From Minisyncoccia bacterium (GTDB taxonomy: Bacteria > Patescibacteriota > Minisyncoccia > Phycocordibacterales > UBA918), in NCBI GenBank assembly GCA_047639355.1, contig JBLIOC010000002.1, positions 1-61,107 on the forward strand: a stretch of DNA of 61,107 nt. The letters are read 5' to 3'. Under the pieces are notes generated by a model that was not told the origin of the DNA, ran no database searches, and saw only the letters and a program-made list of their open reading frames with translations. How positions within the stretch are numbered: the first letter of the stretch is position 1; every line of letters starts with the position of its first letter. This document shows, one piece after another, positions 1 to 61,107 of this stretch. The translations under genes were made by a program, and so were the position numbers.

Positions 1-29
1 AGAGCAGCTTTTTAAGATTATATTTTCGA

Positions 30-138
30 GGTCCACGAGGACTCGAAAAGCTTTTGAGTCAGATTGTGAGCGAAGCAAAACAATCTGTCCAAAAGGTATA
101 CTGGTCATGTAATGACCGAGATTCCTCGTGGACCCGCA
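30..138 (+). ncRNA. tRNA-minihelix-like structured repeat unit (copy A1)
   Basis: A 12-bp closing helix ggtccacgagga/tcctcgtggacc plus a cgca tail mimics an acceptor+T-stem. Inside are a GAAAAG junction, helix cttttg/caaaag capped by hairpin cagattgt-GAGCGAAGCAAA-acaatctg, a GTATACTG junction, and hairpin ggtca-TGTAA-tgacc. Confidence 0.6.
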
Positions 139-182
139 AAATTAGGAAGAATAAAACGGAGTTTTAGATGACATAATTTTCA

Positions 183-288
183 GGTCCACGTGGACTCGAA
201 AAGCTTTTGAGGTAGATTTGACTGAAAGGAGAATATATCCAAAAGGTATACTGGTCATGTAATGACCGAGATTCCTCATGGACCCACA
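183..288 (+). ncRNA. tRNA-minihelix-like structured repeat unit (copy A2)
   Basis: Same flanks as A1 (ggtccacgtgga/tcctcatggacc). The central hairpin is replaced by tagattt-GACTGAAAGGA-gaatata. The TATACTG junction and UGUAA hairpin are the same. Confidence 0.6.
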
Positions 289-332
289 AAATTCGGAAGA
301 ATAAAACGGAGTTTTTAATGACATAATTTTCA

Positions 333-439
333 GGTCCACGTGGACTCGAAAAGGTTGCCAGATATTTTGTGACGCAGGAGCAAAATATCTGGCAACCTAT
401 ACTGGTCATGTAATGACCGAGACTCCTCGTGGACCCGCA
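333..439 (+). ncRNA. tRNA-minihelix-like structured repeat unit (copy A3)
   Basis: Same closing helix as A1/A2. The central helix is ggttgccagatattttg-TGACGCAGGAG-caaaatatctggcaacc, followed by the CTATACTG junction, the ggtca-TGTAA-tgacc hairpin and the 3' end gactcctcgtggacccgca. Confidence 0.6.
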
Positions 440-443
440 TGTA

Positions 444-477
444 GAAAATAGCTGCATTTGCAAGCTATTTTCTTTTT
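444..477 (+). terminator. Intrinsic-terminator-like hairpin closing the A1-A3 array
   Basis: Hairpin gaaaatagct...agctattttc followed by a T-run. Confidence 0.5.
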
Positions 478-596
478 CCCGAAGATATATTTCAGAACTT
501 TCACTTGCATTCATACTCAGCGTTGTGCATAATATAAACATCACGACGAAAAGGGGCCCAAACGGAGAAATACCGCAAGGCCCCCTTTTCTTTTCT

Positions 597-1130
597 CTAC
601 CTCTTTATTTTCTTGAGTGTCCCTGGATTTGAAAGATCTGCAAAATACTTACGGGTGATGACTTTATACAAAGAAGACGCGTAGCGTTGCTTTGGAAACA
701 GTATTTTTTCAAACTTATTTTCCTCAATCAAGAAATCTACCAACATTCGATAGTCACCATCACCAGAGACCAGTACGACCTTATCAAAATCTTCTTGCTT
801 ATACACACGTTTCATTATCGAGAAGATGATATCTGAGTCAACATTTCCTTTTTTAGTTCCTTTCACAGCAGCATTATGCTTACGGAACACTAGAATGAAA
901 CCTGCAGATTGAACAGCTTCGTAAAGCGTCTGGTATTGCTGCTCATCTTGCACGTAACCATGATAATAATATGCTTTCTTCACGCCATATCGTTCTGCAA
1001 GAAATACACGGAACTTTTGTAAATCTACGTACCACTCAGGGTCACGCTTTGTTGTACCCAAATGAAGGTTCCGACCGTCTATATAACAAATGTTGTTTCC
1101 TGTACTTTTCATATTTATCCATGGCACCAA
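597..1130 (-). CDS. NYN-domain (LabA/DUF88-like) putative RNase
   Basis: The 177-aa ORF has the motifs ICYIDGRNL, GNVDSDI and VLVSGDGDY, typical of NYN/LabA-like PIN-fold proteins. An alternative start is Met7 at 1112. Confidence 0.7.
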   Translation of the reverse strand: MVPWINMKSTGNNICYIDGRNLHLGTTKRDPEWYVDLQKFRVFLAERYGVKKAYYYHGYVQDEQQYQTLYEAVQSAGFILVFRKHNAAVKGTKKGNVDSDIIFSIMKRVYKQEDFDKVVLVSGDGDYRMLVDFLIEENKFEKILFPKQRYASSLYKVITRKYFADLSNPGTLKKIKR

Positions 1131-1226
1131 ACTTTGAAGAGCTTCAATACTACTCCTGATACACTCCCTCTCCCTATAAAGTTCTGAAAGCCAGGTTTTT
1201 TGCCTACCCTATAACCCTAAAGGATT

Positions 1227-1622
1227 TTAACTATTAGAGCAATTTATTACCGTATACCAAAGTCTGCCATCTATCATTCCGTCTTCAAGGACTGCTTGCA
1301 TAACCGTATCAACCAACAACCAGGCAGATAGAACAATCACCAATCCGATTAATGCATTCATTATCTTACTCTTAGCTGCACTTTTGGCTGCTGGATTTCC
1401 TCCAGAGGTTGCAAGCCCGAAACCTGCTATCGCTACAATTATCGAAAATACCACCAACAAAACTCCAATTAACCACGTTACTATAGTGTTTCCCATAGCC
1501 ATGAGGGCACAAAGGTCGCAAGGGTTCGTTGTCGTCCCGTCGCAAGCGACAAGCGGGGCGGCCGAAGCTACGCTTGGCATGATTATTAAAATAATCAGAG
1601 CTATTAGTGGTAAATATTTCAT
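1227..1622 (-). CDS. Small secreted two-TM protein, VirB2/TrbC-like 'pilin' of the CPR type
   Basis: 131 aa with a signal peptide (ASAAP) and two hydrophobic helices separated by the charged loop GGNPAAKSAAKSK. The architecture matches the 14.5-17.1 kb paralogues. Confidence 0.5.
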   Translation of the reverse strand: MKYLPLIALIILIIMPSVASAAPLVACDGTTTNPCDLCALMAMGNTIVTWLIGVLLVVFSIIVAIAGFGLATSGGNPAAKSAAKSKIMNALIGLVIVLSAWLLVDTVMQAVLEDGMIDGRLWYTVINCSNS

Positions 1623-1715
1623 ATTGAAATAATAGCACAGTGGTACTATGAATAATGTCTAATATGTGATATTTTGTTCCCATCTGCAACAATGCAGTGT
1701 TACAAACAAATATTC

Positions 1716-1798
1716 GCGTCGGTGGCAGAGTGGTCAATTGCAGGAGACTGTAAATCTCCCGGATTTATCCTACGCAGGTTCAAATCCTGCTCGGCGCA
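1716..1798 (+). tRNA. tRNA-Tyr (GTA), long variable arm, no encoded CCA
   Basis: Hand fold gives acceptor gcgtcgg/tcggcgc, anticodon stem ggaga/tctcc with loop ctGTAaa, and T-arm gcagg-ttcaaat-cctgc. Confidence 0.9.
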
Positions 1799-1833
1799 CA
1801 TTTTTAAGCACCCTTTGGGTGCTTTTAATATGA

Positions 1834-1962
1834 GCGCCGAGAGAAAGCTCTGGGAGAGCTTTCGTCAGGATTTGAAAAGCTTTTGAGGTAGATTTGACTA
1901 AAAGGAGAATATATCCAAAAGGTATACTGGTTGTGTAACAACCAAAATTCCTGCTCGGCACA
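1834..1962 (+). ncRNA. tRNA-like structured repeat unit Y1 (mimics the tRNA-Tyr 3' end)
   Basis: Helices gcgccgag/ctcggcac, hairpin gaaagctc-tggga-gagctttc, and helix caggattt/aaattcctg. The core (cttttg..GACTAAAAGGA..caaaag, GTATACTG, ggttg-TGTAA-caacc) is nearly identical to A2. The unit is followed by the terminator hairpin aaacggc-tta-gccgttttttt. Confidence 0.6.
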
Positions 1963-1992
1963 CAAATTTAAAACGGCTTAGCCGTTTTTTTT

Positions 1993-2193
1993 GCGCCGAG
2001 AGAGTGACTCAATGTCACTCACGTCAGGATTTGAAGAGGTTGCCAGACTATTTTCGACCGAAGGGAGAAAATATCGACTGTCAATTGAGTGAGTGAAATA
2101 GAAATTTATTTATATTTCCGAACGAAAGCAGACAGAAAGCTTTGCTTACAACCTGTACCGAAACTGTAAGTTTCAAAATTCCTACTTGGCGCA
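1993..2193 (+). ncRNA. tRNA-like structured repeat unit Y2 (expanded copy)
   Basis: Contains gcgccgaga..., hairpin gagtgac-tcaat-gtcactc, and helix caggattt/aaaattcct. Helix ggttg.../...caacc encloses tattttc-GACCGAAGGGA-gaaaata plus extra hairpins. It continues with GTACCG, gaaac-TGTAA-gtttc, and the 3' end cctacttggcgcaca. Confidence 0.5.
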
Positions 2194-2259
2194 CAAAGAA
2201 TAATAAATGTCTATACCTGCACTTCAAAATTAGAAGTGTTTACTGTATAGTAGTCAATT

Positions 2260-2891
2260 ATGAAATCAGTTGGTCCAATTCCACTAAGTAAGAGAACGAT
2301 GGATATCGTAATCAGCTTAATCATACTCACCATATCCCTCCCTTTTACACTTTCAGTGTTACTGCTTATTAAAATTACGCAGATCTTTAGCTTGCGTCCT
2401 TTTGATCCATTGTTCTTCATGGACGAAAGATATTCTCACGGTAAGCTAATCTCACTGTATAAATTTAATATTTTTAAATACGACCTAATTTTAGAGGCTA
2501 GAGCAAGAGGTGAATTATTCAAACTAAAAAATTTGAAAAAAATGGTGGCGTCACTTGGATAGGATGGATTCTTAAACAGATATACATGGACGAATTGCCA
2601 CAATTATACAATGTTCTCATAGGAGAAATGAGTTTAGTAGGACCTAGACCAGTAAACAAAGAAGTTTTTAACGAGATGATGGCAGCTGGCATTGACCACA
2701 AAGCAAAAGTCAGAGCTGGTATGACAGGCAGCTACCAATCATACAAACGAGTTGCCGGAAAAAATGCCAATGAACTTGACCGTGAATATATAGAGCATTA
2801 TCTAAACAAACCCTGGTATACACTTTTATGGTTTGATATCAAGATTATTTTGAGAACCTTAAAAGTTATAGTCAAAGCGGAAGGTGTATAA
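2260..2891 (+). pseudogene. Bacterial sugar transferase (WbaP/undecaprenyl-phosphate hexose-1-P transferase family) split by a frameshift
   Basis: ORF 2260-2562 carries the N-terminal TM and PFDPLFF..YKF. The frame open from 2514 reads ..KNGGVTWIGWILKQIYMDELPQLYNVLIGEMSLVGPRP, the family signature. The frames switch at the A7 run 2536-2542. Confidence 0.75.
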
Positions 2892-2940
2892 ATTTGTCTT
2901 TGCCTAGATAACGCTAAATCCTTCTGACATACTTATAAGT

Positions 2941-2987
2941 ACTGCTTAATAAAAAACCGCAGAGTGGCGGTTTTTTATTAAGCAGTA
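2941..2987. terminator. 20-bp perfect hairpin, bidirectional terminator between the sugar transferase and clpB
   Basis: actgcttaataaaaaaccgc - agagtg - gcggttttttattaagcagt. Confidence 0.7.
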
Positions 2988-5701
2988 ACAGCCTGCTTTT
3001 TCTTTGCTGTTGGTTTAGCAACTGTTTTAGCGGGCGTCTTACGGCGGCCTTTCTTCTTTATGTCGAAGTTGAGTTCTCCTTTTTTCATAGTCACCTTAAC
3101 GGTTCCACCTTGAAGCATTCCTTCACCCACCATCATATTGGCTATCGGTGTCAGAATCTTACTCTGAATTAGGCGTCGTAGTGGTCGAGCGCCGAATTTT
3201 GGATCATAACCTTCTTTAGCAAGATAGTCACGTGCATCTTTTGCAATAGTCAGAGCTATTTCCTTCTTTTTAAGACGAGCAACAACGTCATCTACCTGTA
3301 AATCAACAATCTGTGTAATCGCTTCTGGTGTAAGCAGGTCAAAAGTAATAATTTCATCAAGTCGATTGAGAAACTCTGGTCGGAAATACTGCTTCAAACT
3401 TTCAATCACCTTATCTTTGGCTTGTGTATATTGAGCGTTGTGTCCATGATCTACGGTAAAGCCAAAATTTGACATGCGGTCGATATGTTCGGCTCCAATG
3501 TTCGAAGTCATAATAATAACTGTATTTTTGAAGTTCACTTTCCGACCCTTAGCGTCAGTCAGATGACCAGAGTCGAGTACCTGCAAAAGAATATTGAATA
3601 CTTCTGGATGTGCTTTCTCCACCTCATCAAGCAAAATGACAGCGTAAGGTCGGTGACGGACTCGTTCAGTAATAGAACCTCCCTCGTCGTGACCAACGTA
3701 CCCTGGCGGTGAACCAATGATTTTTGAAACTGAGTGTTTTTCCATGTACTCAGACATATCGATTCGCAAAAGTGCATCAGGATCACTAAACATGAATTCT
3801 GACAACGCCTTTGAAAGTTCCGTTTTCCCAACTCCAGTTGGCCCTAAGAAAAGGAATGAACCAATCGGACGGTTCGGGTCAGCAATTCCTGCTCTAGCAC
3901 GTTTAATAGCGTCAGCTACCAACTTCACAGCATTATTCTGACCAATAACCTTCTCATGCAACACATCATCAATTCGTGCCAACTTCTGAACCTCAGCCTC
4001 GAGCATGCGTGAGACAGGAATACCGGTCCACCTAGATACGACCATAGCAATGTCTTCTTCGGTCACCTCTTCTTTTATTAGACGACGGGTACGTTGAAGT
4101 TTCTTAAGTCGCTTCAATTTAACATCAAGTTCTTTTTGCATTGAAGGCACCGTATCGTAACGAATTTCAGCAGCGCGAGTTAGGTCAGCAGCTGCTTCTG
4201 CATTGTCTGCCTCGACTCGTAGCTCATCAAGACTTTTCTTTATCTTACTGATTTCCCCAAGAGCTTTTTTCTCGTTATTCCATTTAGTTTCGAGATTTGA
4301 AGTAGTTTCCTTATATTCTCCGATTTCTTTCTCGATTTCTTTTATGCGGCCTTTAACTTTCTTTTTATTAGTAGTAGTTTCAACTTCTTTACGGAGGGCT
4401 TCGCGTTCTATTTCTAATCGGCGAATCAGACGGTCGGTTTCTACTAATTCTTCTGGTTTGTTCTCAAGTGAAATACGCATTGCGGCCGCTGCCTCGTCGA
4501 TGAGGTCCACAGCCTTGTCCGGCAAGAACCGGTCGGTAATGTAACGGGAAGAAAGATTTACTGCAGACACTAAAGCGTCGTCAGTAATCCTCACCCCGTG
4601 ATAAAGTTCATACTTTTCAGCTAGTCCTCGCAGAATCGCCACCGCGTCCTCGATATTTGGTTCATTTACAAAAACTGGTTGAAAGCGACGCGTAAGCGCT
4701 GGATCACGTTCTATATGCTTTTGGTACTCTTTTAGAGTGGTAGCGCCAATAACACGAATTTCGCCACGGGCGAGAGCGGGCTTCAACATGTTTGAAGCGT
4801 CCATTGACCCATCGGCCTGACCAGCTCCGACGATGGTGTGGAGCTCATCAATAAACAGGATGATTTGTCCATTAGCACTTTCGACTTCCTTCATAACAGA
4901 CTTAAGTCGTTCTTCAAATTCACCGCGGAACTTAGTACCAGCCACTAGTAAACCTAAGTCGAGTGAAAGGATTTCTTTTCCCTTAACTGATTCTGGCACC
5001 TGACCAAGTGCAATTTGCTGGGCCAGTCCCTCGGCAATTGCTGTCTTTCCTACTCCTGCTTCTCCGATAAGAACCGGATTATTCTTTGTGCGACGAGAAA
5101 GTATCTGTATGACTCGCTGGATTTCAATATCACGTCCTATAACTGGGTCAACTTTATTTTCCTGGGCGAGCTTGGTGAGATTGCGAGTGTACTTGGCAAG
5201 CGTTCGATACTTTTTGGGTGATTGCGCATCACTAACATTACTTTCACGTAATTCCGTAATCGCTTCCCTTACCCTTTTCTTATCAACGCTGGTTTGCTGC
5301 ATAATATCGATAGCGGGACCAGGATGCTCAAGAGCTGACACAAAAAGATGCTCTACTCCTACGTACGAATCACCTAACTCTTCGGCGAAGGTGCCAGAAA
5401 ACTCCAAAGCCTTGGCTAGCTCGGGGGTTAGATAGAGTTGGTAGGATTGCGAAATAGTTGTCTGTACCTCAGGTGTTTCTAGTCCTTCAAGAAGTAAATC
5501 GGTAAACGCAATCACATCGATATCGAGTTTATCAAGAATGGCTATTACAGCACTCTCGTCTTGCATAGCAAGAGCAGTCAAGAGATGAACTGAGCTGACA
5601 TGGTTTTGACCTCGTTCGATAGCTAGCTCATGAGCTTTTCTGATTGCTTCCTTGGCTTTGGTTGTAAAATTGTGAAAATTCGGCATATTCTTTATATTCA
5701 T
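2978..5701 (-). CDS. clpB: ATP-dependent chaperone ClpB (two AAA+ modules, coiled-coil middle domain) with a Lys-rich C-terminal tail
   Basis: 907 aa. It has a Clp_N-type N-terminus, Walker A motifs GEAGVGKT and GPTGVGKT, a long coiled-coil insert, and GARPLRR near the C-terminus. Confidence 0.95.
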
Positions 5702-5795
5702 TATACGTCACCGGTAGTCAATCTGAGAGTCTTTTATACTGAAGGTTTACCGATACTCAATACTACGTACTGTTATCAACTATATTGCAACGAAA

Positions 5796-6998
5796 TTAAT
5801 ATCGAGTCAACTTTTGCATCTGGTTTATATGCGTAGCTAAAACATTAGCCAGTTCTCTGAGGTCTTCTTCTTTAGTATCTGGACCAAGTGATAAACGAAG
5901 AGTTGACGAGGCCCGGGCCGAGTCGGCAGAAATCTCTCCCACCACAACACTTTCTCCCCCGCCCGCACCTGCGCAAGCCGACTTAGTACTAACTGCAAAC
6001 CCTTTACTGTCTAAAACAACTACTGTGTACTCGGTATCTAATCCAGGAATCGAAATATTAATATTGTTAGCTAGTCGAAACTCTCCCTCTCCACCGTTAA
6101 GTACTGCTCCCGGGATAGTTTCCAGTAGTAACTTAATTCCACCATTTCGCACCTCAGATACCTTTTCAACTCGTTCACGCCACGCTGATTGAGCTTCTCT
6201 AAAAGCGACACCTGCGCCGACAATACCAGAAACATTTTCAGTTCCTGGACGTAATCCCTGCTCTTGTCCGCCACCAAACATTATTGGAAGGATTTCTGCT
6301 CGACGACTCCTTACCACCACCCCGATACCTTTAGGACCACAGCACTTAGTGGCATCAAGAACGAGGAAGTCGGCACCTACGCTATCAAACTGACAAGGAA
6401 GCCATAGCGGAGCTTGAGCTGCATCAACATGAAAATAAATATTACTTCCGTTTTGCTCCTCTGCTTCACGTATTACCTTTCGAATACTATGAAGTGCCTG
6501 CACAGTACCAATTTCACTATTTGCATATGCACATGACACGAGCACGGTCTTCTCAGATAAGATTTCGCGTAAGTGTGACAGTTCAACACGACCAATTCCA
6601 TCGACTCGGACATATTTAACCTTCACACCCAGTTCTTCGAGGCGGCCCATGATCTTCCCAATGGAAGGATGTTCTATACGAGTAGTGATTACTTCCATAG
6701 ATGAATAGTCACGACCCTGGCGATATAGCGCCTCGACTACCCCAAAAATAACCAAATTATTTCCCTCAGTTCCGCCACCAGTAAAAGTAACAAACTCTGG
6801 ACGAACCTGGACCGACCCAGCCACTTGAACGCGGGCATTCTCTACCGCCTGACGCGACAACACCCCTTCTTTATGAATTGCGCTAGGATTTCCAAATTCA
6901 GTGCGTAAAAATGGCTCCATGGCCAAAAAAGCTTGCTCTGAGAGAGGTGTGGCCGCAGCCCAATCAAGATATACACGTTTATTTTTCTTTCCAAACAT
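5796..6998 (-). CDS. Cysteine desulfurase (NifS/IscS-like, class V aminotransferase)
   Basis: 400 aa with YLDWAAATPL, SEIGTVQ, HVDAAQA, a PLP-Lys context (LDATKCCGPKG) and the active-site region STKSACAG. Confidence 0.85.
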   Translation of the reverse strand: MFGKKNKRVYLDWAAATPLSEQAFLAMEPFLRTEFGNPSAIHKEGVLSRQAVENARVQVAGSVQVRPEFVTFTGGGTEGNNLVIFGVVEALYRQGRDYSSMEVITTRIEHPSIGKIMGRLEELGVKVKYVRVDGIGRVELSHLREILSEKTVLVSCAYANSEIGTVQALHSIRKVIREAEEQNGSNIYFHVDAAQAPLWLPCQFDSVGADFLVLDATKCCGPKGIGVVVRSRRAEILPIMFGGGQEQGLRPGTENVSGIVGAGVAFREAQSAWRERVEKVSEVRNGGIKLLLETIPGAVLNGGEGEFRLANNINISIPGLDTEYTVVVLDSKGFAVSTKSACAGAGGGESVVVGEISADSARASSTLRLSLGPDTKEEDLRELANVLATHINQMQKLTRY

Positions 6999-7157
6999 AA
7001 TTTAGTCGAATCATGACACAAGGTGCGAAAAGTGCAAACGTAATGATGCTTTTAGACAAAAAAAATAAACCCCATCCGAAGATGGGGTGCTTAACAAAAT
7101 AAAGGACTATGTAGTTAGTTTTTCTTTGTGTCTGGGTGAGGTAAGGGTTTCCATTGA

Positions 7158-7511
7158 TCAAACGAAGACAATCCCTTTAATCCCTAATTTCAATGGATAA
7201 AACATCTTAAGGGCACGTCTAATATTTACGAAACCTACCAACGGAACACAATAATCGATAGCGACCTCACTGTACAGAAAATCACCTTCGATCATACGTT
7301 GCAGACAATTTACACATTGCAGATGCACTCCGCGTGGTTCACGCTTTCTTAAACGTGGTTTTTTTAAAATTTGCCTATTCATATGCATCGATACTGTGGT
7401 GACAATCTGTCTGGCACACTCATGATCTTCAGCATAGAAGACACACGAACCAATACGGTCTTTTTTTTTCCAATGAGTCCGTTCCTTTCTGAAATAAACT
7501 TGAAAAAGCAT
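7158..7511 (-). CDS. Hypothetical protein, paralogue of 44321-44740
   Basis: 117 aa. The N-terminus MLFQVYFRKERTHWKKKDRIGSCVFYAEDHE and C-terminus VGFVNIRRALKMFYPL align with the 44.3-kb ORF. A terminator hairpin lies downstream at about 7060-7090. Confidence 0.5.
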   Translation of the reverse strand: MLFQVYFRKERTHWKKKDRIGSCVFYAEDHECARQIVTTVSMHMNRQILKKPRLRKREPRGVHLQCVNCLQRMIEGDFLYSEVAIDYCVPLVGFVNIRRALKMFYPLKLGIKGIVFV

Positions 7512-7808
7512 ACAAATCCTCCTCTAATTAATTGGGTTGGGTTTATGCAAACCCCATCAAGAATGGTGACACGTATAGATATAATTGTCCATATCTGTTA
7601 TACTCGCAAGCAATTGTTTATTAGTAGCGCCTTGATAGGCGTTTTTATGGATGGAGCAAGTCACAACCGCAATCACAACAAGATATGGCAAAAAATGAAT
7701 GAGTAAAGGAGTATAACGACTATTACGAATTTAGTTCCGAATTGACGGCTTCAGCCCGCCGCCAATTCCTGGAACATCGACGTCCAAAGGAAACAAAAAT
7801 ACATTATT

Positions 7809-9314
7809 ATGGCAAAAAAGAAAACACAACAAACTCCAAACATCATCAAGCGGCCGCCGGTCGTAGTAGTTATGGGTCATATTGACCACGGCAAATCAAC
7901 TCTACTCGATACAATTCGAAAAAGTAACATTGTCGATGCTGAAGCTGGAGGCATAACTCAGCACCTATCTGCTTATGTTGTACCCCACAAGACTAAAGAT
8001 GGTGCAGAAGAAACAATAACCTTTCTTGATACACCTGGCCACGCAGCCTTCCAAAAGATGCGTTTACGTGGCGCTGACGTCGCAGACGTGGCTATCTTGG
8101 TGGTTTCTGCCGAAGATGGTGTGAAACCGCAAACTCTTGAAGCTCTAGAATCAATCAAACAAGCTGGTATTCCTTACGTAGTTGCTATCAATAAAATCGA
8201 CAAACCAGGAGCGGACATTCCAAAGACACAAGCAAGTCTAGTTGAGAAAGAGATATACATAGAAGGTATGGGCGGTGACATTCCTTGGGCACCAATTTCA
8301 GCTAAAAGCGGCGACGGAATTAATGACCTTCTAGATCTAGTGATTCTTTCCGCCGATATAGCAGAGCTTAAAGGCGACGAAAGTGCATCAGCTATAGGAA
8401 AAGTTATTGAAGGAAAAATGGACCCTAAACGGGGAAACACAGCAACACTTTTGGTTACAAACGGAACACTCAAAAGTGGTCAATTTGTAGTAGCTGGAAA
8501 AACTTTTTCACCAGTACGTATAATGGAGGATTTTATGGGCAAGTCTGTAAAAGAAGCTAGTCTTTCAGCTCCGATTAGGATTGTGGGCTTTACAGACATC
8601 CCTGAAGTTGGAAGCGAATTCACTACAGTAGCTAGTAAGAAAGAAGCTGAGGCAGCAATTCTTGAAGTCCATACAGAGAAAAAAATTGAGGCTCCCTATG
8701 AACGTCCAATTCTTCCTGTGGTGCCAATCCTAATCAAAGCAGACGTACTTGGAACTATCGAAGCAATCGAGCACGAACTTGAAAAATTTGAATCAGATCG
8801 TATTATTGTCAAAATTATTGATACAGGAGTTGGCGATATTTCAGTAAGCGATGTGCAAAATGTCAGCGCTACCGAGAATGCAATTATTGTCGGATTCAAT
8901 GTAAAAGTAGGCCGTCCAGCTAAAGACTTGGCGGACCGCCAAGGGGTTGAGATAAATACCTTTGATATCATTTATGAACTATCTGAATGGCTAAATACCG
9001 CTCTCAAAAACCGTACACCGAAAATAGAAGAGTCTGTGGTAACAGGCTCAGTAAAAATACTGAAGCATTTTAGTGCTCAAAAGAACATTAACGTACTAGG
9101 CGCACGAGTTGAAGAAGGTGTAATTAAATTGAATCAGCGAGTAACCATCCTTCGTCGTGATATTGAAATTGGTATGGGTACTATCAAAAACATACAGCAG
9201 CAGAAATCTGACGTTCAGCAAGTAGACGAAGGAGAATTTGGTTTGCAACTTGAAACAAAAGCCGAAATTGCCCCAGGTGACCACCTAAAACCATTTGACA
9301 CTGTTGTAACATAA
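7809..9314 (+). CDS. infB: Translation initiation factor IF-2 (short form lacking the N-terminal extension)
   Basis: 501 aa with G-domain motifs [14 protein letters not shown] and NKID, plus the C-terminal IF-2 domains. Confidence 0.95.
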
Positions 9315-9320
9315 TTACTT

Positions 9321-9659
9321 ATGTCATCAGACCGAAAAATTCGCGCTACTGCACTCATCCAAGAATTGGCTGCTACTTTTATTAGACATGAAGCAAACAC
9401 TAATCCTCTAATTACAGTCACAAGTGTTGATATTTCTCCAGATTTAAGTCGAGCTATTATCTTTGTAACAACAATTCCAGAAGGACGTGAGTCGGACGCT
9501 CTAATTTTCCTTAAACGAAATGCGACCAACTTTCGTAATTTTCTTAAGAAGAAAATGCGTATAAAAGTAATCCCCCATATTGAGTTTATGATTGACGCAG
9601 GAGAGAAACATCGACAGCACATGGATGAAATGGTTAGAGATATAAATAACAAGGAATAA
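9321..9659 (+). CDS. rbfA: Ribosome-binding factor A
   Basis: 112 aa with an RbfA-like sequence (..LITVTSVDISPDLSRAIIFVT..). It sits immediately after infB, the conserved synteny. Confidence 0.85.
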   Translation: MSSDRKIRATALIQELAATFIRHEANTNPLITVTSVDISPDLSRAIIFVTTIPEGRESDALIFLKRNATNFRNFLKKKMRIKVIPHIEFMIDAGEKHRQHMDEMVRDINNKE

Positions 9660-9769
9660 TCATGTCAAAGTGTTAAAAAGGCAGTGGTCAATTCGGATCG
9701 CTGCCCTTTTACAAACAAAAGTTTTGAATAGCCGCCAGAATAATGCTACAGTACTGCGTACGAAACAAA

Positions 9770-9842
9770 GTCCTGGTGGCGAAGTGGTTAACGCATCGGT
9801 TTGCAAAACCGACACGCGTGGGTTCGAATCCCACCCAGGACT
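9770..9842 (+). tRNA. tRNA-Cys (GCA)
   Basis: Acceptor gtcctgg/ccaggac, anticodon loop ttGCAaa, T-arm gtggg-ttcgaat-cccac. Confidence 0.9.
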
Positions 9843-9871
9843 CACTTGCAAAAAGCAAGCGAATTTCACTC

Positions 9872-9957
9872 GCCCGGGTGGTGGAATCGGTAGACACGAG
9901 GGACTTAAAATCCCTTGCTATTCAAATGGCGTGCGGGTTCAATTCCCGCCCCGGGCA
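9872..9957 (+). tRNA. tRNA-Leu (TAA), long variable arm
   Basis: Acceptor gcccggg/cccgggc, anticodon stem aggga/tccct with loop ctTAAaa, T-arm gcggg-ttcaatt-cccgc. Confidence 0.9.
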
Positions 9958-9978
9958 CTACTATGCTAGACTTTTCTT

Positions 9979-10179
9979 ATGAAAATCCTTAAAGGTAATT
10001 TCGAAATACTTCTGTTGGCAATTGGCATTGTTTTTATATGGCGTGCTATATGGGGACTGTCAGACCTATATCTCTTTCCAGATAATCCAGAGTTGAGCTA
10101 TATTGTTTCAGCTTCTATGGGAATTATTATCTTGCTACTGACTGGAAAAAAGCCTAAGTCAATCGAGGAGCTGCTCTGA
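9979..10179 (+). CDS. Small two-TM membrane protein, hypothetical
   Basis: 66 aa with two hydrophobic segments. There is no recognisable family. Confidence 0.35.
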   Translation: MKILKGNFEILLLAIGIVFIWRAIWGLSDLYLFPDNPELSYIVSASMGIIILLLTGKKPKSIEELL

Positions 10180-10265
10180 CACAGATTGGTATTTTAACTA
10201 AAGTTTATTCTTGTGTAATTACTTGTTTTGTCCAAAAAATTATTGTACACTCTCGCAACACGCAT

Positions 10266-10338
10266 GCGCCCTTAGCTCAGTTGGTAGAGCAGCTCCCTCT
10301 TAAGGAGACGGTCCAAGGTTCGAGCCCTTGAGGGCGCA
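10266..10338 (+). tRNA. tRNA-Lys (CTT)
   Basis: Acceptor gcgccct/agggcgc, D-arm gctcagttggtagagc, anticodon loop ctCTTaa, T-arm caagg-ttcgagc-ccttg. Confidence 0.9.
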
Positions 10339-10382
10339 CACAGGTAAAACAAAACACTATTCATTTGAATAGTGTTTTGTTT

Positions 10383-10487
10383 TAGAAACTGAACTTCTTC
10401 AGTTTCGTGCCTGTGTGCGAGACGGAAGCATATATTTTGCTCGTTCGTAGAGCAAAATACAGCTGAGTCGGGGTCGAGAACACTTAG
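10383..10487 (+). repeat. B-type structured repeat, copy B1 ('empty site' version)
   Basis: tagaaa + hairpin ctgaa-cttc-ttcag + tttcgtgcctgtgtgcgagacgga + hairpin (atattttgctc/gagcaaaatac) + gagtcgggg|tcgagaacacttag. It is collinear with 11214-11409 except for a roughly 90-nt block. Confidence 0.5.
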
Positions 10488-10508
10488 TAGAATTTGCACG
10501 TAGTGCGA

Positions 10509-10535
10509 AATTATACTTAGTGATTCGTGACCACA
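10509..10535 (+). repeat. 27-nt direct repeat (left copy) flanking unit K
   Basis: aattatacttagtgattcgtgaccaca, repeated at 10654-10680 with 1 mismatch. Confidence 0.8.
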
Positions 10536-10540
10536 TTATC

Positions 10541-10647
10541 GGTATACATAATCAAGAGAGCCCGATTGAGACAGATTCGACCAGCAGGAGAATCTGTCCA
10601 ATTGGGATACTGGTCTCGTAGAGACAGAGACCCCTTGAGCCCTCACA
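10541..10647 (+). ncRNA. Structured repeat unit K (3' end resembles the tRNA-Lys 3' end)
   Basis: Helix ccgattg/caattgg capped by acagattc-GACCAGCAGGA-gaatctgt, then the GATACTG junction and hairpin gtctc-GTA-gagac. The 3' end gagaccccttgagccctcaca compares with tRNA-Lys gagcccttgagggcgcaca. The 5' boundary is uncertain. Confidence 0.45.
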
Positions 10648-10653
10648 ACGAGT

Positions 10654-10680
10654 AATTATACTTAGTGATTCGTGGCCACA
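10654..10680 (+). repeat. 27-nt direct repeat (right copy)
   Basis: aattatacttagtgattcgtggccaca. Confidence 0.8.
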
Positions 10681-10745
10681 AAATACAACCCAACACCCTT
10701 CCTAGCCCTCTACAAAAAATTCTGCTATACTCTGCCGGCAACCCT

Positions 10746-10827
10746 GCGCGGGTGGCGAAATTGGTAGACGCGCTAGTTTTAGGCACTAGTGGAGCAATCC
10801 ATGGAGGTTCAAGTCCTCTCCCGCGCA
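10746..10827 (+). tRNA. tRNA-Leu (TAG), long variable arm
   Basis: Acceptor gcgcggg/cccgcgc, anticodon stem ctagt/actag with loop ttTAGgc, T-arm ggagg-ttcaagt-cctct. Confidence 0.9.
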
Positions 10828-10859
10828 CAAAGAAAACTGCCCTTGTGGCAGTTTTTGTT

Positions 10860-10990
10860 TGCTCGGGAAGTAAAGTCTGGGAGACTTTACGTGAGGACTT
10901 GAAAAGGTTGCCAGCAACTTTGTGAGCGAAGCGATACAAAGTGGCGACAACCTGTACTGAATCTGTAAGATTCAAGTCCTCTCCCGCGCA
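10860..10990 (+). ncRNA. tRNA-like structured repeat unit L1 (carries an exact 26-nt copy of the tRNA-Leu(TAG) 3' end)
   Basis: Hairpin taaagtct-ggga-gacttta, and helix gaggacttgaa/ttcaagtcctc. Helix ggttgcc../..ggcgacaacc is capped by aactttgt-GAGCGAAGCGAT-acaaagt, followed by CTGTACTG and gaatc-TGTAA-gattc. The 3' ttcaagtcctctcccgcgcacaaaga is identical to 10808-10833. Confidence 0.65.
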
Positions 10991-10995
10991 CAAAG

Positions 10996-11070
10996 AGCGA
11001 GGCACGCAATCAACCGAACGTCTCAAATACCAGTAAATGAGCCGTTCGGTGGATTGCGTGCCTCGCTTTT
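10996..11070. other. 25-bp near-perfect inverted repeat (long hairpin with a T-run)
   Basis: agcgaggcacgcaatcaaccgaacg - 22-nt loop - cgttcggtggattgcgtgcctcgct tttt. Confidence 0.7.
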
Positions 11071-11213
11071 CTCTTTTAGAGAAAACCGTGTATCACACAG
11101 GCGTGCGTAGCACGCTACTCGTTTAATTTTTGCTGGAAAAAAGTTCGCGCAAATGCTAGAATTACTACCAAAGGTAAACAAAAAACCAGTCACAAAGTGA
11201 CTGGTTTTTTGTT

Positions 11214-11409
11214 TAGAAAGCAAACCGCTTTGCTTTCGTACCTATGTGCGAGACGGAGACATGTTTTTCTCCCCTTTTCTTGGGAGAAAAACAGTCGAGC
11301 CGGGTGAAAAAGTCTGAGAGACTTTTGCAAGACCTTGCCAGTCATTTTGGAGTCTGCAAACAGAATGGCGACGAGGTGTACAGAATTCGTAGAATTCGAG
11401 AACACTTAG
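11214..11409 (+). ncRNA. B-type repeat, copy B2, carrying an A/L-type core ('filled site' version)
   Basis: The backbone matches B1. It has an extra block at about 11306-11395: aaaagtct-gaga-gactttt, ccttgccagtcattttg-GGAGTCTGCAAA-cagaatggcgacgagg, GTGTACAG, gaattc-GTA-gaattc. The block is homologous to the L1 core. Confidence 0.55.
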
Positions 11410-12446
11410 CTTAAGTGTACCCTCGTCTTGGCAAAAGGCTGTCGCTTACGAACGTAAAGATTGTAATAACGCGCTATCACCTTCTTTGAACGTTGAGGAA
11501 GCTTATCTACCTGGGCACAACCCCATGAACAGTAGCCATTTCGTTTCTCTATACAATCACCACAACCGATGAAAAGGGTGTGGCAAATTTGGTTCTTGCA
11601 GTGGTAATGAGTATCGCTTTTTTCTCTTTTGCACAAATGACAAGTAGAAATAATTTCATCGCTGATACGTTCACCTAACCGTTCGTCAAATACAAAGTTT
11701 TTGCCCTTGAACTTATTTGGTAACCCTTGCTGATCTACCTGACGAGCATAGTCAATAATACCGCCCCTTAGGTGTCGCACGTCTTTAAAACCATTATGCT
11801 TTAGCCATGCGCTTGCTTTCTCGCACCTAATCCCACCTGTACAGTACATAGCGACCTTTTTGTCTTTATGCTCTTTAAGAAGTTCCGGAGTTTTCTTAAG
11901 CTCCTCACGAAACGTCACCACGTTAGGAGTGACAGCACCTTCAAAATGACCAACCTCAGCTTCGTAATAATTTCGCATATCTACAACAACAGCGTCCGGA
12001 TCGTCAACATAGGCATTCATTTCCTCAGCTGTAAGATACTGGCCGGTTTCGGTTACATCAAACGAAGAATCTTCTAGCCCATCGGCTACGATTTTTTCCT
12101 TAACTTTTACCGTGAGTTTAAAAAATGACGGTAACTCCCCTTCTTCAACTGCAATTTTATACGGGATTCTTTGCAGTTCAGGCTGTATTTGTATCCAAGC
12201 GTCATATTGGTCCCAATATACCTTTGGGACGTTCATTTGGGCGTTAATGCCCTCGTGAGCTACATATATTCGGCCCAGACAATCAAGGTCAGACCATTTT
12301 GCCAAGATACGACTACGGAACTCTTCTGGGTCAGCGATTTTTACATAACGATAAAATGACAAAGTGACACGAGGACGCATATCTGCGGCGGCCGCCTGGC
12401 GCTTTTCGGCACGACTTCTAAGGTCACGAGTTTCGCTGGTTTTCAT
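11406..12446 (-). CDS. trhO: Rhodanese-domain tRNA uridine(34) hydroxylase-like protein (TrhO/YceA, UPF0176)
   Basis: 346 aa with the rhodanese active-site loop YCTGGIRCEKA and the Cys-rich C-terminal tail typical of this family. Confidence 0.8.
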   Translation of the reverse strand: MKTSETRDLRSRAEKRQAAAADMRPRVTLSFYRYVKIADPEEFRSRILAKWSDLDCLGRIYVAHEGINAQMNVPKVYWDQYDAWIQIQPELQRIPYKIAVEEGELPSFFKLTVKVKEKIVADGLEDSSFDVTETGQYLTAEEMNAYVDDPDAVVVDMRNYYEAEVGHFEGAVTPNVVTFREELKKTPELLKEHKDKKVAMYCTGGIRCEKASAWLKHNGFKDVRHLRGGIIDYARQVDQQGLPNKFKGKNFVFDERLGERISDEIISTCHLCKREKSDTHYHCKNQICHTLFIGCGDCIEKRNGYCSWGCAQVDKLPQRSKKVIARYYNLYVRKRQPFAKTRVHLS

Positions 12447-12547
12447 AGTTCAAAATAATACCTTAATGAGTGACCAGAACGCAACCACCTATGCTCTAAA
12501 CATTATAAAAACGTTACTAAACAACCCAACCTTCATACCCCTTGGCC

Positions 12548-12576
12548 TTGACTTTTCACTCAATTCATGCTATTAT
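12548..12576 (+). promoter_or_regulatory. Sigma70-like promoter for 12653 gene
   Basis: TTGACT - 17 nt - TATTAT. A strong SD (aaggagag) lies upstream of the ATG at 12653. Confidence 0.55.
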
Positions 12577-12652
12577 ACAAACAGAAAGGATAGATTCCCT
12601 ATCCAAAGTTATACGCGGCATTCCGTCGCATTGACAACTTAAGGAGAGAAAA

Positions 12653-14065
12653 ATGAATAAATTAACGAAAATCGGCCTGGCTTTAATAGCCATAGGCACA
12701 ATGGGCGCATCGGCGCTGATGATTGTGTATTGGAGCTTTATTTCTGACTACACGACTGCTATTGTAGCAGCTGTTACCCTAGTAATTATTTGCTACAACT
12801 TGACTGGAAGGCAAAGTGAGTTAAACAACCAACCTTCTACAGAAGATCCTGTGCGAGTTGGTAAGTACCTGAGTGTATTTCAGTGGAATCTCATAGTCCG
12901 GCCTGTAGTGAGCTTGACTGCAGGAACGATTGTAGCAGCTGTCTTTAAGTTCGCCGATTGGTACATAGAGACTAATGTTATGAACATTTGGATCTTTGCA
13001 GGAGTTGCTCTTGGCATGGCGGTGTTTTTTGCTCAAAGTGAAAACGAAGATGAAGTTGTACCAGAATCTTATGGAGCAATGCTGACATTCTGGGGTGTGC
13101 GCTTTAAGGCCTATCGTAAGGAAGGACGTTATCCCTGGACTGGCAAGCTTATTGGGTTTGGAAAGTCTCAAACTGTTCATTCAGAAGGAACTGACAAAGA
13201 TGGTTTTATAAAACTCCTCCCTTTTCCAATTTCAATCTGGAACCAAAAGGATCAGAAAGGGAAAGTGCAGTTGAAAAGTTCAGCACGCGATACTAGCGAG
13301 GTGACCACCACGCTTACACTTACCCTCCAACTGCTAGATCCTTACATTTGGATTGACTCTACTGACCCTGCGCTCGACTTAGCTGAACAAGCTAGGACAG
13401 CGTTCCGAGCTGCAATCGCCTTCTTTACTGGAGTTGATTGCACTTTAGTCAAAAGCGTATTTGCGAACTTGATGGTTGGACTTCCAATTCTTTCGGTATT
13501 TTTACCCAAAACAATTAATGGTTATCCGAAAGGTTCCATGCTAAGAGACAAAGGTGGAGTTTCCATGTATACGGTGATTAAGAAAGGATCTGACGAGACC
13601 TCTGTCAAAGAGAAATTTGCTAAACTAATAGACAGTGACGCTGACAGAATAATGCTAGCAGAATGTAATTCAACCCAGGATAGTAGCGTGGTTGATTTTT
13701 ACATTGCGAAAAGAACTGTTGAAACGGCTTTCGCTGATGTTCTCGATCGCCTTGGTGCCCATCTCGTCAAAGCGGCCGTAGGGAATATCAGCCTTTCAGA
13801 AGAGGTTACAAGAGAAGCTAATAAAGCGGCCAGTGAGACGTTCCAGCGCGAAAGTCAAGTTGCTAGTGCAAAGACTTTTGTCGAGGTAGGTAAAATAATG
13901 CAAGGAGTCAATGAGTTAAGTCTATCTGACTTTGACAAAGCTATTGCGGCAGCGCAAGACAATCCTAACGTAAAAGTTGTAGCAACCAGCGGCGGAGATG
14001 ATTCGCTCAAAGGAGCAGCAGCTACACTCGCAGCCCTAACAAATGGAGGAAATACAAATGAGTAA
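12653..14065 (+). CDS. Membrane protein with an SPFH/band-7 (flotillin/stomatin)-like domain
   Basis: 470 aa with about four N-terminal TM segments. The region VPESYGAMLTFWGVRF ... TLTLTLQLLDPYIW ... AEQARTAFRAAI ... ISLSEEVTREANKAASETFQRESQVASAK follows the SPFH pattern. This is recognition by eye only. Confidence 0.45.
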   Translation: MNKLTKIGLALIAIGTMGASALMIVYWSFISDYTTAIVAAVTLVIICYNLTGRQSELNNQPSTEDPVRVGKYLSVFQWNLIVRPVVSLTAGTIVAAVFKFADWYIETNVMNIWIFAGVALGMAVFFAQSENEDEVVPESYGAMLTFWGVRFKAYRKEGRYPWTGKLIGFGKSQTVHSEGTDKDGFIKLLPFPISIWNQKDQKGKVQLKSSARDTSEVTTTLTLTLQLLDPYIWIDSTDPALDLAEQARTAFRAAIAFFTGVDCTLVKSVFANLMVGLPILSVFLPKTINGYPKGSMLRDKGGVSMYTVIKKGSDETSVKEKFAKLIDSDADRIMLAECNSTQDSSVVDFYIAKRTVETAFADVLDRLGAHLVKAAVGNISLSEEVTREANKAASETFQRESQVASAKTFVEVGKIMQGVNELSLSDFDKAIAAAQDNPNVKVVATSGGDDSLKGAAATLAALTNGGNTNE

Positions 14066-14489
14066 GTGGATACGCCGTAACATATGGTTGATGCCATTTG
14101 CTGGAATCGCCATTGTAATACTACTAAAAGGGCTGGAGATTCCCTACACTTCTGTAGACACGATAACAAACTCTTACCTCCGGCTAATCACCGAGTACAC
14201 GGAAGAAGAGTACGGAACAGGAAGTACTGTATGGCTTTGGGCGGTAATCCCGGTTATTGTACTAGTGCTTTGGAAATTATTTATCTCCAAATCATCAAGT
14301 TCAGGAGGCGGGTTTGCGGCTGGAATGGTGAAGATTTTCGACTCAATTCTGGGAACAATTGTAGCCTTAGTAATTGGAGCAGGAGGTCTTGCTATACTTA
14401 GTGTAGTACTATTAATCATTTTGGCTATTCTTGATTACAATACGGATGTCATGGACAAACTATTAGTCTTTTGGCAGTCTATTTTCTAG
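14043..14489 (+). CDS. Small multi-TM membrane protein overlapping the SPFH-like gene (possible NfeD-like partner)
   Basis: 148 aa with about four hydrophobic helices. It has a 23-nt overlap with the upstream gene and is followed by a terminator hairpin at about 14520-14560. Confidence 0.4.
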   Translation: MEEIQMSKWIRRNIWLMPFAGIAIVILLKGLEIPYTSVDTITNSYLRLITEYTEEEYGTGSTVWLWAVIPVIVLVLWKLFISKSSSSGGGFAAGMVKIFDSILGTIVALVIGAGGLAILSVVLLIILAILDYNTDVMDKLLVFWQSIF

Positions 14490-14577
14490 TCAGACTCTCT
14501 CCTTTTGTTCTTTAACCAAATGACTCCCCAAGCGTACACGCTTGGAGGAGTCTTTTTTTATAAAAGTATTAATTTAC

Positions 14578-14925
14578 TTAGTCAGGAACATCTAAACCAA
14601 ATGTACCAGCGACAATTGAAAGGATTGAGAAAGCAGAAAGCATTATTACTAGGCCAATAATGCCATAGGTTATGTGGGACACTCCTGTTCGTCTTGCTTC
14701 TTCGTTAGCTGCATTCATAAAATACTCGGCGCAACCCCAGATAAACATCAAAAGGGCTACACCCGACAAAAGCGCGATAGTAGGGAACAAAATAATAGTA
14801 TTGAGCTTATCGACAAAGCTTTTAGCCACAGCGACATGACCGTCAGCCTCTGCTACTCCTGACAGAGTGACGAATGCCCCAACCTGAAAAAGTCCAGCCG
14901 TTAATAAATTTTTGAGTTTTTTCAT
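14578..14925 (-). CDS. VirB2/TrbC-like pilin-type small membrane protein
   Basis: 115 aa with a signal peptide and two TM helices flanking the charged loop NAANEEARRTG. Confidence 0.5.
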   Translation of the reverse strand: MKKLKNLLTAGLFQVGAFVTLSGVAEADGHVAVAKSFVDKLNTIILFPTIALLSGVALLMFIWGCAEYFMNAANEEARRTGVSHITYGIIGLVIMLSAFSILSIVAGTFGLDVPD

Positions 14926-15061
14926 ATTAAATCTTAGCGCTAGTGGTATTGCTCAGATTTTACCATAAACATAACTGAAGAATTTGATTATGCGACTTTT
15001 TACCAACAAAAAAAGCCGCAGCCGCGGCTTTTTTGATAAACTTTTGATAAACTAATGTTTG

Positions 15062-15457
15062 TTATGATGGGGTGGTGATGGTAATTCCACGAGGAATACT
15101 AACTGTATCTTCGTCAAGCCCTGTACTAGAGGTCAATAGGTTAACAATTCCCCAGAATACGATAATGAGTACGAAACCGAGAGTTGCGTAAATCATCAAA
15201 CTCTTTCCTTGTTCTTTGGCTTCTTCGTTAGCTCCACCAGCAATGAAGAACCTGAACATTCCCCAGACAAATACCAAGAAACCAATACCAATGATGAACG
15301 GAATGAGGACATCGTTAGCAAAAATGAGGATGTTCGTGAGAAGTGTTCCAAACGGATTTTCAGAACCTACGGGAAGTACGCTGTGAGTAGAGGCTGAAGC
15401 AAGCATAGGCAAAGCCATCATGCTACCTGCTCCTAATATATACCTAATCTTTTTCAT
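15062..15457 (-). CDS. VirB2/TrbC-like pilin-type small membrane protein (tandem paralogue 1)
   Basis: Start MKKIRYILGAG. The core LIPFIIGIGFLVFVWGMFRFFIAGGANEEAKEQGKSLMIYATLGFVLIIVFWGIVNLL is identical to the neighbouring gene. Confidence 0.55.
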   Translation of the reverse strand: MKKIRYILGAGSMMALPMLASASTHSVLPVGSENPFGTLLTNILIFANDVLIPFIIGIGFLVFVWGMFRFFIAGGANEEAKEQGKSLMIYATLGFVLIIVFWGIVNLLTSSTGLDEDTVSIPRGITITTPS

Positions 15458-15493
15458 GAGTATAACTTTGTTAATTATTAAGACTATTATCAA

Positions 15494-15868
15494 CTAAGGA
15501 ACTGTTACTGTTGGAGTTTCAAAGTCGACATTACCGTTTTCAAGCCCTGTACTAGAGGTCAATAGGTTAATAATTCCCCAGAAGACGATAATGAGTACGA
15601 AACCGAGAGTTGCGTAAATCATTAAACTCTTTCCTTGTTCTTTGGCTTCTTCGTTAGCTCCACCAGCAATGAAGAACCTGAACATTCCCCAGACAAATAC
15701 CAAGAAACCAATACCAATGATGAACGGAATAAGGACATTGTTTGCAAACGTTAAAATCTCGCCAAGCAGAGTTCCCAAACGGCCGCCTGTAGCTTCAAAG
15801 GCGGCAGAAGCAGATAACGGAAGAGCTAGCAAGCTGACGCTGGTTATTACATGGCTAATTTTTTTCAT
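15494..15868 (-). CDS. VirB2/TrbC-like pilin-type small membrane protein (tandem paralogue 2)
   Basis: Start MKKISHVITS. It has the same core as 15062-15457, with divergent N- and C-termini. Confidence 0.55.
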   Translation of the reverse strand: MKKISHVITSVSLLALPLSASAAFEATGGRLGTLLGEILTFANNVLIPFIIGIGFLVFVWGMFRFFIAGGANEEAKEQGKSLMIYATLGFVLIIVFWGIINLLTSSTGLENGNVDFETPTVTVP

Positions 15869-16153
15869 ATGAAATTTATGTAAATCGGATAACATTAAAA
15901 CGATATTCTTATTATAAGGTATACCATACAGTAAACAAGCGAGTTATTCACTTATTCGCACGCCTACAAAGGCAGTTCAAAATTATATTCTACACGGTTT
16001 GTTTTCCTAGACCTATACTCGACATAACTATTCAACTAAAACAAATCAAGAAAAATAATTGCGAAAAACTAGTTCCGTAAAGGCTCTTATTAAAGATGCC
16101 GAACAAACTTATATTCAAACACACTAGTATTAAATTGAGTATTCACAGTTAAC

Positions 16154-16417
16154 CTAAACACCAAAAAATGATTCGCGTAGCAACGCCACAATACCCCAAA
16201 CACTGACCATAACCACAAATACGATTACAGCGACTCCGGCGTACTTACGACCCTCTTCCCGCTTCTTCTCATCACCGGCGTTAATAATCCAGGCATCTGT
16301 GAGCTTCCAAATTAGAAAAAGAAATACGACTCCGAAGATTGTAGAAATAAGAATATTAATTATTTCGAGAATGAGACTCACCAGTCCTATATATGTTGTA
16401 GGTGTTGTAGGCGGCAT
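16154..16417 (-). CDS. Pilin-type small two-TM membrane protein
   Basis: 87 aa with two TM helices and the charged loop NAGDEKKREEGRKY. Confidence 0.45.
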   Translation of the reverse strand: MPPTTPTTYIGLVSLILEIINILISTIFGVVFLFLIWKLTDAWIINAGDEKKREEGRKYAGVAVIVFVVMVSVWGIVALLRESFFGV

Positions 16418-16436
16418 AAATTATGTATTATAAGGA

Positions 16437-16694
16437 TTAAAAAGAGGTGGCTACATCACTCATAATATTCAGGATTACTGCTGAACCCATAATAACAACA
16501 CCTCCAATCACACCATATGTGAGCGCTCGTGTCGCTTGTCCAATCTGTTCCGGATTACCACGGGCGGTTACATACATGAAACCAGCATAAATAAGCAGGA
16601 AAACAACAATCGGAGTAGAAATTATCATTATCACATCCAAAATGGATTCTAGTAAAGCTTTAACGGAATCAAGACCTAGAGGATTTTTAAACAT
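16437..16694 (-). CDS. Pilin-type small two-TM membrane protein
   Basis: 85 aa. The motif YAGFMYVTARGNPEQIGQATRALTYGVIGGVVIMGSA is shared with 16718-17107. Confidence 0.5.
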   Translation of the reverse strand: MFKNPLGLDSVKALLESILDVIMIISTPIVVFLLIYAGFMYVTARGNPEQIGQATRALTYGVIGGVVIMGSAVILNIMSDVATSF

Positions 16695-16717
16695 ATAGTG
16701 TTAATTATATATACTAG

Positions 16718-17107
16718 CTAAGCTGCAAAGGTGTCAACGACATTCTTGACGACTACAGATATTGCTGCGGCGCCAATGACCAATACTCCACCAATAATCG
16801 CGTACGTGAGTGACCGAGTAGCTTGCTGCACCTGTTCTACATTTCCGCGGGCAGTTACGTACAAAAAACCTGCATAAATAATGAACAAGATAAGAATCGG
16901 GATGGCGATTATAACAAAAGCGTCTAGTATCGCAATCAGAAAACCTTCAATTGAATTTATACCATTGATACCAGACTTAAGCTTACTTTCTAATGTAAAA
17001 TTAATACCTGCAGCGTACATTATTTTCGGGAACCCTAAGATGAACAAAAGTAAAAACGAATTCAGAAAAAAATGTGGCCGAGTGAAAAATTTCTTAATAA
17101 GTTTCAT
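16718..17107 (-). CDS. Pilin-type small membrane protein with signal peptide
   Basis: 129 aa with the motif YAGFLYVTARGNVEQVQQATRSLTYAIIGGVLVIGAA. Confidence 0.5.
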   Translation of the reverse strand: MKLIKKFFTRPHFFLNSFLLLFILGFPKIMYAAGINFTLESKLKSGINGINSIEGFLIAILDAFVIIAIPILILFIIYAGFLYVTARGNVEQVQQATRSLTYAIIGGVLVIGAAAISVVVKNVVDTFAA

Positions 17108-17116
17108 ATAATAAAT

Positions 17117-18436
17117 TTAATATTCCTCCCTAAGACGAAGTGAAACATCATTCACGGCTTCATTTAAAGGTCTACGATTCTCGTTAATATCATTTACTAA
17201 AGTTTCAAAAATTTTATCCGTGGCGGCTAGTTCTGGATTAAGCCAACCGAGAGCAACTTGAGCTGATTGATAAGTAGCACGCCCGTAGATGGTGTTACTA
17301 CCTTGTGAAACTATACTACGGCGCACCGGTACCATATTGCTTTCTACAGCAATTCTACTAGACAAAACTTCGCCACTAAGGTTGAGCATCACGACACTAG
17401 CGGCCGACTTATTATCTGATGCCTTCAACATTGTTAAAGCGTAAAACTTACCATAAGTACGCCTGATGTTAGAGTTCGCTCCTTGGGGAATTTCAGCGAT
17501 ATCAAAATTCAAATTAGGATTAAGTAGCTCAATCTGTGGACCTTCGCTCCCGTATCCGAAATACATAACCAAATCACCAGAGACAAATTGCTGTCTATCC
17601 TCGTCAAGTGCGTGATTCCAAGAATAAAGAGCATTGCTTGGTCGGCTAAATCGAGTATAGAAATCAGCCGCAGCTTTAAGTGGGTCACCTTCTGCATTTT
17701 CGGTCGACTGCAGCTTAATGGTGTATTTATTTTGATTGCCAGCTACGTCTCCCACTCTTTGTGAGCCGCGCTGAATAAATAAGCTTGATATAATTCCGAA
17801 TGCATTCCTGATATTTTTATACCCCCCCATCGCTACTACACTAAGTGTAATAGTTCTGTCAAAATTACGCTGAATTAGATCAGGAAACATAGTGTTGACC
17901 AATACTTCCCACGTGCGTGGTGGTTCCAAGTATCCTTGGTTGGTCAGAATATTACGATTCCAATACATCATCATTGGATCGACTGCTATTGGATATCCGT
18001 ATAAACCATCCGATAGTGCGAATATTTGTGCGCCGTCTAGGTAGAGGTTACGAATATCAGGAATTGGGAACGCTTCATAAGAAAATGGTTGTATACGTGG
18101 CCTCATCTCTACTAATTTCTCTTGAGAAATTAGTAGCAAATCCGGACCTTCACCGTCAGCTAGAGCTCTGAGTAATTTATCATTAAAATTACTGGGGGAA
18201 TAATATTTGTAAGATACATTTCTATACTCATCAATGTCTTCGGTTAGATCCCTCAGAACACCATTGATCACATCAGCTGGTAGAGTTCCCCAGATTTCCA
18301 CGCTACCTGAAAAAGCTATTTGCCCATCTACACCTGAAGAAGGACCCGCTTCATAAGAGTTGACTATAAATAAAGCAACCATAGCCATTATTCCAAAGGC
18401 TACAACTAGAGTTAATTCAAACGGGCGGAGTTTCAT
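17117..18436 (-). CDS. Extracellular solute-binding-protein-like (ABC family 1 SBP fold) membrane-anchored protein
   Basis: 439 aa with an N-terminal anchor. The pattern GPDLLLISQEKL..., YGYPIAVDPMMMYWNRNIL..., PPRTWEVL resembles MalE-type SBPs. No ABC permease or ATPase is adjacent. Confidence 0.5.
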   Translation of the reverse strand: MKLRPFELTLVVAFGIMAMVALFIVNSYEAGPSSGVDGQIAFSGSVEIWGTLPADVINGVLRDLTEDIDEYRNVSYKYYSPSNFNDKLLRALADGEGPDLLLISQEKLVEMRPRIQPFSYEAFPIPDIRNLYLDGAQIFALSDGLYGYPIAVDPMMMYWNRNILTNQGYLEPPRTWEVLVNTMFPDLIQRNFDRTITLSVVAMGGYKNIRNAFGIISSLFIQRGSQRVGDVAGNQNKYTIKLQSTENAEGDPLKAAADFYTRFSRPSNALYSWNHALDEDRQQFVSGDLVMYFGYGSEGPQIELLNPNLNFDIAEIPQGANSNIRRTYGKFYALTMLKASDNKSAASVVMLNLSGEVLSSRIAVESNMVPVRRSIVSQGSNTIYGRATYQSAQVALGWLNPELAATDKIFETLVNDINENRRPLNEAVNDVSLRLREEY

Positions 18437-18981
18437 ATTTTTCTAAAAGCTAACCCGTAATGGTGCTCACCAGCTGGGTACTCTCTATCAAGCACAAAAC
18501 CATTCGCCTCAAAAAGCGCGGTGGCCATGTCGGTAGTCACTACGTGTCCGGGTTGTGGACCCATGCCAGAAAATGATTCAGTCCAATCGATAACAAAAAA
18601 TTTTCCACCCTTACGGACAGTTCGAGCCATTTCTTTAATAGCTGTCTCTTTATTTTCTATTATAAATAATGTATTAACCAGAATGGCAGTATCAAGCTCA
18701 CCAGTTCCAATTTTAATACCATTCTCTTCTTCCAAATCACACCATAACGGATGAATGTTCGAAAACCCTTGTTGTCGCGCGAGTTCTCCAAGTTTTTCAA
18801 CTAACATTTTTTGAATCTCACATGCAAACACTCTACCTGTCTCACCAACTGCTGTTGATAAAGATTTCAAAAAAAAACCACTGCCAGCACCAAAATCTGC
18901 AACAATATCTCCTTCGTTTAAATGGAAATGTGTAGCCACAACATCTGGCATCACAAACCGACCGACTACTGGTATATTCAT
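18433..18981 (-). CDS. Class I SAM-dependent methyltransferase
   Basis: 182 aa with motif I VADFGAGSGFF. A 4-nt overlap (ATGA) with the downstream SBP-like gene suggests an operon. Confidence 0.7.
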   Translation of the reverse strand: MNIPVVGRFVMPDVVATHFHLNEGDIVADFGAGSGFFLKSLSTAVGETGRVFACEIQKMLVEKLGELARQQGFSNIHPLWCDLEEENGIKIGTGELDTAILVNTLFIIENKETAIKEMARTVRKGGKFFVIDWTESFSGMGPQPGHVVTTDMATALFEANGFVLDREYPAGEHHYGLAFRKI

Positions 18982-19175
18982 TAATTGTATTATACACCCT
19001 AGAGTGAGAGATTGGGTTGACCACTGTGAAAAGTACCTCAGGTGCCATAAAGGGACAAACGCCGCTTTTTACTATTCAACCTACAAATAGTTGGACTCCT
19101 CGGTCCAGCAATTCTCCCTAGGTTAGAGGCGAATTGGGACATGAATTCAAAATATACCCTTTGGGTATTTGTTCA

Positions 19176-21644
19176 TTAAACAAATACCACACTCGCAATT
19201 GAGTCTCCGGTTCGCATCTTCATCACTCGCACTCCTTGTGTCTGACGACCAAGAGTTGGCACTTGTTTAAGTGGCAATTTAATTACCTGGCCTTTCTTAC
19301 TCATAATAACAAGCTCTCCATCAACTCGCTCTTCACCAGTAATAATGATTCCACGTACAATTGAACCGGTCTTAGAGGTAACTTTAGCAGTCTTAATTCC
19401 GGACCCGCCACGTTTTTGCGTCTTATACTCTTTAGCTGGAGTAGCCTTACCGTATCCGTACTCTGTTACAATCAATACTTCTCGGTCCACACCATCTGCC
19501 TTCAATACGTCAGCCGACACAATCCTATCTCCCTTTCCTAGCTTCATAGCGCTCACGCCAGCGGCTGTGCGTCCCATTTGGCGAACGTCACTTTCTTTAA
19601 ACCGAATCGCTTGACCTTTTTCAGTAATTAATGACACTTCATCTTTCTTGCCGACAAACATCGCAGCAATTAGCGAATCATCGTCTCTAAGTGTAATACC
19701 GATTAGTCCGCTGCGACGAACATCTCTAAATGAAGCAGCATCACTCTTCTTGGATACCCCATTCTTTGTTACCATCATTAGTGACCAATCTCCGTCCCAA
19801 TCCTCCTTCCGGACCGCTAATACAGAAGTAACATTCTCCTCAGCGTTTAGCGACAAGAAGTTCATAATGGACTTACCTTTAGTGGCTCTCCGACCTTCTG
19901 GAATTTCATACATTTTGCACTGATAGACCTTTCCTGCATCTGTAAAGAATAGTAAGTCACTGTGAGCTGAGGTAGTAATGAGTGTAGTAACAATGTCTTC
20001 TTCTTTAGTATTTAAATCAACCACTCCGACACCACCACGCTTCTGGACTTTATATTCGGCTGGATTAGTGCGTTTTACGTAACCACCTTTTGTTAGCACG
20101 AGTACACTTTCATCGTCTGGGACCAAATCCTCTGGATTTAGCTGTTTAACTCCTCCTTTTACGATTTTTGTGCGACGGTCATCACCGAATTTATCAGACA
20201 TTTCTTGCAGTTCGTCCTTAACAATCTTCATCATTTTAACCTTACTCTTCAAAATAGCTTCCATTTCTTTTATGAATTTCTGTACTACTGTAAGCTCGTC
20301 TTCAATCTTCTTACGCTCAAGACCGGCTAGTTTCTGGAGACGCATGTCAAGAATAGCCTGAGCTTGGACGATCGAGAATTTAAACTCTTTCATCAAGGCA
20401 GCGTGCGCAGTTGGAACATCTTTAGAAGCTCGAATCAACTTAATGATTTTATCGATATGATCAAGTGCTTTTTTTAGACCAAGCAAAATATGCTCGCGAT
20501 CTTTAGCCTTATTTAAGTCATACTGGGTTCTTCGCTTAATAATTTCAGTTCGGTGCTTAATGTATTCCTGAAGAATCATCTTGAGAGAGAGTGTCTGCGG
20601 TACACCGTCAACCAAAGCCACCATATTGTAATGAAAAGTATCTTCGAGCTGGGTATGTTTGTAGAGCTTATTAAGTACCGTCTGCGGTTGAGCTCCAGTC
20701 TTTAGATCAATCACAACTCGAATATCAGCTTTCGACTCGTCACGCATCTCACGAATACCTTCGATTTTCTTATCTCGCACCAAATTAGCAACCTTCTCTT
20801 GAAGATCAGCTTTATTAACGCGAAATGGAATTGAAGTAATTATGATTGAGAAAGTACCTCGTTTATCTTCAACAATTTCCGCTTCACCACGAACAACAAC
20901 TCCACCACGGCCAGTAGCGTAAGCCTGGGCAATAGCTTTTTTATCAAAAGCAATCGCTCCCATCGGGAAGTCAGGACCTTGAACGAACTTCAGTAAGTCA
21001 TCAGTAGTAGCGTCTGGATTATCGATCAGATGTGTTGTAGCGTTGGTTACCTCACGTAAGTTGTGCGGTGGGATGTTTGTAGCCATCCCCACAGCAATTC
21101 CTAATGAACCAAGAAGAAGCAAGTTTGGAGCCGCGGCCGGAAGAACAATCGGTTCCTTCTTGCTGCCATCAAAGTTTGGCCGCCAGTCCACAGTATCTTT
21201 CTCTAAGTCACGCAAGAGTTCTTCGGCGATTTTCGACATTTTAGCTTCAGTGTATCGATAAGCAGCTGGATTGTCACCGTCGATTGAACCGAAGTTACCC
21301 TGTCCAATAACCAGTGGATAACGTGTGGAAAAGTCCTGCGCAAGCTTAACCATCGCGTAATAGACCGACATGTCACCATGGGGATGAAAACTACCCAAAA
21401 CGTCACCTACTACAGTTGCTGACTTTCGGAATTTCGCTGTTGAAGTAAGACCGTTGAGACGCATTGAATAGAGAATCCGCCGGTGTACAGGCTTAAGTCC
21501 GTCACGCACATCAGGTAATGCACGCTGAGTAATAACCGACATTGCGTAATCGAGATACGCAGTCTCCATTTCTCCCGTAATACTCTGTGTGATGATTCCT
21601 CTTTTTGGATCAGCTGGTTCTGAGATTGGTGTCTTTTTCGGCAT
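19176..21644 (-). CDS. gyrA: DNA gyrase subunit A
   Basis: 822 aa with [16 protein letters not shown], the active-site AAYRYTE(A), and C-terminal beta-pinwheel repeats. Confidence 0.95.
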
Positions 21645-21821
21645 AGAAATCTATAATTCCATTTGTAGTAATTAAATTTAGTGTCCAACAATTTCGCTTA
21701 GGAAAGAACGATGTTTTGGCGCGTTAGGTGCAGAAAATATACTCTTAACATCATTATTTTATAGCAACCTAAACTTAACATTATCGTTACTTTCCTTGTG
21801 TCGTTTAATAATATAACATAT

Positions 21822-22271
21822 TTACTCAACTTCAGCGCTCTTGGGGGAGGTAGATGAGCCCGTTATCAGTATACGAACAGCTCTTGCGGTTGATGTTACA
21901 GGAACAACGTTCGGTAAATCTGTGGAAAAACCAAACTCAGTTTGATCAGTCTCTGACGGAGCTACTACAGACGACGTAGCAGACACATCAAACATTCCTT
22001 CGAGCGGCTCATCCAATACTTCTGAATCAGGATCATCTGAGACAGAATTTTTGATAGAGGAAAGATTATCACCAATTTCATCAAAAAGCTGTGAGAAAAT
22101 TGGGGACGAATCTTTATTTTTGGTATCCGTAATAACCGACAGACGATTTGGTATATTGTACAGCCATACAACAAAAACACATGTTGTAAATACACTAGCG
22201 ATAATTAAAGCTATCTTATTACGGGCAGTTTTCGGTTTTCGGCGAATATTTTTGACAAAACGCTTAAACAT
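21822..22271 (-). CDS. Hypothetical membrane-anchored protein
   Basis: 149 aa with a basic N-terminus, one TM segment and an acidic Ser/Asp-rich tail. Confidence 0.35.
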   Translation of the reverse strand: MFKRFVKNIRRKPKTARNKIALIIASVFTTCVFVVWLYNIPNRLSVITDTKNKDSSPIFSQLFDEIGDNLSSIKNSVSDDPDSEVLDEPLEGMFDVSATSSVVAPSETDQTEFGFSTDLPNVVPVTSTARAVRILITGSSTSPKSAEVE

Positions 22272-22279
22272 ACTATTGA

Positions 22280-22921
22280 CTATGATTTAAGGACTACCAC
22301 TTCCCCTGACATGGTTTGTATATCTTTTCGTTTAATGGTGAGTTTATCGATTGGCTTTTGATTTTCATTACTTTCTTCTTTTAGAAAGGTCTTGAGAGAA
22401 ACCGCATCATAGTGCATTGGAATAATGAGTTTGGCCTCTAATTTAACAGCTAACTTTGCCGCTTGCGGAACTTCTAGTACATCACCGCCGCCAACTGGTA
22501 AGAACAGTATGTCTATGTCACCGAACTCAGTAAGAATCTTTGGGTCAATATCAGGATCACTAAGAGAACCCATGAAAATAATATTCATGTCTTCCAGGTG
22601 TACTTGGTAAATAGTATTAAAGTGTTCAACTTTGTCATAAATAGTCTTAACTCCAAAACCACGAGCTGTTACCTGACCAACCTCGTACTCACCGGGACCA
22701 TCGACGACAAACGGTTGCTTTGAGCCATGCGCTACTTGTTCGACCCCGTTAAAATCTGGGTGCCACATGGTAACAAAAGCCACATCGACTCCAAATTTTA
22801 CTTGCTCTAATTTTGATTTTTTTGAAATTGGGTTGAAGGCAATGGTCGTACTACCAAAAGAAAGTTTGAAGCACTGACCGCCGTGATATGAAATAACCAT
22901 AGTGCGACTAGTATACGACAT
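22280..22921 (-). CDS. Metallo-beta-lactamase-fold hydrolase-like protein (UPF0173-like)
   Basis: 213 aa. The pattern ISYHGGQCFKL...AFNP...DILFLPVGG...IIPMHY matches the family layout. The canonical HxHxDH is not obvious (VTMWHPDF). Confidence 0.5.
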   Translation of the reverse strand: MSYTSRTMVISYHGGQCFKLSFGSTTIAFNPISKKSKLEQVKFGVDVAFVTMWHPDFNGVEQVAHGSKQPFVVDGPGEYEVGQVTARGFGVKTIYDKVEHFNTIYQVHLEDMNIIFMGSLSDPDIDPKILTEFGDIDILFLPVGGGDVLEVPQAAKLAVKLEAKLIIPMHYDAVSLKTFLKEESNENQKPIDKLTIKRKDIQTMSGEVVVLKS

Positions 22922-22969
22922 TCTGACCGGAAGATGAAATTTTACTATTTAAAGCCTTCTTTTTTACAC

Positions 22970-22998
22970 TTGACAAAAGCTTTATGTATTGTTAATAT
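22970..22998 (+). promoter_or_regulatory. Consensus sigma70 promoter
   Basis: TTGACA (22970-22975) - 17 nt - TAATAT (22993-22998). Confidence 0.65.
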
Positions 22999-23003
22999 TG
23001 ATG

Positions 23004-23226
23004 GGCTCTGCGGAAGACATCCGCCCGACCGAGCAGTGCAAAGACGTTCTTTAAACCGACCGACAAAAATGGAGGCATTTGCAATGAATATTGCACACGC
23101 ACCCCCGGCGCCTACAGCACAAGTAGACGTCGTAACCTGGAACTGAATCCCAGCGCCGCCGCATCATTACAAGCATGATGCTACGCAACACCCCGTACTG
23201 ACTAGCAATCAGTACGGGTATTTTTA
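23004..23226 (+). ncRNA. GC-rich structured transcript with a 20-codon ORF (sRNA or small-protein mRNA), identity unknown
   Basis: It lies between the consensus promoter and the intrinsic terminator (cccgtactga..tcagtacggg + T-run, 23192-23225). Hairpins are gcgga/tccgc, tgcaat/attgca, ctac/gtag, ctgg/ccag and gcatcat/atgatgc. SD GGAGG sits 8 nt before the ATG at 23084, and the stop ends at 23146. Confidence 0.4.
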
Positions 23227-23375
23227 TAGACAAATAAACATTTATATACTATATTTGTCACACCTATAAGGTAATTAATAGTTTCTAGCGACACACGTTT
23301 AACCCCGCGCTCACGGACAATGGCCACGAGCAACAGTTGCGCGGACGCGTGTCGTCGGAATAAAAATAAATAAAT

Positions 23376-24506
23376 ATGTTGTTTGGAAAAACTACAACAG
23401 CTGTGGCTGAGAAGGAAGTTATTGGTTCCCCAGCTATTCTAAGTGTCATGGACCAATACTTGGTTGACACACCATTACCCCCAAAGGAAGGAGAAATCGT
23501 AGAAGGAGTTGTTTCGGCTATAGGGCGAGCACGTGTATATATTGACATAGCACCTTTTGGTACTGGTCTTATATACGGACGTGAGTACATGAACGCGCGA
23601 GACATTCTTCGTAAAGTCGCTCCCGGCGACACCATCGCTTCTAAAGTAGTGATGCCAGAAAATGAAGACGGTTACATCGAGCTTTCACTAAAAGAAGCTC
23701 GACAAGCTCTGATTTGGGCAGACGCAGAAGAAGCTGTGAAAAAAGGAACCATTCTAAGCCTTGAAGTAAAAGAAGCAAACAAAGGTGGGCTTATTATCGA
23801 CTGGCAAGGTATCCAAGGATTCTTACCAGCTTCTCAACTTTCATCTGAAAACTACCCACGAGTAACAGACGGCGACAAGGACAAAATCCTGACGGCCTTA
23901 AATGAACTAATTGGTAAGCACCTATCAGTAGTAGCAATTACAGCTGATCCAAAAGAACATAAACTTATCTTCTCCGAAAAGGGTCTCCAAGAAAAAGAAG
24001 ACAAGGAAGAAAAAGTAAACAAGTATGAAGTTGGTAACGTCCTGAAGGGCGAAGTAACTGGTGCTGTTGACTTTGGTGTGTTCGTAAAACTGGAACCAGG
24101 CTTAGAAGGTCTAGTTCACATTTCTGAACTAGACTGGGGTCTTGTTGAAGACACCAAGTCTCTCTACAAGATTGGCGACGTTGTCGAAGTGAAAGTGATT
24201 GAAGTTAAAGATGACAAAATCTCACTATCAATCAAACAACTCAAGGAAAACCCGTGGGTTACAGCGGGCAAAAAGTACAAGAAGGACCAAACTGTTGATG
24301 GCGTTGTCATTAAGTACAACAAGCACGGCGCTCTAGCCTCAATCGAGGAAGGTGTAGCTGGTCTAGTTCATGTTTCAGAATTCGAAACTGAAGAAAAACT
24401 TAAAACAGCTCTATCACTTGGTGGTGTCTACAAGTTTAAGATCACCTTCTTTGAACCAGGTGAACAAAAAATGACACTTTCGTACAAAGAAGCTAACGAA
24501 GCGTAA
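23376..24506 (+). CDS. rpsA: 30S ribosomal protein S1 (four S1 OB-fold repeats)
   Basis: 376 aa with repeated S1-domain patterns (G.V.G.V....GVFV.L..G.EGLVHISE). Confidence 0.9.
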   Translation: MLFGKTTTAVAEKEVIGSPAILSVMDQYLVDTPLPPKEGEIVEGVVSAIGRARVYIDIAPFGTGLIYGREYMNARDILRKVAPGDTIASKVVMPENEDGYIELSLKEARQALIWADAEEAVKKGTILSLEVKEANKGGLIIDWQGIQGFLPASQLSSENYPRVTDGDKDKILTALNELIGKHLSVVAITADPKEHKLIFSEKGLQEKEDKEEKVNKYEVGNVLKGEVTGAVDFGVFVKLEPGLEGLVHISELDWGLVEDTKSLYKIGDVVEVKVIEVKDDKISLSIKQLKENPWVTAGKKYKKDQTVDGVVIKYNKHGALASIEEGVAGLVHVSEFETEEKLKTALSLGGVYKFKITFFEPGEQKMTLSYKEANEA

Positions 24507-24516
24507 GATAAATACT

Positions 24517-24563
24517 GAAACACTAAAAAACTGGCCACCAACTGGCCAGTTTTTTAGTGTTTC
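24517..24563. terminator. 20-bp perfect bidirectional terminator between rpsA and pth
   Basis: gaaacactaaaaaactggcc - 7-nt loop - ggccagttttttagtgtttc. Confidence 0.75.
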
Positions 24564-24592
24564 AACTAGAAATATTTTTTTAATCTTCGGTT

Positions 24593-25180
24593 TTAGTTAA
24601 TTTCGCTCATAGCAGCTTCTACTCCGTCAGAAATTATAATCTCCAGAGCTTTCTGAACTTGCCCAAAAACTTCTGGTAGTTGTTTTTGTTCCTTATTAGA
24701 GAATGGCTTGAGTACAAAACGTTCCAGCGGCCCTCCCCCAGCAGGCCTCTTCACCTTCCTTGTCCAAAAGCTCTTCGAAGCAATTCCAATCCGCACGCGA
24801 ACAAATTCTTTTGAGTCTAATTTATCTATAATTGATTGCACACCATTATTTCCACCCGATCCACGTCCTTGAACAATTTTTAATTCACCAAAAGGTAAAT
24901 CTATATCATCATGTACGACAACAAGTTTCTCAATTTCTTTTTTTGGTACTAATTTAGCTGCAGCACTTCCAGAATTATTCATGAAAGTATTTGGATAGAG
25001 GACTGTCACTTCTTCATTTTTAATCACACCAACACTAACTCGTCCCGATAATGATCTCGATTCAGTTAAATTTGAAAATAGAAGTTTATCAAGTACACAA
25101 TCTAACGCCGACCACCCAACGTTATGTCGAGTGGTTTGATATTTTTCTCCAGGATTACCTAAGCCAACTACATAAAACAT
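24593..25180 (-). CDS. pth: Peptidyl-tRNA hydrolase
   Basis: Starts MFYVVGLGNPGEKYQTTRHNVGW. HDD and GGNNG(V) motifs are present. Confidence 0.9.
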   Translation of the reverse strand: MFYVVGLGNPGEKYQTTRHNVGWSALDCVLDKLLFSNLTESRSLSGRVSVGVIKNEEVTVLYPNTFMNNSGSAAAKLVPKKEIEKLVVVHDDIDLPFGELKIVQGRGSGGNNGVQSIIDKLDSKEFVRVRIGIASKSFWTRKVKRPAGGGPLERFVLKPFSNKEQKQLPEVFGQVQKALEIIISDGVEAAMSEIN

Positions 25181-25268
25181 GCAAGTATTGTACACGAAAA
25201 GCCTAGTGAAAAGCGAAGTTTGTTTTTACTCTAGAAATTTCGTATACTACAAACTAACTTAGTTACTT

Positions 25269-25904
25269 ATGTCAGTATTTTCACACAAAAAACCTCCTAC
25301 TGATGACTCTCCCTCTGAGTCTATTGAAGAAGTGAACAGCGAACATCCTCTCACTGAGATAGTTCGTTTCTCTATCATTGCCATTCTTATTGTTATCCCA
25401 ATTCGCATGTTTATTGCACAACCGTTTATCGTGTCCGGTGCCTCAATGAATGATACTTTCGCCAATGGCCAATATCTAATCGTCGATCAGGTAAGTTATT
25501 ATTTTGAAAAACCCAACCGAGGTGACGTAGTCGTTTTTCGTTACCCAAAGGATCCCTCAAAATTTTTCATTAAACGTGTGGTTGCATTGCCTGGAGAAAC
25601 TATTTCTATTAACGACAGTGCTGTCACTATCTCTAACAAAACTTTTCCTGATGGATTTATTTTAGAAGAACCCTACATTAAATCCATGAAACCTACTGCA
25701 GCCTTTGTCGAAACCCTTGGCGGTCGTGAATATTTTGTAATGGGAGACAATCGAGACCAAAGTTCTGATTCTAGGAGTTGGGGCGTATTGCAGGAAGAAC
25801 GAATAGTCGGACGAGCTATTTTTCGCTTATTCCCACCTAGCGTTATTGACTACTTACCAGGAGCACTCGAGGACATTAACGAGAGCTACGTACCACAATC
25901 TTAA
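25269..25904 (+). CDS. lepB: Signal peptidase I
   Basis: 211 aa with an N-terminal TM segment, SGASM (catalytic Ser), KRV (Lys box), and GDNRDQSSDSR. Confidence 0.9.
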   Translation: MSVFSHKKPPTDDSPSESIEEVNSEHPLTEIVRFSIIAILIVIPIRMFIAQPFIVSGASMNDTFANGQYLIVDQVSYYFEKPNRGDVVVFRYPKDPSKFFIKRVVALPGETISINDSAVTISNKTFPDGFILEEPYIKSMKPTAAFVETLGGREYFVMGDNRDQSSDSRSWGVLQEERIVGRAIFRLFPPSVIDYLPGALEDINESYVPQS

Positions 25905-25918
25905 TCGTTTAAATTGAA

Positions 25919-27094
25919 TTGCTTATGCCACACACATCGACAGAATTTCTCAAGGTAGCTAACAGTACAGCAGAACACTTTGGCTTCCATACCATAGAAC
26001 AATTAAGAAAGTCACCTGAATGTAAGCACTGCGAAACCTCAATGCCACATACTGTCACAGGAACAAACAAGCGCCTTGATAGCAACCAAGGCCTACTCTG
26101 TTCAGCCATCGGCACTTTTTGTGATGAAAAACTTCACTCATTAGAAAAACCTGTTCTTCTGTACGCCTTTGAACAAGTCCCCCGAACTGGTGAAACCGCT
26201 GTAACTTTTCATATTTTTAATGTTGAACGTAGTATTGCTGAAGCGATTCTTATACACGCCACAAGAGCCCTTATAACTGACCTAGGTTATGTTGACCATA
26301 CTGTGCGAATAAACTCATTAGGTGACACAGATTCACTTGCTAGATACAGTCGTGAACTAACAAACTTTCTCAAAAAGCGTCTAGACGTTATGCCTCCGAC
26401 AGCACGAGAATTAATAAAAGAACATCCTCTTAGCGCCCTTTCACACCTAATCGACACGAATCATGAGTTATCTTACCGGAGCCCTAATCCACTTGAATAT
26501 TTGAGTGACCCTAGCCGAAAGCACTTCCGTGAGATTATCGAGTATCTAGACATGAGTGAGACTCCATACGAAATAGACCCTAAAATGCTCAGACATCACG
26601 AATGTTATTCAGATGCAATCTTTTCAATCGACGTACAAAAAGAAGACCCTGCGGACGAAGTACCTGTTACAGTTACAGGTGGCCGTTTTGACGAATTCGT
26701 TTACCGGACCACCAGGACACGAACACCGGCAGTTGGAGCTGTTGTAACTCTCAAAAATAGTAAAGCCCCTGCTAGAGCACCAAGACCAAAGGTGAAAAAA
26801 CCTGCAATTTACGTGATACAGCTCGGATTCGGTCCAAAGATTAAAAGTTTATTACTAATAGATTCGCTTCGAAGGGCTGGTATTCAAGTTATCCACGATC
26901 TGGCTAGCAACTCCCTTTCAGACCAACTACGCGATGCGGAAAACAGAGAGGTTAAATACACCATTATTATCGGACAAAAAGAGTTCGCTGAGAATACAGT
27001 AATCTTCCGTGATATGGGTGTCAGAAACCAAGAATACGTTGACGTTGAAACCCTTATTCGTAGACTGAAACGTAAAACATCAGTCACTATTTAA
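25919..27094 (+). CDS. HisRS/HisZ-like class II aaRS paralogue with an anticodon-binding domain and degenerate catalytic motifs
   Basis: 391 aa, collinear with HisRS (INSLGD..., GGRFDEF, PAVGAVV, and a C-terminal HGTP-type domain IYVIQLG...KYTIIIGQKEF). However, motif 2 reads YAFEQVPRTGETAVTF and the HisA/B regions are not conserved. Confidence 0.55.
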   Translation: MLMPHTSTEFLKVANSTAEHFGFHTIEQLRKSPECKHCETSMPHTVTGTNKRLDSNQGLLCSAIGTFCDEKLHSLEKPVLLYAFEQVPRTGETAVTFHIFNVERSIAEAILIHATRALITDLGYVDHTVRINSLGDTDSLARYSRELTNFLKKRLDVMPPTARELIKEHPLSALSHLIDTNHELSYRSPNPLEYLSDPSRKHFREIIEYLDMSETPYEIDPKMLRHHECYSDAIFSIDVQKEDPADEVPVTVTGGRFDEFVYRTTRTRTPAVGAVVTLKNSKAPARAPRPKVKKPAIYVIQLGFGPKIKSLLLIDSLRRAGIQVIHDLASNSLSDQLRDAENREVKYTIIIGQKEFAENTVIFRDMGVRNQEYVDVETLIRRLKRKTSVTI

Positions 27095-27140
27095 AAGTAC
27101 TTGCACCATCTTCGGCAAGGTGGTATGCTCTCACCCACAT

Positions 27141-27389
27141 ATGGCAACCAATGTTGAAGTAGAAAAAAATAACAACGAAAGTAGTGCGAATGTAATACGT
27201 CGTTTTACTAAGCGTGTCCAGGGAGCAGGTATTGTTCCCAAGGTGCGTGGTGGACGATATCACAATCGCTTAAAGAGTAAGAATGTACAGCGTACAGCGA
27301 AGCTCAAGAAAATCGGTAAGCAAGAAGTTTACGAGAAACTTGTTAAACTTGGTAAAATTCAAGAATTTCGAGGGCGAGGGCGACGTTAA
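27141..27389 (+). CDS. rpsU: 30S ribosomal protein S21
   Basis: 82 aa, very basic, with a VIRRFTKRV...GRYHNRLKSKNVQR pattern. Confidence 0.75.
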   Translation: MATNVEVEKNNNESSANVIRRFTKRVQGAGIVPKVRGGRYHNRLKSKNVQRTAKLKKIGKQEVYEKLVKLGKIQEFRGRGRR

Positions 27390-27472
27390 TTTAAATCACT
27401 TTCACAATAAAACAGCCGGTACACAGTACCGGCTGTTTTCAGTCGTGTACCAATGTATAATGGCAAGTACCT

Positions 27473-27856
27473 ATGAAATCTTTTACTATCAGCAGTACCG
27501 TTAAGGAATACCCTAAAAAACACCCGTACGAAACAATGAAGCGTAAAATCCTTGGTGCAAAATATCAACTTTCCTTGGTATTTGTTGGTAAAACGCGAGC
27601 AGCCACCCTCAATAAAAACTACCGAAAAAAAACCTACTCTCCTAATGTTCTATCTTTTTCTCTTACTGAAGAAAACGGAGAAATCATTATCTGCCCGCGT
27701 GTCGCTAAAAATGAAGCTGCGCGCTTTAATCTTTCAGTAGATGGATATATCGCCTACTTATTTATCCACGGACTGCTTCATTTGAAGGGCTATGATCATG
27801 GCAATACAATGGAAAAATATGAGTCAAAGTATCTTAAAGTGTTCAATATTAAATAA
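27473..27856 (+). CDS. ybeY: rRNA maturation endoribonuclease YbeY
   Basis: 127 aa with the zinc motif HGLLHLKGYDH. Confidence 0.9.
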   Translation: MKSFTISSTVKEYPKKHPYETMKRKILGAKYQLSLVFVGKTRAATLNKNYRKKTYSPNVLSFSLTEENGEIIICPRVAKNEAARFNLSVDGYIAYLFIHGLLHLKGYDHGNTMEKYESKYLKVFNIK

Positions 27857-27858
27857 TT

Positions 27859-29028
27859 ATGTCAGAACACATCATTACTGGTATAGACGTAGGCACCTAT
27901 CATGTAAAAGTGGCTGTGGCCCGCTTACCAAAAAAGGGCAGCGGTGCGACTAAGCCAGAAATCATCGGCACTGGTTTATCTGAAAGTCGAGGTCTTAAGA
28001 ATGGATACATTATGCAAGAGGCTGATGTCGCCCGCAGTATCAAGAGCGCAATTGCTCAGGCTGAAAAAAACGCTGGCGTGACTATAAAACGAGCACATGT
28101 TGCAATTGGCAGCATCGGCCTAGAGGAGACATACTCCCATGGCGAAATCATACCCCTACGAGCCGACTCAGAAATTACGAACTCTGACTTGGAAAAGGTC
28201 ATACAAGATAGTGAGGAGCGAATCATGGACCATATACCAAACCGTCGCATACTTCACAGTATTCCATTAAGATACATAATCGACGGTACAGAGGTTTTAG
28301 GTCGTCCACAGGGATTAAAAGGCACCAAACTAGAAGTTGATAGTCTTTTCATAACAACTTATGAACAACACATAAACGACCTCATTAGTACCATAGAAGG
28401 ACTAGGAGTGTACGTTGAAGATGTTATCGCTTCCCCTCTGGCAGCAAGCTTTGTAATGCTTTCCAAAGCTCAGAAACGAGCCGGTTGCGTACTAACAAAT
28501 ATTGGGGCGGAAACTACTTCAATTGTAATCTTCGAAGACTCTACACCAATCTCACTCAAGATTTTTCCAGTTGGTTCAAATGACGTCACCAATGATATTG
28601 CGCTCGGTCTCCGTATACCGCTTGAAGACGCTGAAAAAATTAAGCGAGGAGCCATGACGAGTGCTACCTTTTCAAAGAAAAAACTTGATGAAATTATCCA
28701 AGAGAGACTACGTACTATTTTTACCCTAATCGATAATCATTTAAAGAAAATAGAAAGAGACGGTTTGTTACCAGCTGGGGCAATTTTGACAGGAGGTGGT
28801 GCAAATGTTTCGGGTACGGTAGAAACGGCAAAATCAGTTTTGGAGCTTCCAGCTAGGACAGCCACTCTCGATATTGGTAAGAATATAAAAATACGAGACG
28901 CCTCTTGGGCAGTCGCTTATGGGTTATGTATGTGGGGTGCAAACGATACTGAAGAAACTTCTACCATTGGAATAGTAAGACACACTAGGCGCAACATTGT
29001 CTCTTGGCTAAGCCAGTTTCTCCCGTAA
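27859..29028 (+). CDS. ftsA: Cell division protein FtsA
   Basis: 389 aa with an actin-fold (GIDVGTY..., TGGGANVSG). It lies directly upstream of ftsZ. Confidence 0.9.
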   Translation: MSEHIITGIDVGTYHVKVAVARLPKKGSGATKPEIIGTGLSESRGLKNGYIMQEADVARSIKSAIAQAEKNAGVTIKRAHVAIGSIGLEETYSHGEIIPLRADSEITNSDLEKVIQDSEERIMDHIPNRRILHSIPLRYIIDGTEVLGRPQGLKGTKLEVDSLFITTYEQHINDLISTIEGLGVYVEDVIASPLAASFVMLSKAQKRAGCVLTNIGAETTSIVIFEDSTPISLKIFPVGSNDVTNDIALGLRIPLEDAEKIKRGAMTSATFSKKKLDEIIQERLRTIFTLIDNHLKKIERDGLLPAGAILTGGGANVSGTVETAKSVLELPARTATLDIGKNIKIRDASWAVAYGLCMWGANDTEETSTIGIVRHTRRNIVSWLSQFLP

Positions 29029-29296
29029 AAATGAAACAAAAAATATTGTGACTCTGTTGAATTTTCGTCCGATTTTTTTACTTTGCGACAAAAAATTACT
29101 GGACGTCTCCAACTCTGTAGGAGCTACTTTATATTTTAAAAAAGGTTACGTTCTAGCGTGTTTGTCAAGCACACGATTGTTGATTATGTCAATATGGTGA
29201 CAGATATTTTTTTGACGTGTATTATAGTCACATTAGTAATTTTACTCGTACTCAGGGGTGGGTGCGCAGAACAAACACGCAAAAAAAAATAACTGT

Positions 29297-30538
29297 ATGG
29301 AACAAATAAAATCAGACATTGAATCATTCGCAAGAATCCGAGTGGTTGGTGTTGGCGGTTCTGGAAAAAACGCTGTCAACCACATGGTGACCTCAAAGGT
29401 TAGAGGAGTGGAGTTTATAGCAATCAATAGTGATGCCCAAGATTTACACCACTCACTAGCAAAAAAGAAAATCCATGTTGGAAAAAACTTAACACGCGGT
29501 CTTGGTGCTGGAGGTAACCCGGACGTTGGGCGACGTGCAGCTGAGGAGACCAGGGAAGAAATCGCTAACGCCATCAAAGGATCAGATATGATTTTTATCA
29601 CTGGTGGTATGGGTGGAGGCACTGGTACAGGAGCTGCTCCTGTAGTAGCTAAGATTGCACGAGACAGTGGAGCTCTCACGGTTGGTGTTGTAACAAAACC
29701 CTTCCTATTTGAAGGTCAGCAACGGATGCGCCTCGCTCTACAAGGAATAGAGGAACTCAAGCAAGAAGTAGACGCTTTGATTACTATTCCTAATGACCGA
29801 TTGTTAGCAATTGTCGATAAGGAAACAACAGTTAGTAATGCCTTTGAGCAATGTGACAACATTCTTATGCAGGCTGTTGAAGGTATTTCAGATCTCATTA
29901 CCATGCCGGGTATCATCAATGTCGACTTTGCTGACATCCGTAGTGTTATGGAAAATGCTGGTTCTGCGCTTATGGGTGTCGGTATATCTTCAGGTGAAAA
30001 ACGAGCTGAGGAAGCTGCACGTGCAGCAATTAACTCACCACTACTAGAGGTTTCTATATCTGGAGCTAAGGGAGTTCTCTTTGCTATTGCTGGAGGAGAC
30101 GATCTTGGTATGCTGGAAATTCAAGACGCTGCTCGAGTAATCACTGAATCTATTGACCCACAGGCCAGGGTTATATTTGGTGCTATAAGTGATGAAAAAC
30201 TCAAGAAAAATGAGTTGAAAGTTACAGTTATAGCTACTGGCTTCCCAGAAGATTCAGATAGCGAAGGCGGCAATTACAATATCGCCCGCCGCGCTCCTAC
30301 AGCTTCTGAGGTGAGCGAAACAGAACCTTCGCCTGAGCCGGCAACTCGCGGCAAGATTTTTAATTCACTACCAAAGAAAACTGACTTAGTGAAACCGTCT
30401 GAAATTAGTTCAAGTAATACAACTAAAAATGATGCGTTAAAAAGAGAACCAAAACCAGTTGACCCAGCTGACGATACAGACGATGATGATGACTGGGGTG
30501 CAGTCCCAGCCTTTCTCCGTCGTTCAAAACTTAAGTAG
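29297..30538 (+). CDS. ftsZ: Cell division protein FtsZ with a long acidic/Ser-rich C-terminal linker
   Basis: Has [13 protein letters not shown], the tubulin signature [13 protein letters not shown], and the C-terminal peptide [12 protein letters not shown]. The longer ORF starts at 29258. Confidence 0.95.
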
Positions 30539-30749
30539 TTAATGAACAGATATACAAAATTAATATTGTTTATTTAGTTCTGAATTTCTTCTTTCCTAAG
30601 AGAAATTCTCAGAAAATTATGACAAGCGCTTGCCGCTTGCATAAAACGGAAAACTCCTACCTAGAGGAGTTTTTCTATACCGAGAATGCACTTCGTGGTA
30701 TTCTAGTGCCACTATTCATTAAATCCGATTAGATTCACTTATCTCTATC

Positions 30750-31673
30750 ATGTACGACTTATTAATTATAGGTGGCGGACCAGCTGGAACTTCAGCCGGA
30801 GTCTATGCCTCACGAAAAAAACTTAAAACTCTGTTCATTACAAAAGATTGGGGTGGGCAAAGTATAGTATCAACAGACATCCAGAACTGGATTGGAACCT
30901 CTTCAATTAGTGGTGACGAACTTGCCACTAACCTTCGTAAACACCTAGAAACCTACGCCGACGATAGCGTATCAATTATTTCTGATCAAACTGTTAGCGG
31001 TCTAGATAAGATTGATAATGGCTATGTAGCAACCTTATCCGACGGTAGTACTCATGAAACGAAAGCTGTACTTATTTCTTCTGGCTCACAAAGACGGAGA
31101 CTAACAATACCTGGTGCAGATGAGTTTGAACACAAAGGAGTTACTTATTGTGCCAGTTGTGACGGTCCGATTTTTTCAGGACAGGATGTAGCAGTCATCG
31201 GCGGAGGTAACGCTGGGTTTGAGACAGCTGCCCAACTACTTGCCTACGCAAAGAGCGTTACATTGTTGCAAAGAGGACCAGAATTCAAAGCAGACCCAGT
31301 CACTGTTGAAAAAGTACTTTCACACGAAAATATGACAGGGATATTAAATGCAAAAGTTGAAGAAGTAGTTGCGGATAAATTTGTCAACGGACTAACCTAT
31401 TCTGATGTTATTACTAATGAAGTGAACACTCTTCCTATAACTGGTATATTTGTTGAAATCGGAATGATTCCAAACACAGACTACGCGGCAGACATTGTAG
31501 ACGTCGATGAATACAAACGTATTATCATTGACCCTTGGACTCAAAAAACCTCAGCTACAAATGTATGGGCTGCTGGTGACTGTACCAACGTAAGATACCA
31601 CCAAAATAATATAGCCTCCGGTGACGCTGTGAGAGCACTAGAGGACATTTACGTGACGCTTAAGGCAAAGTAA
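30750..31673 (+). CDS. trxB: Thioredoxin-disulfide reductase
   Basis: 307 aa with GGGPAG, the redox CASC motif (YCASCDG) and GGGNAG. A terminator lies at 31685-31711. Confidence 0.85.
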   Translation: MYDLLIIGGGPAGTSAGVYASRKKLKTLFITKDWGGQSIVSTDIQNWIGTSSISGDELATNLRKHLETYADDSVSIISDQTVSGLDKIDNGYVATLSDGSTHETKAVLISSGSQRRRLTIPGADEFEHKGVTYCASCDGPIFSGQDVAVIGGGNAGFETAAQLLAYAKSVTLLQRGPEFKADPVTVEKVLSHENMTGILNAKVEEVVADKFVNGLTYSDVITNEVNTLPITGIFVEIGMIPNTDYAADIVDVDEYKRIIIDPWTQKTSATNVWAAGDCTNVRYHQNNIASGDAVRALEDIYVTLKAK

Positions 31674-32458
31674 CCTAGACTTACAAAAACACCCCAGAGC
31701 AGGGTGTTTTTGTATATCGTAATATTTAAATTTTGGCTAGGGTAACTGAAAATTACTTAGGCAGAAGTATAGATATTTAAAGCTGATCTGAATCTGCTCA
31801 TGTCGAACGTGTGCTTACATAGAATATCCCCCAAACTGCGGCTGGCTAAAGCCTCAGATTGGGGAAAATTTAGAATAGTCGCTTCCGCTGGTTTTCTCAA
31901 GCGCATCTGAAATTATTCTAGGGAATGAATAATTTCAGGTGTACATTCACAATATGCCCTTCGGCCATTTGCTCAAGCTGTCAAAATTTGCCCCAGGACA
32001 GAAAGAATTTCGACATATTTTCATAATAGGTCCCGCGGACCTTTACTCCAAAAACGTAAAAGCGCCCCCTCCAGGGCGCTTTTACTTCGTACAACGTAGA
32101 GCTTCGGCCTGCACGCATTGCTCGTAGCCTCGAGCGAAAGTATTTCATACTTCACCACCGCGCAAACCTGTACCTAGGTTCTCATGTCAGGAAAATATGT
32201 CAACGAAGCAGCAAAATCCTTATTTTTAGCCCTTCTGGGTATAAACTGTGCAAAAGTCTGTACATAAGTCGGGTATAAACCAGTGTAAAACTATGATGAT
32301 AACCTCCTTGACAGTTTTTACAAAAAAGCTAGCATTAATGGACTGTTTAGCTAAACGCACCTGTCTGACCGAAGTGACAGCTCTCCAAAACTTACGTTTC
32401 AACATATACAGTGAAAGATTGTTTTTATTAACATAACTACGCAAATTGCGATACACTT

Positions 32459-32887
32459 ATGATTCGATTTTACTCACTCTTCGTATCTGACGATGAACTA
32501 CTTGCTAGTCCATACATTCGTCGATTTAACGTTTTTCACGATCTCTCAGTTCATCTGGGTAAGACTGAAACATTGACCTTCCTACTCCAAACTACTATCA
32601 GCCCTAAACAACACGAAGACATAAACATAATATTTGACCCCCTACAACTCAATCTGCAGAAAATTGATGTTCAAACATTTGAACATCAAACATTAATAAC
32701 GGTTGATTTGATTCCAAAAGAAATTGGTTCAATTCGACTTGGCTTTGCCTTTCCTCAATCAGACAAGCTACACCGAGCGCGAACGAAGAAAATCCCCTCA
32801 CCTCTTATATCTGTACCTTGTATAGATCTGAAAAAGAAACATCCTCTCAACCTTGGAAAGAAAAAAGGTGAACAAGTCTCATTCTGA
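32459..32887 (+). CDS. Hypothetical protein
   Basis: 142-aa ORF with no recognisable motifs. Confidence 0.3.
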   Translation: MIRFYSLFVSDDELLASPYIRRFNVFHDLSVHLGKTETLTFLLQTTISPKQHEDINIIFDPLQLNLQKIDVQTFEHQTLITVDLIPKEIGSIRLGFAFPQSDKLHRARTKKIPSPLISVPCIDLKKKHPLNLGKKKGEQVSF

Positions 32888-33047
32888 AAACTAAGCTTGT
32901 TTTTTATACAAGCAGAAGAATAAGGAGGGAGCTAATTACTGTAAACAAAACCTAACATCAGCGTTCTTTTAATGGGTCAAAGGGTAGCATTTTCTAGATA
33001 GTCTGGTATTATGTGGCGCACTTGCTGATTGCAACAATCAATAAGCG

Positions 33048-33119
33048 GGTCCCATCGTCTAATGGTTAGGACGCTAGGTTTTCATCCTAGAAATCGGAGT
33101 TCGATTCTCCGTGGGATCA
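33048..33119 (+). tRNA. tRNA-Glu (TTC)
   Basis: Acceptor ggtccca/tgggatc, anticodon stem ctagg/cctag with loop ttTTCat, T-arm cggag-ttcgatt-ctccg. Confidence 0.9.
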
Positions 33120-33230
33120 CAAATTTTTTAAGCTAAATTTTAGGCCACTTTTTTGCATACCACTAAAGTTGTTCCAAATTTCTTAGAGATTAGTTTTGAT
33201 GTTATTTCTTAATGATATATAATTATCTAT

Positions 33231-33527
33231 ATGTTTTTATATATAATTTTAGGACTTCTTGTATTTTCAGTAATAAGTTTATTTTTGTTACCTGCTTATT
33301 CTAAAAAAATAATAGGTCGTGCGAATAATGATGTAGTTTCTCGTATAAAGAACTTGTATCAAGAAGGAGTAAATAATGACTTAGAAGTTAAGAAGATATT
33401 ATTATCTGAAAATCACACCGAAAAAGATTTTACAAATGCTATTTTGGCTATTAAACTTGAGCCTCAAGAAGTAAATAAATTTCTTGCTCCTGTGGGGGGG
33501 GATATTGGGGAGTATCTTTTTACTTAA
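33231..33527 (+). CDS. Hypothetical small membrane protein in a very AT-rich segment
   Basis: 98 aa with an N-terminal TM segment. It lies next to tRNA-Glu and the IS30 element. Confidence 0.3.
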   Translation: MFLYIILGLLVFSVISLFLLPAYSKKIIGRANNDVVSRIKNLYQEGVNNDLEVKKILLSENHTEKDFTNAILAIKLEPQEVNKFLAPVGGDIGEYLFT

Positions 33528-33820
33528 AAATTATATTATTGTGTATACTGGCCAAGTTGTATTTTTTATAATTTACGGTGTTATTTTTGTTGTTTTTATT
33601 TATTTTATGAATAAACAGAGGAAGAGAAAGTAATTCTGTTAGTTAGTAAAGGTAATTTTCTTATACTGATTTTAATATCATCTCCACACCCCAAAAGTTC
33701 AGAAAGCCACTAAATAGCTCTAATATGAAAAAGGTAATGGGGATACAGTTAAGTCACTGGCTACGTCAGTGACTGTTTTCCTTTTATTTATAATTTCCTT
33801 TAATTTTTCTTCTTTGGAAG

Positions 33821-34937
33821 TAATGGGGATGAGGTTAATTAAAGCCTGAACCGCAACCAGACAAAAACATACCCACTAAGGTACGCTAGGAATGTTAACA
33901 ACCTAGTAACCATTAGTGGATATGCACACACAGCATAAGTCTTTTAAACAAATACGGCAAATAGAAAGAGAGCGAATAGAAGAATTGATACAAGCAGACC
34001 AAACACCAAAACAAATAGCGCTTATTCTCGGTAGACACCCAGCAACTATTGTCAGAGAGATACAAAGAAACAGCAAAGGTGATGGTTCATACACAACCAT
34101 CTACGCCCAAAAGAAAACCATAGAACGACGCTACTCAGCTAAAGAGTCATCAAGAAAGATAGAGAATGATTCAGACCTAGAAACATCCATCATCGCTCTC
34201 ATGTCCGACACTGATCCTATGCGTGGAGACTGGTCTCCAGAAGTTATTGCTAACAGTTCTCTCAAAGGAAGAGTTTCACACACCACTATCTACGCCTGGG
34301 TTAAAAGGTCACGTCCAGAGCTGAAGAAGCTTCTGCACTTCCAGGGACGGAGAAGAGCAAGATATGGCTCTGTGGCTACCCGACTGCACCGTGAGATGTC
34401 TCTACCTTCGATTGAAGATCGACCTCAGAGTGTGGAGTCTAGGAGTCATATTGGACACTTTGAGGGTGACACAGTTATCGTCAATGGTGGCAGAATACAT
34501 ACGTTGGTAGAACGGAAAAGTCGGTTTCTGATTGGTAGTTTAATTACTCACAAAGGAGTTGGTTTAGCTATAAAGATCTCTGAAGACGCAGTGGAAAAAC
34601 TGTCTGTTCTACCACTGCAATACAGACAGACTATTACTTATGATCAAGGTAGTGAGTTTGCTTGGTGGGATGAGATTGAAAAAGGACTTGATGGTACGAA
34701 GATATATTTTGCTCACCCACACTCACCTTGGGAACGCGGGACTAACGAACGACATAATGGATTGATGCGACGATATATTCCAAAGAAGAAATACTCTGGT
34801 ATCATTACTCATGAAGATGTTGCAGAGACGGTTAGGAGAATAAACCATCGTCCGCGGAAGATTCTTAACTGGCGTACTTCTTGTGAAGTTTTTGGGAAGT
34901 GTTGCGGTAGAAGCTTTAATTAACCGTATCCCCGTTA
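33821..34937 (+). mobile_element. IS30-family insertion sequence (about 1.1 kb)
   Basis: Terminal inverted repeats are taatggggatgaggttaattaaagc (33821-33845) and the reverse complement of gctttaattaaccgtatccccgtta (34913-34937), matching at about 21/25. It contains a single transposase ORF whose stop lies in the right IR. Confidence 0.8.
33916..34923 (+). CDS. IS30-family DDE transposase
   Basis: 335 aa with an N-terminal HTH, and a DDE/rve core with GHFEGDTV, TYDQGSEF and HSPWERGTNERHNGLMRRYIPK. The ATG alternative is at 33922. Confidence 0.9.
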   Translation: MDMHTQHKSFKQIRQIERERIEELIQADQTPKQIALILGRHPATIVREIQRNSKGDGSYTTIYAQKKTIERRYSAKESSRKIENDSDLETSIIALMSDTDPMRGDWSPEVIANSSLKGRVSHTTIYAWVKRSRPELKKLLHFQGRRRARYGSVATRLHREMSLPSIEDRPQSVESRSHIGHFEGDTVIVNGGRIHTLVERKSRFLIGSLITHKGVGLAIKISEDAVEKLSVLPLQYRQTITYDQGSEFAWWDEIEKGLDGTKIYFAHPHSPWERGTNERHNGLMRRYIPKKKYSGIITHEDVAETVRRINHRPRKILNWRTSCEVFGKCCGRSFN

Positions 34938-35018
34938 TGCCGTACCCCGTTATGCACTTTGTCAGGGCAGTATAAGTGATATAATTAAAAGTAAATTTTA
35001 GTATAAATATATTTTTTT

Positions 35019-36194
35019 ATGTGGGCAAAACTTAAGCAACGATTATTCGATGATGATAGTAGTACGGGTTATGAAGAGGTAAGTGAAAAAAGGACAACCA
35101 AAACAGGATATTTTTTACTTTTTGTAATGTTCTTGTTCTTGGTTGGTGTTGGACAGACAGTGTTTGATGATTTGAATGATCTTGTTACGTATCCAGCTAA
35201 TTCCTCTGAGTGTGTTACCAGACTTACCGTACCGTCACTCCCGTACCATTCTCACTCACCCTCAAGTATATGTAGGTTTACTGAAATAGACACAAGATTT
35301 GGTTTGGATACAAAATATAATGCTGCAAGGCCAACACTTGATGACATCAGCTCAATTAATGTCAATATTTCTAGTTATCAATATAAGATTAATAACGCAC
35401 AGAGAACTATTACTATAGCCGAACGGCAATACGAACTCAGTCTCCAGGAAAAAATTGCGGAAGAGGAAGTTTTGTTTGACAGAGGTGGACAGCAGTCAAC
35501 AATTTCTACTCAACGAGATTCCATTCGAAACGCTCAGACTAATATTAGTCGCCTTATGAAGGAACGAGATTTATTAGTGCAAAATATAACGCCTCAAGTG
35601 CAAGCGATTGAAGTAAGTTACAAAGAAGCAAAAGATCATTATCTTACGCAACGTGCATGGTATAAATTCAAGGTATTTGGTTTGATGTTGTTGTTCGTAC
35701 TCCCGTTTTTTGTATTTTCCACCCATTGGTACTTGAAAGCAAAGCGAAAAGATAGTCCATATGCAATTATCTCAACTGCAGTGATGGCAGCATCTGTAAT
35801 ATTACTTTTGCAAGTTATGTTGATGTTTTTGTATCAGATCCTTCCAATGCAGTGGCTTGGTCGGATCTTTGAATGGTTTCTAGACATCCCAGCATTGCGG
35901 TTCATTATTTACTACGGCGGTGTTGCTTTGGTGGTGTCTATCTTTGGTGGCATTGTATACTTCATTCAAAGACGTGTGTTTAATCCGAAGCGTGTAGCAT
36001 TGCGTCGCCTCAAGAAGCATGAATGTCCTAAATGTTCATATATTATCCATCGTGATGATAAATTCTGTCCAAGCTGTTCAGTTCAACTTAAAAAATCATG
36101 CTCGGCATGCGGACATGACCGGTCTACACACTTACGATACTGCGTAAACTGTGGCTCAGAAGAAGCGATTGATGAAAGAGAATTGGAATCATAA
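35019..36194 (+). CDS. Membrane protein with coiled-coil ectodomain and C-terminal double zinc ribbon
   Basis: 391 aa with four TM segments and a C-terminus of CPKCSY..CPSCS...CSACGH..CVNCG. Confidence 0.45.
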   Translation: MWAKLKQRLFDDDSSTGYEEVSEKRTTKTGYFLLFVMFLFLVGVGQTVFDDLNDLVTYPANSSECVTRLTVPSLPYHSHSPSSICRFTEIDTRFGLDTKYNAARPTLDDISSINVNISSYQYKINNAQRTITIAERQYELSLQEKIAEEEVLFDRGGQQSTISTQRDSIRNAQTNISRLMKERDLLVQNITPQVQAIEVSYKEAKDHYLTQRAWYKFKVFGLMLLFVLPFFVFSTHWYLKAKRKDSPYAIISTAVMAASVILLLQVMLMFLYQILPMQWLGRIFEWFLDIPALRFIIYYGGVALVVSIFGGIVYFIQRRVFNPKRVALRRLKKHECPKCSYIIHRDDKFCPSCSVQLKKSCSACGHDRSTHLRYCVNCGSEEAIDERELES

Positions 36195-36203
36195 CTTGAG
36201 TAC

Positions 36204-36236
36204 CTTGGGTTCGAACGTCCTCTACCCAGCGGAGCA
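36204..36236 (+). repeat. Isolated tRNA-3'-end-like fragment
   Basis: cttgg-gttcgaacgtcctcta-cccag-cggagca. The acceptor-like end cggagca is the same as in unit 36281-36410. A similar fragment is at 41490-41524. It is followed by terminator hairpin 36242-36274. Confidence 0.4.
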
Positions 36237-36280
36237 TCCAACAGAAAAACACTCCCAAAGGAGTGTTTTTCTGTTGTCGA

Positions 36281-36410
36281 TGCTCCGAGCAGAAAGTGGA
36301 GCTTTCGGGCAGGGTTCGAAGAGATGGAGTTTATCGCACGAGCGTTAGTGAAGTACGATACGACATCTTTACCGTTCCTGTATGGAAAGAAATTCCTGCC
36401 GCCGGAGCAA
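36281..36410 (+). ncRNA. tRNA-like structured repeat unit (divergent copy)
   Basis: Perfect 7-bp acceptor-like helix tgctccg/cggagca, hairpin gaaag-tggag-ctttc, T-stem-like ggcagg/cctgcc enclosing gttcgaag + helix agatg/catct + ttcc-TGTAT-ggaa. Confidence 0.5.
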
Positions 36411-36680
36411 AGAAAATAAGCTCTAATTATAGGACTCATTCTTAGTAGGATAGTTGGTGGACCGAACCTAGATAGCGTTGACATGGTGGATATATGTAGT
36501 AGTTTGTATCTAGATACACCTAACTGCAACGAGAGGAAGAGGGAATGTTTGGGGTGGATGAGTGCGAGTTTGTGTGCGAGGTAACAGGAGGAGTTATTAG
36601 AGTTAAGTTATTAGTTGGCTGTATTTGGGGATGGGGGTACAATGTTACTAACAACCCACTAATAACTAAACACATACAAT

Positions 36681-37769
36681 ATGACCATGGTAAAAAACCT
36701 CCTAACCCCAACTTCTGTCTCTTTTATTACTGCAGCCTTAATTCTTACTGCAGCCTTAATTCTTTCCCCGAATACAGCCGTAGGTAACGATCGTGACAAT
36801 AATTCCGACATAGGAAATCTGACCACCTATATGGATGCAGATATCTTCACGGATTCGACGGTCTTTGCCAAAAGCTACGTAACCCTGGGTTCCGATGTAA
36901 AGATCAGTGGCAACGTAATTGCAGGAGCCGCCACTACGGTTGGCGCGAACGCTGATGTCCATGGCACGATTGATTCTGGAGCCGCCACCACGCTCGGCGC
37001 GGACGTATGGATACTAAAAGGCGATGTCTATTCTGGAGCCGCCACCACGCTCGGCGCGAACTCAGTAGTCCAAGGCGGTGTCGAGTCTTCATCCACCACT
37101 ACGGTTGGCGCGGGCGCTGTAATCTACAAGTATAATTCAGGATTATTTGCGGACCTGGATTTATCTGACGCATCATCCTGGGATGTCCAAGTTCCAGGAA
37201 GCAACTGGGGAAATCGTCTCTACAGCGAGGATCATGTCGGACAACTAGAGAGCGCGCAAGATTACTTGTATCATCTGCCACCCAGCACTACCGATGTGAT
37301 TCCCACTCCCAACATGTTCAGCGGTGTCACTCACAACATTGGCGCCGACGAGACCTGGCTCCCTGGAGTCTACACGATCGATGGCTCGCTGTCGGTGAGT
37401 TCAGAGGTAACCATCACGCTTGATAATACTACCACTGGTGACTTCATCATCAATGTCCGTGACTACGTGTCCTTTGGTGCGCTCGCGAAGGTGGTATGGA
37501 AGGATATTACTGATGACGATTCCCGTGTTATCTGGAACGTTCAGGGCACCTACATCAGCCTCGGCGCGGAGGCTGAGATCGAAGGCTTACTTTTGGCGAA
37601 CACCTACGTCACTACTGGGGCAAACTCGAAGGCAAAAGGTGGCGCATACTCTGCAACTTCATACGTTTCTGTGGGGGCAGAAGCCGAAATAGGAACAAGT
37701 ACTACACAAGTAGGAACTAGTGATTTGGGTCCTCCTCCACCATCCCCTGGGGTAGATGGCACCTTATAA
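36681..37769 (+). CDS. Secreted beta-helix repeat protein, ice-binding-like (DUF3494-type)
   Basis: 362 aa with a signal peptide and three SGAATTLGA(N/D) repeats. The C-terminal VIWNVQGTYISLGAEAEIEGLLLANTYVTTGANSKAKGG matches the DUF3494 pattern. It is visibly more GC-rich than its neighbours. Confidence 0.45.
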   Translation: MTMVKNLLTPTSVSFITAALILTAALILSPNTAVGNDRDNNSDIGNLTTYMDADIFTDSTVFAKSYVTLGSDVKISGNVIAGAATTVGANADVHGTIDSGAATTLGADVWILKGDVYSGAATTLGANSVVQGGVESSSTTTVGAGAVIYKYNSGLFADLDLSDASSWDVQVPGSNWGNRLYSEDHVGQLESAQDYLYHLPPSTTDVIPTPNMFSGVTHNIGADETWLPGVYTIDGSLSVSSEVTITLDNTTTGDFIINVRDYVSFGALAKVVWKDITDDDSRVIWNVQGTYISLGAEAEIEGLLLANTYVTTGANSKAKGGAYSATSYVSVGAEAEIGTSTTQVGTSDLGPPPPSPGVDGTL

Positions 37770-37970
37770 ATGGGGTCAGCCATCATTCTTTGGTCTCCTC
37801 ACCCTCTTAGCACCTGTTCAATTAAGGACTTGTAGGAACTTAATACTCGGAGGATCGGCCTCAGGAGTTAAACATCGTCCCAACAGCGAGCAAACAGATT
37901 AGGTATATTTAGCAACATAAATAAGTTCGAATCTTAGTTCGGACTTTTTTGTTATGTTAGACTTCTTGTT

Positions 37971-38900
37971 ATGAAAGCATACATTTGTGAGGAGTACGGT
38001 GCACCCGAAGTACTTAAACTTGCCGAGGTTGAGAAACCTAAACCAAAGCAGAACGAAATACTAATACAAGTAGTGGCTACAGCAGTAAATTCTGGTGATG
38101 TTAGATTAAGAGCTCTTCGAGTTGATGATGGACCCTTAGGTTCTGTAGCAAAAATAGTAATGAGGATTATTATTGGGTTTAAAGGTCCACGCAATAAAGT
38201 ACTTGGAGCGGTACTGTCAGGGATAGTTACAGAAATTGGTGATGAAGTTGATAAGTTCAAGGTGGGAGACGAAGTATTTGCAATGACCGGCATGAAGTTT
38301 GGTGGTTTCGCAGAATACGCAACCTTGTCGCAAGATAAGGGTGTATCATTAAAACCAATAGAATCTAGTTTTGAGGAAGCCTCAGCGATTGCTTTTGGAG
38401 GCACGACTGCATTGTACTTTTTACATAAAGCTGGGATAGCAAAATCTAAAAAAGTTTTGATCTATGGATCGACTGGCGCAGTTGGAACATCCGCAGTTCA
38501 AATTGCAAAGTCTGAAGGCGCAGACGTAACTGCAGTGTCAGGGCCTAATGGTATAGAGCTGTCAAAATCTCTTGGCGCAGATAGGGTCTACAATTATAAA
38601 GAGCAAGACATCTCTGACCTCAATGAACAGTTTGACATTATATTTGATGCGGTTGGTAAATTACCAAAAGATAGATGCAAAGACATTCTGAATGAGGGCG
38701 GCTCGTACGTAACAGTTGGCGGGCTTGATGTGGCAAAAGAGGCGCAGTCAGACATGAAGCGGCTGGCTGACATGTTTGATGAAGGTAAGCTAAAAGCAGT
38801 TATTGATAAGACCTTTTCTTTTAATGAAATGGTTGAAGCACATCGATATGTCGATACTGGATGCAAAAAAGGTAATGTAGTGGTGACTGTTAGTAAGTAA
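37971..38900 (+). CDS. NAD(P)H-dependent quinone oxidoreductase / zinc-type alcohol dehydrogenase-like (MDR superfamily)
   Basis: 309 aa with a GroES-like N-terminus and Rossmann motif IYGSTGAVGTSAVQIAK. Confidence 0.8.
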   Translation: MKAYICEEYGAPEVLKLAEVEKPKPKQNEILIQVVATAVNSGDVRLRALRVDDGPLGSVAKIVMRIIIGFKGPRNKVLGAVLSGIVTEIGDEVDKFKVGDEVFAMTGMKFGGFAEYATLSQDKGVSLKPIESSFEEASAIAFGGTTALYFLHKAGIAKSKKVLIYGSTGAVGTSAVQIAKSEGADVTAVSGPNGIELSKSLGADRVYNYKEQDISDLNEQFDIIFDAVGKLPKDRCKDILNEGGSYVTVGGLDVAKEAQSDMKRLADMFDEGKLKAVIDKTFSFNEMVEAHRYVDTGCKKGNVVVTVSK

Positions 38901-39653
38901 TGTTTAATATATCCCGTCAGGATAATCGACATGTAAATCCAAAATCCACCCATCTGGGAGGACTCGGAGTACCGGCTGCCAGAGTTATGTCCGACGTCTT
39001 GGGTTGGTTAAGTTTAATAAAAAAATAATGACACGAAAAATTATTCTATCGGTGACGATTGGTGGAATTGGGATTTCTCTTATGGTAAGAGGTCTCACTG
39101 GTCTCTTGGGGTAAAAAATTGCTCACACAACCTAAAACATCCGACGTCCTAAGTCGGATTTTTTGCAGAAAACCAAAGCCCGACTTAGGGCTGAATATGT
39201 TAAAAGACAAAAACAGAGTTAGCCACCATTGAATAAAATATCTGTGTAATAAGTAAACAAAGCCACTCCTAGCACGAGTCGATATAGGAGATAATATTTA
39301 CCGTGTCATAAGCAGAACCGCTGTTCGCCTTCAGATTTTTAGTGAACAAAGGAGTCCTATACGGGAGAGAAAAGTTGGTCAATCTTAGTGTGAAACAATA
39401 CAATTCCGAAGCCACTGTGCGAGACCGAGGAAGATAAATTAGAACACACAAACTGAAGAAAACCGTGACTATCCCTGTTTACTCGGAGACCGGGCTCCGT
39501 GGTTATGGTTACTCGAAAAAACCAGACTTACGTCTAGTTTATTGCGCGAATGCGTCACTGTACACAGGTGTGCTTTTTGACTCAAATGGGTAAGGTATTA
39601 TTAATGTAAGAGCTAACAACGTAGTTCTATTCAAATTACTTAACAATATTTAC

Positions 39654-40022
39654 ATGTCAAACACATATAAAGTTATTGCTATGGTTGTTGTTGTGCTCAT
39701 TATTTTTTTCGCATGGAAATCCATGCAGAAAGACCCTGTAGCGACACCTCCCGTAGTTGAAGAGGTGTCTCCAGTTGAAACTGAAGTCGCAACTGAGGCA
39801 GAAGAGGAAGTTGAGCCAGAACCAGAACCAGCATCAATACCAGTAGCGGCGCCAACGCCTGCTCCTGTAACAACCTCAACGCCAGCAGATTCGAAAGAAT
39901 CAGTTGACGATACATTATCAGAATTAGATTCGCTTCTAGATGAGAGCTACGATGATAGTAGTCTGGATTCATTCTTTGACGAATCTTCAATTAACACAAT
40001 TACAGAGGACTATGACATCTAA
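39654..40022 (+). CDS. Membrane-anchored acidic Pro/Glu/Val-rich protein
   Basis: 122 aa with an N-terminal TM segment followed by a low-complexity acidic tail. Confidence 0.35.
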   Translation: MSNTYKVIAMVVVVLIIFFAWKSMQKDPVATPPVVEEVSPVETEVATEAEEEVEPEPEPASIPVAAPTPAPVTTSTPADSKESVDDTLSELDSLLDESYDDSSLDSFFDESSINTITEDYDI

Positions 40023-40794
40023 AATATCCACCCATAGAGTTGTCACCACCCTTTTGCTTCTGACTATGTTGGGTTTTTTAGTTCCACATATCGGAAATGC
40101 ACAATCAGATGCCGATGTCGCTGATCGTGCCCCAAGAGAGCGGCCAGTAGACGGAACAAATTTCTGTGAAAATCTTGATGAGGCACAGGAACGTGTTCTA
40201 TCAAAACTTGATGGTAGAGCAGTTCAAGCGCGAGACAAGCATACTGGTCAAGAAAATAATTTTGACGAAAAGAAAACTGAACGACTTGGAGATTTAGCAA
40301 CAAGGCGAGATGGTGCAGATCAAGCACGAAGTGACAAGATGGATGAATTACGAGCGAAGTCTGAGACTGATGAACAAAATACTGCTATCGATGAGTTTGT
40401 TAGTACAGTAGATTCCCTTATAGCTGATCGTCGGTCAGCTCTTGATTCTTCAATCGATGCATTTGAAGAGGAGGTAGAAGATCTCAAGAACCAACGTACA
40501 TCAGAGGTGGATGACTTTGCAAAGGATTTTGAAGCTGAACTCGTCAGAGTGTTTGATACAGCTGATACAGCCTGTGATAAAGATGATACTGGAGCTGAAG
40601 TTCGAACTGCACTTAGGAGTGATATTGAAGCAGTGCGTGCAGACTTTAAAGCAAAGAAAGGAGACTATACATTCAGAGCTGACTTCACAGCAGCTCGCGA
40701 TGTGCGAAAGGCAGCATTTAGAGCAGCAAAAGCTGATTTCAAGTCTGCTCTAGAAGCAGCAAAAGCTGATTTACGAGCAGCATTTGAGGGATAG
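40012..40794 (+). CDS. Secreted Ala/Asp/Arg-rich helical repeat protein
   Basis: Starts MTSKISTHRVVTTLLLLTML (signal peptide) and overlaps the upstream gene by 11 nt. The C-terminus repeats AFRAAKADFKSALEAAKADLRAAFEG. Confidence 0.4.
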   Translation: MTSKISTHRVVTTLLLLTMLGFLVPHIGNAQSDADVADRAPRERPVDGTNFCENLDEAQERVLSKLDGRAVQARDKHTGQENNFDEKKTERLGDLATRRDGADQARSDKMDELRAKSETDEQNTAIDEFVSTVDSLIADRRSALDSSIDAFEEEVEDLKNQRTSEVDDFAKDFEAELVRVFDTADTACDKDDTGAEVRTALRSDIEAVRADFKAKKGDYTFRADFTAARDVRKAAFRAAKADFKSALEAAKADLRAAFEG

Positions 40795-41005
40795 TATAAG
40801 AAGTTTATGGTAACAAAACACCAGCAGCTGCTGGTGTTTTGTTTATGAAAAATAATACCGCCCTCCAAACTGCTTTGTTTGGAGGGCGGTATTAGTGTTA
40901 TGCAAGACACTGAGGACCGGTCTCCGTAGTTATAATACAAGTGATACTTTTTATACAAAGTTATAACCCTTAGAAGGGAGTTCGAAACTTTGGTGTACTT
41001 AAAGT

Positions 41006-41446
41006 ATGAAAAATGCAATTATTTCCATTCTTGTAATTCTTCTTCTCGGGGGAGTTGTTCTCTATGCTTTAGAGCAAAATAAAGAACCTGAATTATCTGT
41101 AACTGTAATTCAACCTGCTGGAGGTGAGAACTATACATATGGCGAAAGATTCAGATTTGTAGTGCAGACAAATGTAGACATACCAGGCACAATGACAACC
41201 TATCTGACTGGTAGTAATTCACAAGAAAACTGGGAAGAAAATATAATCCAGAAATTAGTTTCAGAGGAAAAACAAGATTTCACAGTAAACGAATTTTTCA
41301 GAGGTAGTTTTAGACTAGGGTTGGAAATTGATGTGACAAATGTTAATCCTGGAACATATTTTTTATTGGCTGTATGGGAGGATACAAACAAAACGCAACA
41401 AATACTAGATTTTAGTGCCTCCGAGTTCACAATATCTGAACAGTAA
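41006..41446 (+). CDS. Hypothetical secreted/anchored protein
   Basis: 146 aa with an N-terminal TM/signal segment. Confidence 0.35.
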   Translation: MKNAIISILVILLLGGVVLYALEQNKEPELSVTVIQPAGGENYTYGERFRFVVQTNVDIPGTMTTYLTGSNSQENWEENIIQKLVSEEKQDFTVNEFFRGSFRLGLEIDVTNVNPGTYFLLAVWEDTNKTQQILDFSASEFTISEQ

Positions 41447-41633
41447 TTCTATTATAGATAAAAGCTGGCACAAACAAAACACTTTTCTATCGGAGGTTCG
41501 AAAGTCATCTACCCCGCGGAGTAATCAAACCACTCTCATTTCACAAGAATGTTTTGCTAAACTAGCTGGAGTTAGAATTCCGAAACCTATGATAATAATA
41601 AATTTTTGATAATAACTGTACTATACTGATGTC

Positions 41634-42803
41634 ATGGAAGAATTCTATCCCTTTTTTCTCATCGTTTTTTCTGGAGTATTTTTTTCAATGCTTTCTATAC
41701 GGACACATATTCCCTGGGCTGTCATGCTTATCATTGGAGGTATTGTGGTCGGACCGAGTTTTCTTAATGTCATATCCATAAATCCCACGATTGATTTTAT
41801 GGGTCAAATCGGATTGGTGTTCCTTATGTTTATGGCTGGACTTGAGACAAAGTTCTCACAATTTCGTGAGTTTCAGAAAAGCCTATTGTTCCTGGCTTTT
41901 ATGAACGGATTCATACCTTTTCTGGTTGGTGGCGCTGTGATATGGCTTTTGGGATACGATCTTATGACTTCTTTAATTGTAGGTATTATATTTGTATCAT
42001 CGTCAATTGCCGTAGTTATCCCATCACTTGAAATTTCGGGAGTGCTCCATACAAAACTCGGACAGTCTGTCGTTGTTACAACGGTAATACAAGATATAAC
42101 TAGTCTTGTTTTACTCTCGCTTCTTCTTCAAACAGTAAGTCCGGTAACCGAAGTCCCTTTGTATGTATTTTATCCAGTTTTATTTGGCGTTCTTATCGCG
42201 CTGCGACACTTCATTCCAAAGCTACGTTCTTGGGTGGTGAAAATAGCAACCGGATCACCAGATGTTTTTCAGTTGGAATTTAGATCAACCTTTCTCGTGC
42301 TCATTGGAACGGTGATAGCATTTGAACTTTTAGGACTCCATCCAATTGTTGCTGGATTTTTCTCTGGTCTTGTTCTTGCAGATTCAATAAAAAGTAAAAT
42401 TTTAAAGGAAAAGATTCAAACCATTAGCTACGGTGTGTTTATTCCAACATTTTTTATTGTTATTGGACTACAGACAGATATGACCATTTTTCAAGATATC
42501 AGAAGTGTTCTTTTAGTTATGGCTATAATAATAGTTTCTCTTATTGTATCAAAATATACTAGTGGATATTTTGCTGCCAGAATAGTTGGGTTTGATAAAC
42601 TCGAATCGAACTTTTTTGCAGCAACGTCACTTCCGCAACTTTCTACAACACTTGCAACAGCGTTTGTTGCCTTCAGTCTTGGTCTTATTGACCAAACACT
42701 TCTAACGTCACTTGTAATTTTGAGTATTGTAACCGTCTTTCTTAGTCCAATTCTCATACGTATTTACTCTGCTCGTCTTAGTGAAAGAAAGAAGCTCAAA
42801 TAA
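41634..42803 (+). CDS. Cation:proton antiporter (CPA2/Kef-type Na+/H+ exchanger domain)
   Basis: 389 aa with about 11-12 TM segments and motifs such as GQIGLVFLMFMAGLE. Confidence 0.75.
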   Translation: MEEFYPFFLIVFSGVFFSMLSIRTHIPWAVMLIIGGIVVGPSFLNVISINPTIDFMGQIGLVFLMFMAGLETKFSQFREFQKSLLFLAFMNGFIPFLVGGAVIWLLGYDLMTSLIVGIIFVSSSIAVVIPSLEISGVLHTKLGQSVVVTTVIQDITSLVLLSLLLQTVSPVTEVPLYVFYPVLFGVLIALRHFIPKLRSWVVKIATGSPDVFQLEFRSTFLVLIGTVIAFELLGLHPIVAGFFSGLVLADSIKSKILKEKIQTISYGVFIPTFFIVIGLQTDMTIFQDIRSVLLVMAIIIVSLIVSKYTSGYFAARIVGFDKLESNFFAATSLPQLSTTLATAFVAFSLGLIDQTLLTSLVILSIVTVFLSPILIRIYSARLSERKKLK

Positions 42804-43033
42804 GTTTATTATTTTTTCAACTAGCATTTCTACCTTTGGTTAAGTCTACATCTCTTAGTTCATTCCATGAGTGCAAAAATTATTATGTTGTGTAGGTTAA
42901 AAAGTTCGAGTGTTATCCAGACATAGCTTTAGTTACCTGTATTTGATAGATACTTGCTTTCGTTTTTATATTGTGGCATAGTCAGGGTTGAATTTTCTTT
43001 AAACAACGCAACACTTTTTTGCAAAAGGAGTAA

Positions 43034-43405
43034 ATGATGATTACAAAAAAAGAACTACAAGACAGCACATATATTTGGTTGGAATTAAGTACATCATTTT
43101 CGCCAAAAAGAAGTTGCCCGTGCATCGTTGTAGGAGTAGATGAGCTTTCTTTTATGCTACTAACACTTGATAACTTCGAGTACTCAGTTGAGTTTTACTT
43201 CTCTGATGAAGTTATGTTACATCGTTTGAAAGTCACGTCACTAGAGGAGGTAAATAAGTATTTGCAATGTCGTATTGATACTTTGGAATCAACCGCTAAA
43301 AATATACAAAAAAAGATTGATACTTACAGAGCTCTTACTGTAGGTCTTGAAGACGACCCTTCTGCGATGTTTGACGAAATATTAAAGGATTCATCAGCTG
43401 ATTAA
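43034..43405 (+). CDS. Hypothetical protein (orphan)
   Basis: 123 aa with SD aaaaggag upstream and a terminator-like hairpin at about 43475-43500. Confidence 0.35.
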   Translation: MMITKKELQDSTYIWLELSTSFSPKRSCPCIVVGVDELSFMLLTLDNFEYSVEFYFSDEVMLHRLKVTSLEEVNKYLQCRIDTLESTAKNIQKKIDTYRALTVGLEDDPSAMFDEILKDSSAD

Positions 43406-43837
43406 TATCCAAACAATCAACATCGCTAATGTAGCTCATTGTATCAAAAACAAACAAATATTCCGCCACTAACACAAACCGTTGGGTGGCGGTTTTTCTA
43501 TTTATCTCACTCCACATTACAAAGTTGAGCATCCTAGCAAGCTACCAGCATCCTACATAAAAGCACTCCATTAGGAAAAATAAAAGAAAGACTGGTTTCA
43601 TGAATGATCAGGGTGTAAGAATGTACAATGGCAAACCGGCTGATTTTCGAGAGTCAGACATTGAGCCTGTGCGATAAATAGCCGAGGTATTGATTGTTGG
43701 GATACTGATACCTTGTCTGCAACAATAGATTCGAACAGTCTTTAAAGTACGGAGTAGTGTATTGACAATACTACAACTTGTGGTATTTTGTCTCTAGTAG
43801 TTTACTTAAATCAACCAACTAAAGAAGAGGGGTTTAT

Positions 43838-44143
43838 ATGAGCCAGCCAGACTGTTATATAGCACCGGAATTACTCCGTGAAAAATGTGAATCCGAAGGT
43901 ATAGATTTCACCCAAGTCAAAGTCAATCTGGAACGTTGGCATGAGTCCAAGTATCTTGACGAAGGAGTTCTTTCTGCACTAGTGCGCCCCGACCTGATTT
44001 TCCGAGACGATGGTTCGTTTGTTTATCTCGACCGCGTAATGATGGCTTCATCGCTTGGACTTTCAGAACAATACGCCAAAGGCAAAGCCAATCCAGATAA
44101 TCTTCCCTGGACTGAATTCGTCGAGAGCGTCACCGAGATGTGA
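43838..44143 (+). CDS. Hypothetical protein (orphan)
   Basis: 101 aa with SD agaggggt and an upstream TTGACA box at about 43773. A terminator-like hairpin (aaaccctgtg..cacggggtttt) lies downstream. Confidence 0.35.
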   Translation: MSQPDCYIAPELLREKCESEGIDFTQVKVNLERWHESKYLDEGVLSALVRPDLIFRDDGSFVYLDRVMMASSLGLSEQYAKGKANPDNLPWTEFVESVTEM

Positions 44144-44320
44144 CTGCATCTTTTCTTAGAATCTTTCGAACCAGAAACCCTGTGTAGTATCACGGGGTTT
44201 TATTTTTTAGATAACAATGACTATTGTTTGTTTTGATTGAGAGATTATCTTGTGCGCTTTAGTTAGTTAGTGTATAAGTTTAATTAGTAACATTTTATAA
44301 CTCTACAAAGGAGATTAGAC

Positions 44321-44740
44321 ATGCTATATGAAGTTCTTTTAGAAAAAGAAAAGATCTACTGGTGGGATGAAGATAAGCTTGGTGATTTTATATTCCATGC
44401 AGATAATGATGAACAAGCAGTGGCGTTTGTTGCAACTATTGTATTACGTATAAATAGAAAATACTTGAGAATGAACGAACAGAGAAACGTCTTCATTTTT
44501 TCGATTTGCCGCATCGAAAGAGATGGCTATATGGTTGTGCGTGAGTCTATAAATTTATCGGATTGCAGTACTTTATTAAAGGGATTTTGTGCTATAAGAA
44601 AGGCCTTAAATGCATTTTATCCTATAGAAAATGGTAAGCGATATTGGTCAATGGCGCATACGTTTAGCAATTACAAACCAGTCCGTCAACACCCTCCACC
44701 TCCTAGATTAGAATTAGAACCAGCGACAGATGAAATCTAG
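44321..44740 (+). CDS. Hypothetical protein, paralogue of 7158-7511, with a Pro-rich tail
   Basis: 139 aa with SD aaaggaga. It aligns with the 7.2-kb ORF at both ends (MLYEVLLEKEKIYWWDEDKLGDFIFHADNDE; LKGFCAIRKALNAFYPI). Confidence 0.5.
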   Translation: MLYEVLLEKEKIYWWDEDKLGDFIFHADNDEQAVAFVATIVLRINRKYLRMNEQRNVFIFSICRIERDGYMVVRESINLSDCSTLLKGFCAIRKALNAFYPIENGKRYWSMAHTFSNYKPVRQHPPPPRLELEPATDEI

Positions 44741-45078
44741 ACTTTCGTATTGTCGTAAATCAAGTTCTTTCCAAGGTTAATCAAAGCCACTCACAGCTAA
44801 ACTGAAAGATAATACTTTCATTTTAGCGCATGAGTGGCTTACTTTTTTAATAATTTAGTCTGAACACTCTATTTTCAAATTGACCTAGAATTCAGCTCAT
44901 GTTGGGTTCTTGTTGTATTGAAATCCAGTTTATAATTCTGAATGTTTCCAGTATTGAGAGCAAGATAAATAAGACCAATGTTATAGAGTAGGTTTTAGTA
45001 GGACGGCTTGGAACTCGAGAATATGCACACAATATAGCTCTGTGTGCTAGTTTTGACTCAAATGCTACACTGTATCTC

Positions 45079-45762
45079 ATGACTGAATCAGATATAATTT
45101 TAAAGTTAGATAATGTAAACAAAGTATTCAGTACACCTGGTGGACCCTTGCGGATCCTAGAGAGTGTATCTGGTTCTGTGAAAAAGGGTGAAAAAGTCGC
45201 TATTATTGGTCCTTCTGGGTCTGGCAAATCTACCTTGCTCTCTCTAATTGGTCTCTTGGACACTCCTACAACAGGCTCAATAGAGGTTGACGGCATCAAA
45301 ACAGAATCACTTAGCGAAGAAGAACAGGCTAAATTTCGAAACAAAAACATTGGATTTATTTTTCAATCTTTTGAATTAATTTCTCCATTTACGGTACAGG
45401 AAAATATTGTCGCTCCGTTAGAGATTGGTAAGAAGGAAGTTTCTCAAGAAGAGTTGTCTGATTTGTTGCAAAACCTCGGTTTGACTGAGCGTAAAAGTGC
45501 GATGCCTCAGACTCTTTCTGGAGGCGAGAAACAGCGAGTTGCTATTGGCCGAGCGCTTTTTAACAAGCCGACTTTGATTTTGGCTGATGAACCAACCGGA
45601 AGTCTGGATAGAGCCACTGGTGAAAAGGTTTTGTCGATGCTAATTGAGTCGGTTGAGCAGGCAGGAACTACTTTGGTAGTTATTACGCATGATGAATCAA
45701 TTGCTGAGCGAATGGACCGAGTATTTGAACTAAGAGACAAATCACTACATGAGCGGAGTTAA
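45079..45762 (+). CDS. ABC transporter ATP-binding protein (YbbA/LolD/MacB-type)
   Basis: 227 aa with Walker A GPSGSGKST, signature LSGGEKQR and Walker B ILADEPTG. Confidence 0.9.
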   Translation: MTESDIILKLDNVNKVFSTPGGPLRILESVSGSVKKGEKVAIIGPSGSGKSTLLSLIGLLDTPTTGSIEVDGIKTESLSEEEQAKFRNKNIGFIFQSFELISPFTVQENIVAPLEIGKKEVSQEELSDLLQNLGLTERKSAMPQTLSGGEKQRVAIGRALFNKPTLILADEPTGSLDRATGEKVLSMLIESVEQAGTTLVVITHDESIAERMDRVFELRDKSLHERS

Positions 45763-48229
45763 ACTAATTTTTCTTTATAGTTGGCGGATAGTGCGGCGCG
45801 AGTGGCGTCGGTTTGCTCTCTCTTTATCTTCATTGGCGATAACTAGCGTTGTTTTAATGCTGATTTTGCTGCTTACTGGAGCGAGTGCGAATTTACTGGC
45901 TGACCAGGCTCGTGAGTTGCAGGGCGGTGATGTAGTGTTAGAAAGCTCCTATCCGATTGCGGGTGAAGGTTTTTTTGTGGAAGCTGGAATATCACCTTTA
46001 GCCGCATCAGAACAAATTGCTTTTTCCGGTACGTTGCAAAGCGTTGATGTTACTGCCCCTTTTACTATTGAAGTCATTGATGATGCATATCCCTTATACG
46101 GTGAACTAATCTTGCAGGACGGAGTATTTACGAGCATTGCTGATGGTGAAATACTCTTAGATGAAGCTGGTCTTAAACGGTTAGGAGTTGAGAAAGGAGA
46201 TACTGTTTCGTTTGGAGATGTGTCATTAACGATCTCTGATGTCGTGCTTGCCGAACCAACGTCACTATTTGGTGGTTTCCGGTTTTTACCAATCGCATTT
46301 ATGAGTCAGGGTAGTTTTATTGATGCTAATGTAGATCCGGAGCTACTTCGTGCTGAGTACACCTACGCGGCAGTTGCTCCAGATTTGACCACAGACGCCA
46401 TTGAATCTTTGCGCATGATGCAGGGTTCGTATCCTGAGATTCATGTAGACATAGCGGGTCAAGATCAGCGCGGGCTACAGTTCGGACTCGCAACAGTTTC
46501 TGATTTTCTAATTATTGCGGTTCTGATTACAGCTGTGCTGGCAGCTGTAAATGTGTATGCGAGCGTTTTGTACCTGGTTACTATCGAGCGTAAAAGTTTG
46601 GCGGTGTTGCTTGCGCTGGGTCTAACTAAAACCAAGTTGGTGTATGTACTCGGTGCAGCATTGGGGTACGTTGTGGTGTTGGCTAATCTGACAGGTCTTG
46701 CAATTGGTGCGATCATATTTCAGCAAGTGCAATCGTTCGTCATGGCAGAGTATCTGATTGCCTTACCGACGCCTAACTTGTTTTTCTACGCTGTCGTTAC
46801 TAGCGCTCTTATATTGTTGATTTCGATAATGTCATTTTTGCCGGCTATTCGAAAGAGTCTATCTTTGAATCCTAAACAAATTCTCATCGGGACTGGGTCT
46901 TCTTTGACTGAGCAACGATCTTTTTGGTCACTTGTATTCATTACCGTTTCGACCCTGGTTCCGCTGGTTGCACTAGCGACTTTCTTGCTTAAAAGTCTGA
47001 CCCAGGGAGTTTTTGTTGTTGGTGCGATTGTACTAGTTTATGTTGTGGTCGCGACTTTGTATACATTTTTCATTCGTCAGATATACAAATTGCGTTTGCG
47101 CGCCCCTTTCTTTTTACGAAGTATCATAAGTCAGAAATATGCTGACGGTCTGTTCGGTGTGGTTTCTTTTACCTCACTTTTTGTGGCGCTAACCGCATTG
47201 TGTGTTTTGTCTCTCCTGCAAGTTTCATTAGAGCGATTTTTGGTTAATGATTTAGGTGAGACTGTTCCGTCTACTTATGTGCTTGATGTGCAGCCGTCAC
47301 AAAAGGATCAAATTGAACTAGTTTTCCCTGAGTTAGAGCTGTTTTCAAACATTAGGGCACGCCTCATAGCTATTGATGACGTAATGATCCAGGAAGAAAT
47401 TGAAGCAGGGAACAGCGATGTTTCCGGAGAGCTAGCTCGTGAGTTTAATCTCACTGCTCGACGAGATCTGCTTTCGAGTGAGTCAGTGTCGAGTGGCGCA
47501 TGGTCTGGTGGCGCACCAGGAGAAATATCAGTCGATGAAGATTTTGCAGACCAGGCTAATATTTCGCTTGGGTCAACTATCAAGTTCTTTATTCAGGGTT
47601 TTGAAGTGTCTGGTACAGTTACTAGTTTTCGTAGCACCGATTCACGTTCAGGTTTACCCTTCTTCTATTTTGTATTGTCACCAGAAGACATTGGGCAGTT
47701 TCCAGGAGTATATTTCGGCTACTCTTATTACGAACCAAAAAAGCAAGTAGAGTTAGGTAGATTTTTAGCGTCTGAAATGCCCAATGTGTCGATGATTGAG
47801 ACTCAATCTCTTGGACCACTTTTACTACAGATAGTTGGTACTTTGATGGTTCTAGTATTAATTGTGACCATTCCACCGCTCCTTATCGCAACCTTACTGA
47901 TTGCGATGCTGGTAGTCTCTTCATATGCTACTAGGCGACGTGAAGGAGCTCGTTTCCGTGCCCTTGGCCTTAGTCGCCGAGAAAGTTTTTGGCAATATTT
48001 ATTGGAAACTGTGTCTCTAACTATCATCGCTTCGGTTCTAGCCTATGGCCTTGGTTTGTTAGCATCAGCTCTTATTAGTGCAAACTTTTTGCAACTTGAG
48101 TCAACGGTGTTGTTTGACGGGGAACTCATTGCTGGTCTTGGTTTAATCATTTTCTTCATTATGGGGATTGCGTTATATTTGTATAAAACAGACACGATGC
48201 CTTTGCGTGAATTATTGTCTTATGAATAA
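45749..48229 (+). CDS. ABC transporter permease with two FtsX-like domains (YbbP-like)
   Basis: 826 aa with two 4-TM blocks separated by a large soluble domain. It overlaps the ATPase gene by 14 nt. Confidence 0.8.
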   Translation: MSGVKLIFLYSWRIVRREWRRFALSLSSLAITSVVLMLILLLTGASANLLADQARELQGGDVVLESSYPIAGEGFFVEAGISPLAASEQIAFSGTLQSVDVTAPFTIEVIDDAYPLYGELILQDGVFTSIADGEILLDEAGLKRLGVEKGDTVSFGDVSLTISDVVLAEPTSLFGGFRFLPIAFMSQGSFIDANVDPELLRAEYTYAAVAPDLTTDAIESLRMMQGSYPEIHVDIAGQDQRGLQFGLATVSDFLIIAVLITAVLAAVNVYASVLYLVTIERKSLAVLLALGLTKTKLVYVLGAALGYVVVLANLTGLAIGAIIFQQVQSFVMAEYLIALPTPNLFFYAVVTSALILLISIMSFLPAIRKSLSLNPKQILIGTGSSLTEQRSFWSLVFITVSTLVPLVALATFLLKSLTQGVFVVGAIVLVYVVVATLYTFFIRQIYKLRLRAPFFLRSIISQKYADGLFGVVSFTSLFVALTALCVLSLLQVSLERFLVNDLGETVPSTYVLDVQPSQKDQIELVFPELELFSNIRARLIAIDDVMIQEEIEAGNSDVSGELAREFNLTARRDLLSSESVSSGAWSGGAPGEISVDEDFADQANISLGSTIKFFIQGFEVSGTVTSFRSTDSRSGLPFFYFVLSPEDIGQFPGVYFGYSYYEPKKQVELGRFLASEMPNVSMIETQSLGPLLLQIVGTLMVLVLIVTIPPLLIATLLIAMLVVSSYATRRREGARFRALGLSRRESFWQYLLETVSLTIIASVLAYGLGLLASALISANFLQLESTVLFDGELIAGLGLIIFFIMGIALYLYKTDTMPLRELLSYE

Positions 48230-48926
48230 AAAGTTTTTAAAAATTTGGTTGACACTAGTCTTGGTCAGTGTTTTGTGGTGGGTATTCTTTGCTGGTAAAG
48301 AAGTGGCGGTACCGGTAGTAGATATGGTTTCTAGTGATTTTGTTTCTGGGAAATCAATCAGGATAATTGCTTTTGGCGACAGCCTCACTGCTGGGTATGG
48401 TGTGTCACAGGCTGAATCTTATCCTGCTCAATTAGAAGCTGATCTTCGTGAAAAAGGCTATGACGTTCTTGTTATTAATTCTGGAGTCAGTGGCGAAACC
48501 ACCCGTGGTAATTTGGAGCGGGCTAATTTCATTCGCTCCCAAAATCCGGATATTGTCATTTTGGGTATTGGTGGTAACGACGCTCTGCGCGCTTTGCCGA
48601 TAGGCGAGAATGAAAAGAATATTAGTGCGACAGTGGAAATTTTGCAAAGTGGAAAACAGCCACCTCATGTGTTTCTTTTGCAAATGCAGGCTCCTCTTAA
48701 TGCCGGCCAGGAGTATAAAGAACGCTTTGATGCATTTTATAAAACTCTTGCTGAAGATAAAGGTCTGGTATTAGTACCGTTCATTACTGAAGATATTTTC
48801 CTCGACCAAAACAACAAGCTTGCTGATGGAATTCACTATAATCAAGTTGGTTATAAGAAAGTCATTGATCAGTATCTGTTGCCAAGATTAGAGGAGGTGT
48901 TGTTCTATTACAGTAATGACAAGTAA
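48222..48926 (+). CDS. SGNH/GDSL hydrolase (TesA-like arylesterase/lysophospholipase)
   Basis: Has a signal anchor and blocks FGDSLTAGYG, SGVSGET, GGNDAL and DGIHYN. There is an 8-nt overlap (ATGAATAA) with the permease gene. Confidence 0.85.
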   Translation: MNKKFLKIWLTLVLVSVLWWVFFAGKEVAVPVVDMVSSDFVSGKSIRIIAFGDSLTAGYGVSQAESYPAQLEADLREKGYDVLVINSGVSGETTRGNLERANFIRSQNPDIVILGIGGNDALRALPIGENEKNISATVEILQSGKQPPHVFLLQMQAPLNAGQEYKERFDAFYKTLAEDKGLVLVPFITEDIFLDQNNKLADGIHYNQVGYKKVIDQYLLPRLEEVLFYYSNDK

Positions 48927-49038
48927 TTTGTGATAAAATCTTTTAGATTTAACTTCAAACACTTCCAGTTAATTGTTAGAAACTCGTCCAATCCCCGGAG
49001 CAATCAGAAAAAACCCTTATTATAAGGGTTTTTCTTTG

Positions 49039-49175
49039 CGAGAGGAAGCGGATAAAGGTGTATAGATACCTTTAGTCAGGACTCGAAAAGCTTTTGAGGT
49101 AGTTTCGACCACAGTGAGAATAAATCCAAAAGGTATACTGCTTGTGTAACAAGAGAAATTCCTGCCGCCGGAACA
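49039..49175 (+). ncRNA. tRNA-like structured repeat unit (copy at 49 kb)
   Basis: Hairpin aaaggt-gtatagat-accttt, and helix caggactc/gaaattcctg. The core cttttgag..GACCACAGTGA..tccaaaag, GTATACTG, cttg-TGTAA-caag is nearly identical to Y1/A2. The 3' end cctgccgccggaaca matches 36395-36409. Confidence 0.55.
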
Positions 49176-49386
49176 AAACTACACAACATAAATTACAAAA
49201 ATAACGGTCGTATCCATATTACGGAGGACCGGGCTCCATAATACGTGTACTTCGTTAAAGGGTACTGTTCACACTGGAGTTTTATGATCAGTTTCGCTGT
49301 TGTATGAGTCTTTTAATTTACAGTCAATTTTGATGAAACATTTTGGAAGTTTCGTGCTTTAGGTTCGAACCTGATATAATTATTTT

Positions 49387-50016
49387 ATGTATTACTATGT
49401 TTTGGGCGCATTTTTTGCACTTTTGTTTATTTGGACTATTGGAAGTTACTTGGTGATTAGAAATATTGAAGAGCCAAAATTTACTGTAGTTGAGAGTACG
49501 GATGGTTACGATGTTCGAGAGTATTTACCTTATATTGTTGCTGAAACAGACGTAACTGGAGATTATGGTGACGCTACCAGCAAAGGTTTCGGGATAATTG
49601 CAGATTATATATTTGGTAACAATACTTCACTCTCTAGTATTGCAATGACAGCCCCGGTACTTGAAAACAAAACCTCGGAAAAGATTGCTATGACAGTCCC
49701 TGTTATAGATACTGTAAAAGATGAGAATTCTAGGACAATTTCTTTTGTTTTACCATCTGAGTACACGTTAGAAACTCTACCGATGCCGAATAATCCACAG
49801 GTCACAATTACCCAGGTTAACTCACGAAAAGTGGCCGCACTTTCTTTTAGTTGGTATCCAACTGCTAAAAGAGTCGAATTAAAAAAGAAGGAACTTCAGG
49901 CACTACTTGAAAAGGACGGTTTGGAAATAAATGGAGAAATACAAGTTGCGCGCTATAACCCGCCCCTATCTATGCCGTTCATGCTGCGTAATGAAATAAT
50001 TATTCCCATAAAATAA
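49387..50016 (+). CDS. SOUL heme-binding-domain protein with an N-terminal anchor
   Basis: 209 aa with EEPKFTVVE..YDVREY, two IAMTAPV/IAMTVPV motifs, and ARYNPP..R.NEI, typical of the SOUL/HBP family. Confidence 0.7.
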   Translation: MYYYVLGAFFALLFIWTIGSYLVIRNIEEPKFTVVESTDGYDVREYLPYIVAETDVTGDYGDATSKGFGIIADYIFGNNTSLSSIAMTAPVLENKTSEKIAMTVPVIDTVKDENSRTISFVLPSEYTLETLPMPNNPQVTITQVNSRKVAALSFSWYPTAKRVELKKKELQALLEKDGLEINGEIQVARYNPPLSMPFMLRNEIIIPIK

Positions 50017-50021
50017 ATCAT

Positions 50022-50417
50022 ATGCAAACATATAATTGGTATCAGGCTCTTGCTAAGCCAGAATGGGCACCGCCTTCTTGGCTGTTTGGTCCTGTTTGGA
50101 GTGTTCTGTATGCAATAATTGTAATATCTTTTGGGTATGTTGCGTATAAGTACATAAAAGGTGTTATACCTTTTATTGTTTTGTTGCCGTTTATACTGAA
50201 TCTAGTTTTCAACTTCGCGTTCACTCCTTTACAGTTCGGTCTACAAAACAATCTTCTGGCAGCAATCGACATTGTCTTGGTGCTAGGGACGATGGTTTGG
50301 GCCGGTTTCGTTATTTATCCATATTTTTCATGGGTGGTATATGTAAACATTCCATATCTCCTCTGGGTGTCGTTCGCTACGATACTCCAACTAAATATTA
50401 CTTATTTAAACTGGTAA
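50022..50417 (+). CDS. tspO: TspO/MBR-family tryptophan-rich sensory protein (short)
   Basis: 131 aa with the motif WYQALAKPEWAPPSWLFGPVWSVLY. Confidence 0.7.
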   Translation: MQTYNWYQALAKPEWAPPSWLFGPVWSVLYAIIVISFGYVAYKYIKGVIPFIVLLPFILNLVFNFAFTPLQFGLQNNLLAAIDIVLVLGTMVWAGFVIYPYFSWVVYVNIPYLLWVSFATILQLNITYLNW

Positions 50418-50425
50418 CTTAATTT

Positions 50426-50833
50426 ATGGGTACAATACAATTAGTCTATATATATTTACTAACGATTCCTGCCTTTTTCTTAATTGATATGATCTGGTTG
50501 GGTTTTGTAGCTAACAAATTTTATCAGTCACAGATTGGCTTTTTGCTTGGTCCTGTTAACTGGACAGCTGCAATAGTTTTTTACTTGATATACATTGTAG
50601 GAATAATTATTTTTGCTGTTCATCCAGCGTTAGTAGCTGATTCTTTTGGTAAGGCCGTATTGCTCGGAGCTTTGTTTGGCTTTTTCGCTTACGCAACCTA
50701 TGACTTTACTAATCTTGCGACCATCAAAGGCTGGCCGATTTTAGTGTCAGTAGTTGATATTGTGTGGGGAACAGTTTTGACAGGAAGCGTATCCGCCGCT
50801 AGCTACTATCTAGCCAAGACCTTCGTCTTATAG
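50426..50833 (+). CDS. DUF2177-like four-TM membrane protein
   Basis: 135 aa with FYQSQIGFLL and YATYDFTNLATIKGWP, as I recall for DUF2177. Confidence 0.5.
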   Translation: MGTIQLVYIYLLTIPAFFLIDMIWLGFVANKFYQSQIGFLLGPVNWTAAIVFYLIYIVGIIIFAVHPALVADSFGKAVLLGALFGFFAYATYDFTNLATIKGWPILVSVVDIVWGTVLTGSVSAASYYLAKTFVL

Positions 50834-50837
50834 CACT

Positions 50838-51620
50838 ATGGTATTTGAAAATTTACATTTTATAGTAGGAATCATTGGACTTTTTGTTTCAATGCTCTTT
50901 GTCTTGTCAGTAATTATAAAACGGAACGACATTGCAGATATTGCTTGGGGGATTGGGATATTTATAGTTGCGTTTGCTAGTTATTTAGTGGCTGAAGAGA
51001 AGTCAGTTCTTCTTGTAATTATGTTAGTTTTGGCTGCCTTATGGGGCGGTAGATTAAGTCTTCGCATATTACTTAGAAACATAAGAAAATCTGAAGATTA
51101 TCGCTATAAAAAGTGGCGAGACGAGTGGGGTAGATTGTTCTATCCTCGTAGCTACGTGCAAGTGTATTTATTGCAAGGAGCTTTGATGATAGTGGTCGGA
51201 TACTCTTTTGTTCACGCAGGTGTTTATGGTGGAGGTGCGTCGCTAGGAATATTGCAGTTTGTTGGTCTGGGGATCTGGGTTATTGGTTATTTCTTTGAAG
51301 TGGTTGGTGACTGGCAACTTGATAAGTTTATTAAAAACAAACCAGATCCAGGCACAATACTCTCTGCTGGTCTCTGGAAATATACCCGCCATCCCAATTA
51401 TTTTGGAGAAGTAACTATGTGGTGGGGAATTTGGCTTATGGTAGCTACTTTGCCATTTGGCTATATTGCTCTCGTTAGTCCACTTATGATTACATTTCTA
51501 ATCCTAAAAGTCTCAGGTATTCCAATGCTAGAAAAAGCTTTCGCTGACAATCCTGTTTTTCAGGAATACAAAAAGCGCACTAATGCTTTTTTTCCATTTC
51601 TTCCCAAAAATATTAAGTAA
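50838..51620 (+). CDS. DUF1295 / steroid 5-alpha-reductase-like membrane protein
   Basis: 260 aa with the motif GLWKYTRHPNYFGEVTMWWG. Confidence 0.75.
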   Translation: MVFENLHFIVGIIGLFVSMLFVLSVIIKRNDIADIAWGIGIFIVAFASYLVAEEKSVLLVIMLVLAALWGGRLSLRILLRNIRKSEDYRYKKWRDEWGRLFYPRSYVQVYLLQGALMIVVGYSFVHAGVYGGGASLGILQFVGLGIWVIGYFFEVVGDWQLDKFIKNKPDPGTILSAGLWKYTRHPNYFGEVTMWWGIWLMVATLPFGYIALVSPLMITFLILKVSGIPMLEKAFADNPVFQEYKKRTNAFFPFLPKNIK

Positions 51621-51621
51621 C

Positions 51622-52227
51622 ATGAAAAAGCATTCACACATCTGGAAAATACTAATCTTTGACATGTTTGTCATTGAGTTTGGTCCGGTCGGTATTTTTT
51701 TCATTGCTTACTATTTTTCAGACTTTTTGACAGCTGCTCTATCTCTGGGAGTCTCTACCTTTGTAGCCTTGATACTTTCTCGCATCGTAAACAAAAGAGT
51801 TCCTTGGTTTGCAATCTTTTCTGGCTCACTCACCATTTTAAGTGCACTAGTGACTTACTTGCTTACAGCTCCTTGGGTATTGATTATCACAGACTCGGTT
51901 TTTTACCTAATGTTTGCTCTAATCCTAGGTTTAAGTCTTTGGCGTAATCACTCAGTTTTCAAAACTTTCTTTGGTCATGTTTTTTCAATAACAACAAAAG
52001 GGTGGCGTGTTTTAGAAAAAAGATGGTTTGTGCTTTTTGTTTTAGCTTGCTTATCAAACGAAATGGTCAGGGTATTCCTTTCTCCAGACGCTTGGGTTAC
52101 TTATAAGCAGGTAGTCGTTGTAGTGTTCCTTGTGTTTGGTCTGTATCAATTCAAGGTGACTATAAAGCATAGACTATCGCAAGCTGACCGTTTTGGTCTC
52201 CGTAAATTTAGTCCCCACAATGAATAA
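51622..52227 (+). CDS. Multi-TM membrane protein, possibly YciB/IspZ-like
   Basis: About 201 aa from MKKHSHIWK, with five hydrophobic helices. The family assignment is weak. Confidence 0.35.
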   Translation: MKKHSHIWKILIFDMFVIEFGPVGIFFIAYYFSDFLTAALSLGVSTFVALILSRIVNKRVPWFAIFSGSLTILSALVTYLLTAPWVLIITDSVFYLMFALILGLSLWRNHSVFKTFFGHVFSITTKGWRVLEKRWFVLFVLACLSNEMVRVFLSPDAWVTYKQVVVVVFLVFGLYQFKVTIKHRLSQADRFGLRKFSPHNE

Positions 52228-52726
52228 GACTCTAAAAATTAATGATAAAATGCAGTCAGGCTACTCATACACAAGAACTGAAAAACCTGGACAAAACTTT
52301 CATCCAGAATTTAAACCTCACTTAACTCCACAAGAAATGCTTGAGATGGGAGTTTTCGGGGGACTATATTTTGGAGACAAACCAAGTGAGTTCCCGAAGA
52401 CGTGGTGGAAAAATGCAAAATTTTCTTCTGATGGTAAACAGAACAAAGGAATCAATTATTATAAAGTAAACGCTAGTCAACCTCTTTCAGTTTGGAGAGA
52501 GAAGGGCTGGTTGCATAAAGAAGACCCCCGTGGATGGTTTCAGTGGTACTGCAGGTATTATCTGGGAAGACGTCACGAAGATGATGAGCGTCAGATAAAA
52601 CGGTGGAAAGCTATAACGCGTCACGCTTCGCAAATAGCTCACAATTGCAGGCCGGGAGATCAGTATTGTCGCCCAAAACAACGACAGGCGATATTACATT
52701 GGTCATACGATGCTAGAAATTTATAG
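52220..52726 (+). CDS. Hypothetical Trp/Arg-rich soluble protein
   Basis: About 168 aa from MNKTLKIND. It has an 8-nt overlap (ATGAATAA) with the upstream gene. Confidence 0.4.
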   Translation: MNKTLKINDKMQSGYSYTRTEKPGQNFHPEFKPHLTPQEMLEMGVFGGLYFGDKPSEFPKTWWKNAKFSSDGKQNKGINYYKVNASQPLSVWREKGWLHKEDPRGWFQWYCRYYLGRRHEDDERQIKRWKAITRHASQIAHNCRPGDQYCRPKQRQAILHWSYDARNL

Positions 52727-53387
52727 AACCTAAATCTAGACACTATTTCTTTGCAGACCTTTAATCATCATGCTGATATGTACTGAACATAAATAGTTCG
52801 CTCAGCCTCACAGTCCGGAGAAAACACATGTCTGCTTTATTTATGTCAAAATTACAAAGAGGATGGCGGGTAATGAAACTCTAGACGATCCATATCATGC
52901 AGGAAACAGCGGAAACAAAGTCGGTGAATGAAATTACTGGATACTGATACTCAATATGGTGGGAGGCCTTTTTCTATAAATGGAGCATATTAATATAAAC
53001 TATAGCTACAAATCTTAAATCAGGTATACTCATAGCATGTCAAAACGAATAATTGCACTAAGTCCCAAAAAGAAGACTTCGTCGCACTCACACAAAACAA
53101 AGAAACGTCTAGAGGCAAAAAGAGAAATGCTTGCAAAAAAAGCGAGCAAGGGGAAAAGTAAGTAGATCTAGAACCAGGATCTGCTAATTGAGAGACAGAT
53201 GTAACAAATACTGATAAAACACGCTTAGAAATGAGTGTGTTTTATTTGCTACCAATCGTTTGTTTTCAATGCTGAAAGTTAGAGTACCTTCCCAATCGTG
53301 AGTAAGTAAAATGTCTCAATACCAATAGTATTTGTTATTTAAACCGGATACCTTCGTAGAACAATAAAACTTTTGGTATACTTTGGT

Positions 53388-53786
53388 ATGGAAAAGAAAA
53401 TTTTGATTATAGAGGATGACAGTATGCTTCGTAGCGCACTGGCCGAGTGGCTTTCGGGGGAGGGGTATGAAGTTAGAGGCTGTAGTTCAGTTGTAGAAGC
53501 GTTTGAACAGATTGAGGAAACAAAACCAGATGTAATTTTGACGGATTTAGTAATGGCAAACCACAATGGCTTTGACGTTTTAAAAAAAGTAAAAGAGGAC
53601 GCACGGCTAAACAGTATAATTGTTTTAGTTATGTCAAACAGCAGCCAGGACAAAGATTTTGAAAAAGCTATCTTAATGGGTGCAAAAGATTTTTTCTCGA
53701 AGTCAGATCTTTCATTGAAGGAAATAGTGGATCGGGTAAAGAAGGTTATTTCTGAAACAGAACCTCCTTCAGCTGCTTTAGAATAG
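53388..53786 (+). CDS. Stand-alone response-regulator receiver (CheY-like) protein
   Basis: Has MEKKILIIEDD, D..TDLVM (phospho-acceptor) and K near LMGAKDF. TGG-TATACT (53374-53382) lies directly upstream, suggesting a short or absent leader. Confidence 0.8.
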   Translation: MEKKILIIEDDSMLRSALAEWLSGEGYEVRGCSSVVEAFEQIEETKPDVILTDLVMANHNGFDVLKKVKEDARLNSIIVLVMSNSSQDKDFEKAILMGAKDFFSKSDLSLKEIVDRVKKVISETEPPSAALE

Positions 53787-53943
53787 TAGGGAAGTAATTC
53801 CTTTCATAAGAGTACTCTCTTAACTACTTGAATAGTTAGTATATTTTAAACGCTTGAACCTGTTGTGTTACTCAAATAACGCTTGTTTCGCTTGCTAATT
53901 TGCCTATATACATAATGACACCACTATAGATGTATGAATTTCA

Positions 53944-53971
53944 TTGACAAAAACTAATAAGCTTGTATCAT
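53944..53971 (+). promoter_or_regulatory. Sigma70-like promoter of the cold-shock gene
   Basis: TTGACA - 16 nt - TATCAT, giving a 5' UTR of about 80 nt. Confidence 0.55.
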
Positions 53972-54057
53972 GTAGCTTCAAATCGAAATTGTACTAAACA
54001 AAGTTTGTTTTTACACTCTCATGAAGGTTTGAGATTATTACTTTGTAAAGAAACAAT

Positions 54058-54258
54058 ATGCAAACAGGAACTATCGCTCGTCTTAATAACGGGTACGGAT
54101 TTATCACACGAGAAGGAGAAGACAAGGATCTTTTCTTCCACGTAAACGAACTAGACGGAGTGGCTTTTGACGACCTACGAGAGGGAGACAAAGTTCAATT
54201 CGAAGTTGGTGAAGGTCCAAAGGGACCAAACGCAGTGAAGGTGAGTCGAGTTGACTAG
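54058..54258 (+). CDS. cspA: Cold-shock protein (CspA family)
   Basis: 66 aa with RNP motifs GYGFI and LFFHV. Confidence 0.9.
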   Translation: MQTGTIARLNNGYGFITREGEDKDLFFHVNELDGVAFDDLREGDKVQFEVGEGPKGPNAVKVSRVD

Positions 54259-54273
54259 TTAATTTGACCCAAT

Positions 54274-54302
54274 AAAAAAGCACCACTAATGGTGCTTTTT
54301 TT
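54274..54302 (+). terminator. Intrinsic terminator of csp
   Basis: aaaaaagcacc-actaat-ggtgcttttttt. Confidence 0.8.
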
Positions 54303-54495
54303 ATTGTCATTCTAAACTAAGTCACTGTTCTTTCTTCTTAAGAAACTATACTTAAGGATGTTAAAGTTACCAGAAAAGGTACATTTCGATTCGTTCCGTA
54401 TTAGTCATCTTTCAACTAGGTGATTTCAAACCACCAAAAGGGAAATATGATTGAGGTTAAATCTTCCTTGTAGAACATATGTTACTATTTATTAT

Positions 54496-55350
54496 ATGAA
54501 CCTAGTTAGCCGGCCGCTCTTCAAGCGATTATTAAAAGTATTAGCAGGAATCCTTCTATTTTGGGCTTTTTCTTATTTAGTTTTAGTCATACTATTTCAA
54601 CCTTCGCATGAGCGTGAGTGGGAATTGGGGCAGGAGGTGTTACCTCATATTCTTTTTGATGGTGATTTAGTAACCATTAAAGGCTTTCGCAATTTTGACT
54701 GGCAAGATGACAGCAGTGCAATTCCTCAATATGAGACTCGTTCTTTTTCTATAAACGACATGGATTCAGTTGATGTTTTAATATCTCACTTTGATGATTT
54801 TGAAGGCTTGGCACACATCTTCTTAAGTTTTGGTTTAACTACCGGTGAGCAAATGGTTATTTCGTTTGAAACTAGAAGAGAGGTGGGAGAGGAATTTTCT
54901 CCTGTTTTAGGCATACTCCGCCAGTTTGAAATTATTTATGTAGTTGGTTCTGAAGAGGATATTGTTGGCCTCCGTACTGATGTGCGGAGCGAGCGTGTAT
55001 ACCTCTACCCAACCAAAGCATCTCCGAAACAAGCAAAGGCTCTTTTTAGAATTTTGGCGACAGATATAAATTCTGTTTATGAACAGCCTCGTATTTATAA
55101 TACTTTGACAAACAACTGCACTAATGAAATTACTAGACGAGTGGAAGATATTACCGAAGTTAGTTTCCCGCTTTCTTGGAAAACAGTGTTACCAGGATAT
55201 TTCGATGAAATACTATACGAACTTAACGTTATTGATTCAGACGCCAGTTTCGAAGAAATTAAAGCTCGACACGAAATAAATAATAATCTTGTCAATCGTC
55301 ATAAGGAGACCTATAGAGTTGATTTAAGAAATAGTTCGCGGGTTGAATGA
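54496..55350 (+). CDS. DUF4105-like membrane-anchored protein
   Basis: Starts MNLVSRPLF with a TM segment. It has HIFLSFG and the YNTLTNNCTNEI motif characteristic of DUF4105. Confidence 0.6.
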   Translation: MNLVSRPLFKRLLKVLAGILLFWAFSYLVLVILFQPSHEREWELGQEVLPHILFDGDLVTIKGFRNFDWQDDSSAIPQYETRSFSINDMDSVDVLISHFDDFEGLAHIFLSFGLTTGEQMVISFETRREVGEEFSPVLGILRQFEIIYVVGSEEDIVGLRTDVRSERVYLYPTKASPKQAKALFRILATDINSVYEQPRIYNTLTNNCTNEITRRVEDITEVSFPLSWKTVLPGYFDEILYELNVIDSDASFEEIKARHEINNNLVNRHKETYRVDLRNSSRVE

Positions 55351-55359
55351 TTTAATTGT

Positions 55360-57186
55360 ATGTTTTCATTTTTTCATAAGCGTAAGAAAGTAGTCGCTGA
55401 AAATGTACAAGGTTTATATGGTGCTTTTCTCAAACGTCGCAGACAATTGCTACGTTTGTCTATTCTATCCTTCGGCATTACATTTCTTGCTTTAGCGATA
55501 GTTGGCCTTAAATTTTTCTACCCATTTCATATGGTTATTGGAGTTTCTATATACATTCTTTCTTTTGTTCCTTTGGTCCGCAGTATCTATTTATCTAGGC
55601 AGACCTGGAAAGCGTATCGAGCTTACTCATGGAGCACATCTTTTTTTAAGAAAGAGCGCATGCGGTTGGTATTTGCAGTCGTCTTTATCATTACTATCAT
55701 TTCCTTTCTTTGGTTACGCCCCCTTGATGACAGACCTTTTGCCAATCTCACTGATGAGCAATTAGTACAGCAAATAGTCGACGACCGTTATTTGTCCGTC
55801 ACAGTTATGGATTATTTGGAGACATCTGGTAATGAATTAGTTTCTTTACTAAACACCGGTCGTGAGGATATGAATCTGAATGAAGATGTGTCGATTGCTT
55901 TTGCTACCTTTTTGGAAGCTACTGCATTTTCTGAGTCTCTGACTGAATCTCATCGATATTTTGCATCGATACCTTATGGCCTTTGGGATGAGCGAGTGTC
56001 ATCATTTCTTATTTCTTATAGTCTTTATGTGAAGAAATATGAGATTGTTCACCGAATTATGTCTGCTGTTTCAGGTGATGAGAGGTTGAAAAAAATATTA
56101 AACCAGCAAATTTCTGAATTGGGCCACGGTGATGTTTATAGTGAAATGGTGAACCGGTTTTATGAGCCCAAAACACGCCTGCGTCTTACTGGCGGTTATT
56201 TTTACATGCAAATATTTGCCCAACCAGATGAAAAGAATGACCCAGCCTTTGCACTCCTTTACAGTAAATCAGCTGGTAGCTATAGCTACTTGAGTGGCAA
56301 TTTTGTTAGTACTCTTCTTCATACCGGAGAAGTCGTGACTGATAACCTTGAACAAAATATGTTTGACGCTTGGTTTCCAGTTCAAAAGACAGTTGCCACT
56401 GCCATGGGACGGGCTATTCTTACAACTAGAGGTAAGGATGGATTTATTACTCCTCAGCAGGCCTTTGCAATGGGAGAAGTTATGAAGCCTGGCGATATCA
56501 TGCTTCAGCGTCGCAATTGGCATGTCAGTAACGTAGGGATTCCTGGTTTTTGGACTCATTCAGCTCTTTATACCGGTGATTTAGCCACGATGGATAATTA
56601 TTTTGCTTCCGAGTTTCCGTATCTAGGTCATGACACAATGTCCTCCTATTTAGCTGATAATCATCCTGATGTCTATAGTCGTTACATAGAACCCGATAAG
56701 GACGGTAATCCTAGAGCAGTAATAGAGGCAATTGAGCCGGGAGTAGTTGTACAGAGTCTGGCTGTTTCAGCCGATGCTGATTTTGTGGTTACATTGAGGG
56801 TTGGTATATCTAAATATGATACTCTCCTGGCTATTTTGCGAGCTTTCGAAAATTTTGGTAAACCTTATGATTTTGATTTTGACTTTGATACTCGTGACGC
56901 TATTGTATGCTCAGAGTTAGTGTACGATGCGTATTTGCCGAGACCTCCCGAGAAAGAGGGTTTATATTTTGAAGTTTCAATGGTTAATGGTCGTAAGGTG
57001 GTATCTCCACTTGATATGGCAAACAAATTTGTTGCTGAATACGGTACACCAGAGCAGCTTCTCACTTTTGTGTACCTACTGCGTGGAAGTGAAGATACTC
57101 AAGCAGCAACTGTAGGAACAGAAGCTGATTTCCTTGAAAGTGTTAATTGGAGCAAGTTTAGCTTCTTTCAGAAATTAGAAGACTAG
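55360..57186 (+). CDS. Multi-TM protein with a C-terminal YiiX/YaeF-like permuted papain-fold (NlpC/P60 superfamily) domain
   Basis: 608 aa. It has GDIMLQRR...GFWTHSALY and the catalytic-Cys context DAIVCSELVYDAY. Confidence 0.55.
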   Translation: MFSFFHKRKKVVAENVQGLYGAFLKRRRQLLRLSILSFGITFLALAIVGLKFFYPFHMVIGVSIYILSFVPLVRSIYLSRQTWKAYRAYSWSTSFFKKERMRLVFAVVFIITIISFLWLRPLDDRPFANLTDEQLVQQIVDDRYLSVTVMDYLETSGNELVSLLNTGREDMNLNEDVSIAFATFLEATAFSESLTESHRYFASIPYGLWDERVSSFLISYSLYVKKYEIVHRIMSAVSGDERLKKILNQQISELGHGDVYSEMVNRFYEPKTRLRLTGGYFYMQIFAQPDEKNDPAFALLYSKSAGSYSYLSGNFVSTLLHTGEVVTDNLEQNMFDAWFPVQKTVATAMGRAILTTRGKDGFITPQQAFAMGEVMKPGDIMLQRRNWHVSNVGIPGFWTHSALYTGDLATMDNYFASEFPYLGHDTMSSYLADNHPDVYSRYIEPDKDGNPRAVIEAIEPGVVVQSLAVSADADFVVTLRVGISKYDTLLAILRAFENFGKPYDFDFDFDTRDAIVCSELVYDAYLPRPPEKEGLYFEVSMVNGRKVVSPLDMANKFVAEYGTPEQLLTFVYLLRGSEDTQAATVGTEADFLESVNWSKFSFFQKLED

Positions 57187-57331
57187 TTCTTTTGCTATAC
57201 ATATGCCAACATGACTTCATATTAATCTATGAGCAGTTTTGTTCCTAGGGCTGATGAATGGTTCTTATATGGTGCGCGTAGTATACTAGTGAAAGAGTTA
57301 CTAGCGCCGATAACTGAAACAATAAAAATAC

Positions 57332-57646
57332 ATGCTAACGCTTTATTACATTCCCACTTGTCCATTTTGCCAAAGAGTTCTTCAAGTGGCCGAAAACCTG
57401 AAAGTTGACTTTGACCTGAAAGATATTTCTGAAGATGAAAAGACCCGCCTAGAGCTAATTGAGAAGGGCGGAAAGGGACAGGTACCGTATTTGGTTGATA
57501 CAGAGAAGGAAGTAACGATGTATGAGTCAAACGACATTATTGAATATATTCGCGAGAATTATGCTAATTCTGGAGCTTCGACACTGGTTGCGGCTAAGCC
57601 TCGTGTACATGTAAGTGGTTCTGTGTGTGAATCTTGTGAAGGTTAG
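57332..57646 (+). CDS. Glutaredoxin-family protein
   Basis: 104 aa with a CPFC active site and GKGQVPYL. Confidence 0.75.
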   Translation: MLTLYYIPTCPFCQRVLQVAENLKVDFDLKDISEDEKTRLELIEKGGKGQVPYLVDTEKEVTMYESNDIIEYIRENYANSGASTLVAAKPRVHVSGSVCESCEG

Positions 57647-57666
57647 TCGCGTAATAAATTTTCTCT

Positions 57667-58032
57667 ATGACATTTCCAACTATAAATTACAAATACAACG
57701 ATTTACCAGAAGCGCAAGCTTTAGCTCCTGTTGTGGACCAAAAAATGGCTGCTTTCGAAAAATATCTTCATGATAACAAGCCAGCTAGCTGTGATGTCGA
57801 ATTTCAAAAGGTAGCACCACGACAAAATGGGCAAATTTATCGAGTAGAGGTTAATTTAATTATTAACGGTACTTTGTTTCGGGCGGAAGCGACCGAAGAA
57901 AGTTTTGAAAAGGCAATTGATGAAGTTCGTAACGAGCTAGACAAGGAAATACGTAAAGCAAAAGAAAAGCAAGAGACGCTTGATAAACAAGCCGGAAGAG
58001 AGATGAAGGAAAAGATGTTAGATAGTGAGTGA
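57667..58032 (+). CDS. hpf: Ribosome hibernation-promoting factor (HPF/RaiA family, short form)
   Basis: 121 aa with the pattern ...YRVEVNL...GTLFRAEATEESFEKAIDEV..L. A terminator hairpin lies at about 58048-58082. Confidence 0.8.
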   Translation: MTFPTINYKYNDLPEAQALAPVVDQKMAAFEKYLHDNKPASCDVEFQKVAPRQNGQIYRVEVNLIINGTLFRAEATEESFEKAIDEVRNELDKEIRKAKEKQETLDKQAGREMKEKMLDSE

Positions 58033-58085
58033 TTATCAAGGTAAAGAAAAGACCCGAGAAGTTCTGCTTCTCGGGTCTTTTTTAC

Positions 58086-58970
58086 CTATGACAGCGAGTT
58101 TAAATAATCCAAAAAATCAACTTCTTTCTTACCTTCGGGTATAACTCTGAGTAGAAGTAACGAGCCCCCGTTTGTCAGTTCAGCTTGTTTTATTTTTACG
58201 CGTTTTTCGTTATGTATAAAAAATGTGTCACCAGTACCGGCAAAGGCATTAATTGTGTGCCAGATCTGCTTGGCTTGTCTACCGCTAGGTAAGGAGCCTG
58301 GATTAAGTTCAAGTTGACGAGCAGATGGGTCGAGTTTCTTGCAATAGGTAGCAGCTTCTTGGTCTTGCTCTTGAGGAGAAAGCTCATCGTTCAACCAGGC
58401 TGGTAAAACCTCAGCCAAAAGCTTGCCGCCAAGGCTGGCTAGCTTTTGATCTAGTTTTGGTCCGCTCATTGGCCAGTTCGCATCTGTTAGATGTAGTTGC
58501 TCTTGCTCAAGTATAGGCCCATGGTCCATCTCTTCATCCATAAGCATGATGGTAACTCCGACATCTTCGGGTAAATTATCCAGAATAGCAGTTCGAATCG
58601 GACTGGCGCCTCGGAGCTTAGGTAAAAGGGAAGGGTGAATGTTCACCACACCATGTTTTGGTATTTCGAGCAGCCAGGATGGCAATATGGAGTTATAAGC
58701 CACTACTACAAACACATCCCAGTCTGCCTCTTTAAGCTTTTCACGAGCTACATCATCGTTCCTGTAAGTAGTTGGCTGAAAGGTTTCTATTCCTTCTTGT
58801 TCGGCCCAGACTTTTAATGGCGGTGGAGTGAGGGTTTGACCCCGACCGCTCGGGCGGTCTGGGTTACAAATAACCAAAGATGGGACAAGCCCCACATCTT
58901 TGAGTTTTTCAAGTACAGGAACAGCTAGTGGCTCACCACCAAAATATACAAATTTAAATGAATTATTCAT
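58086..58970 (-). CDS. fmt: Methionyl-tRNA formyltransferase
   Basis: Starts MNNSFKFVYFGG. It has HPSLLPKLRGASPI and a C-terminal Fmt domain. The ORF extends to 59054, but the N-terminal extension looks spurious. Confidence 0.85.
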   Translation of the reverse strand: MNNSFKFVYFGGEPLAVPVLEKLKDVGLVPSLVICNPDRPSGRGQTLTPPPLKVWAEQEGIETFQPTTYRNDDVAREKLKEADWDVFVVVAYNSILPSWLLEIPKHGVVNIHPSLLPKLRGASPIRTAILDNLPEDVGVTIMLMDEEMDHGPILEQEQLHLTDANWPMSGPKLDQKLASLGGKLLAEVLPAWLNDELSPQEQDQEAATYCKKLDPSARQLELNPGSLPSGRQAKQIWHTINAFAGTGDTFFIHNEKRVKIKQAELTNGGSLLLLRVIPEGKKEVDFLDYLNSLS

Positions 58971-59046
58971 ACTCTTACGAGTCAATATAACAGAAAAGGG
59001 TATTTTCACAAATAAAAATGGAGGACGTGATGTCCTCCATGTCACG

Positions 59047-59784
59047 CTACGCACTTAATATGCGTTGCGCCAATTCTTTGTTTCTTTGATGATTATCCTG
59101 TTCCGGATTTACTATATAGGGCTCCCCAACGTAAATGGTAATTCTATGAAATTGAGTAATCCAAATCCACAAGGCTTTCTTGAAGCCGTTATCTTTCTTT
59201 CGAAACGGCACGTCTATCCAAATAGGAATTATACGAGCACCAGCCTTAAGTGCCAGGTCGGTAACTTGAGTATTAGCTAGGCGGCGTATTTTTCGATTAC
59301 CCAGCTTGCCAAATCTCTTATTCGACACTTGATTTTTTCGAGCCACGCTGTCTGTTCTACCTCCTTCAGGATGTATCACCACTGTGGCCCCGGATTCGAG
59401 AGTACTAATTATCTCAACTATTGCCGAATTATTGCTACCACTGTTCCGATTAACTTTTATGCTATGAGATACTTCATAGAGCCACCTTAGCCATTTTGGG
59501 AAAAGAGCCTCGTCTGGCACGCTCCATACAAAATAGCGTTTAGGGTCAAACAGCATCCAAGGTCCTAGCATTGCGGGAATGAGAAACCCTTCTAAAAGAG
59601 TCGGGTGATTAGCAGCAATAATAAGCCGGCCGCTAGTAACTGCACGAAATAGTTTTCTGTATCCATTTATGCGAATGTAGCCTAATAGGTATAATGTCCA
59701 AAAGATCGCACTGTTGATGTGTCCAAACACTAGTATAAATATAAACGTACCAGCGGTACGCTGGAAACGCTTTAAATTAAACAT
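59047..59784 (-). CDS. Lysophospholipid (1-acyl-glycerol-3-phosphate) acyltransferase-like protein
   Basis: 245 aa with NHPTLLEG (HX4D/E-type box) and HPEGGRT, and an N-terminal TM segment. Confidence 0.6.
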   Translation of the reverse strand: MFNLKRFQRTAGTFIFILVFGHINSAIFWTLYLLGYIRINGYRKLFRAVTSGRLIIAANHPTLLEGFLIPAMLGPWMLFDPKRYFVWSVPDEALFPKWLRWLYEVSHSIKVNRNSGSNNSAIVEIISTLESGATVVIHPEGGRTDSVARKNQVSNKRFGKLGNRKIRRLANTQVTDLALKAGARIIPIWIDVPFRKKDNGFKKALWIWITQFHRITIYVGEPYIVNPEQDNHQRNKELAQRILSA

Positions 59785-59846
59785 TAGTATATTACCTCAG
59801 TAGTTTTCTATGAAAACAGTACTTTAATGTAGCCTATAGTCAAGTG

Positions 59847-60362
59847 CTACTCAATAAGAGGTTCTTCATCCTTGCTCCAGGTTTTTTCAGCTCTGTCGAC
59901 AAAAAGAGTGCCGTCCAAGTGGTCACATTCGTGTTGCATTATTTGAGCTAATAATCCGCCGGCGCCGCGAGTGTAGGACTTTCCGTTTTCGTCTAGTGCG
60001 GTGATGGTGACGTTTCTGTGGCGGATAACAACACCATAAGTATCAGGAACTGATAAACATCCTTCACCAACTTCGTGTGTTTTCTTTGAATATTTTGTTA
60101 TTCGTGGATTGATAGCTACGAGAGAAGGAAGGGCGCCTTCACGTTCACTGTTTTGATCTTCGATTAAAAATAGGCGCTTTGCAACGCCTATTTGTGGAGC
60201 CGCTATTGCAACAGCGGCATAACCATCAACATCGTATGTTTTAATTGCCTCCCTCATCCCCTTCAAAATTTTTGCAACTGTTCCATCAGAAAACTCATCA
60301 ACCGTAATTTCTTCGGAGATGGTATGTAGAGCAGGGTGTGTTTCTGGTACTAACTTGGCCAT
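59847..60362 (-). CDS. def: Peptide deformylase
   Basis: 171 aa with the motifs GVAAPQIG-type (IAAPQIGV), EGCLSVP and QHECDHLDG. Confidence 0.9.
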   Translation of the reverse strand: MAKLVPETHPALHTISEEITVDEFSDGTVAKILKGMREAIKTYDVDGYAAVAIAAPQIGVAKRLFLIEDQNSEREGALPSLVAINPRITKYSKKTHEVGEGCLSVPDTYGVVIRHRNVTITALDENGKSYTRGAGGLLAQIMQHECDHLDGTLFVDRAEKTWSKDEEPLIE

Positions 60363-60396
60363 AATTTTCTACTATAGCAAACCGTAGAGGGTTTTA

Positions 60397-61107
60397 CTAT
60401 ACGATTCGCTCTGGATTGATTTCAATTTTTGCATATGGTGGTAAGGTTCGCAGTTTTATTAAAAGATTGTTATATGTTTCTACGTCATCCGTTGGGACCC
60501 TAATCAATCCGTGTCTATTTGTCTTACTATTAGATGAGTTTGGATTGTTGTAGTATTGGACACTAAAATCTGACAAGCAGGCAGAAATATGTTTCTCAAG
60601 TTCAATTACAGAGGTGGCTGTACCGACCCAGGTCACCAAGACGAATCTACTATACGGCGGATACTGAAGCATTTGCCTGAGAGCTATTTCGTCGTCATAA
60701 AAACGTTCTAGGGCACCGCGGGTAGCATGAATTATTAGATTGTCCGCTTTGGCTCTGGTTTGTATGACAACTTCTTTTTTTGTACATTCACGCAATCTTA
60801 AGAGTAGTCTAAATAAAGACTCATCTGCTCGCCAAGTAGGGATAGCTCGGGCTGCATCGAGCGATATAATAGCACTCACATCGACTCCTTGGCTTAAAAA
60901 AGGCAAGGCCATTTGAGTGCCTATTAGTACACCAGAACGTTTTGCAAAAAATTCATTGGCAATTTTCTCAGCCTGTTTGGAAGTTGTGGCGGTATTGCTG
61001 TCAATTATAGTGATGTCCGTATCAGGCATTTTGCTAATCCACTCGTCATAAACACTCTGGATACCAATACCTCGTTCGCGTAGTCGCCATGAGCCACATT
61101 CAGAACA
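60397..61107 (-). CDS. priA: Primosomal protein N' (PriA), C-terminal part; 5' end outside the window
   Basis: The reading frame is open to the window edge (..CSECGSWRLRERGIGIQSVYDEWISKMPDTDITIID..). It has helicase C-terminal motifs (LIGTQM) and shows priA-def-fmt synteny. Confidence 0.75.
   Translation of the reverse strand, partial: CSECGSWRLRERGIGIQSVYDEWISKMPDTDITIIDSNTATTSKQAEKIANEFFAKRSGVLIGTQMALPFLSQGVDVSAIISLDAARAIPTWRADESLFRLLLRLRECTKKEVVIQTRAKADNLIIHATRGALERFYDDEIALRQMLQYPPYSRFVLVTWVGTATSVIELEKHISACLSDFSVQYYNNPNSSNSKTNRHGLIRVPTDDVETYNNLLIKLRTLPPYAKIEINPERIV

Follow-up and report, generated by a model that had tools for sequence, protein, structure and literature searches.

A tRNA-linked unit family in Parcubacteria: candidate structured RNAs with a closing helix that reproduces the 3′ end of the preceding tRNA

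The DNA analyzed here (the window) is a stretch of 61,107 nucleotides with a G+C content of 40.8%. Genes encoding ClpB, a NifS-like desulfurase, a short IF-2 of 501 amino acids, RbfA and TrhO flank the locus under study, and the nearest relatives of that IF-2 are annotated as Candidatus Kaiserbacteria, Nomurabacteria and Parcubacteria; together with the gene order compared below, this places the window in a genome of Parcubacteria, within the CPR. At the locus itself, a tRNA-Leu(TAG) gene is followed in the same orientation by a 131-nt unit, termed L1, which lies between two terminator-like hairpins (T1 and T2). The features of the locus are listed below; P1 to P5 and the J segments belong to the predicted fold of L1, and R1 is a covariance model described further on.

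10746-10827 (Rfam) or 10746-10828 (ARAGORN), + strand: tRNA-Leu(TAG) gene with no encoded CCA (RF00005, 55.6 bits; also called by ARAGORN)
10808-10827, + strand: last 20 nt of tRNA-Leu(TAG), the "a" segment copied by L1
10808-10833, + strand: first copy of the repeat (3′ part of the T-loop, 3′ strand of the T-stem, 3′ strand of the acceptor, discriminator and 6 nt of trailer)
10833-10859, + strand: T1, a weak terminator-like hairpin, rich in A/U and with a T-run after it, separating the tRNA from L1 (fold of 10828-10862, -13.3 kcal/mol)
10860-10990, + strand: unit L1, 131 nt (MFE -56.1 kcal/mol, z = -7.1; matched by R1)
10860-10868 with 10982-10990, + strand: P1, acceptor-like, with one T.C mismatch
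10870-10890, + strand: P2, hairpin
10893-10900 with 10974-10981, + strand: P3, corresponding to the T-stem and part of the T-loop, now paired
between P3 and P4, + strand: J3/4, GAAA
about 10905-10953, + strand: P4, long hairpin
about 10954-10958, + strand: J4/5, GUACU
10959-10973, + strand: P5, with a GUA triloop
10971-10996, + strand: second copy of the repeat, at the 3′ end of L1, with the discriminator-equivalent A at 10990
10997-11077, + strand: T2, a very strong hairpin (stems of 19, 8 and 4 pairs interrupted by single-base bulges) with TTTTCTCTTTT after it (fold of 10991-11080, -53 kcal/mol, z = -11)

The 26-nt sequence ttcaagtcctctcccgcgcacaaaga occurs exactly twice in the window. The original prediction had reported this exact repeat and had located its first copy properly at 10808-10833; the second copy, which had been placed at 10965-10990, lies 6 nt further downstream, at 10971-10996. 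Chance would not be expected to produce any such pair, as dinucleotide shuffles yielded no match to the repeat even with up to three mismatches. Upon allowing one mismatch, identity of the two copies reaches 28 of 29 nt (10805-10833 and 10968-10996). Taking as reference the discriminator A, which is nucleotide 10827 in tRNA-Leu(TAG) and 10990 in L1, the two have 20 nt in common up to the discriminator plus a 6-nt trailer (CAAAGA), rather than the 3-4 nt beyond the discriminator that had been estimated before. The trailer identity adds little, because nearly all tRNA trailers in this DNA start with CA, and several with CAAAG. The tRNA 3′ segment thus stands as a direct repeat on either side of the L1 insert. 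The 5′ half of L1 does contain, as had been described, the complementary strand gaggacttgaa (10893-10903) and the hairpin taaagtct-ggga-gacttta (10871-10889). Another 5′ arm, tgctcggga at 10860-10868, is complementary to the 3′ strand of the acceptor save for one T.C mismatch.

The predicted fold of L1 is closed by the tRNA copy and its complement. P1 and P3 together form about 16-19 bp before the junction, whereas the acceptor/T minihelix of a tRNA has 12 bp before the T-loop, and because of this greater length it is uncertain whether RNase Z or the CCA-adding enzyme would recognize the unit. The space that separates L1 from T1 is, from reading the sequence, too short for a promoter, and T2 may represent the terminator-like end of the tRNA-L1 block. 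Tandem duplication of tRNA genes is common, and the acceptor and T-stem strands of L1 stand in tRNA order, as they would in a decayed tRNA duplicate with no function of its own. Nevertheless, neither ARAGORN nor Rfam detects a tRNA in L1, D and anticodon arms are missing, the P2 hairpin has no counterpart in the cloverleaf, and the bases of the T-loop are engaged in pairing with a complement of their own. As the P2/P4/P5 scaffold, its invariant loop bases and its covarying stems are moreover common to units of different tRNAs (see below), we consider a pseudogene extremely improbable and effectively excluded.

Further units of this kind, all on the + strand, are present in the window:

28-440, + strand: W1-W3, three tandem units with a 150-nt period (R1 matches 37-127, 190-277 and 340-428)
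1843-2193, + strand: Y1 (about 1843-1962) and Y2 (about 1992-2193), after tRNA-Tyr (1716-1799) (R1 matches 1866-1953 and 2025-2184)
10407-10680, + strand: units after tRNA-Lys (10266-10339), consisting of the three that follow
10407-10535, + strand: type B, a second scaffold type
10554-10636 (R1 match), + strand: K1, a degenerate type-A unit
10654-10680, + strand: a 27-nt repeat of the type-B 3′ module
11233-11440, + strand: M1, a composite of a type-B 5′ part and a type-A core, 3′ of T2 (R1 match 11320-11405)
36281-36406, + strand: orphan unit ending in ...TTCCTGCCGCCGGAGCA (R1 match 36310-36398)
49040-49176, + strand: second orphan unit, with a nearly identical 3′ end, ...TTCCTGCCGCCGGAACA, and a terminator-like hairpin ahead (R1 match 49077-49164)

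The closing helix of W1-W3 corresponds to the 3′ end of tRNA-Trp of related genomes, their own tRNA lying off the window, and Y1 and Y2 are each preceded by a small terminator-like hairpin. M1 has no 3′ end matching a tRNA. Neither a tRNA nor an Rfam gene was found upstream of the orphan unit at 36281-36406, and an Rfam search of both orphan regions (36281-36406 and 49040-49176) gave no match other than to tRNAs.

Nine related loci, within the set designated L003 to L024, were obtained by means of IF-2 homologues; a look-up of homologues of the 346-aa TrhO returned short contigs only. The order ClpB, NifS, IF-2, RbfA, tRNA cluster, TrhO is kept in the nine loci, and the same tRNAs recur in them. 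We searched the surroundings of the 49 tRNAs of these Parcubacteria loci for copies of the last 13 nt of each tRNA (up to one mismatch, within 1 kb). A same-strand downstream copy of its own 3′ end, in one to four repetitions, accompanies 20 of them; upstream copies and contiguous antisense copies amounted to zero. Even where the tRNA lies on the minus strand, as does tRNA-Leu(TAA) of L004, the unit follows downstream in the orientation of the tRNA. The block of identity starts in most units 17-22 nt before the discriminator, inside the T-loop. Arrays of identical tandem units are found in L008 (one with three units of 142 nt, another with two of 155 nt) and L022 (four of 182 nt). Each unit of an array has a terminator-like hairpin ahead, and some of these hairpins are strong (L022), so that distal copies would be poorly transcribed. 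It is well supported that L1 is one copy of a lineage-wide Parcubacteria family of tRNA-linked units, structured RNA-like and in the same orientation as the tRNA.

A common set of helices recurs in all the units: a terminator-like hairpin, P1, P2, P3, a long P4 and P5 with its GUA triloop, P1 being imperfect or missing in some of them (e.g., the Leu(TAA) units of L006 and L008). When 11 units were aligned with MAFFT, without fitting to a model, RNAalifold predicted P3, P4 and P5, with compensatory changes at 24 of 31 pairs. From that alignment the covariance model R1 was built, and a search of 290 kb with it gave 52 matches, including 10 in the window, all of the latter on the + strand; L1 is matched at 10893-10981 (97.9 bits), its R1 core beginning 65 nt past tRNA-Leu(TAG). 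In the R1 alignment, 89.5% of the cells are paired, compared with 58.8% after shuffling and 36-47% when partners are slid, and two-sided changes occur at 30 of the 31 pairs; as this alignment is fitted to the model, the RNAalifold/MAFFT result (24 of 31) serves as the independent check. The unit is hence a three-way-junction scaffold (P3/P4/P5, often with P2) closed by a helix made of the tRNA copy (17-22 nt) and its complement.

Conservation in the scaffold is not confined to its helices. The AA of the J3/4 GAA, the A of the J4/5 UAC and the GUA of the P5 loop are invariant; GAA, AC and GUA are kept at 98-100%, and within UAC the C is present in 98% and the U in 91% of the matches. Every R1 match with a tRNA at most 1.2 kb upstream (31 of 31) is co-oriented with that tRNA, and G.U pairs outnumber A.C pairs by 58 to 25. 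Co-orientation and the G.U excess favor the tRNA-sense strand as the relevant one, and the invariant unpaired bases together with the G.U excess speak for a strand-specific constraint, probably at the RNA level.

In Rfam 15, only tRNAs reach the gathering score in the window, and likewise in the related contigs; with E values up to 5 admitted, 9500-11700 yields no credible match. Nor did we find in the literature on CPR bacteria any description of such units. The scaffold is thus a candidate new class of structured RNA, absent from Rfam. Several known motifs were considered and discarded. The three-way junction recalls ribozymes such as hammerhead, twister and hatchet, among others, but Rfam gives no match to them, and P5 and P3 are not linked by a CUGAUGA-type strand. 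A pseudoknot of the J4/5 UAC with the GUA triloop is contradicted by CAC and AAC variants which retain GUA, and by connecting loops of only 0-1 nt. Box C/D-like guides and CsrA-type GGA sponges, which the GA...GA apex and the GGA-containing loops could evoke, were rejected because the motifs are inconsistent across units.

The nine loci also show how closely the units follow the tRNA that precedes them. The window, L004 and L022 have a tRNA-Leu(TAG) that ends in ...TCCCGCGCA; in L006, L008 and L021 the end is ...TCCTGCGCA. In each genome, the 3′ copy in the unit is the local version. The 5′ acceptor arm, where present, follows the copy, being GCTCGGGA in the window and GCTCAGGA in L008, with a compensating G>A change. 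The same holds true for tRNA-Trp: its T-stem is CGGAG in L004 and CCTCG in L008, and the unit shows the corresponding change in the 3′ copy as well as in the 5′ arm. Tracking of tRNA variants is also seen in the units of tRNA-Lys and tRNA-Leu(TAA). The 5′ arm of the unit additionally pairs with T-loop bases which are single-stranded in the tRNA (CTTGAA/TTCAAG, CTCGAA/TTCGAG, ATTGAA/TTCAAT). A matrix of cognate and non-cognate pairings calculated with RNAduplex discriminated poorly, since the T-arms of different tRNAs resemble each other, and the T-stem variants were instead read directly. Among the readings put forward in the original prediction was gene conversion that keeps an RNA mimic matched to its tRNA. 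This proposal agrees with the comparative data and is supported by the recurrence of Leu(TAG), Trp, Lys and Leu(TAA) variants in the respective units, and by the compensating 5′-arm change in the case of Leu(TAG); such conversion would keep copy and tRNA alike.

That a copy and its complement are both maintained, and match the neighboring tRNA, would also be accounted for if the unit regulated that tRNA in cis: its 5′ arm would pair with the tRNA 3′ end and the 5′ half of the tRNA with the 3′ copy of the unit, an exchange of strands by which maturation of the cognate tRNA would be delayed or diverted. When the whole tRNA-T1-L1-T2 transcript is folded, both the MFE and the centroid structures are exactly this strand-swapped fold. 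Local and swapped folds are, however, nearly iso-energetic by construction, and co-transcriptional folding favors the tRNA forming first. To our knowledge, no activity that splices or resolves such a fold exists in bacteria. The orphan units moreover have no tRNA to regulate, and some units lack the acceptor complement. For all these reasons, regulation in cis appears to us very unlikely.

The comparison of related genomes reveals considerable turnover. In L003, whose IF-2 is 92% identical, L1 is broken after about 35 nt by a 2.2-kb segment with a 690-aa ORF, and its remainder is gone; Y1, present in the window, is absent from the same locus, the junction falling inside the repeat. The L004 orthologue of L1 keeps the tRNA-matching arms around a different, type-B internal scaffold. 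The counterpart of L1 is a composite unit in L006 and is present in two copies in L021 and in four in L022, and L024 shows a simple partial duplication, of 30 nt, from the 3′ part of tRNA-Leu. Likeness between scaffolds is independent of tRNA identity: the nearest scaffold to that of L1 is a Trp unit of L008 (80%), and Y1 is closest to W2 of the same window (93%). In a chimeric unit of L021, the 5′ arm is of the Leu(TAG) type and the 3′ end of the Leu(TAA) type. One scaffold family is found at the Trp, Tyr, Lys, Leu(TAG), Leu(TAA), Leu(CAA) and Ala tRNAs, and at each of these its ends fit the tRNA in question. On this comparison of sequences, units are gained, lost and re-scaffolded between close relatives. 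The core is also present in other metagenome contigs, either after tRNA-Ala with matching ends (L028, L036) or in tandem arrays without tRNA-like ends (L026, L027, L032, L034). Scanning of genome contigs with the pattern AAGGTT...AACCTRTACYG...YGTAR returned 11 loci, ten of them in unrelated taxa and none a credible family member; L010, which came from that scan, gave no match in the R1 search.

A direct repeat running from the T-loop to slightly past the tRNA 3′ end resembles the attL/attR pairs that elements leave upon integrating in tRNA genes; Williams is said to have distinguished, in 2002, sublocation classes of tRNA att cores, the T-loop type among them. The units could accordingly be seen as integration scars, and L1 as a remnant or a mobilizable mini-cassette. 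The presence of Y1 in the window and its absence from L003, with the junction in the repeat, and the plain duplication in L024 go in the same direction; for Y1, homologous deletion between the repeats would lead to an identical outcome. Against such an origin, the repeats enclose just 68-318 nt in every orthologous locus, with no gene or ORF inside, and integrases, resolvases, reverse transcriptases and RAYT proteins are missing from the 40 ORFs scanned in the window (Pfam), from 10 ORFs around the locus (NCBIfam) and from the gene tables of the nine loci, in which no recombinase is called within about 10 kb. BLAST against phages and plasmids and scans of viral contigs gave no match to the units. 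Scars of integration would also leave unexplained the complementary 5′ arm and its compensatory changes. The occurrence of the same scaffolds, with matched ends, at the seven tRNAs named above is a further argument against them.

The original prediction had considered an att-like core, and had suggested looking for a site-specific recombinase elsewhere and for a larger integrated element bounded by the repeats. In the loci and ORFs just mentioned no such recombinase was detected, and no larger element was found in the orthologous loci compared. One scaffold serves at least six tRNA species. A simple attL/attR scar is thus not supported by the data, and we assign to integration scars in general a very low probability. 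A recombinational origin at the tRNA 3′ end is possible.

Selfish DNA has more in its favor. Small non-autonomous palindromic repeats of MITE or REP type could reside in tRNA 3′ flanks and have their ends copied or converted from the adjacent tRNA, their structure being incidental or self-serving. The number of copies (10 in 61 kb, 52 in 290 kb), the turnover exemplified by L003 and L004, scaffold likeness that ignores tRNA identity, the L021 chimera, the identical tandem copies and the arrays lacking any tRNA would all be expected of such repeats. Both strands of L1, folded as single sequences, are also equally stable (z = -7.1 and -7.25). Like REP/BIME, ERIC and Correia elements and MITEs, the units are short, multi-copy, hairpin-rich, intergenic, often near terminators and variable between strains, and their fast turnover and scaffold swapping look more like selfish repeats than like a housekeeping RNA. 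They differ from these elements in their strict co-orientation with the upstream tRNA (31 of 31), in their tRNA-matched ends and in their invariant junction bases, which together with the G.U excess argue for the strand-specific constraint inferred above. They do not conform to MITEs either: the inverted terminal segments differ from tRNA to tRNA, so that no single transposase would recognize them, and the only candidate for a transposase partner, an HTH_38 ORF at 33916-34923, is 22 kb away. Taken together, we judge a purely selfish nature unlikely.

Repeats linked to tRNA genes (TLRs) have been reported in E. coli since 1978, and they have neither an accepted function nor an accepted origin. 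There are 22 of them in total, distributed over ten loci that hold between one and five each (PMC8144298), and they include rtT/RttR in the tyrT-tyrV operon and RrA, RrB and RrF after 5S rRNA (PMC8144298, citing Egan and Landy, 1978; Rudd, 1999). The last 18-19 nt of each repeat are those of the upstream tRNA or rRNA, and the sRNAs of the rrn loci lie between dual terminators and are processed read-through products (PMC8144298). RrA, RrB and RrF bind Hfq and CsrA in vitro, and a role of the repeated end in RNase processing has been suggested (PMC8144298).

The Parcubacteria units resemble the E. coli repeats in lying directly 3′ of a stable-RNA gene and in the same orientation (one to four copies per locus, one to five in E. 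coli), in the length of the 3′-end identity (17-22 nt, or 20 + 6 for L1, vs. 18-19 nt), in the tandem period (142-182 nt vs. 178 bp at tyrT) and, for the rrn repeats, in the dual-terminator layout, to which the predicted hairpins T1 and T2 around L1 correspond. Upon reading the tyrV locus, we observed that its 178-nt units carry, besides the copied ATCCTTCCCC, its complement GGGGAAGGAT; both families thus have a closing helix that consists of copy plus complement. This likeness is one of architecture, without detectable homology: with the Rfam rtT family, no match was obtained in 9500-11700 when E values up to 5 were admitted, nor in the whole window at the gathering score. There are other differences. 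The units described here have a covariation-supported three-way junction (GAA, UAC, GUA) and a second scaffold type, their host is a CPR bacterium with CCA-less tRNA genes, and they are far denser, at about 40% of the tRNAs sampled. Here, moreover, scaffolds swap between tRNA loci while the ends stay tRNA-specific, and the core is also found away from tRNAs. With respect to attL/attR pairs, the distinctive traits are the lack of integrase and cargo, the small size, the 5′ complement arm and the many tRNA species concerned.

In tmRNA, the bacterial YrlA Y RNAs and viral tRNA-like structures, as in these units, the 5′ and 3′ ends pair as an acceptor-like helix stacked on a T-stem-like helix. Those RNAs have a true T-loop and a fixed identity, whereas in the units the T-loop is paired and the helix copies that of the upstream tRNA; Rfam shows no match of the units to tmRNA or Y RNA-like families. 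It is plausible, from the modeled structure, that the acceptor-like/T-stem-like helix may be a substrate for tRNA end-processing enzymes.

Taking these data together, the reading that we prefer, with a probability of roughly 0.55, is that the units are co-transcribed by read-through from the tRNA, form a structured RNA which reuses the end-processing helix of the tRNA, and are kept matched to it by recombination. L1 would be transcribed with tRNA-Leu(TAG) by read-through of the weak T1, and transcription would stop at the strong T2. Having an acceptor/T-stem-like helix and the same discriminator and trailer as the tRNA, it could be excised by the tRNA end-processing enzymes as a discrete RNA of about 131 nt; likely candidates are RNase P at the 5′ side and RNase Z or another 3′ nuclease after the discriminator, followed by the CCA-adding enzyme. 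Identity with the tRNA would be upheld by exchange between its 3′ end and the 3′ copy in the unit, through either gene conversion or unequal crossing-over; the same process would make arrays grow and shrink, and the 5′ arm would follow through compensatory change because the closing helix is needed. The invariance of bases in the junctions and the loop hints at binding of the RNA thus released by a partner, either protein or RNA.

A bolder proposal is that these units constitute a previously undescribed class of elements whose ends can be re-programmed. The scaffold would spread among tRNA loci and its closing helix would be rewritten to the 3′ end of the adjacent tRNA, perhaps by a templated (RNA- or recombination-guided) mechanism; alternatively, the unit may act as a tRNA-specific strand-exchange regulator of pre-tRNA maturation. 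We consider this quite unlikely; if true, it would in either case provide a mechanism for the 45-year-old TLR puzzle.

The units of this lineage can be described as belonging to a known but unexplained kind of element, the TLR type, now with a covariation-supported scaffold outside Rfam. The TLR design, in which a unit located after a tRNA is closed by a helix of the copied tRNA 3′ end and a complementary strand, is present in a very distant, streamlined lineage without detectable homology. How common the units are, their covariation-supported scaffold and their co-evolution with each tRNA argue that this architecture is selected or actively generated, and not accidental. With many tRNAs, many genomes and two scaffold types, the lineage offers a rich comparative set for models in which such units act as processing mimics, selfish repeats or regulators.

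The MFE and centroid predictions agree on a strand-swapped fold for the entire tRNA-T1-L1-T2 transcript (window 10746-11080), which comprises tRNA-Leu(TAG), the folded unit L1 and the two terminator-like hairpins, weak T1 and strong T2, that flank this unit. In the predicted structure, the 3′ copy carried by L1 is paired with the 5′ half of the tRNA, while the 5′ arm of L1 is paired with the tRNA's own 3′ end. Further downstream, window 11134-11215 includes a promoter-like site (TGGAAA, 17 nt, TAGAAT, with TG upstream) and, at most 20 nt after it, a hairpin with a T-run (11180-11213). This region, for which searches against Rfam gave sub-threshold matches only, might represent either a very short transcript or nothing more than a terminator.

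Units and scaffolds were also located at other positions of the window and in other contigs:

Window 1-440: three tandem units, period 150 nt, closing helix corresponding to the tRNA-Trp 3′ end of relatives (L008 1938-2009)
Window 36281-36406: orphan unit of the L1 family, 3′ end of the TTCCTGCCGCCGGA[G/A]CA type
Window 49040-49176: orphan unit of the L1 family, 3′ end of the same type
L026 205-423, L027 2391-2569, L032 1756-2115 and L034 3540-3810 (metagenome contigs): tandem arrays of the same three-way-junction core
Window 10407-10535, 10654-10680 and 11233-11300, and L004 13594-13737: type B internal scaffold

The tRNA-Trp partner of the first array lies beyond the start of the window. The two orphan units end almost identically, and these 3′ ends match none of the tRNAs in the window. 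Each is preceded by a hairpin resembling a terminator and by a short segment whose last bases are CGGAGCA; upstream of the two units, neither a tRNA or tmRNA gene nor any Rfam gene was detected. The sole transposase-like signal in the window is ORF 33916-34923 (335 aa), about 800 nt downstream of tRNA-Glu, whose only domain is HTH_38, the IS30-type N-terminal fold.

The arrays of the four metagenome contigs have no tRNA nearby and their closing helices are not tRNA-like; the measured periods are 93 nt in L027 and 120 nt in L026.

At L003 13090-15300, in the closest relative, both hairpin T2 and the composite unit M1 are missing, and L1 is cut off after about 35 nt by a segment of about 2.2 kb coding for a 690-aa protein with no Pfam match. 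In this same relative, a sugar-transferase gene (Bac_transf-like) is intact (4575-5207, 210 aa); its counterpart in the window (2260-2891) appears to be broken up into a pair of ORFs, at 2260-2562 and 2586-2891, that are read in different frames. Possible explanations are a frameshift, an error in the assembly, or that the gene is a pseudogene. At L024 13745-13811, the last 30 nt of tRNA-Leu(TAG) are duplicated with one mismatch 68 nt 3′ of the gene; the scaffold is absent, and this is a simpler, different sort of 3′-end repeat than the scaffolded units.

Type B, the second internal scaffold, includes the segment GGGGTCGAGAACACTTAG-hairpin-ACTTAGTGATTCGTGAC, shares the overall topology of type A, and has no match in Rfam. 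It is found also without a tRNA-matching end, and the L004 orthologue of L1 contains it in place of type A. The unit at L021 9991-10078 is chimeric: it combines a 5′ arm and scaffold that are 99% identical to those of the adjoining Leu(TAG) unit with a tRNA-Leu(TAA)-type 3′ end.
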